A DNA stretch of 29,593 bases from Raphidiopsis brookii D9. GTDB taxonomy: Bacteria > Cyanobacteriota > Cyanobacteriia > Cyanobacteriales > Nostocaceae. A program made the position numbers and the translations under genes. The notes beneath the pieces are model-generated. The model saw only the letters and a program-made list of their open reading frames with translations, searched no databases and was not told the origin of the DNA. The stretch spans positions 1 through 29,593 of the forward strand of contig ACYB01000017.1 in assembly GCA_000175855.1 (NCBI GenBank), in the 5' to 3' direction. Shown one piece after another: positions 1 through 29,593 of the stretch (the first letter of the stretch is position 1; each line of letters opens with the position of its first letter).

Positions 1-115
1 TAACTAAAGTTAGTTATTATTTAATTTGGTGACGGATAGGAATTACAGAGTGTTGGGATGACAAAATTGCCGTAGCTGTTGCAGTATAACCCTTTCAGCG
101 ATTTTTATTCTACTT

Positions 116-133
116 TGATGAATAATCCAGGTT
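116..133. repeat. 18-bp exact repeat tgatgaataatccaggtt (copy 1), at the 5' truncation point of the transposase remnant
   Basis: An identical 18-mer occurs at 18141-18158. Both copies are followed by (t)agga and, about 10 nt later, ttttgccag. Confidence 0.85.
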
Positions 134-710
134 AGGAGAAAAGCAAGTTTTGCCAGTGCACAAACTCAGGAGCATGGCGGAATTCACCCAGCGGTTTCCA
201 GATGTGAAGGAGGTGATTGTGAATGGTACGGAACCTCCAGTGCAACGTCCTCAAAACCGAGAACGCCAAAAGGAGTATTACTCGTGCAAGAAAAAGCAGC
301 ATACGTGCAAGCAGATTACAGTCAGCACCAGAAAGAAACGAGTGATTATTCTGACGAAAACCAGAGCAGGTAAGGTACATGACAAAAGACTACTCCAGGA
401 ATCGGAGATCGTGCAATACATTCCTGATGAGGTAGCAATAGAGGGAGATTTGGGTTTTCAGGGGTTGTAGAAAGAATTTGTCAATGTTCATCTGTCACAC
501 AAGAAACCGAAAGGTAAGGAGTTAACACAGCAGCAAAAACAGGAGAATCGGGAACTGAGTCGTCAGCGAGTTGTATGTGAGCATGCTCATTCTGGAATTA
601 AGAGATATAACTCTGTATATTGTGTGCACAGAAATTGTCTCCTCGATTTTGATGATCACTTAATGTTGGTCGCTGCAGGGTTATGGAACTTCTATTTGGA
701 TGCAGCATAA
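126..710 (+). pseudogene. IS5-family (DDE_Tnp_4 / Harbinger-like) transposase remnant, 5'-truncated, with an in-frame TAG at 468-470
   Basis: ORF 150-470 (..VIVNGTEPPVQRP..QKEYYSCKKKQHTCK..) continues in the same frame after the TAG as KEFVNVHLSHKKPKGKELTQQQKQENRELSRQRVVCEHAHSGIKRY.., with a stop at 708-710. The YSxKKKxHT and HKKPKxxELTxxQKxxN..R..VEH patterns are typical of this transposase family. The N-terminal HTH part is missing; the frame is closed by a TAA at 123-125. Confidence 0.7.
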
Positions 711-804
711 ATTCAATCAGGATGGGGGAAGTTCTGTCGTCCAAAAAATATGCTTTTATTTCCCAATAACTATATTATACATCATACCCTATAGGTGCAA
801 CGAC

Positions 805-970
805 ACAAAGGGCTTTGTCTTGCTAAAAAACTGGGTACTAAAACGTAATTTTAATTAGTTGATGGGCTGTGGGCGTTTCGCTAAAGATTATGAAGTATTT
901 ATTACCTTAAAAAAATCTCAAAAACTTATCTAACTTGCCACAATCCTTATAAAGGTTAGGCGAATCGCAG
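805..970 (+). mobile_element. Degenerate 3'-end remnant of an IS5-type (DDE_Tnp_1, IS427/IS1031-like) transposase gene (remnant A)
   Basis: It translates with stops and frameshifts to ..KGFVLLKKLGTKT.. and LMGCGRFAKDYEVFITLKKSQKLI*LATILIKVRRI. This matches the canonical C-terminus ..RWVVERTFAWLxxxRRLxKDYExxxxxSEAxIYLAxIRLMLRRL. It is about 70% identical at DNA level to 5518-5632. Confidence 0.55.
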
Positions 971-1021
971 AAATTATGACCGCCAAGCACTATTTAAAAC
1001 CCTGTGGCAAGTTTGTATACA

Positions 1022-1651
1022 CTAACGCATGTATGTGTTAAGTGTGTTTGGTGTTGATCTATAGAATAATCTTCGTGCAGTACCAAAGAACTCAGGACTG
1101 CTGAAATTACAAGAAGACCGTGAGTAATTGCATTCTACTTCTTCAAAAGCAGCAGAATCGTAATAAGTTTTCTCTGTTCCACCTGGTTCATCGTAATAAG
1201 CATGAACCATCGAAACGGAGGAAGGAGATAATGTTGTCATCGCTGATTGTACCCGGCGCCCATTCACAAGAAGAGTAACCTGACTAATTCCATCATAACT
1301 CAGTTCTATTCTGTTAATCGGTTGAAGACCTATTGGTCTTCCAGAACCTCCCCTATTGTTACCACAATTCATAAATGTATACCATTGCCCGTCCATGCCA
1401 CCTTTTTTCCCATAAGAAATACCAGCCCCACAATCATTACCTAAATTGAAATAAAAAGAGGCATAACCATATCTAGAGACTTTTATCTGTTGAGGTAATC
1501 TAAGACTTCCTCTAATCGATCCGTATGAGCCTCTACTTATTGAGCGAAAGCCGCTTCTTCCAACTTGAGCATAAGATGTAGAGTGAGGCATTGAACTGAT
1601 AACGATAGAAGTAAGCAGCACAGAACTTAGAAAGTAAAGAGACTTAAACAT
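1022..1651 (-). CDS. Secreted hypothetical protein (209 aa, N-terminal signal peptide, Gly/Arg/Ser-rich start of the mature part, 4 Cys)
   Basis: Complete ORF. A hydrophobic signal (MFKSLYFLSSVLLTSIVISS..SYA-Q) is present, with GAGG-like aggt 8 nt upstream of the ATG. I recognise no family. Confidence 0.6.
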   Translation of the reverse strand: MFKSLYFLSSVLLTSIVISSMPHSTSYAQVGRSGFRSISRGSYGSIRGSLRLPQQIKVSRYGYASFYFNLGNDCGAGISYGKKGGMDGQWYTFMNCGNNRGGSGRPIGLQPINRIELSYDGISQVTLLVNGRRVQSAMTTLSPSSVSMVHAYYDEPGGTEKTYYDSAAFEEVECNYSRSSCNFSSPEFFGTARRLFYRSTPNTLNTYMR

Positions 1652-1922
1652 TTTGTTACCTCATTTAATCAAAGATTAATTGCTTTATTCAGAGCTAAAA
1701 TCCGCAGCATCTACCGCCAATAGCTGCATGAATCTCGGGTTTCTGATAGTCAAAATGGCTACGCCTAAAAGAACAATCAATTTTTGTTCTGCTATGATAA
1801 ATAGCACAGGTTAACCGGAGCAAGCTTAATTTTATTTAAGCACTTGTCAGTGAATTAAGATAAAACCAGTCCATTTTCAACCCAATTTAGCTTTGAGAGA
1901 GGGAATTTATTACCTGGCTCCT

Positions 1923-2218
1923 TAATCAGATTTATGGTGTTCTTTTCCCTACAACTATTACTATTTCCTAACTCTCCAATAATGACAAGAGTTTGAGCAA
2001 CTTTAAAATTCATCCAACTGACACAATTATGTCTCCTTTTACTGATTAAACATTGTAACTTCATTTATATTATTTCCGCATTTCCCCATAACGTCGTATC
2101 AACGAGCTTTGTTTTTCAAGATATAATTAACACAATTATGTCTTTTTTTGTTTCTCTCTTCCTAGGGATGGTGAGAATCCAAAAAAATAGCCCCATAACC
2201 TAATGGGGCTAAAATCTA
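1923..2218. repeat. 296-bp direct repeat, copy 1 (partner 2447-2742, offset 524 bp)
   Basis: Base-by-base comparison shows about 93-95% identity over the full 296 bp. This includes the hairpin tagccccat-aaccta-atggggcta. Confidence 0.9.
2179..2211 (-). terminator. Rho-independent terminator downstream of the peptide gene
   Basis: A 9-bp perfect stem (2188-2196 / 2203-2211) with a 6-nt loop is followed on the minus strand by a T7 run (A-run 2181-2187 on plus). It lies 25 nt after the stop at 2236. Confidence 0.7.
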
Positions 2219-2235
2219 TTTATAACCAAGGTAAC

Positions 2236-2412
2236 CTAGAACCAAGGGGTCCTTGGTTTTGGTCTAGGAATTGGCCATGGTTTAGGAATTGGCCAGAAAC
2301 ATCCACCCATCAAGTTAATTTCTGATCCTGTAAGTTCATTAAGATAGCTCTCAGAATCAGAGAACAAATCTGCACCAGCAGGACGTAAGTCGGAAATAGT
2401 GATATTAGCCAT
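2236..2412 (-). CDS. Double-glycine-leader precursor peptide (58 aa): 37-aa leader plus 21-aa Pro/Trp-rich cationic core
   Basis: MANITISDLRPAGADLFSDSESYLNELTGSEINLMGG | CFWPIPKPWPIPRPKPRTPWF. The leader resembles cyanobacterial GG-type bacteriocin leaders (ISDL.P.G.ELF.DSESFL.EL....I.GG). AAGGGA lies 7 nt upstream of the ATG at 2412. The upstream ATG at 2439 (ORF-track start) has no SD and adds MKLNQRETK. Confidence 0.7.
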   Translation of the reverse strand: MANITISDLRPAGADLFSDSESYLNELTGSEINLMGGCFWPIPKPWPIPRPKPRTPWF

Positions 2413-2446
2413 TTTTGTTTCCCTTTGATTAAGTTTCATTTTGAGG

Positions 2447-2742
2447 TAATCAGATTTATGGTGTTCTTTTCCCTACGACTATTACTATTTCCTAACTCTC
2501 CAATAATGACAAGAGGTTGAGCAACTTTAAAGTTCATCTAACTAGCACAATTATAGCTCTTTTTACCGAATAAACACTGTAACTTCATTTATATTATTTC
2601 CGCATTTCCCCATAACGTCGTATCAACGAGCTTTGTTTTTTAAGATACAATTAACACAATTATGTCTTTTTTTGTTTCTCTCTTCTTAGGGATGGTGGCA
2701 ATCCAAAAAAATAGCCCCATAACCTAATGGGGCTAAAATCTA
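2447..2742. repeat. 296-bp direct repeat, copy 2 (partner 1923-2218)
   Basis: See copy 1. It lies between the HopA1-like gene stop (2787) and the peptide start (2412). Confidence 0.9.
2703..2735 (-). terminator. Rho-independent terminator after the kinase/HopA1-like gene pair
   Basis: It has the same 9-bp stem (2712-2720 / 2727-2735) followed by a T-run on the minus strand (A-run 2705-2711 on plus). It lies 52 nt after the stop at 2787. Confidence 0.7.
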
Positions 2743-2786
2743 CAGATGAACCTATCACTCCTTGATTCCCATATAAGGGACTAATA

Positions 2787-3890
2787 TCAATCAGTCAACT
2801 CTAATCTTTGATAAACATTCTTAGAATCAGCATTTAAATAAGGACGCTGCCAATCAATTCCTAACTCAGAAAACTGCTCGCAAATAGCAGTCATCCGACC
2901 CGCTGCAGAATTCTCCTCCTGTTGCCAAGCCATCAGTAAACCATTGGCTATAATCTGACAGCGATTCATTCCAAAACTCTCCTCACTGCCAAACTTTTTG
3001 TCCGGTTCTTCCGCTAATCCCAAACCCGGTGCTAACTCGAGGGTGAACAAAGGTATTTCTTGCTTAAAAACAAACTGATTTTGGTGATAAACATTACCTA
3101 CAATCTCCCTCACCAATTCATAATCAGTTTTCCCAAAATAAAGCACCCCAGCATCATATCGTTGATAATCAACTGGATTATACAAAGCCTTAAAACTAAA
3201 AGGAATCCCCCTCTGATTCAACTTTTCAGTTAACCCAGCCATCACAGCCACTGCACCTTCGGGAGTAACATTAAAATAGATTCGCACCATGGCTTCCTCT
3301 CTCTGTAAACCAGCATTACCCACCGCCATATAAAAACCATTTTGCACTAAATTCTTGGGCATCAAAATTGATACAACATCACCCACAAATGCAGATTGTT
3401 CATATTCTTGAAGATGCTTGTCACGTTGGATATGTAATCGCAAACCACCCTTAGTTACAGCCAAACTCCCATCGGTTTCTTCTCTCAAAACTGACCACCC
3501 TGAATCAAAATAACCCTCACCCTTATTCGCTTTGTCTAACTGCAAATAAAAGTCCATAGATACACCAGCAAAACTACTATTTTCCAAATCTAATTGCTGA
3601 ACTTTATTCCCATAACCTAATGCCTGTAATTTTTGTGTCGACCCATTGTAATAAGTGCCATAAAGAAAACTCCGCAACTGTAAACTCATATACTTATCCT
3701 GCATTTCCTTGGGTAAAGCCTGAATCCGAGACAACATTTCAGTAGGCATTTCCCATGGTTGATAGTTCGGGTGACGAATCGAAAAATCAGCGGAAATCTC
3801 GACATTTTCAACAATATCTGATAAAACTTCCTTTAAGCGACGTTCAACTTCAGAGGCTAATTGATGAGATTGAGAATTAAGTAATGACAT
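2787..3890 (-). CDS. HopA1-effector-family-like protein (putative phospho-Ser/Thr lyase), 367 aa
   Basis: Complete ORF. The central block VRIYFNVTPEGAVAVMAGLTEKLNQRGIPFSFKALYNPVDYQRYDAGVLYFGKTDY matches my memory of bacterial proteins annotated as T3SS effector HopA1 family. It starts 25 nt after the kinase gene ends, which suggests an operon. The family call was not verified by search. Confidence 0.6.
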   Translation of the reverse strand: MSLLNSQSHQLASEVERRLKEVLSDIVENVEISADFSIRHPNYQPWEMPTEMLSRIQALPKEMQDKYMSLQLRSFLYGTYYNGSTQKLQALGYGNKVQQLDLENSSFAGVSMDFYLQLDKANKGEGYFDSGWSVLREETDGSLAVTKGGLRLHIQRDKHLQEYEQSAFVGDVVSILMPKNLVQNGFYMAVGNAGLQREEAMVRIYFNVTPEGAVAVMAGLTEKLNQRGIPFSFKALYNPVDYQRYDAGVLYFGKTDYELVREIVGNVYHQNQFVFKQEIPLFTLELAPGLGLAEEPDKKFGSEESFGMNRCQIIANGLLMAWQQEENSAAGRMTAICEQFSELGIDWQRPYLNADSKNVYQRLELTD

Positions 3891-3914
3891 GATTTTTCAA
3901 GATACTCAAGGATA

Positions 3915-5081
3915 TTAAACTTTGCCAACAACAGAAGAATTCATCTGATTTAACTGAGTAGCAGTAGCCCCAAAAATAGTGGGCATCGACAATTCAGGAC
4001 GACACAACAAAGCCTTGGCTACCTGAAGCATAGCAATTCCCGTATTATTAAAGGTTTTTTCATGCTGAACCATTGCTAAAATTGCAGTAATTAAAGAAAA
4101 ACCTGCCAACTGTACCACTTGCTTTAAGAAATCAGGTCGATATTTTAAGATTTCTGGGAAAGCTTCTAAATAAGCTAAAGTTAATCCACCGATAGATGGC
4201 TGAATTAATTCTAGGGGAGTAGTCGCTAGTCGCAAAGATTCTTCAATACTAAGAGAATTACTAATCACTAAGCTACCCAACCAAGTTTGTAGATAACTGG
4301 CGATCGCCATTCCCAAATCAAACGCTGGATCTCCCCAATCAGACCTTTCCCAATCAATCAAACGAATCACATTTTCATTAACATCTTCCCATTTTTGAAG
4401 TAAAAGAATGTTATTCAACTTCAAGTCATTGTGAGTTAGACAAATAGGAGAGATAGTTTTACTTAAGAGATTAACTGCTGCTTCTAAGCTATCATATCGT
4501 TGATAAAGAGCAAAAAACTTTAATCCACCCATGGGAACCAGTCCAAAAATTTCTGGACCTATCTGTTCCAAACTATTTAGTAATAGTGGGGATACCTTGG
4601 TTTTTCGAGCAAAATCTTGGGCAAAAAATTCCCTATAAATACTTTTATTCCAAGTTTCACGGTGAATTGTTGCCAAACAACTGCCAATTTGAGCAGCAAC
4701 CTGAGTAGGAAAGACATTCTTTTTAGAGTAGAATTTTGCTAAATCCTCATAATTATCCAGATAAGTAGAAACCAAAATTGAGTTCTCATCATCGTAGAGC
4801 AGTAATTCTGGCAGAAACCTACGCCAATGGTCTAATTCAGGAAAGTTATGCACAAAACTCGGGATTCGCCATTCCCCAAAAAACTCCTTCACCGTTTCCT
4901 TTTCTAAATTAATAAATTTTTCCTGTTTTACCAGTAACTTTCGACCCTCTGGTAAAGTCACCAATAAATTAAAATTTTTAGCCTGAATCTGCTCTACTCC
5001 TGGATTTTCTAGGGAGCGATCGCATAACTTTCTCTTGATAAGATACTCGTTGACATTTTGAGAACTTAAGATAAACTTCAC
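3915..5081 (-). CDS. Aminoglycoside-phosphotransferase/CotS-like protein-kinase-fold phosphotransferase, 388 aa
   Basis: It has the catalytic loop LTHNDLKLNNILL (HxDxxxxN) and the metal-binding IDWERSDWGDPAFDLG motif. Complete ORF. Confidence 0.8.
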   Translation of the reverse strand: MKFILSSQNVNEYLIKRKLCDRSLENPGVEQIQAKNFNLLVTLPEGRKLLVKQEKFINLEKETVKEFFGEWRIPSFVHNFPELDHWRRFLPELLLYDDENSILVSTYLDNYEDLAKFYSKKNVFPTQVAAQIGSCLATIHRETWNKSIYREFFAQDFARKTKVSPLLLNSLEQIGPEIFGLVPMGGLKFFALYQRYDSLEAAVNLLSKTISPICLTHNDLKLNNILLLQKWEDVNENVIRLIDWERSDWGDPAFDLGMAIASYLQTWLGSLVISNSLSIEESLRLATTPLELIQPSIGGLTLAYLEAFPEILKYRPDFLKQVVQLAGFSLITAILAMVQHEKTFNNTGIAMLQVAKALLCRPELSMPTIFGATATQLNQMNSSVVGKV

Positions 5082-5120
5082 TTAAACCTGCCTTTAGATA
5101 GATTAACAACCCACTCGTAC

Positions 5121-5387
5121 TTATCTTACTTTCACTTCTGTTAAATCCCTAACCATATTTAATATCTTTGTAATGTAATTATTTGTATATCTGGTTAGCT
5201 TATAGAACCTACCCCTAATCATAACCAAGGCGTTTAAAAAGGCTTTACTAGCAAGTAAGACGAGGATGTTTTGGTATTTTTGTTCTCTGTACTGTTCGGT
5301 TTTTTCTCTTTCTGCCACCTGGCGAGCTTTTTGATGGTCTTCTTGGGTAAGAGTAATCAGGACTGATTTGAGCATATTAAGTTTCAC
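5121..5387 (-). CDS. Hypothetical 88-aa ORF, possibly an N-terminal fragment of a larger (DUF1822-like?) protein
   Basis: Only an ORF. ITLTQEDHQKARQVAERE..QKYQNILVLLASKAFLNAL weakly recalls DUF1822 N-termini. No clear RBS. Confidence 0.3.
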   Translation of the reverse strand: MKLNMLKSVLITLTQEDHQKARQVAEREKTEQYREQKYQNILVLLASKAFLNALVMIRGRFYKLTRYTNNYITKILNMVRDLTEVKVR

Positions 5388-5499
5388 TTTTTATCTTTTA
5401 GGATAATAGGGGTTAGTTTTGACTCCCAAATGTATATCGTTTAAAGGTGAAGGGTTTTGAATAATTTATTAATTTTATGTTTGGGTCTAGAGATCGGCG

Positions 5500-5632
5500 A
5501 TCGCCCTTGAGAATTAGTTATTAACTTTTGGTTGGTTGATGGACTGCAGGCGTTTGGTTAGAGATTATGAATTATTACTCGAAACATCTAAAACTTTTAT
5601 CTACCTTGCCATAATCCGTATTAAAGATTGGG
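5500..5632 (+). mobile_element. 3'-end remnant of an IS5-type (IS427/IS1031-like) transposase gene (remnant B)
   Basis: It reads LLTFGWLMDCRRLVRDYELLLETSKTFIYLAIIRIKDW, the canonical IS5-family C-terminus. No upstream catalytic part is present. It has the same orientation as remnant A. Confidence 0.6.
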
Positions 5633-5685
5633 TACCACGGCCAAGCTTATTACAAAGAATCCAAGACCTCAACTCGGGGGAAATA
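5633..5685. repeat. Direct repeat copy 1: taccacggccaagcttattacaaagaatccaagacctcaactc..ggaaata
   Basis: The 43-bp core differs at 2 positions from 7935-7977. It directly follows IS remnant B. Confidence 0.85.
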
Positions 5686-5686
5686 C

Positions 5687-7988
5687 GTGACCCCAATTGA
5701 CAAAATTCCTGCCCACTTGTTAGCAAACTATGTTATACTCAGCCACAGTATGTCCTCGTATGTCTTGAATACTCTACCCAAATACCACCCTATGACCATT
5801 AACATCATACTCAGAGTATTAAACGGTAACTTCAATGAAGGATTCATTATAGATGTCATCACGGATGGAAAAACCGAACAACTCTCCATCATCCAAAACA
5901 GAAACATACCAAAGCTTTACAGTAAATGGCAATATATTTTACACCGCAACACAATACGTAAGATTTCTGACATAGAAGAACAAGAAACACACATAAGCAC
6001 AGAAAAGCTAAGAAATGCCAAAACAGAATTGGAAAAAGAGTATAAACAATGGCTCAATAACCAAAACATTGGTATGCTCATTAGCAACATGATAGAGTTG
6101 TCAACATCTTCCCCTAGCCAGTCCCCTCAAAACCCAAATTTAATTCGTATTCAACTTATCCTTTCAGATACCCTTAATCCTAATGCTCAACAAGATAACG
6201 ATATTCTCCGTAGACTGCCCTGGAATGCCTACTTGAGTAGTTATATTCGTTTTAACAATTATGATACAACCTTCCTCCTATCCAAAGATCATACCTCCAC
6301 ACCTTCCCATCCAAATTTATTTAGTTCAAACCCACCGAAAATCCTAGCCATATTTGGTGGACACCAGGGGGAATTGGCATGCAGTCAAGCTGATGAAGCC
6401 AATAGACTCAAAGAAATCTGTGAACCCAACGGTGCAACCGTCATCTTCAGAAACATCACAGATAGAAACGAATTTCATCAACTACTAATCAATGACAATT
6501 ATGACATCCTATTCTACTCCGGACACAGTACCAGTGACCAGGGAGGCACAATTCAATTTGAACAAGAAACCTCCATCATTCGGGATTTTAAAAATGACCT
6601 CATCCGTGCGGTAAAAAAAGGAATTAAAAATAGCTATTTTTAACTCCTGTGACGGACTGAAAATAGCAGACTTTCTTATAGAAGAAGTGGGGATGCCAGC
6701 CGTCATCGTCATGAAGGAACCAGTACCAGACGAATTTGCCCGGGAATTTTTAGAAAGGTTTTTAATCCATTTTGTAAAAGAATGCAATTTTCTCTCAGTA
6801 GCAGTAGAAAAAGCTGCAAAAGACATTCTTTATAAGGAAGATCAAGAATTTCCTGGGGCAACCTGGTTACCCATAACCTACTATTCAAATGCAAAATCAG
6901 AAGAATTTACCTGGAGTAAAAAAAATCAAATATACAAAAACCGTATAGATATTAAAATCCACAACTACTTATACCAAAGACAAGAAGAAAACTCTCTTTG
7001 TCCTTACCAGGGACTATTTCACTTCGGACCAGAAGAAGCAGAATATTTCTTCGGGCGACAAATATTTATCGAACAACTATATGAAGCCACACAAAACCGT
7101 AAATTTATCCCCATCCTTGGTGCATCTGGCAGTGGTAAATCTTCAGTAGTATTAGCGGGGTTAGTACCAAAATTAAAAAACCAAGGCAACTGGGAATTTA
7201 CCTACTTCAGACCAGGGAAAGAACCCTTCCCTGCCCTAGCCACAGCCCTAATACCCCTTCTGTATACCTCAGAATTAGACACTATAGAAAAAATGGCTCA
7301 AGGGCGTATCTTAGCCACACACCTCCAAACAGGAACCATCCCCTTATCCGACGTTTTCACTCAAATCCAACAAAAACACCCCACAGAAAAAGTATTAATC
7401 ATAGCCGACCAATTTGAAGAGATTTACACCATGTGTCCAGAGCCAGAAACTCGCCAGCAATTTCTGGATTGCCTGATAGCTAGTCTTTCAATACCCAACA
7501 GCCCGATAGTATTAGTAACAACCATGCGGGCCGACTTTCTCTCGGATGCGCTATCTTATAGACCCTTTGGCGACACATTGCAAAACGCAGACCTCAAAAT
7601 TCTAGCCATGAACCGGGAAGAATTGACAGAAGTAATTATAAAACCAGCGGAAAAACTAGGAGTATCATTTGAACAGGGACTAGCAGCCAGAATCCTAAAT
7701 GACCTAGAACAGCAACCGGGGAATTTACCCCTACTAGAATTTGCCCTGACACAACTGTGGAATCAACACCATGAGTGGCAATTAACCCACAATGCCTACG
7801 AAAAGATTGGCCAAGTACAAGGAGCATTAGCCCGCTACGCAGATGAAAAATATAGTAACCTAACAAAAACAGAACAAGAAACAGTAGAAGTATTGCATGA
7901 AGCCCTAATTCGAGATTGGGGAGAAAGGATTGAATACCACAGCCAAGCTTATTACAAAGAACCCAAGACCTCAACTCTCAGGAAATAG
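5687..7988 (+). pseudogene. CHAT protease domain - nSTAND-type P-loop NTPase (STAND) gene, frameshifted and 3'-truncated
   Basis: ORF 5687-6643 ends ..DILFYSGHSTSD..AVKKGIKNSYF*. The +1 frame then continues IAIFNSCDGLKIADFL..GMPAVIVMKEPVPDEFAREF, so the CHAT catalytic His (SGHS) and Cys (NSCDG) lie on either side of a 1-nt frameshift within 6615-6640 (A-runs). ORF 6687-7988 carries CPYQGLFHFGPEEAEYFFGRQ..ILGASGSGKSSVVLAGLVPKL (Walker A), IIADQFEE (Walker B) and HEALIRDW. It then stops inside the 43-bp repeat, with no WD40/TPR sensor repeats. Confidence 0.75.
7935..7987. repeat. Direct repeat copy 2 (partner 5633-5685)
   Basis: See copy 1. It replaces the expected 3' continuation of the STAND gene. 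Confidence 0.85.
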
Positions 7989-8204
7989 TTGATGCAAATG
8001 CGATAACTCCTTTGCAAGATGGAATTCGAGCAGGGATCGCTAAAATATCAATTTTAGTATGAGGTACACCAAGGTTTTTAAAAACTTGGAACTTCTGTAA
8101 TTCGCACTTCCCTGAATTTTCTCAAGGGAAATTCTGAGGGAGTTAAAGGTCGATTGCGCGTTGACTATTAACAGCTAATGATTGCATGATTGTTTACAAT
8201 GGGA

Positions 8205-10325
8205 TTATCTTTGTTGAATTTCCCTTATTCTATCTAGAGCATCACGATAATTATTTTCTTTACCTTGTTGTTGGTATATGTTAACTGCTTTTTGGAAGTC
8301 AGCAATGGCACCTTGATTATATCCTAACTCACTGCGTATAATGCCCCGGTTGTAGTATGCATTAGCATAGTTAGGGTCAAGTTTAATAGCCTGATTGTAA
8401 TCGTCAATGGCACCTTGCTTATCTCCTAACTCACTACGTAGAATGCCCCGATTGTAGTATGCATCAGTATAGTTAGGGTCAAGTCTAATAGCCTGATTGT
8501 AATCAGCAATGGCACCTCGTTTATCTCCTAACTCACTGTGTACAGTCCCTCGATTGTAGTAAGCTAGAGCATAGTTAGGATTAAGTTTAATAGCCTGATT
8601 GTAATCAGCAATAGCAACTTGGTTATCTCCTAACTCACTGCGTACAAGTCCCCGGTTGATATAGGCATTAGTATAGTTAGGATTAAGTTTAATGGCCTGA
8701 TTGTAATCAACAATGGCACCCTGCTTATCTCCTAACTCACTGCGTAGAATGCCCCGATTGTAGTATGCATCAGTATAGTTATGGTCAAGTCTAATAGCCT
8801 GATTGTAATCAGCAATGGCACCCCGCTTATCTCCTAACTCACTGTGTACAATCCCTCGATTGTAGTAGGCTAGAGCATAGTTAGGATTAAGTTTAATAGC
8901 CTGATTGTAATCAGCAATAGCAACTTGGTTATCTCCTAACTCACTGCGTACAAGTCCCCGGTTGATATAGGCATTAGTATAGTTAGGATTAAGTTTAATA
9001 GCCTGATTGTAATCAACAATGGCACCCTGCTTATCTCCTAACTCACTGCGTACAATGCCCCGGTTGTAGTATGCATCAGTATAGTTAGAGTCAAGTTTAA
9101 TAGCCTGATTATAATCAGCAATGGCACCCTGCCTATCTCCTAACTCACTGTGTACAATCCCCCGATTGTAGTAGGCTAGAGCATAGTTGGGGTCAAGTTT
9201 AATAGCCTGATTATAATCAGCAATGGCACCCTGCCTATCTCCTAACTCACTGCGTACAAGTCCCCGGTTGATATAGGCATCAGTATAGTCGGGGTCAAGT
9301 TTAATAGCTTGATTGTAATTAGCAATGGCACCCTGCTTATCTCCTCCGTTGTATTGTTCAGCTGCTTTGTCAAAATAAGCTATGGATTGACTTTTTATAG
9401 AGTCATCAATATTCTCATTACTAGTCCCGCTTTCTCCACTATTCATACTATCGGATGGAGAAGTTATAGATCTGGTATTGAAATAGGTTTGAGGTAAGAC
9501 TCCATATAAGATATCGATGGGAATACCAGCGTTAAATCCTGTTTTGACCTGAAACGATACTCCTGATTCTGTTTGTGGGTTAATCAGTTTTCTGATTGTG
9601 GATAGGTTCGGTCTGAGGTTATTTCTTGTTTCTGATTGATTTGTGTTGTTATTTTCTAGCGCATCTGCATCTGCTAGTCCATGAATACCTATAACATTGC
9701 CATTGCTATCAAATACTGGTCCACCACTATTACCAATCCGAGTTGTAGCATCGTATATTAACCCATATCCTTTTGGAGCTTTCTGTTGAGGAATAAAAGC
9801 GACTACTTTACCGTTAGTAATACTGAAGGTTCTATCTCTACCTGTGAATCCAAAAATTGTGGGAAATCCAGCAACGAAAATATCTGATTGGATTTTGACT
9901 TGACTGGAATTCCCCAAGGATGCAATTTTGTAGTTTTGTTGGGATTCAAATGTTACTATTGCCAGGTCTGGATCTTGAAGTTTTGTTTGTAGTATTTGAC
10001 GTTTTTTAATTGGGTATTCTCTACCGTCATAGGTTCTAATACTGTAGGTAAAATCTGTTCTACAGCGAATTGTTTCTACTCCTAGGTTTTCACACACAAC
10101 GTGGTTGGCGGTAAGTACGGTGTAAGTATTTCCTTCTTTTTTGATGATTACTCCTGATCCACCAGGATTCGCATTTGAGTTGATTTGTACTGTGGTTTTT
10201 TCTAGGATGTCTCGAATTCTATCTATTGTTTGCGCTGAAGTGGGGACGGATGTAAGTGTGAATATAAGTAAGCTAGTCCAGCCGATTGATATTTTGTTTA
10301 TAAATGTACTTTGTGTGATGTTCAT
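8205..10325 (-). CDS. Secreted trypsin-like (S1/Trypsin_2) serine protease fused to about 11 TPR repeats, 706 aa
   Basis: Signal peptide (..TSVPTSAQT). Catalytic triad contexts are TANHVV, DPDLAIV and GNSGGPVFD. The C-terminal half is 34-aa TPR units (GAIADYNQAIKLDPNYxxAYYNRGxVRSELGD). Confidence 0.85.
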   Translation of the reverse strand: MNITQSTFINKISIGWTSLLIFTLTSVPTSAQTIDRIRDILEKTTVQINSNANPGGSGVIIKKEGNTYTVLTANHVVCENLGVETIRCRTDFTYSIRTYDGREYPIKKRQILQTKLQDPDLAIVTFESQQNYKIASLGNSSQVKIQSDIFVAGFPTIFGFTGRDRTFSITNGKVVAFIPQQKAPKGYGLIYDATTRIGNSGGPVFDSNGNVIGIHGLADADALENNNTNQSETRNNLRPNLSTIRKLINPQTESGVSFQVKTGFNAGIPIDILYGVLPQTYFNTRSITSPSDSMNSGESGTSNENIDDSIKSQSIAYFDKAAEQYNGGDKQGAIANYNQAIKLDPDYTDAYINRGLVRSELGDRQGAIADYNQAIKLDPNYALAYYNRGIVHSELGDRQGAIADYNQAIKLDSNYTDAYYNRGIVRSELGDKQGAIVDYNQAIKLNPNYTNAYINRGLVRSELGDNQVAIADYNQAIKLNPNYALAYYNRGIVHSELGDKRGAIADYNQAIRLDHNYTDAYYNRGILRSELGDKQGAIVDYNQAIKLNPNYTNAYINRGLVRSELGDNQVAIADYNQAIKLNPNYALAYYNRGTVHSELGDKRGAIADYNQAIRLDPNYTDAYYNRGILRSELGDKQGAIDDYNQAIKLDPNYANAYYNRGIIRSELGYNQGAIADFQKAVNIYQQQGKENNYRDALDRIREIQQR
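8424..9341. repeat. 3 x 306-bp tandem super-repeat (3 TPR units each) inside the protease-TPR gene
   Basis: Blocks 8424-8729 and 8730-9035 encode 102-aa segments identical at 100/102 residues. Block 9036-9341 is more diverged. Confidence 0.9.
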
Positions 10326-10438
10326 ATATGGTTAATTGATGTTTGTTTGAGAATGGTTCATATTGTTTAGTATATGGTGTGGAGGTAATTTTTGGAAAGG
10401 GAGCTAATGGCGGAAAACCTCTCCAAATAATCCAACTA

Positions 10439-10873
10439 TTAAGTATCACCTATACCTGTATATTGATCACTACCAAATATTGCCTCCGGGTAACGGTAGT
10501 ATTTAAACTCCATGATGTTGTAAAAAGGGTCTTCCAAGAAAAAAGTTCGGTGTTCTAGGGGAGAACCAACAAAGCGATTTTTCGGTTCTTCTCTAAAATT
10601 CAACTCTTTATTTTTGGCAGATTCTAGGAGTTCTTGCCAATCCTCCTCTTGGGTAAACACTAAACCAAAATGCCTAGGATAAATGGCCTTTTGAGGTGTT
10701 AACGCTTCTTTTGTGATATGTGCTACTAGTTGATGACCGCAAAGATTCAGGATTAAAGCATGGGGGTTTTCTCGACCAGGTATACAGCCTAATCCGTCAA
10801 TATAAAAAGCTTTAGTTTGAACAATATCCCCAACAGGAAATGCTAAGTGAAATATAGTTTTCATGGTTACCAA
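10439..10873 (-). CDS. VOC (glyoxalase/bleomycin-resistance/dioxygenase) family protein, 144 aa
   Basis: The N-terminal FHLAFPVGDIVQTKAFYIDGLGC and later HFGLVF..EDPFYN resemble the VOC beta-alpha-beta-beta-beta modules. The start could instead be the ATG at 10864. Confidence 0.65.
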   Translation of the reverse strand: MVTMKTIFHLAFPVGDIVQTKAFYIDGLGCIPGRENPHALILNLCGHQLVAHITKEALTPQKAIYPRHFGLVFTQEEDWQELLESAKNKELNFREEPKNRFVGSPLEHRTFFLEDPFYNIMEFKYYRYPEAIFGSDQYTGIGDT

Positions 10874-10982
10874 TGTGTATTATTGCTTTCTAGCTAGAGA
10901 TGATGATTTCTTGGAAGATGAACCGGTGGGGTCATTATTGATCTATGATTATGTATGATCTATGAACCCACCATTCATCTTA

Positions 10983-11321
10983 CTAAGTGGGGACTTTAGC
11001 CTGACGGGCCATGTCCAGAAAACTACTCATGTTGGCACCGGGACGACGACGTGTTCGGGAAGTTAGGGTCAGCAGGTATTGGGGTGCAAAGGTAGTTTCC
11101 TTTGCTACTACTGGTTTTTCTACCGGTTTTGCCGCTGGTGCTGAAACTGATTCTACCTTGGGTGGTACAACCGATTCTACCTTGACCACTGGTGCTGTTG
11201 GTACTACTGTGGTTGGCTCATTTTCTTCTTTAAGCTCTAGGTAATATTCGTCCTTTTTACCAAATATTCCACTAATAAAGCTCAAAATCCCGGCAATTAA
11301 ATTTTTGATAAATCCAAACAT
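10983..11321 (-). CDS. Hypothetical protein: N-terminal hydrophobic helix, Pro/Val/Lys-rich linker, basic C-terminus
   Basis: ORF. I prefer the internal start MFGFIKNLIAGILSFISGIFG (ATG 11321) over ATG 11348. There are imperfect PKVESV repeats. No recognised family. Confidence 0.5.
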   Translation of the reverse strand: MFGFIKNLIAGILSFISGIFGKKDEYYLELKEENEPTTVVPTAPVVKVESVVPPKVESVSAPAAKPVEKPVVAKETTFAPQYLLTLTSRTRRRPGANMSSFLDMARQAKVPT

Positions 11322-11590
11322 GGCAAGCTCTCCTGTCTTCGATTCCAATACAAGTTTAATTCTTTAACAATAATTTTACATTCTAGTTACGTTTTTTGAC
11401 GTTCCCCTGATTTATCAGGGGATTCCTGCTTCCATTGTAATAAATCTTATTTGTTTCTAGAGCTTGAGTTTGAGACAATAGAAGCAAATTTGATCAACAA
11501 TCCTAGTACCTACTTACCACCCATAGTGATTGAGCTTGGATTATAGGTTCTTTGGTTTAGGTTCTTTAACTTGTTACAGGAGAAGACTGA

Positions 11591-13117
11591 ATGAAATTAG
11601 CTTACTGGATGTATGCAGGACCTGCCCACATTGGCACCCTAAGAGTAGCTAGTTCTTTTAAAAATGTTCATGCGATTATGCATGCTCCCTTAGGTGATGA
11701 TTATTTTAATGTTATGCGTTCTATGTTATCCAGAGAACGTGACTTTACACCGGTTACAGCCAGTATTGTGGACCGGAATGTTTTAGCTCGTGGATCTCAG
11801 GAGAAAGTAGTAGAAAATATCACTCGTAAAGATGCGGAAGAACACCCGGATTTAATAGTTTTGACTCCTACCTGCACTTCTAGTATTTTACAGGAGGATC
11901 TACAAAACTTTGTAGATCGTGCCCAAATGGATGCTAAAGGGGATGTGTTGTTAGCAGATGTTAATCATTATCGTGTAAATGAGCTACAAGCAGCAGATAG
12001 AACTTTACATCAAATTGTTAAATATTACATAGAAAAGGCTCGGAAAAAAGAGGAATTGCCAACTGGTAAAACTGAAAGACCGTCGGTGAATATTATTGGT
12101 ATTTCTACTTTGGGATTTCATAATAATCATGATTGCACCGAGTTGAAAAAATTAATGGCTGATTTGGGTATCGAGGTAAATGCGGTCATTCCTGAGGGAG
12201 CTTCAGTCCATGAGTTGAAGAATCTGCCCAAGGCTTGGTTTAACTTGGTTCCTTATCGGGAATTGGGTCTGTTAACTGCTAATTATTTGCAGGAAGAATT
12301 TGGCACTCCCTATGTGGATATTACTCCTATGGGTGTGGTGGAAACTGCTAGATGTATTCGTCAAATTCAACAAATAATTAATCAACAAGGTGCCAATGTT
12401 GATTATGCGGAATTCATCAATGAACAAACTCTGTATGTATCCCAAGCTGCTTGGTTTTCTCGCTCTATTGACTGCCAGAATTTAACCGGTAAAAAGGCGG
12501 TGGTTTTCGGTGATAGTACCCACGCAGCAGCAATGACCAAAATTCTGTCTAGGGAAATGGGTATTCATGTGGTCTGGTCGGGCACTTACTGTAAATACGA
12601 TGCTGATTGGTTTAAAGCACAGGTCAGTGAATATTGTGATGAGGTTCTGATTACAGATGATCACGGATCCGTCGGAGATGCGATCGCCCGGGTGGAACCT
12701 GCAGCAATTTTTGGGACTCAAATGGAACGTCATGTAGGTAAACGCTTAAACATTCCCTGTGGAGTTATTGCAGCTCCTATTCACGTGCAAAACTTCCCCA
12801 TAGGTTATAAACCATTCATGGGTTATGAAGGGACAAACCAACTAACTGATTTAATTTATAATTCTTTCACCCTGGGAATGGAAGATCACCTATTAGAAAT
12901 TTTCGGTGGACATGATACTAAGGAGGTAATTACTAAGGGAATTTCTGCAGAATCTGATTTAAATTGGACAAAAGATGGGTTGGCTGAATTGAATAAAATT
13001 CCCGGTTTTGTCCGAGGTAAGGTGAAACGAAATACGGAAAAATTTGCCCGTGAACGGGGATTTAAAGATATTTCAGCAGAAGTGTTATATGCTGCTAAAG
13101 AGGCTGTGGGAGCATAA
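11591..13117 (+). CDS. chlB: Light-independent protochlorophyllide reductase subunit B
   Basis: The 508-aa protein begins [46 protein letters not shown], the hallmark ChlB N-terminus. AGGAGA RBS. Confidence 0.96.
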
Positions 13118-13246
13118 CTCCCCTAAGTCCTTTTCATCACAATCCAGGCGATCGCATTATTTAGGAGTAAGCTCCACTGTAGCTAGACCTATAAAACAAA
13201 ATGCGATCCCTATTACTGGTTAGAAAATGCTTAAGACTACAATCAG

Positions 13247-13633
13247 CTATAGTAGTCCTTCCAACCTCCGACGAATGCTGTCTAATTCAGAACTAGACAT
13301 TGCTTGTTGTTCCCCATTTGTGTTTTTACTGGAATTACCCTCTTGCCAACTTGTTGTCTCCATATTCTTTGGTGGGGGAGTAATCAAAACACTGCTATCT
13401 GCTGGTACAAATTGCCATTCAAAGCCATGCTCTTGACAAAATTCCTGGATTTCTCGTTGATCTATGTTTTCAACTTTAGCCATGGGGAAATCCTGGGCTT
13501 CTAACATCAGAGCGAAACGAGTTGCATCGTCTTCTGACTCAAACATCATAATTGTATTACGATCCCCCACTAAAACTGAATGAATTCCTTCATTATCTGT
13601 GCCAGCATTAAAAATTAGTACAAAGACACTCAT
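13247..13633 (-). CDS. DUF3110 domain protein, 128 aa
   Basis: VFVLIFNAGTDNEGIHSV..GDRNTIMMFESEDDATRFALMLEAQDFP matches the conserved cyanobacterial/plastid DUF3110 pattern as I recall it. Confidence 0.7.
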   Translation of the reverse strand: MSVFVLIFNAGTDNEGIHSVLVGDRNTIMMFESEDDATRFALMLEAQDFPMAKVENIDQREIQEFCQEHGFEWQFVPADSSVLITPPPKNMETTSWQEGNSSKNTNGEQQAMSSSELDSIRRRLEGLL

Positions 13634-13759
13634 AGTTCATCCTGAAAATTTTCCCTTTATTTTATTTCTATTGATCCCAAATTCTATAGTTACCATCCTC
13701 TTCCCTAATATTCCAAAATCATTACAATATATTAAACCGTAGCATTGGGAGCATAATTT

Positions 13760-16660
13760 GTGGTAGCCAATCCCACGTATCGTCAAATTTCCACTGAAAC
13801 TACCCCTTCACTGGGAGAGTTTGTCCGTAGACACATTGGACCGAAAGCAGGTGATATCCAGGAGATGCTAAACTCTTTGGGTCTATCTAGCTTAGAGGAA
13901 TTAATTGAGCAAACAGTACCCAGCTCAATTCGCTTTTCCCAGGAGTTGAACCTACCAGCTGCGCAAAATGAACATACAGCACTGGCTAAACTCAAACAAA
14001 TAGCCAACAAAAATCAAATCTACCGCTCTTACATTGGTATGGGGTATTATGACTGTATTACTCCTCCGGTGATTCAAAGGAACATCTTAGAAAATCCCGG
14101 TTGGTATACAGCATACACTCCTTACCAACCAGAAATTGCCCAAGGACGTTTGGAAGCACTATTAAACTTCCAAACTATGATCATTGATTTAACTGGATTG
14201 GAAATTGCTAATGCTTCTCTATTAGATGAAGCAACAGCAGCAGCGGAAGCCATGAGCATGAGTTATGGTGTATGCAAAAACAAATCTTCTAACTATTTTG
14301 TTTCCAGCAGCTGTCATCCTCAAACTATCGATGTGATCCACACCCGAGCTAAACCTTTGGGAATTAAAATCATTATTGGAGATCATCAAACCTTTGATTT
14401 TGCTGAGCCAATTTTTGGTGCTATTCTCCAATATCCCGGAACAGATGGTAAAATTCACGATTATCGCCAGTTTATAGCCCAGTCCCATGCTCAGGGTGCA
14501 TTGGTGACCATAGCAGCAGATCCATTGAGTTTGACCTTATTAACACCACCAGGAGAACTGGGAGCGGATATTGCCGTGGGAAGTACCCAGAGATTCGGTA
14601 TTCCTTTGGGTTTTGGAGGACCTCATGCGGCTTATTTTGCTACCAAGGAGGAGTATAAACGGTTAGTTCCAGGGCGAATTGTAGGGGTGTCTAAAGATGT
14701 TCACGGTAAGCTGGCCTACCGTTTGGCTTTACAAACCCGTGAACAACATATTCGTCGAGACAAGGCTACTAGCAATATTTGTACAGCTCAGGTACTGTTA
14801 GCAGTAATGGCGAGTATGTACGCAGTTTATCATGGACCAAATGGACTGAGAAAGATCGCGAAAAATATTCATCAACTGACTAAGGATTTAGCTGCAGGAC
14901 TGGAAAAATTAGGTTATGAGGTCCTGAATAGGAACTTCTTTGATACCCTGCGTGTGGGGTTAGGAAATAGGAGTTTGGAAACCCTGCTGATAGCTGCAGA
15001 TGAGAGAAACATCAATTTGCGGATTTTTGATGATGGGGATATAGGAATTTCCCTGGATGAAACCACAAGCTTTACAGATGTGATAGATTTGTGGCAGATT
15101 TTCGCTTTTGCTAATGGAATAGGGGATGGTAATGATTTCCCCTTCAATTTTGAAGAGATTAGGGAAACTAATTCCTATCTGGGTCAAATTCGCACTAGTC
15201 CCTATCTTACCCACCCCATATTTAATAGTCACCATTCTGAAACTGAATTACTGCGGTATTTACATCAGTTGGAAACTAAGGATTTATCATTGACAACCTC
15301 TATGATTGCCCTAGGTTCCTGTACTATGAAGTTAAATGCTACTTCGGAAATGATTCCTGTTAGTTGGGCAGAATTTAGCAAAATTCACCCCTTTGCACCA
15401 ATTACCCAAACTAGAGGTTATCAAATTCTCTTTCAACAATTGGCAACATGGTTGGCAGAAATCACCGGTTTTGCAGCTATATCTTTACAACCTAATGCTG
15501 GTTCCCAAGGAGAATACGCGGGACTATTAGTTATTCGTGAATATCATCAAAGTAGACAAGAAGGACATCGCAATATCTGTCTAATTCCCCAATCTGCTCA
15601 TGGCACAAATCCCGCAAGTGCAGTTATGTGTGGTATGAAGGTGGTAGCTGTCACTTGTGATGAATGTGGTAATATCGATTTGGGAGATTTAAACACCAAG
15701 GTACAAAAATACAGTCGTGAACTCGCCGCTTTAATGATTACCTATCCATCAACCCATGGGGTGTTTGAAGAAACCATACAGGAAATTTGTGCCCTAGTTC
15801 ACCAACATGGTGGACAGGTCTATATGGATGGAGCTAATATGAATGCCCAGGTGGGTATTTGTCGTCCCGGTGATTTGGGTGCGGATGTTTGTCATTTGAA
15901 CCTACACAAAACCTTTTGTATTCCCCATGGTGGTGGTGGTCCAGGAATGGGACCCATTGGTGTTGCTCCCCATCTGGTGAAGTTTCTACCGGGTCATTCT
16001 GTGGTTAAATTAGATAGTGACCACGGTGCGGTTTCTGCTGCACCCTGGGGAAGTGCCAGTATCTTGGTTATTTCCTGGATGTATATAGCTATGATGGGTG
16101 CAGATGGCCTCACTCAAGCAACCAAAATCGCTATTTTGAATGCTAATTACATTGCTAAGCGATTGGAATCTTTTTACCCTATTTTATATAAGGGTAAACA
16201 TGGTTTTGTCGCCCATGAATGTATTTTAGACCTGCGAGGAGTAAAAAAATCAGCAAACATTGAGGTGGATGATATTGCTAAACGCCTCATGGACTATGGT
16301 TTTCACGCTCCCACAGTCTCTTGGCCTGTAGCAGGAACAATCATGGTTGAACCTACAGAAAGTGAGTCGAAAGCTGAATTGGACCGTTTTTGTGATGCAT
16401 TAGTTGCCATTCGTCAGGAAATTTTGCACCTGGAGTCTGGTACTATGGATCCAGGAGACAATCCCTTGAAAAACGCCCCCCACACCATACAAAGTTTGAT
16501 TGTTGGTGATTGGAACCACTCTTACTCCCGCGAGCAAGCTGCTTACCCTACAGATTGGACTCGTCAATTTAAGTTTTGGCCAAGCGTAGGTAGAATAGAT
16601 GCCGCTTTTGGCGATCGCAATTTTGTTTGTTCTTGTTTACCTTTAGACTCGTACATCTAA
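13760..16660 (+). CDS. gcvP: Glycine dehydrogenase (decarboxylating), glycine cleavage system P protein
   Basis: 966 aa. [29 protein letters not shown] and the PLP-lysine motif [18 protein letters not shown] are present. The GTG start at 13760 is uncertain. Confidence 0.95.
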
Positions 16661-16666
16661 AATAGA

Positions 16667-16684
16667 AGGAGGGCTATCCCTCCT
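16667..16684. terminator. Hairpin between convergent gcvP and the proA-like gene
   Basis: aggaggg-ctat-ccctcct gives a 7-bp stem. There is no clear U-tract on either strand. Confidence 0.35.
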
Positions 16685-17914
16685 CTAAAATCTCCCGTTC
16701 CCCTGAATAATATGTTTCACAGTGGTCAAGGTTTCTAAACTAATGAAACCTCTCCTGTGACCTCTTTGATTTGACATTCCCAAAAACACCGCATCTCCCC
16801 TGGAAGAATTACGAGCAAATCTAGGAGAAGCATTGATATATGTGGAAGCACTATTAACACCTAAGGCAAATTGTCTACTTTCTTGGTAAGACTCTGTGGC
16901 TATGGCATCCGCGTGACTACTACTATATTGATTAATCCACGCGATCGCACTATCTAAGGTATCTACCAATTTGAAAGCGATGGTCTTATTTAAATATGGA
17001 GTTCCCCATTCCTCATCTTGCACCAATTGCAGTTGGGGAAAAACTTGTACTAGTTCTGCATCTCCCCTGAGTTGAAAACCCCTGTCTTTTAGACTGTTCC
17101 ACAGTGTAGATAGGGAGGATGGTAAGGACTGACGGTGGATTAAAACCTTTTCAATGGCATTTACCGGATCCGGTTCGCTTTCATGACTATCTAAAATCAT
17201 CCATCGTACCATTTCTAAACTCCCATTTAAAGACCAGTAAAGGTAACAATTACCCATAGCTGATTTCAATACAGGACAGGTTGCTTGTCTAACTACTTGT
17301 TGAATCAAGCTGGAACGTCCATAGGGAATAACCAAACTTAAATAGTCTTCCTGCGTCACTAAATCCCTGATAGAAGTACCATGCTCTGCCGTAATTAATT
17401 CTACACAGCCACTAGGTAGACCCGCATCTAAAATAGCCGTTTGTAGAATTTCTGCGATCGCTCTATTGGAATGACTAGCTTCCGTACTTCCCTTGAGAAT
17501 GAGGCTATTACCAGTTTTCAGGCAAAAACCGGCGGCGATGGCCCCCAATTCTGGTAAAGCCTCATAAATAAAACCAATTACACCCAAAGGCATAAGTTGG
17601 GTATAACTTTGAGAATCTTCCTGTTGATAATCAGCAGTTCTCACCCGTCTTAGGGGATCGGATAATTCCCCCAATCGCTCAAGAAGATTCACGGTTGCTT
17701 GCAAGCGACTAGGGGTAAGTTTAAGCCAGTCCAGGATTAGTTCTGGGACTGCCATTTCCCTACTTGCTTCCAAATCAAGGGTATTGGACTCCAGAATATC
17801 ATCAAAGGAGCATTTTAGTGCCCTGGCCATTGCCAAAACTGCGCGACTTCGTTCCGCACCTTTAGTTGTACCTAATTTGATGGCAGCATGATAAGCACGT
17901 TTGGCAATGTTCAT
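16685..17914 (-). CDS. Gamma-glutamyl-phosphate reductase (ProA)-like aldehyde dehydrogenase-fold protein with the catalytic Cys replaced
   Basis: It is collinear with E. coli ProA (LGVIGFIYEA.., CLKTGNSLILKG, HADAIAT, NASPRF.., LETLTT). However, the ..STCNTVETLLV motif reads DPVNAIEKVLIH (Cys to Val). Confidence 0.75.
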   Translation of the reverse strand: MNIAKRAYHAAIKLGTTKGAERSRAVLAMARALKCSFDDILESNTLDLEASREMAVPELILDWLKLTPSRLQATVNLLERLGELSDPLRRVRTADYQQEDSQSYTQLMPLGVIGFIYEALPELGAIAAGFCLKTGNSLILKGSTEASHSNRAIAEILQTAILDAGLPSGCVELITAEHGTSIRDLVTQEDYLSLVIPYGRSSLIQQVVRQATCPVLKSAMGNCYLYWSLNGSLEMVRWMILDSHESEPDPVNAIEKVLIHRQSLPSSLSTLWNSLKDRGFQLRGDAELVQVFPQLQLVQDEEWGTPYLNKTIAFKLVDTLDSAIAWINQYSSSHADAIATESYQESRQFALGVNSASTYINASPRFARNSSRGDAVFLGMSNQRGHRRGFISLETLTTVKHIIQGNGRF

Positions 17915-17964
17915 GTATTAACAATAAAATCAAGGTCTTAACCTATCACTGATATTTTTCTAAG

Positions 17965-18036
17965 AGCGGGTAACGCGATTCGAACGCGCGACATCAACCT
18001 TGGCAAGGTTGCGCTCTACCACTGAGCTATACCCGC
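17965..18036 (-). tRNA. tRNA-Gly (anticodon GCC), 72 nt, no encoded CCA
   Basis: Folded by hand: acceptor GCGGGUA/UACCCGC, D stem GCUC/GAGC, anticodon stem CAACC/GGUUG with loop UUGCCAA, T stem GCGCG/CGCGU with loop UUCGAAU, discriminator U. It is followed by CUU rather than CCA. Confidence 0.92.
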
Positions 18037-18140
18037 ATACCCAACACAACTACAATATCTCAGATTTTTGGTAGATTGTCAACCCCTATTTTTAAAAAAT
18101 TCTTAAATAATAATCAATAATCCAATAATTTTTTTGCCTC

Positions 18141-18158
18141 TGATGAATAATCCAGGTT
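18141..18158. repeat. 18-bp exact repeat tgatgaataatccaggtt (copy 2), abutting the ribH stop codon
   Basis: Identical to 116-133. Confidence 0.85.
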
Positions 18159-18661
18159 TAGGATGGGACTGATTTTGCCAGATTGGGGCGCAATTGGCGC
18201 ATCAAACTAGCCATTTCTATGGCATCCATGGCATAATTCCAACCATGATTACTTTTAATCCCTGCTCTTTCCAAGGCTTGTTGCATGGTATCTGTAGTCA
18301 AAATCCCAAAAATCACTGGCACACCAGTTTGAAAACTGGCTGCAGCAATTCCTTTAGATACTTCAGCAGATACATAGTCAAAATGAGGTGTTTGTCCCTT
18401 GATTACGGCACCTAGACATATTATTGCATCATAACGTTGAGAAAGTGCCAACTGACGCGCCACTGTGGGAATTTCAAAACTACCGGGAACCCAAACGTAA
18501 TCTACTTGATTCCCTTGGGGGTCAGGATTTATCCCATGACGCTTTAGACAGTCTTGACATCCTTCCAACAGCTTTACAGTCACGAGGTCATTGAAGCGAC
18601 CAATAACCAGAGCAAACTTTAAAGCTTCCGCTTGAGTAAATGTTCCCTCAAAAACTGCCAT
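18158..18661 (-). CDS. ribH: 6,7-dimethyl-8-ribityllumazine synthase
   Basis: 167 aa. Contains [23 protein letters not shown] and [12 protein letters not shown]. Confidence 0.93.
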
Positions 18662-18816
18662 TATTGCCTCTTTAAGTAAATATAAAGGATTAAGTTTGTT
18701 TAACTGCGACCTCTGGTAAAAAGATAGAAGAGTGGATAAGTATAAACAGTTAAGTTAATAACTATCTGCTCCTCTAATCTTGAGATTATGGGTTTTTGCC
18801 CATGGGTAATTGTTCT

Positions 18817-19005
18817 TTAAACCACAAAGAAGTTTAATACACCAACCAAAAGGACTAAAGCAATCCAAATTCCGGAACCGAGCCAAAGGAGCTTTTTGGA
18901 ATCAACCCAGTTTTGAGGGGTTGCGTAAGCAACAGGAACACCTACCACCAGGACGAAAGAGAACAAAACTAAAGATACTAAAGCAAATTGGAATACTAAG
19001 GTCAT
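18817..19005 (-). CDS. psbZ: Photosystem II reaction centre protein Z
   Basis: The 62-aa protein [45 protein letters not shown] is near-identical in pattern to known PsbZ (Ycf9). Confidence 0.93.
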
Positions 19006-19127
19006 TTTACTTTTCCCAATACACCGAAATCATGACTTGTAAACGGACTGTCGCGTTATCATAGACAGAGTTACATAATTTTATCATCAAATAAATCCCT
19101 TATATTGGGAAGACAATTCCCCCCGTT

Positions 19128-21872
19128 ATGGAAATAATTCTTTGTCATACAACTGCTGATTTTGACGCTTTAGGGGCGGCAGTGGGATTAACTTGTCTTA
19201 AACCAGGTAGTAAAATAGTGTTGACTGGAGGAGCCCATCCACCTGTGAGAGACTTTCTGTCCCTATATCGAGATGAGTATGCCCTAATTGAAAAACGTTC
19301 TGTCAACTCTGAGCATATTCGTTCCTTAACCATAGTAGATACCCAACAGCGCAATCGTTTAGGTAAAGCCCAAACATGGTTGGATCTAGCCAATCTAGTA
19401 GAAATTACAGTTTACGATCATCATATTAATCAAGAGAGTGACATTATTGCCACCAGTTTATATATTAGCGAAGTAGGTGCAACAACTACCCTAATAGTAG
19501 AGGAATTAATTAAAGAGAATATACTTATTAATGCTGCTCAAGCTACAGTAATGGCTTTAGGCATTCATGTAGATACAGGTTCCCTAACCTATGGTCAGTC
19601 CACAGCGAGAGATGCAGTAGCGTTAGCATGGTTAATGGAGAGGGGAGCAAATCTAGGAGTAATTGCCACCTATAGAGATCCTGGATTATCACCGGAAATT
19701 CAAAAATTATTAGGCGAATGTTTACAAGGACTAGAATATTTATGCTGGAGGGGGTACACCATTGCTTGGATGACCTTGAGAACGGATAATTTCGTTCCTG
19801 GGCTATCAGGTTTAGCAGCGCAACTGATGCAGTTAACAGAGATTGATGCCTTACTTTTAGCTCATGAATATACATATAACGATGGCGAATTAAGATTAAC
19901 AGTAATTGGTAGAACCCAAATTCCCCGTACTAACCTAAATATATTATTTATGCCATTTGATGGCGGTGGTCACTCTCAAGCAGCATCCTTAAATGTTAAA
20001 AAAACCAGTTCAGTCATAGTTTTAGAAAACCTATTAGCTGGGCTAAAATCCCAAATTCCCCAACCACCAATGGCCAGAGATTTAATGTCTTCTCCTGTGA
20101 GGACTATCAGACCAGAAACCACAATTACCCAAGCTCAAAGAATATTATTACGTTATGGACATTCTGGGTTATCTGTGGTGAATAGCCAAGATAAATTAGT
20201 AGGTATTATTTCCCGGAGAGACCTGGATATTGCTCTACATCATGGTTTTGGTCATGCACCAGTTAAAGGGTATATGACCACGGACTTAAAAACCATTAAC
20301 CCCCATACCGAATTACCACAAATTGAGTCCTTAATGGTAACTTATGACATTGGCAGATTGCCAGTTTTAGAAAATGGTAGTTTAGTGGGTATTGTTACCA
20401 GAACGGACGTTCTCAGACAACTGCACCGACTAGAAATTAAAAATTTGCCATTACAGGAATTAGAGTTAGAATTGAATTTACAATTAGATTCAATCCAGTT
20501 AAACCTGGAATTAGAACATCGACTTGCTCCCCAACTTTGGCAATTATTAACTAGAGCATCCCAAGCAGCGCAAGCAAGAGGTTGGCATCTGTATTTAGTT
20601 GGTGGTGCGGTTAGGGACTTGCTATTAGTGAATGATGCAAGTAACCAATTAATGCTCCATGATATTGACCTAGTAGTAGATGGTTTTCATCAAAGTGCAG
20701 ATGTGGGAGCTGGAGTAGAATTAGCGAGGGAATTACAGCAAATTTATCAAAATAGCCGTTTAGAAATTCATGGAGCATTTCAAACTGCAGCCTTATTATG
20801 GCATAAAGATCCAGAATTAGATTGTTTATGGGTAGATATTGCCACAGCTAGAACAGAATTTTATCCTTATCCTGCAGCAAATCCAGAAGTAGAAGCCAGT
20901 TCCATTCGGCAAGATCTATATAGAAGAGACTTTACAATTAATGCCATGGCACTAAGATTAACATCTCCCCACAGTGGTGAATTACTAGATTTTTTTGGTG
21001 GATTAATAGATTTAAGATCCCGAAAAATTAGAGTTTTGCACCCCAATAGTTTTATTGAAGATCCCACCCGGATTTATCGAGGAGTGCGGTTTGCCATCAG
21101 GTTTGGTTTTGCCATTGAACAGCGGACTGCTGAGTACATTAATTATGCCATTAATAGTGGTGTTTATGATAGAACAGTGCAAGAAAATATCAAAACACCA
21201 GCTTTGCACACTCGATTAAAAGCTGAATTAAAACTGATTTTACAAGCGTCTTATTGGCAATCAGCTTTAAAGTTATTAGATCAGTTAGGAGCTTTGCAAT
21301 GTATTCATTATACCTGTAAGTTAAATCATGGCATCTTGCGAGAATTGGTTTTATTGGAAAAACTGTTGAAAATTCAAGAGAGATTTTGGCAACCAGCTCA
21401 ACAATTGCCACCTACTTGGTTAATCCGGTTAGAGATATTAATTAGCAGCTTAGAACCAGAGTATAGAAGTAAGGTAGCAGAAAACTTACAATTATCAGAC
21501 AGCAATGTGAATAGACTCACAAAATTGGAAGCAGCACAGGTAGAAATAAATAGAGAGTTGGTAACTTGTGAGTTAGCTAGTGCAATATTTAACCTACTAC
21601 AAAAATATGACTCCGGAACTTTGATGTTGATAGCTGTAAAAAGTTCCCGGGAGATCAGAAGAAAAATCTGGTATTATTGGAGGGATTTAGTACATGTTCA
21701 ACCTTTATTAAAGGGAGATGACTTGAAAAAAATGGGTTACAAACCAGGTCCAATTTTCAAGCAGATTTTAGACCATTTATTGTTTGCTACTCTAGATGGT
21801 AAAATTAAGACTAAAACCCAAGCAGTGGAACTGTTAACTAAAGTTATAAACTCAGACGCACCCAGTTTTTAA
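19128..21872 (+). CDS. DHH/DHHA1 phosphoesterase - tandem CBS - poly(A) polymerase/CCA-adding nucleotidyltransferase fusion protein, 914 aa
   Basis: The N-terminus has HTTADFDALGA, VYDHH and FDGGGHSQAAS (DHH/DHHA1). The middle has two CBS modules. The C-terminus has YLVGGAVRDLLL, DIDLVV and RRDFTINAMA (PolA head domain). Confidence 0.85.
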   Translation: MEIILCHTTADFDALGAAVGLTCLKPGSKIVLTGGAHPPVRDFLSLYRDEYALIEKRSVNSEHIRSLTIVDTQQRNRLGKAQTWLDLANLVEITVYDHHINQESDIIATSLYISEVGATTTLIVEELIKENILINAAQATVMALGIHVDTGSLTYGQSTARDAVALAWLMERGANLGVIATYRDPGLSPEIQKLLGECLQGLEYLCWRGYTIAWMTLRTDNFVPGLSGLAAQLMQLTEIDALLLAHEYTYNDGELRLTVIGRTQIPRTNLNILFMPFDGGGHSQAASLNVKKTSSVIVLENLLAGLKSQIPQPPMARDLMSSPVRTIRPETTITQAQRILLRYGHSGLSVVNSQDKLVGIISRRDLDIALHHGFGHAPVKGYMTTDLKTINPHTELPQIESLMVTYDIGRLPVLENGSLVGIVTRTDVLRQLHRLEIKNLPLQELELELNLQLDSIQLNLELEHRLAPQLWQLLTRASQAAQARGWHLYLVGGAVRDLLLVNDASNQLMLHDIDLVVDGFHQSADVGAGVELARELQQIYQNSRLEIHGAFQTAALLWHKDPELDCLWVDIATARTEFYPYPAANPEVEASSIRQDLYRRDFTINAMALRLTSPHSGELLDFFGGLIDLRSRKIRVLHPNSFIEDPTRIYRGVRFAIRFGFAIEQRTAEYINYAINSGVYDRTVQENIKTPALHTRLKAELKLILQASYWQSALKLLDQLGALQCIHYTCKLNHGILRELVLLEKLLKIQERFWQPAQQLPPTWLIRLEILISSLEPEYRSKVAENLQLSDSNVNRLTKLEAAQVEINRELVTCELASAIFNLLQKYDSGTLMLIAVKSSREIRRKIWYYWRDLVHVQPLLKGDDLKKMGYKPGPIFKQILDHLLFATLDGKIKTKTQAVELLTKVINSDAPSF

Positions 21873-21892
21873 AAACTACACTGACCACACAT

Positions 21893-22471
21893 ATGACAAC
21901 ACTAAGTAGCATAATTTTGGCAGGTGGCAAAAGTTCTAGAATGGGCAAAGACAAAGCTCTAATTTCCATTGGGGGAGTCCCTTTATTAGAAAAGGTCTAC
22001 CATGTAGCTAGAAGTTGTACTAACAATATCTATATAGTCACACCCTGGGTAGAAAGATATCAGGATTTGCATTTGCCAGGATGTGAATTTATTCAAGAAG
22101 ACCCAGAACATACCCAAGGTCCCCTAGTGGGTTTTGCCAGGGGAATGGAAAAAACAGTCACAGAATGGGTTTTGTTATTAGCTTGTGATTTACCAAATTT
22201 GCAAATTCCAGTTTTTCAAGATTGGGTACGGGAATTGGACAACACACAACCGCAAAATATTGCCCGGTTGGTGAAAAATGACTATGGTTGGGAACCTCTT
22301 TGCGGTTTCTATCGCACCAGTTGTTTACCCTTACTGGTGGATTTTATTAATCAAGAAGGACGTTCTTTTCAATGGTGGCTCAAACTATATCCAGTTGCTG
22401 CTCTACCCCTATCAACACCAGATATGTTGTTTAATTGCAACACCCCTGATGATTTAAGGATGGTAACTTAA
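21893..22471 (+). CDS. mobA: Molybdenum cofactor guanylyltransferase
   Basis: 192 aa with ILAGGKSSRMGKDKALI and LLLACDLP motifs. Confidence 0.8.
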   Translation: MTTLSSIILAGGKSSRMGKDKALISIGGVPLLEKVYHVARSCTNNIYIVTPWVERYQDLHLPGCEFIQEDPEHTQGPLVGFARGMEKTVTEWVLLLACDLPNLQIPVFQDWVRELDNTQPQNIARLVKNDYGWEPLCGFYRTSCLPLLVDFINQEGRSFQWWLKLYPVAALPLSTPDMLFNCNTPDDLRMVT

Positions 22472-23448
22472 AGAAGATAAACCGTGATAATTGCTATTCT
22501 TGAATGGTTAGGACTATTTTTTTTAGGTGGATTATTTCTGTTATTCAAACTACGAAAATATAAACCACCAACAGTAGTTAACAACAGTAAGTATCCAATT
22601 CCCTGTACTAAATAAAGCTTGTCTCTATAACCAAATAAGGATTTGAAAATAATTCCTGGGAATTTTTCATCAGGTAATATTGAGCTGGAGTTCCAAACCA
22701 ATGGACCCAAAATACAAGAATGGATTTTGGTAAAGTGTTCATAGTAAAAACAAAGATTTTCTGATGCACGACTAGTCATGGCTAAACTAGCAATTGCATC
22801 ATCAAAATGTCCCAGTCCAGAAACTAATAGTCCAGCAACTATTAAAACTAATAAAATTCCCATGACCTGGAAAAATCTCCCAATGTTAATTCTTACACCC
22901 AGTTTAAACAACAAAACCCCAATTCCTGCTGCTGTTGCTAAACCCCCAATTGCTCCCAGGGTGGGCAATAACCCTTGCTGAAAATTAGCAGCTACAAATA
23001 AAACTGTCTCAAAACCTTCACGAACTACAGCAATTAGAACTAAACTGAAAATACCTAAACCAGCATGACTATTTTTAGTTAAAGCTTGTCTGACCGCTCC
23101 TTCAACTTGCAATTTCAGAAATTTAGCCTGTTGGGTCATCCAAATCAGCATCCAACTGAGCATAATAATCGCTAGTATGCTAAATATTCCCTCTAAAATC
23201 GGTTCAACTGTACTGCTGTATTCGGGATTAACAGACCCCAAAAATTTAATTAGTCCGGTAAATAAAATACCGATTAAACCACTCACAATAACACCAACTA
23301 CAACACCTGCATAAACCCAAACATTTAATTGAGACTGTTTGGACTTATTTAGTAAAGCTAAAACGATACCAACCACTAAAGCAGCTTCTACACCTTCACG
23401 CAGGGTAATCACAAATGTAGGTAGAGCAAGACTAAAATTCATTGTCAA
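22468..23448 (-). CDS. FTR1-family high-affinity iron permease
   Basis: Polytopic membrane protein with two REXXE motifs (REGVEAALVVG and REGFETVLFVA). Confidence 0.85.
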   Translation of the reverse strand: MTMNFSLALPTFVITLREGVEAALVVGIVLALLNKSKQSQLNVWVYAGVVVGVIVSGLIGILFTGLIKFLGSVNPEYSSTVEPILEGIFSILAIIMLSWMLIWMTQQAKFLKLQVEGAVRQALTKNSHAGLGIFSLVLIAVVREGFETVLFVAANFQQGLLPTLGAIGGLATAAGIGVLLFKLGVRINIGRFFQVMGILLVLIVAGLLVSGLGHFDDAIASLAMTSRASENLCFYYEHFTKIHSCILGPLVWNSSSILPDEKFPGIIFKSLFGYRDKLYLVQGIGYLLLLTTVGGLYFRSLNNRNNPPKKNSPNHSRIAIITVYLL

Positions 23449-23555
23449 TTAATTTAAGTAATAGGCTATATATTAATGATACCCAACAAGTTGGGTATTT
23501 TTAATTTTCACTTCGCTATTCTAGATGGTTTTTTCTGGCTAAACTAGCTTACAGA

Positions 23556-24557
23556 TTACATCACGGTGAAAAATTTGGCGTTTTCTTCTATGGTTTTAAC
23601 CAGCGAATTAACTTGCTCGGGAGTTTTCACTATCTGATTGGGTGGAATAGCAGAAGGCCAAACTTGTAGGAGTTCAGTTAAAGCTATATCTATGGCTTTT
23701 TGCGCTTCCGGATTCACTGTTGCCATTTGTGAGGAAACACTCTGATATAGTTCATGGGAATAGATGACGAAACCACGGGAGTCTTGATACTCTATGGGGG
23801 CGGTGATTTTGTTTTTAGCGATCGCTGCTTGATATTCTGCTGTTGCTGCATCTAGTAGTCCCCTAATCACTTGTAATATGAACTTGGGTTGTAAGCGTTG
23901 TTCATTGGGTAAAGCTGTAATTGCAGTGTCTATGTCTGACATAGCCACGGTTAGATTGGTTGCCACCTTTTTATCTTGAGGACGGAATTTAACTAGTTCG
24001 GTCAATTTCACTAAGTCCTCTTTAAACTGTTTGACCTTCCGTTCGTTAAGTTGTTCTTCTATATCAACATAAATCTCTTCTACTGGATGTCCAATATGAG
24101 GTTGGGCCTGTTTTGGTTGATTTTCTTTCAACAGTTCCCCTGCTACCAAAAGATGTCCTTTCATTAATGCCAATTTTGTCATGTAGTCTATGTCTTTGGC
24201 TTCTCCGGTAAGTACCACTTCCTCTATGGTGACTAGATTTTTAATTTGCTCAAACTGTTCCTGTGTAATTACTTTTTTGCTCACCAAGTCCGCTGTTGAA
24301 CCGTAGGGACGACTAGCTTGAATTTTGTTGGATAAAGCGGGAACTCCTAATTTCCCTTCCAATTTGTCCAATTCCGATAAAATGGCATTATTGATATTAA
24401 TTTTGCCTTTACCAGTGTGAGTCATATCACTGGTTGTCTGTGTAACTGCTGGTGTAGTACTGGTTCCCCCAGGGGGTTGACTACCGCAGGAACTTAGACA
24501 CACAACTAGACAAGCTACTATGGATAAGATTAGATAACGATGTTTGATCATTTTCAT
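23556..24557 (-). CDS. Lipoprotein with an N-terminal helix-hairpin-helix-like module and a helical C-terminal domain; putative periplasmic iron-uptake accessory
   Basis: Lipobox LSSCG. ININNAILSELDKL.GVPALSNKIQASRPYGS..DL resembles a ComEA-type HhH. There is a possible HxxE metal motif (GHPVEEIY). It lies between the MCO and FTR1 genes. Confidence 0.6.
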   Translation of the reverse strand: MKMIKHRYLILSIVACLVVCLSSCGSQPPGGTSTTPAVTQTTSDMTHTGKGKININNAILSELDKLEGKLGVPALSNKIQASRPYGSTADLVSKKVITQEQFEQIKNLVTIEEVVLTGEAKDIDYMTKLALMKGHLLVAGELLKENQPKQAQPHIGHPVEEIYVDIEEQLNERKVKQFKEDLVKLTELVKFRPQDKKVATNLTVAMSDIDTAITALPNEQRLQPKFILQVIRGLLDAATAEYQAAIAKNKITAPIEYQDSRGFVIYSHELYQSVSSQMATVNPEAQKAIDIALTELLQVWPSAIPPNQIVKTPEQVNSLVKTIEENAKFFTVM

Positions 24558-24706
24558 CCCAGGTAAAAAATTTACTGATGTTCTTGACTGATACAGTTGA
24601 AAACTATTCCTACTATTGTTGATGATATTTTGAGATCAAATGATAATATTTGTCAATAGTTAGTTATGGAATAAAGGTGAAATAAGAAGTTGTAGGAGTG
24701 ATAAAC

Positions 24707-25705
24707 CTAGTTTGATTCAGGAATCACTTCCAATTGACCCATACAACCGTTTTCAGCGATCATGTCCTGGTGGGGATGGAACATATATTTACCTGGATAA
24801 CGAAACCTAAATTCTAAAATATGCCTTTCTGCAACACCCATGGTCACCACATCTGTTTTGTAAGTGGGAGTCATGGTCATCCCCAAGGGATAAACATCAA
24901 AAAAGTTAGCATGTAGATGAAAGGTGACAGCAGGATCAAATTCAATAATGTTTAAAACATAGGCTCTAATTAATTGGTTTTGATAAATCTGAATAGGGTG
25001 GTGCATGTAATAATGGGGCAATCCATTGAATGAGTAATATTCATTTTTATTGTCATCATTAATGTCATATCCGGACATTATTAAAACAATTTCATCTGCA
25101 TTAGGACGTGAGTTGGGTGGATCAATAATTAACATCCCATATAATCCTTTGGCAATGTGACGAGTAACTGGTTCAACATGACAGTGATATAAATGAACTC
25201 CATAGGGTTCAGCATCAAATTCATATATGGTTGCCTTACCATTACTAATAGGGAGTACACCATCCATCTGTGCTGGATGTATCCCGTGAAAATGCAAAGA
25301 ATGGGAATGGCCAGCTTGATTGAGAAATAACACTCGGATTCTCTCCCCTGCTTTAGCTCTGAGGGTTGGTCCGGGAATCCTACCATTTAAATCCCAAATG
25401 TTGTAGGATACCAAACTGTTCAAGTGAATTGTGGAAGTACCTGCTATCAACTCAAATTCTCGAATATTTCTGCCATTTTCTCGCTTGAGAGTTCCATAAT
25501 CAAAATTTCGCAACACCTGCATGGGTTTGGTGGCCTCTTGGGATTCTGTCATTTCCGTAGGGGGAATTTTCACAACGTTATTATGGCTATTGACCATCCG
25601 TAAAATAACTGAGCCACCCATTAATCCTCCAACAGCTAGACCCATTTGTAATAGCTTGCGCCGGTTCCAAATTACACTTTTACTCCAGTCAAGGTTTTCA
25701 GACAT
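24707..25705 (-). CDS. Tat-exported two-domain multicopper oxidase, 332 aa
   Basis: Twin-arginine signal WNRRKLLQMGLAVGG. Copper ligand motifs are HSHSLHFHG, YHCHVEPVTRHIAKGLYGM, FHLH and FHPH. Confidence 0.85.
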   Translation of the reverse strand: MSENLDWSKSVIWNRRKLLQMGLAVGGLMGGSVILRMVNSHNNVVKIPPTEMTESQEATKPMQVLRNFDYGTLKRENGRNIREFELIAGTSTIHLNSLVSYNIWDLNGRIPGPTLRAKAGERIRVLFLNQAGHSHSLHFHGIHPAQMDGVLPISNGKATIYEFDAEPYGVHLYHCHVEPVTRHIAKGLYGMLIIDPPNSRPNADEIVLIMSGYDINDDNKNEYYSFNGLPHYYMHHPIQIYQNQLIRAYVLNIIEFDPAVTFHLHANFFDVYPLGMTMTPTYKTDVVTMGVAERHILEFRFRYPGKYMFHPHQDMIAENGCMGQLEVIPESN

Positions 25706-25803
25706 TAGATAGATAGTCGGTAAATCATTACACAGCTGGAGTGATCATACCACAAATAACTAATCCTGCAACGCCGGGTTTTTACCCTTAATCTTGACTT
25801 ATT

Positions 25804-25825
25804 ATAAATATTTACAAATATTTAT
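25804..25825. promoter_or_regulatory. Perfect 10-2-10 palindrome ATAAATATTT-AC-AAATATTTAT in the divergent MCO / cbiM intergenic region (candidate metalloregulator operator)
   Basis: The inverted repeat was read directly. It lies about 100 bp upstream of the MCO start (25705) and about 220 bp upstream of cbiM (26047). Confidence 0.35.
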
Positions 25826-26046
25826 GGTTTGATGTGAAAGCTTCAGGTGGCAATTGTTTCTGTTTGAAAACATTCTAAAAATATCCTAAAATTCTGTCCA
25901 AATATCCTCCTATATGGCATTGTGAAAATAAGCAAAATATAGTTTCCTGTAAGTTTGATGTCTCTTTTGATATCTATTGAGTTTGTAATTGTATTGCCGA
26001 GTATTGCTTAAGTTAGTATCAAAAAAACAAAAATCCGGGGTTTTTT

Positions 26047-26970
26047 ATGCATATACCAGATGGATTTATTTCAGTACCAGTAGCAACAACTACTAGTTTA
26101 GCTAGTGCAGCCGCATTATTCATATCATTGAGGCGATCGCAAACTGCCTTTGGAGTACGTCGAGCTCCCTTACTAGGGTTAACCACAGCCTTTATTTTTG
26201 CTGCCCAGATGGTGAATTTTCCCGTAGCTGGAGGTACGAGTGGACACCTTTCAGGTGCTGCATTAGGAGCAATAATTTTGGGTAGCCCTTGGGCGGGAAC
26301 TCTTTGTTTAGCAACGGTTTTGATTATTCAGGCTGTGTTGTTTGCTGATGGTGGAATTACTGCTTTAGGAGCTAACATTTTAAACTTAGGAGTAATTGGG
26401 GTTTGGGTAGGATGGATATTGACCCAGACCTTACAGCGTTTGTTGGGTGGTTCTGTACAACGTTTACCCTTAGCAGCAGGTATAGCAGCAGGAATTAGTA
26501 TGGTAGTATCAGCGATCGCTTGTGCTATTGAGTTAGCGATTTCTGGGACAGCACCGGTGAACTTAGTCTTACCCAGCATGACGGGTATACATATTCTGAT
26601 TGGTATAGGGGAAGGATTAATTACGGGGGGTGTATTAGCGTATTTAGCCAGATCACGTCCAGACTTACTACCGGGAGAGGAAGAGAAATTTCGGGGATGG
26701 TTAGTACCAGTGGTGAGCATTTTGCTGATTGCTGGAGTTATATCCTTGTTTGCTTCCGCATGGCCAGATGGCTTAGAAAAAGCAGCAGAGAATTTAGGGT
26801 TTATTAACTTGGCCCAAGAGGTAAGAATTGTGGTACCCACCCCCTTTGCTGATTATGAAATTGATGGGTTAGGGCAAATTGGGACAAGCATTACCGGCTT
26901 ATTAGGTGCGGCATCTTGCTTTGCCGTAGCTTTTGGGATTGCTAAGGTAATTAAACCCAAGAATGCTTAA
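26047..26970 (+). CDS. cbiM: ECF transporter substrate-capture component CbiM/NikM fused to a C-terminal PDGLE domain
   Basis: The N-terminus MHIPDGF is the metal-binding CbiM/NikM signature. It is polytopic, with WPDGLEKAAENLGF in the C-terminal extension. Confidence 0.85.
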   Translation: MHIPDGFISVPVATTTSLASAAALFISLRRSQTAFGVRRAPLLGLTTAFIFAAQMVNFPVAGGTSGHLSGAALGAIILGSPWAGTLCLATVLIIQAVLFADGGITALGANILNLGVIGVWVGWILTQTLQRLLGGSVQRLPLAAGIAAGISMVVSAIACAIELAISGTAPVNLVLPSMTGIHILIGIGEGLITGGVLAYLARSRPDLLPGEEEKFRGWLVPVVSILLIAGVISLFASAWPDGLEKAAENLGFINLAQEVRIVVPTPFADYEIDGLGQIGTSITGLLGAASCFAVAFGIAKVIKPKNA

Positions 26971-27610
26971 AATATCCTTGCCATTACGTTTACAACTATC
27001 CCTAATTGTAGTTATTGGAACAGCTTTTTTAAAGTATCACAGTTGGCTGCAATTATACATTTATGGAGCGATCGCCCTAGTATGGGTGGTAATATTAGGG
27101 GTAGAGATAGTCAAACTGGGTGGTTTGCTGGGTGGGGAATTAATTTTCCTGTGTTTGGTAGCATTACCTCTAGGGTGGGAAAAGGCCAGTTTTTTATTAG
27201 TTCGTTCTCTGATTTGTTTAATAGTGATGAACAGCTTTTTACTTACCCTACCACCCCACAGTTTTGGCATTGCGCTCAAAGGATTACCCATTCCTCTAGC
27301 ACTAAAAGAAAATTTACTCCTAGCAGGACAATACCTAGAAATTCTGCTGGCGGAAATTCAGCGTATGCAGCGCGGTGCCCAACTGCGTGGTTTAAGTGGT
27401 ACTAGGGGATGGTTACGTTATGCTAGTGCAGCTATGATTGGTGCTTTGTATTTAAGGACCTTAGAAAGAGCAGAGCGAGTTTATGCTGCTATGATTACTC
27501 GTGGTTACAACGGTCAACTTCCCATGGATTGCCAACCTAACCCGCAAGAACTTTTGACAATTATTTTAGTAATTGTTATTGCTAGTTATATCACTGTTAG
27601 TTCATATTAA
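26963..27610 (+). CDS. cbiQ: ECF transporter transmembrane (T) component CbiQ
   Basis: An 8-bp overlap with cbiM indicates translational coupling. It is hydrophobic, with an AMITRGYNG-type motif. Confidence 0.75.
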   Translation: MLKISLPLRLQLSLIVVIGTAFLKYHSWLQLYIYGAIALVWVVILGVEIVKLGGLLGGELIFLCLVALPLGWEKASFLLVRSLICLIVMNSFLLTLPPHSFGIALKGLPIPLALKENLLLAGQYLEILLAEIQRMQRGAQLRGLSGTRGWLRYASAAMIGALYLRTLERAERVYAAMITRGYNGQLPMDCQPNPQELLTIILVIVIASYITVSSY

Positions 27611-27622
27611 AGTAATTAAGTC

Positions 27623-28195
27623 TTGACATCCTTAACCTCCTATTCTTCCCTAACCAACTTTTTTCCTGAGACCCTTGTCCTGGAAGTGAGAAATCTAATG
27701 TATGCTTATACAAACAAGTATACAATCTTAAAAAATATTTCATTTAAATTAAAAACAGGTGATCGGGTGGCTTTGATTGGTGCTACTGGTTCAGGGAAAA
27801 GCACTCTTTTAGAAAACCTAATTGGGTTAAAGTATCCCCAGAGTGGCACAATTACCATCAATGGGATTCCGGTGGAGCCAAACACCGTGGCAAAAATACG
27901 TAAACAAATTGGATTTGTCTTTCAGGATGCCAATGATCAACTATTTATGCCAACAGTATTAGAAGATATTACCTTTGGACCGCTCAATTATGGTGTCGCA
28001 CCAGCAGTAGCTAAAGAAAATGCTAGACAACTACTAGCTGATTTTGGCTTAGAAAAATATGCCCATCGTTCCCATCATGAACTATCCGGAGGTCAAAGAC
28101 GTTTAGCTGCAATTGCATCAGTATTAGCGTTAGAGCCAGAAATCTTGATTTTAGACGAACCAACCACTGGACTAGATCCAATACTGTTCGGTTAA
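27623..28195 (+). pseudogene. cbiO: ECF/ABC ATPase CbiO, truncated right after Walker B
   Basis: Walker A GATGSGKST, Q-loop, signature LSGGQRR and Walker B ILILDEPTTGLDP are present. The frame then reads ILFG* and the H-loop/C-terminal domain is missing (190 aa versus about 250-280 expected). The TTG start is uncertain. Confidence 0.8.
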
Positions 28196-28266
28196 GGAAA
28201 AAAAGGGGTAAGATCAAGAGAAAAGAGTTCGCGCTTTAATTGCGAGAACAAAGAAAATTGAGAGAC

Positions 28267-28659
28267 TTACTTTTTCTCCTTGAGACTGTTGTATAAGTCA
28301 GCCCAGTTTTGTCGCAGAGAATCAATACATGATTGTAAGTAATCAACCTGAGTCCTCCGAGCAACCGAGAGAACCGCATCAATATGAGCAGGACTTCCAG
28401 CCTTCCCTAAATGCTTGTATTTAGTTAACTTGCCTGGTTGAGAAGTAGGGAAAATGGGTTGAGAAGCGTGTAACTTATAGTACCAATAAACCCCTTGTTT
28501 ACTCCGTGCTTGATAACGGGAAACAGAACAACCAGGAGGCCCGATTTCCCCCGCCGCTTTTATTTGTTGAATCATCAATTGCAAAGTCGCAATCGCTTGT
28601 TGCAACAGTTCCCCTCTGGCAATGAGATCATCTTCTTTTGTGGACATGATCAATAACAT
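28267..28659 (-). CDS. Hypothetical 130-aa protein on the DNA that displaced the cbiO 3' end
   Basis: Complete ORF. The helical N-terminus is followed by SRYQARSKQGVYWYYKLH..KYKHLGKAGS. No family recognised. Confidence 0.45.
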   Translation of the reverse strand: MLLIMSTKEDDLIARGELLQQAIATLQLMIQQIKAAGEIGPPGCSVSRYQARSKQGVYWYYKLHASQPIFPTSQPGKLTKYKHLGKAGSPAHIDAVLSVARRTQVDYLQSCIDSLRQNWADLYNSLKEKK

Positions 28660-28754
28660 TTGTATGTTCTCGAAATATACTCAAGAACTAAGTGACATTT
28701 AATATATTATGACCATTAGACCTAAAATTCCCCAAAAATTTTTGTTTTTAGTAT

Positions 28755-29593
28755 ATGTCACTGGTAAATTTTCAGGTACAAACAGCCTGTCTAAATCCTC
28801 AACAAATATTTTTAGCTTTGTCACAGGTAATTCCGAGTCAAACCATCACCAAGGCTATTGAATCTACTTGTAGTTCTCAACGAAGACTCAGAATATTACC
28901 AACTTATATCATAGTTACCTTAGTCATCGCCATGAGTTTTTGGTCATCTGACTCCATAGTTGATGTGTTCAAAAATCTCATTCATGGTTTGAGTTCTTTA
29001 CACATCCCATCAGGTTTACGTCTTCAAACCCCATCCGCTTCATCAATTACAGAAGCCCGCCAAAGAACCGGAGCAGCTGTCATGAGAAGGTTATTTGAAC
29101 TGGTGGCAAAGCCCTTAGCAACAATATTAACACCTGGTGCTTTTTTAGGGGAATTAAGAATTATGGCTGTGGACGGAACAGTTTTTGATGTTCCAGATAC
29201 TTCCACAAATGCTAGAGTCTTCGGCTATCCTGGTTCTCCTAAAGGGACTTATCCAGGTTTTCCTAAAGTCAGATTAGTATTTTTGGTGGAAGCAGGTACT
29301 CATTTAATTATAGATGCTTTTTGTTATCCCTATCGTATGGGAGAAAGGAGAGGTGCTTTAAAGTTACTACGCAGTATTAATTCTAGTATGTTATTAATGT
29401 GGGACAGAGGATTACATTCTTTTAAGATGGTTCATACTGTCATTAAACAACAAGGAAATTTCCTTGGTCGTGTTCCTGGCAATGTGAAGTTTCAAGTAGT
29501 GAAAACGCTGGCAGATGGTTCTTATTTATCATGGATTGCACCAGATGGACAGTCAAGAAAGAAAGGGAGCAAAAAGAATGGAGGGTCGTATTA
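28755..29593 (+). CDS. IS4-family DDE transposase (N-terminal 279 aa; continues beyond the window)
   Basis: My own translation from the ATG at 28755 gives MSLVNFQVQTACLNPQQIF..RILPTYIIVTLVIAMSFWSSDSIVDVF..LRIMAVDGTVFDVPDTSTNARVFGYPGS..GFPKVRLVFLVEAGTHLIIDA. This is typical of an IS4 N-terminal domain plus the first catalytic D. It is absent from the ORF track because no stop is reached. Confidence 0.8.
   Translation, partial: MSLVNFQVQTACLNPQQIFLALSQVIPSQTITKAIESTCSSQRRLRILPTYIIVTLVIAMSFWSSDSIVDVFKNLIHGLSSLHIPSGLRLQTPSASSITEARQRTGAAVMRRLFELVAKPLATILTPGAFLGELRIMAVDGTVFDVPDTSTNARVFGYPGSPKGTYPGFPKVRLVFLVEAGTHLIIDAFCYPYRMGERRGALKLLRSINSSMLLMWDRGLHSFKMVHTVIKQQGNFLGRVPGNVKFQVVKTLADGSYLSWIAPDGQSRKKGSKKNGGSY

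Follow-up and report, generated by a model that had tools for sequence, protein, structure and literature searches.

A LanK/LanY-like enzyme pair and a double-glycine-leader peptide in Raphidiopsis brookii D9, probably part of a previously flagged type of cyanobacterial RiPP cluster

Adjacent genes for an APH-fold kinase and a HopA1-fold lyase are found in the actinobacterial class V lanthipeptide systems LxmK-LxmY (lexapeptide, crystal structure 9DK1) and CaoK-CaoY (cacaoidin), where a short leader-bearing precursor lies beside the enzymes. Both pairs dehydrate Ser/Thr by phosphorylation and subsequent elimination (PMC9486802, PMC12141560). The known class Va clusters all carry LanK/Y/D/X, and their rings are derived from (S/T)2X2C or (S/T)X4C (PMC11186320). 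A kinase and a HopA1-like lyase are also described as the Ser/Thr-dehydrating enzymes TvaC/TvaD (ThoC/ThoD) of the thioamitides (PMC8153245, PMC9486802). For cyanobacteria, Wang, Fewer and Sivonen (2011) defined Group II bacteriocin clusters, which comprise a long C39-ABC transporter with a cNMP/CAP_ED domain, HlyD, SurA, an APH_ChoK_like domain, a COG3415 HTH protein and double-glycine precursors, and listed one such cluster for strain D9 (PMC3140520). The HopA1 domain was not recognised in that description, and the same transporter/SurA/HlyD set also occurs in Group I clusters devoid of the kinase (PMC3140520). More recently, cyanobacterial 'type-B' putative class V LanA ORFs, short and sharing a leader, were reported beside co-occurring LanK-LanY genes (Liang 2022, PMC9486802); in that survey only ORFs containing both Cys and Ser/Thr were retained and no product was characterised. 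We found no characterised product of this cluster type in the literature.

The window analysed here is a 29.6-kb stretch of an R. brookii D9 contig (29,593 nucleotides). The ORF check confirmed the three minus-strand genes described by the first-pass annotation, a kinase, a HopA1-like lyase and a GG-leader peptide, all intact and at the coordinates it had given; the spacing of the two enzyme genes is 24 nt and not 25. The locus probably constitutes the enzyme half and one precursor of the 'Group II bacteriocin' or 'type-B class-V-like' cyanobacterial RiPP cluster. The annotated features were as follows:

3915..5081, minus strand: predicted LanK/LxmK-like APH-fold Ser/Thr peptide kinase (388 aa, GTG start, EFA73822.1)
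2787..3890, minus strand: predicted LanY/LxmY-like HopA1-family phosphoSer/Thr lyase (367 aa, EFA73821.1)
2712..2735, minus strand: terminator-like hairpin with T7 after the HopA1 gene, kept in the Microcystis and Cylindrospermopsis copies
2447..2742, minus strand: conserved 5' regulatory region of the precursor, repeat copy A, from the direct repeat comparison
2302..2412, minus strand: leader peptide MANITISDLRPAGADLFSDSESYLNELTGSEINLMGG, 37 aa, with GG at leader positions 36-37 (CRD_01030)
2236..2301, minus strand: 21-aa core peptide CFWPIPKPWPIPRPKPRTPWF and its stop codon; the only Cys is C1 and the only Thr is T18
2188..2211, minus strand: terminator-like hairpin with T7 after the precursor gene, a hairpin followed by a T-run
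1923..2218, minus strand: orphan repeat copy B of the precursor 5' regulatory region, ending at rearrangement breakpoint 1922/1923

The APH_ChoK_like kinase and double-glycine precursor of Group II were present, whereas the long-type C39-peptidase ABC transporter with its CAP_ED/cNMP domain, HlyD and the SurA rotamase were absent from the window; all that it contains of such a cluster is the APH kinase, HopA1 and a single precursor. As had been claimed, the 29.6 kb nowhere encode a cyclase, a YcaO protein or a C39-ABC exporter, and the window contained no ORF for YcaO/TfuA thioamidation. The thioamitide clusters, which need YcaO/TfuA and further enzymes, resemble this locus in the kinase and HopA1-like lyase pair and differ in the enzymes that accompany it. 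The combination had been thought possibly undescribed; it matches Group II (PMC3140520) and most probably type-B (PMC9486802). Because genome mining had already flagged the cluster type in 2011 and 2022, the finding is not categorically new. The type-B LanA peptides are most probably the same family as ours, although the family described here is broader, with 62 of its 151 cores free of Cys.

The expected profile matches were obtained for both enzymes. The kinase matched Pfam APH PF01636 (E 1.3e-10) and carried the motifs HNDLKLNN and IDWE..GDPAFDLG, which bears out its earlier assignment. It also gave a full-length match to the NCBIfam LxmK model NF038156 (E 1.2e-23), at 83.7 bits far short of the equivalog cut-off of 315, and in sequence it matched the LxmK chain of the LxmKY structure 9DK1. 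Residues H217, D219, N224, D243 and K52 were invariant in 20 homologues, and the best PDB match of the AF2 model was LxmK 9dk3_A (E 2.7e-11, TM 0.67/0.75). The sequence and model thus point to an APH-fold relative of LxmK/CaoK whose HxDxxxxN...D motif is intact. The HopA1 membership of the lyase was upheld by Pfam PF17914 (E 4e-65). The PDB sequence search returned LxmY 9dk1_B (E 4.5e-8), and LxmY 9dk3_B was the best match of the AF2 model (E 6e-14, TM 0.59/0.67), followed by HopA1 4rsx/4rsw and then by class III lyase domains. Residues R203, K234, R244 and Y251 were invariant among the homologues; the last three aligned to identical residues of LxmY, and the spacing of all four was the same as, or near-identical to, that of CaoY R187/K219/R229/Y236, the correspondence to CaoY being one of spacing. 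The protein is accordingly predicted to be a HopA1-fold relative of LxmY/CaoY that has both the catalytic Lys and Arg and equivalents of R229 and Y236. LxmK and LxmY were the best sequence and fold matches of the two window enzymes, with identities of only about 18-22%, and the lyase Arg/Lys/Arg/Tyr set and the kinase HxDxxxxN...D motif are common to the window pair and class V LanK/LanY.

The peptide ORF spans 2236-2439 (67 aa) on the minus strand. Its second ATG, at 2412, is the start in homologues and in the GenBank call CRD_01030 (58 aa, 2236-2412), in agreement with the 58-aa peptide with a GG-type leader read earlier from the sequence. The leader matched no Pfam or NCBIfam model. CRD_01030 is no chance ORF: its leader matches 158 ORFs adjoining HopA1 homologues (E down to 6e-14); the gene is absent from the 2011 precursor table for D9 (PMC3140520). 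The core does contain exactly one Thr (T18) and one Cys (C1), and with only one hydroxyl residue Thr18-Pro19 is the single candidate dehydration site. Owing to this one Thr and one Cys, the D9 peptide would be an unusually simple, minimal test substrate.

A 296-nt direct repeat (copies 1923-2218 and 2447-2742, 94% identical) lies on both sides of the peptide gene and was rightly described as terminator-containing, a hairpin and T-run being present in each copy. Copy A holds the terminator, two GACATAATTGTG-type boxes, a promoter-like element (TTGTCA-17-AATAGT at 2484-2512) and the 5' UTR. Its DNA is 77-82% identical to the equivalent Microcystis and Arthrospira regions and 99% identical to that of C. 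raciborskii; copy A had no Rfam match and showed no support for a conserved RNA structure. The precursor region also contains pseudogenes, and nearby lie a split CHAT/nSTAND1 gene and a fragment of a DDE transposase.

Gene linkage was surveyed in 80 cyanobacterial loci, with peptides detected by leader family. The kinase gene adjoined HopA1, directly upstream, in 79 loci, and 158 peptides of the same leader family were found in 74 of the 80, nearly all co-oriented and often in tandem. When loci were sampled in reverse, through the peptide, APH and HopA1 were directly upstream in five of six; in the sixth, both enzyme genes were at another site of the same genome, detached from the peptide by an ISL3 element. 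The enzyme genes are thus adjacent and co-occur with a leader-bearing precursor, and the functional link of the pair to the adjacent GG-leader peptide that had been proposed is supported. Two of the refuting outcomes named in the first-pass annotation, a lack of HopA1/APH profile hits and homologous pairs that never neighbour small peptides, were looked for and did not occur. The canonical layout was kinase > HopA1 > precursors > < SurA < HlyD < C39-ABC < HTH, so that the compactness attributed to the cassette is not a design feature. C39-ABC/HlyD/SurA genes accompanied 62-67 of the 80 related loci and also occur in CENA302, the sister strain, and the C39-ABC exporter was linked to the leader family in 62 of the 80 and in L081, L082, L085, L086 and L088. 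The leader, which ends in GG, therefore belongs to a family genomically linked to a C39-ABC exporter. In the scanned collection, 405 cyanobacterial species genomes were confirmed to carry the kinase-lyase-peptide system, among them those of the bloom formers Microcystis, Raphidiopsis/Cylindrospermopsis, Nodularia, Arthrospira and Trichodesmium.

Within the family, mean pairwise identity was 49% for the leaders and 19% for the cores, against a shuffled baseline of 18%, and such conserved leaders with hypervariable cores are typical of a RiPP precursor library. The proline-rich core, which the first-pass annotation counted among the features of the combination, is one arbitrary member of this repertoire and does not define a class. 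Ser/Thr was present in 150 of the 151 cores, the exception being that of Microcystis L004, and Thr accounted for 11.2% of core residues compared with 5.6% in the leader. The [ST]P dipeptide occurred 101 times versus 52.6 +/- 5.8 in shuffles (2000 shuffles, maximum 72), an about two-fold enrichment, and 34 cores started with x-[ST]-P. This composition is what one would expect of peptides on which a dehydratase acts.

Homology to CaoKY/LxmKY suggests that the two enzymes form a LanK-LanY-type heterodimeric dehydratase, which the conserved leader (M-A-N-I-x-I-S-D-L-x-P-x-G-x-D-L-F-x-D-S-E-S-Y-L-x-E-L...GG) would recruit. The kinase would phosphorylate core Ser/Thr with ATP, and the lyase would beta-eliminate the phosphate to give Dha or Dhb; for the cyanobacterial pair this dehydration chemistry is assigned by homology only. 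Since Ser/Thr occurs in nearly all cores and [ST]-Pro is enriched, conversion of Thr18 to dehydrobutyrine is the likely reaction in the D9 peptide. Thr18, in an R-T-P-W-F context, would be the sole possible site, the product being a 21-residue cationic Pro/Trp-rich peptide with Dhb18, to which the free Cys1 may or may not become attached. A C39-peptidase ABC exporter would cleave the leader after GG during secretion; in canonical clusters it is encoded, with HlyD, a SurA-like PPIase and an HTH protein, just downstream. The GG-type leader, predicted to be cut in this way, is unrelated to the actinobacterial type-A leader.

In the prochlorosins, one enzyme system, ProcM, acts on many precursors with a conserved leader ending in GG and hypervariable cores, and export is by a C39-ABC transporter. 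That system differs from the present one in its LanM enzyme, its Nif11-type leader and the thioether rings that are its defined product. We tentatively suggest, as one possibility, that the pair described here is a promiscuous leader-guided dehydratase producing secreted Dha/Dhb peptides mostly without lanthionine, with a preference for [Ser/Thr]-Pro, a prochlorosin-like combinatorial form of class V chemistry; the parvulin-type SurA-like isomerase of the cluster might cooperate with it. In that case D9 would make a cationic, Pro/Trp-rich peptide containing Dhb and presumably resembling proline-rich antimicrobial peptides. If the proposed chemistry is correct, the system is a very widespread and chemically uncharacterised RiPP system, in which class V machinery installs dehydroamino acids in hundreds of unrelated cores without the class V cyclase set.

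The first-pass annotation had also raised the formation of a single very large methyllanthionine macrocycle through addition of Cys1 to Dhb18, which would make the product a true class V lanthipeptide. The one Cys and one Thr of the core would allow it, Cys occurs in 89 of the 151 family cores, and MeLan can form spontaneously in the class V triantimycins (PMC11186320). However, LanX, LanC and LanD were absent from the window and from the frequent neighbour families of the 80 loci, so that the LanX and LanD genes beside LanK/LanY by which class Va is defined (PMC11186320) are lacking there; a phmmer search with the window kinase (E<=10) likewise detected no second APH-like ORF in any of the 80 loci. 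LanJ and a methyltransferase were also absent from the window. The known class Va rings come from short motifs, and no precedent was found for an 18-residue ring through a Pro-rich segment. With 62 of the 151 cores devoid of Cys, a thioether cannot be the common outcome in the family, whose hypervariable cores and cyanobacterial hosts further set it apart from the actinobacterial systems. We therefore regard the ring as improbable in D9 and its earlier proposal as unsupported speculation.

The dehydration reading was also weighed against two other fates of the peptide. The peptide could stay unmodified and work as a double-glycine bacteriocin of class II type or as a signal, with the pair acting on the DSES serines of the leader, the exporter or a protein, or with the kinase serving as an immunity or inactivation enzyme. 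Many cores do resemble hydrophobic, Gly/Ala-rich class II bacteriocins, P0190 weakly matches Bacteriocin_IIc (E 0.013), one core has no Ser/Thr, and the transporter, SurA and HlyD set exists in the kinase-free Group I clusters (PMC3140520). Nevertheless, Ser is not conserved at the DSES positions, which also read DYET, GYEN, DEET or DAET, the cores are enriched in Ser/Thr and [ST]P, the catalytic residues of the lyase are strictly conserved, and leader type and enzyme pair are tightly linked in both directions, which makes an unmodified product very improbable. We attach even less weight to other chemistry started by the pair, in which the peptide would stay phosphorylated or its dehydroamino acid would be altered again by enzymes from other loci, for instance by reduction to a D-residue or by beta-enamino acid formation as achieved by kinase/HopA1 pairs in kintamdin (PMC9415263). 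An aldo/keto-reductase-like gene followed HopA1 in 20 of the 80 loci, but such extra genes were absent from the window, and the core set common to all loci consisted of kinase, lyase, peptide and export genes only.

Comparison with C. raciborskii CENA302 showed how the D9 locus arose. The kinases are 100% identical, and the lyases are the same through residue 345, the D9 copy retaining the family-typical C-terminus. Window positions 2313-2641 (the 5' part of the leader and the upstream 5' region) are 99.1% identical to the CENA302 precursor P0122, whereas positions 1923-2367 are 99.6% identical to CENA302 L081 10833-10389, and a second CENA302 precursor (L081 10323-10520) has exactly this core. 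The D9 precursor is thus a deletion chimera, joined from two tandem precursors that CENA302 has kept. Repeat copy B ends about 35 nt before the position of the ATG of the next precursor in CENA302, where the equivalent copy precedes a third precursor and then SurA-HlyD-C39-ABC-HTH. No D9 orthologs of these four proteins were found in the 90% clusters of the CENA302 proteins. The array is cut at window position 1922, and D9 has lost the exporter-gene linkage by rearrangement; the cluster is broken in the Raphidiopsis/Cylindrospermopsis lineage. To leave the D9 cell, the peptide would therefore depend on a C39 transporter from another part of the genome, and since no SurA, HlyD or C39-ABC ortholog was present in those clusters, the peptide may escape processing and export.

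The D9 cassette could be an orphaned, decaying remnant from which no mature peptide is made or exported, with the function of the family as proposed; we consider this unlikely, yet worth weighing. The transporter half missing from the contig and from the 90% clusters, the chimeric precursor and truncated array, and the damaged neighbours (the CHAT/nSTAND1 and transposase remains) would fit such decay, and decayed SurA genes and missing transporters also occur in Microcystis relatives. On the other hand, the three ORFs, the promoter and the terminator elements are intact, the enzymes agree with those of CENA302 as described above, and other C39-ABC clusters of D9 (Wang 2011, PMC3140520) could serve in trans; at about 99% DNA identity, D9 and CENA302 are too close for decay to show. 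The comparison of the two strains illustrates both the break-up of a cluster and the emergence of new precursors through recombination between tandem, leader-conserved genes.

All three genes of the cassette lie on the minus strand of the window, and the rest of the contig carries housekeeping genes (a protochlorophyllide-reductase-like subunit, gcvP, ribH, a CCA-adding enzyme, FTR1 and cbiMQO).

Features of the cassette and its flanks in the window
150-470, plus strand: DDE_Tnp_4 transposase fragment near the contig end (Pfam E 1.7e-14)
1022-1651, minus strand: 209-aa ORF with a signal-peptide-like N-terminus and no Pfam or NCBIfam match
2236-2439, minus strand: peptide ORF, identical to EFA73820.1 (CRD_01030), preceded by a 347-nt spacer
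About 2642-2666, with a copy at about 2118-2142: GACATAATTGTG(T/C) box, conserved twice per precursor 5' region
2787-3890, minus strand: HopA1-family protein of 367 aa, identical to EFA73821.1, beginning 24 nt after the kinase
3915-5081, minus strand: kinase of 388 aa, identical to EFA73822.1
5687-6643 and 6687-7988, plus strand: CHAT/nSTAND1 STAND-NTPase gene, split into two ORFs and without a WD40 tail

The homologues and the GenBank annotation place the start of the peptide at the second ATG (2412), giving a product of 58 aa in which a GG-terminated leader of 37 aa precedes the 21-aa core CFWPIPKPWPIPRPKPRTPWF. The 29,593-bp contig lacks genes for a cyclase, a YcaO protein and a C39 exporter. 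SurA, HlyD and C39-ABC genes or their remnants were also missing from the window, in which the sole ABC match was a CbiO-type ATPase (27623-28195) unrelated to C39-ABC. The contig anatomy therefore bears out the three-gene cassette of the first-pass annotation in all material points: coordinates, enzyme families, peptide, repeat, and the absence of a cyclase, YcaO and C39 exporter.

The Pfam matches predicted for the two enzymes were obtained, namely APH for the kinase and PF17914 for the HopA1-like protein (E 4e-65). The kinase also matched the NCBIfam LxmK model (class V lanthionine synthetase subunit) over its full length (E 1.2e-23), with a score of 83.7 bits that is far under the equivalog cut-off of 315. 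The best PDB sequence match of the HopA1-like protein was chain B of 9DK1 (E 4.5e-8), the LxmK-LxmY heterodimer forming the lexapeptide dehydratase (PMC12141560); the kinase matched chain A with an E value of 0.026. When AlphaFold2 models derived from cyanobacterial alignments (pLDDT of 72 and 71 for the two proteins) were searched with Foldseek, the top PDB matches were LxmY for the HopA1-like protein (E 6e-14, TM 0.59/0.67) and LxmK for the kinase (E 2.7e-11, TM 0.67/0.75), the latter followed by methylthioribose and choline kinases. Phosphate elimination by the cacaoidin lyase CaoY needs R187 and K219, assisted by R229 and H57, and Y236 is a conserved tyrosine (PMC9486802). Residues R203, K234, R244 and Y251 of the window lyase share the same or near-identical spacing with R187, K219, R229 and Y236 of CaoY and were invariant among 17 cyanobacterial homologues; the last three aligned with identical residues of LxmY. 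The HNDLKLNN and IDWE motifs and the beta3 lysine of the kinase were likewise invariant in 20 homologues. The structure matches and the conserved catalytic residues therefore demonstrate that the pair has the fold and catalytic equipment of a LanK/LanY (kinase/HopA1-type lyase) dehydratase, from which we infer the corresponding activity. The D9 enzymes shared 86-88% amino-acid identity with their closest relatives, those of Arthrospira platensis PCC 7345 and Microcystis, as compared to about 60% with other Nostocales, a distribution that suggests horizontal exchange between bloom-forming taxa.

The neighbourhoods of homologous pairs were surveyed by a HopA1-alignment scan covering one genome per species, which confirmed 405 relatives; the best 80 loci, all cyanobacterial, were kept. 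Among these best 80 of 405, the kinase was located directly upstream of HopA1 in 79 loci, the exception being a locus cut by a contig end, and at least one ORF homologous to the leader of the window peptide was present in 74, so that the proposed adjacency of such pairs to small peptides with this leader was confirmed. The same 80 loci contained 158 leader-homologous ORFs, nearly all co-oriented and in most cases 0.4-4 kb beyond HopA1 or a short distance upstream of the kinase; arrays of 2-6 were common. Sampling based on the peptide gave the reciprocal picture, with APH and HopA1 immediately upstream in 5/6 long-contig loci; in C. raciborskii CENA302, the remaining one, the genome carries the pair on a different contig. 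No Pfam or NCBIfam model matched the leader. The gene-to-peptide link is thus strongly supported, and kinase, lyase and peptide very probably constitute one functional family unit.

Leaders of the precursor family had a mean pairwise identity of 49%, and the cores had a mean identity of 19%, equal to the shuffled baseline (18%). Ser or Thr was present in 150 of the 151 distinct cores, and the frequency of Thr was double that in leaders. The [ST]-Pro dipeptide occurred 101 times in the cores versus 52.6 +/- 5.8 in shuffles, and 34 cores open with x-[ST]-P right after the GG site. In the window core, Thr18 is the only hydroxyl residue and is followed by Pro19. These family data support leader-guided modification of core Ser/Thr and hint at a preference for Ser/Thr-Pro sites, a new observation at the level of sequence. 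The serines of the leader DSES motif were ruled out as substrate because they are not conserved as Ser/Thr. The most likely function, which we favour with moderate confidence, would be leader-guided conversion of Thr18 into Dhb, after which the peptide would be cleaved at GG and exported. Nothing supports a Cys1-Dhb18 MeLan ring in the window product, and such a ring is an unlikely alternative, although MeLan formation can be spontaneous (PMC11186320). In mechanism, the pair comes closest to the LanK/LanY dehydratases that act on class V lanthipeptides and to the thioamitide TvaC/D pair. LanK, LanY, LanD and LanX occur together in every known class Va cluster (PMC11186320), whereas neither LanD nor LanX was found in the window or among the frequent neighbour families of the best 80 of 405 loci. 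Membership of class V proper thus fails on a defining feature; moreover, 62/151 family cores contain no Cys.

One of the few conserved core types, recurrent in Microcystis and metagenomes with the same leader, carries a duplicated S-I-T-I-C-W motif (AGSITICWQNDKTxxRSITICW); its members are the precursors P0144, P0148, P0153, P0154, P0157, P0166, P0179 and P0239 and the L008/L009 peptides. About ten of the related loci (L015, L021, L030, L031, L034/L036, L053, L063, L065, L070, L077) contained an additional, divergent kinase-HopA1 pair, with E values of about 1e-60 to 1e-88 against the window proteins. This pair follows precursors whose leaders are of the MANIKVNDIKP type and whose cores are lanthipeptide-like and rich in Cys, Ser and Thr, suggesting that the enzymes and precursors fall into two subfamilies.

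When the neighbour ORFs in the best 80 of 405 loci were clustered and annotated with Pfam, the typical order was kinase, HopA1 and precursor(s), then SurA, HlyD, C39-ABC and HTH on the opposite strand.

Frequent neighbour families (number of loci among the best 80 of 405)
SurA-like parvulin PPIase: 67
HlyD: 63
Long C39-peptidase ABC transporter with an N-terminal cNMP-binding domain: 62
HTH_32 protein: 51

The SurA-like genes (e.g., L001 5723-6463, L081 11281-12012) encode PPIases of the parvulin type (PF00639). The parvulin Pin1 is specific for phosphoSer/Thr-Pro; given the conserved parvulin and the [ST]-Pro enrichment, a functional link between this PPIase and the cores is conceivable. Some Microcystis loci retained only SurA remnants of 96-105 aa (L003 12093-12383, L005 5739-6056), without HlyD and C39-ABC, and others were complete (NIES-2549, L082); the cluster has apparently lost its export half repeatedly. 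In 20/80 loci, a 338-aa aldo/keto-reductase-like gene (Aldo_ket_red, E 7.6e-6; e.g., L074 9973-10989) directly followed HopA1. Absent from the window, this gene is a candidate for a LanJ-like Dha/Dhb reductase. Two window ORFs were ruled out as parts of the system: the 88-aa ORF at 5121-5387, upstream of the kinase, had 0 homologues in the best 80 of 405 loci and is no conserved partner, and the 209-aa ORF had neither a homologue there nor a family match.

The peptide gene is flanked by a 296-nt direct repeat (2447-2742 and 1923-2218; 94% identical). Each copy opens with a terminator-like hairpin and T7, the terminator of the preceding gene, and holds a promoter-like TTGTCA-17-AATAGT with a conserved -35/-10 pair as well as a short 5' UTR. 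Equivalents in Microcystis and Arthrospira were 77-82% identical, and in Okeania and Trichodesmium parts of the repeat precede every precursor as well as the kinase gene. The repeat represents a 5' control region conserved among the precursor genes. Two GACATAATTGTG(T/C)-type boxes, about 110 nt apart and the first palindromic, are present per repeat, and the box also precedes kinase genes in L003, L006, L007, L008 and L009 (Okeania, Trichodesmium, Microcystis). The HTH_32 protein of the cluster may use the box as its operator; control by a DNA-binding protein, with this HTH protein as candidate, is a reasonable idea. A structured RNA or riboswitch was ruled out, as there was no Rfam match and no covariation support: RNAalifold on six homologous regions returned an unfavourable covariation term (+1.75) and a single compensatory pair. 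The conservation fits DNA-level regulatory boxes, promoter and terminator.

The origin of the D9 cassette was reconstructed by comparison with two contigs of CENA302, L081 (transporter locus) and L084 (kinase-HopA1 pair).

Order of elements in L081
1. ISL3 transposase (8535-9755), abutting a truncated precursor 5' region
2. Truncated 5' region
3. Precursor P0122, core LTPIVIRVVIPLVIRVVIKIGK
4. Second precursor, whose leader differs at the N-terminus and whose core is exactly that of D9, CFWPIPKPWPIPRPKPRTPWF
5. Full 5' region
6. Third precursor
7. SurA-HlyD-C39-ABC-HTH

Window positions 2313-2641 were 99.1% identical in DNA to the P0122 leader and its upstream region, and 1923-2367 were 99.6% identical to the 3' part of the second precursor and the 5' region after it. 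Judged from these matches, the D9 gene would most simply be a deletion chimera of two tandem precursors, with the crossover within the DSESYLNELT-coding stretch conserved in both. Homology to CENA302 ends at 1922/1923, about 35 nt short of the ATG of the third precursor, and the downstream repeat copy is the orphaned control region of that lost gene. A degenerate second precursor at 1652-1922 was ruled out, since the similarities were short, out of order and due to chance and the breakpoint was clean. The CENA302 kinase is 100% identical to that of D9, and its HopA1 gene is interrupted, diverging from D9 after residue 345 (L084 about 7037-7164); the contig ends 57 nt after the HopA1 stop codon. 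D9 therefore keeps the ancestral HopA1-precursor junction, and the split of the CENA302 cluster looks IS-mediated. No D9 orthologues of the CENA302 SurA, HlyD, C39-ABC and HTH proteins were present in the 90% clusters of those proteins; four C39-type clusters are listed for D9 by Wang et al. 2011 (PMC3140520). The D9 locus represents a widespread cluster type in truncated and rearranged form.

The finding is real, but the suggestion that the cassette was possibly undescribed did not hold, as the cluster type had already been flagged by genome mining. Group II cyanobacterial bacteriocin clusters of Wang, Fewer and Sivonen (2011) have the domain set found here, including APH_ChoK_like; one such cluster is counted in D9, and CRD_01030 is missing from the D9 precursor table (PMC3140520). 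The 'type-B' putative LanA ORFs adjoining LanK-LanY in Liang et al. (2022) are all cyanobacterial (PMC9486802). No published product or enzyme activity of any cyanobacterial LanK/LanY member was found in a search that most subscription-journal papers lay outside. New here are the finding that the precursor library is broad and hypervariable, the enrichment of [ST]-Pro in cores, the conserved control region of precursor genes, and the reconstructed origin of the D9 precursor and orphan cassette.

Several minor features were observed around the cassette. A gap of 271 nt separates the orphan repeat copy from the 209-aa ORF downstream, which the promoter of that copy might now drive, and the DDE_Tnp_4 fragment fits a rearrangement downstream of the cassette. 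The CENA302 orthologue of the CHAT/nSTAND1 gene is intact, encoding a 1345-aa CHAT-nSTAND1-WD40 protein (L084 62-4099), and the D9 copy is probably a pseudogene. A short dispersed repeat (849-899 versus 5526-5576, 80% identical; also 5621-5735) may represent a MITE-like element or serve as a substrate for recombination. Window positions 5621-5735 were 97% identical to L081 17114-17228, which in the CENA302 transporter locus lies just past the HTH gene; both outer flanks of the reconstructed ancestral cluster therefore carry this element.

Follow-up and report, generated by a model that had tools for sequence, protein, structure and literature searches.

Does a cyanobacterium make a counterpart of the proline-rich antimicrobial peptides (PrAMPs) of animals? 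This question is raised by a small gene, CRD_01030 (2236..2412, minus strand), on contig ACYB01000017.1 of Raphidiopsis brookii D9, which we analysed over positions 1 to 29,593 (29,593 nucleotides, the window), and whose product a sequence-only reading had taken for a PrAMP-like bacteriocin. The gene encodes 58 amino acids and a stop codon, and its product is 100% identical to an R. brookii D9 protein in the database. According to the ORF list, the minus-strand ORF runs from 2439 to 2236 and the NCBI model begins at the second ATG (2412), which is preceded by a ribosome-binding-like motif (AAGGGA); the alternative in-frame ATG upstream, at 2439, would extend the protein by MKLNQRETK. The product comprises a 37-aa leader (MANITISDLRPAGADLFSDSESYLNELTGSEINLMGG; 2302..2412, minus strand), which has a C-terminal double-glycine (GG) cleavage motif, and a 21-aa core (CFWPIPKPWPIPRPKPRTPWF; 2239..2301, minus strand) with a net charge of +4. 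On recount, the core contains 8 Pro (38%), 3 Trp (14%), 2 Phe, 2 Lys, 2 Arg, and no Asp or Glu, and all counts given in the sequence-only reading (8 Pro, 3 Trp, 2 Phe, 4 Lys/Arg, no acidic residue, and Thr at position 18) are right. There is a single Cys (Cys1, codon 2299-2301) and a single Thr (Thr18, codon 2248-2250). The computed peptide mass is 2645.42 Da in the unmodified and 2627.41 Da in the dehydrated form.

The leader of CRD_01030 matches a family profile with E = 5.9e-24, which confirms the reading frame as genuine. Used as a query, the precursor retrieved 157 proteins, the best 120 of which are nearly all from cyanobacteria or cyanobacterial blooms and combine a common leader (MANITISDLRPAGADLFSDSESYL..L...E....GG) with cores that are entirely different. 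Scanning one genome per species with the leader alignment gave 59 loci in Microcystis, Arthrospira, Trichodesmium, Okeania, Nodularia, Nostoc, Calothrix, Rivularia, Coleofasciculus, and others. Pfam and NCBIfam searches of the precursor and the core matched no family, and a phmmer search with the core only (30 aa, 1.84 billion representatives) returned one unrelated, repetitive protein of 444 aa (E = 1.5e-4). This search missed the D9 peptide itself; peptides that share the leader are presumably hidden by the clustering at 50% identity. We also considered an antisense ORF (2203..2325, plus strand) and rejected it as a real gene: it has neither leader nor relatives, and it is further disfavoured by the in-frame indels and synonymous changes that the minus-strand frame shows among relatives.

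Genome mining had already brought this family to light: Eyles et al. 2021 (PMC8153245) described it as Family 1A, with 570 peptides in 183 clusters that are exclusive to cyanobacteria and that have GG leaders and variable cores, and Liang et al. 2022 (PMC9486802) described the same group as type-B LanA. The supplement of PMC8153245 contains peptides with a leader matching that of CRD_01030; the name Raphidiopsis and the D9 core are both absent from its supplementary text, and CRD_01030 is not among the entries in the supplements of Wang 2011. CRD_01030 has each of the features that define Family 1A and type-B LanA (a GG leader, adjoining HopA1 and phosphotransferase genes, a cyanobacterial host, and a variable core), and by its sequence and neighbourhood it is very probably a precursor of this cyanobacterial kinase/HopA1-lyase RiPP family. 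The literature searched contained no cyanobacterial family member with a determined structure, activity, or characterised product. The proposed ribosomal origin of the peptide, from a precursor that has a GG leader, is borne out by the leader profile and by the kinase and HopA1-type lyase encoded directly upstream. The sequence-only reading had named a lack of homologues as grounds against it; we found an identical core in Cylindrospermopsis raciborskii and a leader family that is widespread.

The lyase gene (2787..3890, minus strand) encodes a LanY/LxmY-like, HopA1-type phospho-Ser/Thr lyase of 367 aa (PF17914, E = 4e-65), and the closest solved relative of the protein is LxmY (9DK1_B, E = 4.5e-8). 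The kinase gene (3915..5081, minus strand) encodes an APH-fold, LanK/LxmK-like protein of 388 aa (PF01636, E = 1.3e-10). The kinase matches the LxmK model NF038156 over nearly its full length (E = 1.2e-23) with 83.7 bits, which is below the curated cut-off of 315, and a search of the PDB with it did not recover LxmK (9DK1 chain A) at E <= 0.01. Compared with the closest metagenome relative (contig L002), the lyase is 97% identical with a dN/dS of 0.15 and the kinase has a dN/dS of 0.43; both enzymes are intact and, judged by these values, under purifying selection. The enzyme pair resembles that of the class V lanthidins lexapeptide (LxmK/LxmY, PDB 9DK1), cacaoidin (CaoK/CaoY), and pristinin A3, which likewise combine a separate APH-fold kinase and HopA1-fold lyase with a leader-bearing precursor. 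In contrast to these systems, the D9 locus has a leader of another family and is without LanX, the cysteine decarboxylase for AviMeCys, and the F420 reductase, and clusters of the D9 type have a GG leader and PCAT export instead. Neither LanC nor a second APH-fold protein (LanX) was found in the window, which has one APH gene, and neither is conserved across the related clusters. Class V lanthipeptides are so far restricted to actinobacteria according to a 2025 review (PMC12328550).

We placed the proteins of D9 and of C. raciborskii on the related loci and clustered all ORFs there, which revealed a usual layout of kinase, HopA1, and then 1 to 10 precursor genes, with a parvulin-type rotamase, HlyD, a cNMP-binding/C39-peptidase/ABC exporter (PCAT), and an HTH protein on the opposite strand. 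HopA1 is present in 50 of 64 related loci, the rotamase in 48, the kinase in 45, and HlyD and PCAT in 38 each; among 61 related loci, an aldo/keto reductase and a second rotamase occur in 17 and a radical SAM protein in 10. The D9 window contributes only kinase, lyase, and one precursor to this layout, and no rotamase, HlyD, C39-ABC exporter, or HTH gene was found in it. Leader-dependent export, as proposed from the sequence alone, agrees with the GG leader and with the PCAT and HlyD genes that sit beside precursors in relatives, including C. raciborskii, where they adjoin the same precursor genes; the window itself lacks the exporter. For D9, Wang et al. 2011 (PMC3140520, Table 1) report one group I exporter cluster with a long C39-ABC protein, HlyD, and SurA, and the D9 exporter is probably located on another contig. 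By analogy, cleavage after Gly-Gly and export of the peptide would fall to a C39-peptidase ABC exporter whose gene lies outside the window in the D9 genome.

How D9 came to have a single precursor gene can be read from its closest relatives, three loci that have a gene 1 followed by a gene 2. C. raciborskii (GCA_002027345.1; L001) has three tandem precursor genes beside rotamase-HlyD-PCAT: gene 1 (...SNIGG-LTPIVIRVVIPLVIRVVIKIGK), gene 2 (MATIKVNNLNKTGLYLFDDSESYLNELTGSEINLMGG-CFWPIPKPWPIPRPKPRTPWF), which is uncalled in the assembly and has exactly the D9 core, and gene 3 (...TYGG-YKSDSAAICKYFGPSSASCKYAKLKGR). The identical core is found at 10407-10520 of L001. Window positions 2367-1923 match the gene 2 region (L001 10389-10833) over 445 nt with 99.55% identity, and window positions 2641-2313 match the gene 1 region with 99.1% identity. 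The two matches overlap in GATTCTGAGAGCTATCTTAATGAACTTACAG, a stretch that is identical in both leaders, which marks the D9 gene as a fusion. On the evidence of these alignments, the D9 gene is a recombinant whose promoter and 5' leader derive from gene 1 and whose 3' leader and core derive from gene 2, joined within 29 identical nt, and the inter-leader deletion took out core 1 and the gene-2-specific start of the leader while keeping the frame.

The flanks of the fused gene are shared with relatives as well. A terminator-like hairpin (TAGCCCCATTAGGTTATGGGGCTA, then T7; 2181..2211, minus strand) lies 25 nt past the stop codon of CRD_01030 and recurs after the HopA1 gene (2712-2735), so that the precursor gene is bracketed by both. 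Upstream of the precursor is copy A of a 296-nt direct repeat (2447..2742, minus strand), which contains the HopA1-gene terminator, a TATAAT-like box, and a leader region of about 100 nt. Microcystis and Arthrospira retain this region with 78-83% conservation, and precursor genes of Okeania and Trichodesmium are likewise preceded by its core element (2483-2554). Copy B (1923..2218, minus strand; 94% identical to copy A) is an orphan precursor upstream region: its equivalent in relatives precedes the third precursor gene, which is missing from D9. An ORF upstream of the precursor (MNFKVAQ...; 2436..2537) was rejected as a protein, as its two copies in D9 differ non-synonymously and its frame relation to the precursor varies by genus; the stretch fits better as a promoter and 5' leader element.

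These rearrangements bear on whether the D9 locus is a decaying remnant in which production, maturation, or export of the fused precursor has ceased. The exporter half is absent from the window, core 1 and the third precursor have been deleted, an orphan promoter copy has been left behind, and remnants of IS5-like transposases lie on either side of the locus (150-900 and 5526-5700). The genome of R. brookii D9 is, moreover, a reduced one. Against decay, however, the ORFs of kinase, lyase, and precursor are all intact and in frame, the enzymes have dN/dS values of 0.15-0.43, frame, promoter region, and terminator all survived the fusion, and there is the exporter cluster reported elsewhere in D9 (PMC3140520). 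We regard a remnant as improbable.

The metagenome contig L002 is collinear with window positions 5686-2313 (97.4% identity), and the core of its gene 2 is CFTPPWKWPIRRPRTPWF. Relative to the codons of the D9 core, it carries indels of 3 and 6 nt that keep the frame, and the conserved codons for Phe, Arg, and Phe (in CF and RTPWF) have changed synonymously, as expected of a core sequence that is translated and constrained. The variant is unchanged on nine contigs from at least eight metagenome samples. Using the two full gene-2 precursors as queries, we found two further variants, likewise from metagenomes, with the cores CFIPPWRPWPWPRLPWL (L065, whose kinase-HopA1 region has 87% nucleotide identity to D9) and FYWTYYIRKIPPIRPPKIWV (L068). 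DNA pattern scans of metagenome contigs for the leader end and for the start of the gene-2 leader gave no match, though JGI contigs contain both. All four core variants are 17-21 aa long, have a net charge of +2 to +4, start with an aromatic residue, have a middle part of Pro, Trp, and basic residues, and end in PW[FL] or IWV. Cys1 and Thr are not constant: Cys1 is absent from L068, and Thr is replaced by Leu in L065, the core of which has no Ser or Thr at all.

The periodicity of the D9 core stems from an 18-nt tandem duplication (2260..2295, minus strand) that encodes WPIPKP followed by WPIPRP. The two units, TGGCCAATTCCTAAACCA and TGGCCAATTCCTAGACCA, differ only by a change of AAA to AGA, and with 17 of 18 bases identical they substantiate the hexapeptide duplication of 18-bp period that had been noticed from the sequence alone. 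A 13-mer (TAGGAATTGGCCA) is found exactly at 2265-2277 and 2283-2295, where 0.06 chance matches are expected, and it has no further occurrence in the window even if one mismatch is tolerated. From the near identity of its units, the duplication is recent. Among the four core variants, the tandem hexapeptide is restricted to D9 and C. raciborskii. Internal repeats are nevertheless common among the cores of the family, 47 of 227 of which contain a repeated 5-mer (10.5 +/- 2.9 in shuffled cores), and the D9 repeat is thus typical of how these cores originate and no special signature.

These 227 distinct family cores, all behind one leader type, also show where the D9 peptide stands within its family. 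With 38% Pro, an unusual content for the family, it is the most Pro-rich core of all (rank 1), followed by the L002 variant with 28%. Clusters of Family 1A have several precursors each and variable cores. The D9 core stands apart by its Pro content, a lone Thr, and a Cys at the N-terminus; the peptide is a new and atypical member of the family. Ser or Thr is present in 222 of the 227 cores (98%) and Cys in 160. The dipeptide [ST]P occurs 106 times, compared to 54 +/- 6 in shuffled cores (maximum 71, 500 shuffles), and Thr18 of the D9 core sits in a T-P dipeptide of this enriched type. The parvulin-type rotamase of the related clusters has a SurA-N-like region and no signal peptide. The enriched [ST]-Pro dipeptides and this conserved, cytoplasmic parvulin suggest that a Pin1-like isomerisation of phospho-Thr-Pro may precede the action of the HopA1 lyase; our search of the literature for HopA1 together with parvulin returned nothing relevant. 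Further Pro/Thr-rich repeat cores occur in Rivularia, Microcystis, Microseira, and Nodularia, and one core contains TPIPRPRPR.

Maturation of the D9 precursor can be proposed by analogy to LxmKY and CaoKY (PMC9486802, PMC12141560). The leader would dock the precursor on a kinase-lyase heterodimer, Thr18 (in PRTPWF) would be phosphorylated, and elimination of the phosphate would convert it to dehydrobutyrine (Dhb). That this Thr is the target of the enzymes, as the sequence-only reading supposed, is made plausible by the Ser or Thr residues in nearly all family cores, and we consider dehydration of Thr18 in the D9 core reasonably probable. The Leu in the L065 core, on the other hand, takes some strength from this argument, as a core without Ser and Thr implies that dehydration is not essential in this core lineage. 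Family identity and the proposed biosynthetic route, taken jointly and leaving activity out, are an account in which we place moderate confidence.

With one Cys and one Thr, the D9 core allows for one ring. Cys1 may add to Dhb18, again by analogy, and form one methyllanthionine ring spanning residues 1-18; no cyclase is evident at the locus, and such a Cys1-Thr18 ring in the mature peptide appears rather doubtful. A near end-to-end closure of this kind is known from the class II lanthipeptides cinnamycin and duramycin, which are made by LanM and in which a methyllanthionine from Cys1 to residue 18 closes nearly the whole peptide. They differ from the D9 peptide in the LanM enzyme, in three further cross-links, in their unrelated sequence, and in targeting phosphatidylethanolamine. 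The D9 locus is close to the simplest test case that this family offers, with one kinase, one lyase, one precursor, a single Thr, and a single Cys, and mass spectrometry would therefore give a clear answer on the chemistry of the enzymes.

A PrAMP counterpart in the strict sense would enter Gram-negative bacteria by SbmA/BacA-type uptake and then obstruct the exit tunnel of the ribosome or prevent peptide release. The D9 core has several traits that speak for such a peptide: 38% Pro, a net charge of +4, no acidic residue, an alternating P-x-P pattern, one PRP motif, and a length in the range of PrAMPs. It thereby resembles Bac7, oncocin, apidaecin, and drosocin in length, high Pro content, and positive charge, and it shares PIPRP and PRP with Bac7. 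We scored local alignments of the D9 core and of the L002 variant, the sole variant scored, with eleven reference peptides (22 comparisons) relative to shuffled sequences. The D9 core aligns to Bac7(1-35) with a score of 54, compared to 32 +/- 6 for shuffles, only 0.2% of which reach this score, but the result is marginal once the 22 comparisons are corrected for. Alignments to oncocin, metalnikowin, and apidaecin are borderline (3.5-5.4% of shuffles reach the score), and those to drosocin, pyrrhocoricin, PR-39, Tur1A, and Bac5 are not significant. The L002 variant scores above its shuffles for none of the PrAMPs.

Several other differences weigh against the PrAMP counterpart. Arg makes up 10% of the D9 core, compared to 15-31% of the reference PrAMPs, and Trp 14%, compared to 0%; there is no homology to animal PrAMPs, with none of their families matched in Pfam, and the D9 peptide is set in the context of a bacterial RiPP leader and by analogy may carry a dehydroamino acid or a ring. 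The alternation stems from the recent 18-nt duplication, and the L002, L065, and L068 variants lack both the tandem hexapeptide and the alternating P-x-P, so that the likeness is lost in related variants, which come closer to Trp/Pro-rich peptides such as indolicidin. Our literature search found no precedent for a bacterial PrAMP. The PrAMP likeness claimed by the sequence-only reading therefore holds for composition, periodicity, and the PIPRP shared with Bac7, and fails for homology, for the other PrAMPs, and for the L002 variant. As far as these comparisons go, the resemblance is compositional and periodic, is confined to the D9 form with its duplication, and provides no evidence of mechanism. 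We consider a bacterial PrAMP counterpart highly unlikely. A Pro/Trp-rich cationic RiPP with Dhb or a Cys1-Abu18 ring that enters competing bacteria and inhibits their ribosomes, and thus a first bacterial PrAMP analogue convergent with those of animals, would seem to us a long shot. If true, a PrAMP-like mechanism would be a striking case in which bacteria and animals have converged.

Trp/Pro-rich cationic peptides match the character conserved in the core clade no less well than PrAMPs do. Indolicidin (ILPWKWPWWPWRR) and tritrpticin are, like the D9 core, short, cationic, and rich in Trp and Pro, which is a compositional analogy only. The L002 variant shares PWKWP with indolicidin, at a score that is not significant (7.6% of shuffles reach it), whereas the indolicidin score of the D9 core is below that of its own shuffles, and the origin and biosynthesis of the D9 peptide differ from those of indolicidin. 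The most likely role, going by the character of the cores, would be antimicrobial or allelopathic, with an interaction with membrane or envelope of the indolicidin type preferred over a PrAMP-like block of the ribosome. An antimicrobial role of the D9 peptide is, taken by itself, a tentative assignment.

The peptide might instead be exported to serve its producer, in signalling, in the matrix of filaments or biofilms, or in surface properties. Searches with Pfam and NCBIfam recognised no immunity gene at the locus, and the HTH protein and the cNMP-binding domain of the exporter in related clusters suggest a regulated, perhaps signal-dependent export, both of which would suit such a role. A precedent is described in PMC4997328, according to which the GG-motif small proteins EbfG1-4 enable biofilm development in Synechococcus elongatus. 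An unvarying leader joined to extremely variable cores, several of them different within one cluster, is however the usual pattern of antagonistic peptide libraries. Short cationic peptides with aromatic residues are, in addition, typically membrane-active. On balance, a non-antibiotic role seems unlikely to us, and an antimicrobial or allelopathic role is preferred.

The family is present in important bloom-forming cyanobacteria (Microcystis, Raphidiopsis/Cylindrospermopsis, Arthrospira, Trichodesmium, and Nodularia), and the small clade of Pro/Trp-rich cationic cores would make a cheap synthetic set for antibacterial or allelopathic activity of relevance to bloom ecology.

Other features of the window lie around the cluster. 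An 88-aa ORF upstream of the kinase (5121..5387, minus strand) is conserved in L002 and has a weak match to a fragment of DUF1822; its membership in the cluster is uncertain. In both D9 and L002, the precursor array is followed downstream by the gene for a 209-aa protein with an N-terminal signal-like sequence (1022..1651, minus strand). Pfam and NCBIfam returned no family for it, and it was rejected as a conserved member of the cluster, as it is present only in the closest relative. Rfam gave no family over window positions 1-6000. The rest of the window encodes housekeeping genes, a CHAT/STAND gene, and a trypsin-TPR protein.

The D9 precursor CRD_01030 is chimeric: a comparison of window 2313-2367 with 10040-10420 of the C. 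raciborskii locus L001 shows that it combines parts of two precursor genes arranged in tandem. The junction falls within a 29-nt stretch that has the same sequence in the leaders of both parent genes, and the first core, of the LTPIVIRVVIPLVIRVVIKIGK type, has been lost from D9. A 296-nt direct repeat is present at 1923-2218 and 2447-2742 (94% identical), each copy of which comprises a terminator hairpin and the upstream region of a precursor. The downstream copy (1923-2218) is an orphan in D9: in relatives the third precursor gene comes next, and in D9 the copy is followed by 233 nt without a match (1690-1922) and then by the gene for a 209-aa protein. Gene 1 and gene 2 are kept as a pair in L001, in the collinear metagenome contig L002, and in a further variant locus, L065, and because of this conservation they could possibly form a two-peptide system.

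The variant core encoded in L065 (3157-3321), CFIPPWRPWPWPRLPWL, has neither Ser nor Thr, and it is still preceded by the family leader and adjoined by the kinase/HopA1 pair. Such a core would either be exported without modification or be acted on by the enzymes in some other way. Across the 227 distinct cores of the family (loci L001-L064 and database homologues P0001-P0120), Ser/Thr-Pro dipeptides are enriched twofold and frequently fall on residues 2-3 of the core. Of the 64 loci, 48 conserve a cytoplasmic prolyl isomerase of the parvulin type (rotamase; e.g., L001 11281-12012), and some have a second copy. The combination of kinase, parvulin, and phospho-lyase suggests that Pin1-like isomerisation of phospho-Ser/Thr-Pro is a step in the cluster pathway; a literature search found no link between HopA1 and parvulins.

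We found a non-coding conserved element, ATAATTGTGCTAGTTAGATGAACTTTAAAGTTGCTCAA... (window 2483-2554, minus strand), 70-120 nt 5' of the start codons of precursor genes from Raphidiopsis, Microcystis, Arthrospira, Okeania, and Trichodesmium; in Okeania it recurs ahead of several such genes. The related loci L006, L007, L008, L014, L019, L020, L022, L029, L039, L046, and L052 also carry it. The element, which has no match in Rfam and is translated as MNFKVA... in some gene calls, resembles a -10 box combined with a conserved 5' leader in which an imperfect palindrome surrounds TTTAAA, and it may serve as the site for the HTH protein of the cluster.

The 209-aa protein (1022-1651, minus strand) has a signal-like N-terminus and no relative in Pfam, NCBIfam, or PDB. 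It is conserved in L002 (91%), immediately 3' of the precursor array, and its gene also occurs on one other metagenome contig; it was not found in clusters from other genera. Everything from the 88-aa ORF through the kinase, lyase, and precursor genes to the 209-aa gene is enclosed by degraded remnants of IS5/DDE_Tnp_4 transposases that share one orientation (150-900 and 5526-5700) and contain a direct repeat of 51 nt (849-899 with 5526-5576, 80%). On the plus strand, a CHAT domain is divided over two successive ORFs (5687-6643 and 6687-7988), the second of which runs on into an incomplete nSTAND1 NTPase (1-288 of 379 model positions), so that 5687-7988 is probably a disrupted CHAT-STAND gene.

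We compared the D9 kinase and lyase (2787-5081) with those of loci L009, L012, L019, L029, L046, and L052. Protein identity is 83-88% to Microcystis/Arthrospira but just 53-63% to other Nostocales (Nostoc, Calothrix, Nodularia). This pattern suggests that the cluster moved by horizontal transfer among bloom-forming cyanobacteria. Typical cyanobacterial precursor, kinase, HopA1, and rotamase genes also occur on MAG contigs classed as non-cyanobacterial, namely L006, L010 (Crocinitomicaceae), and L045 (Rhizobium sp. Q54), the last with ten precursors; these are most likely mis-binned contigs of cyanobacterial origin.
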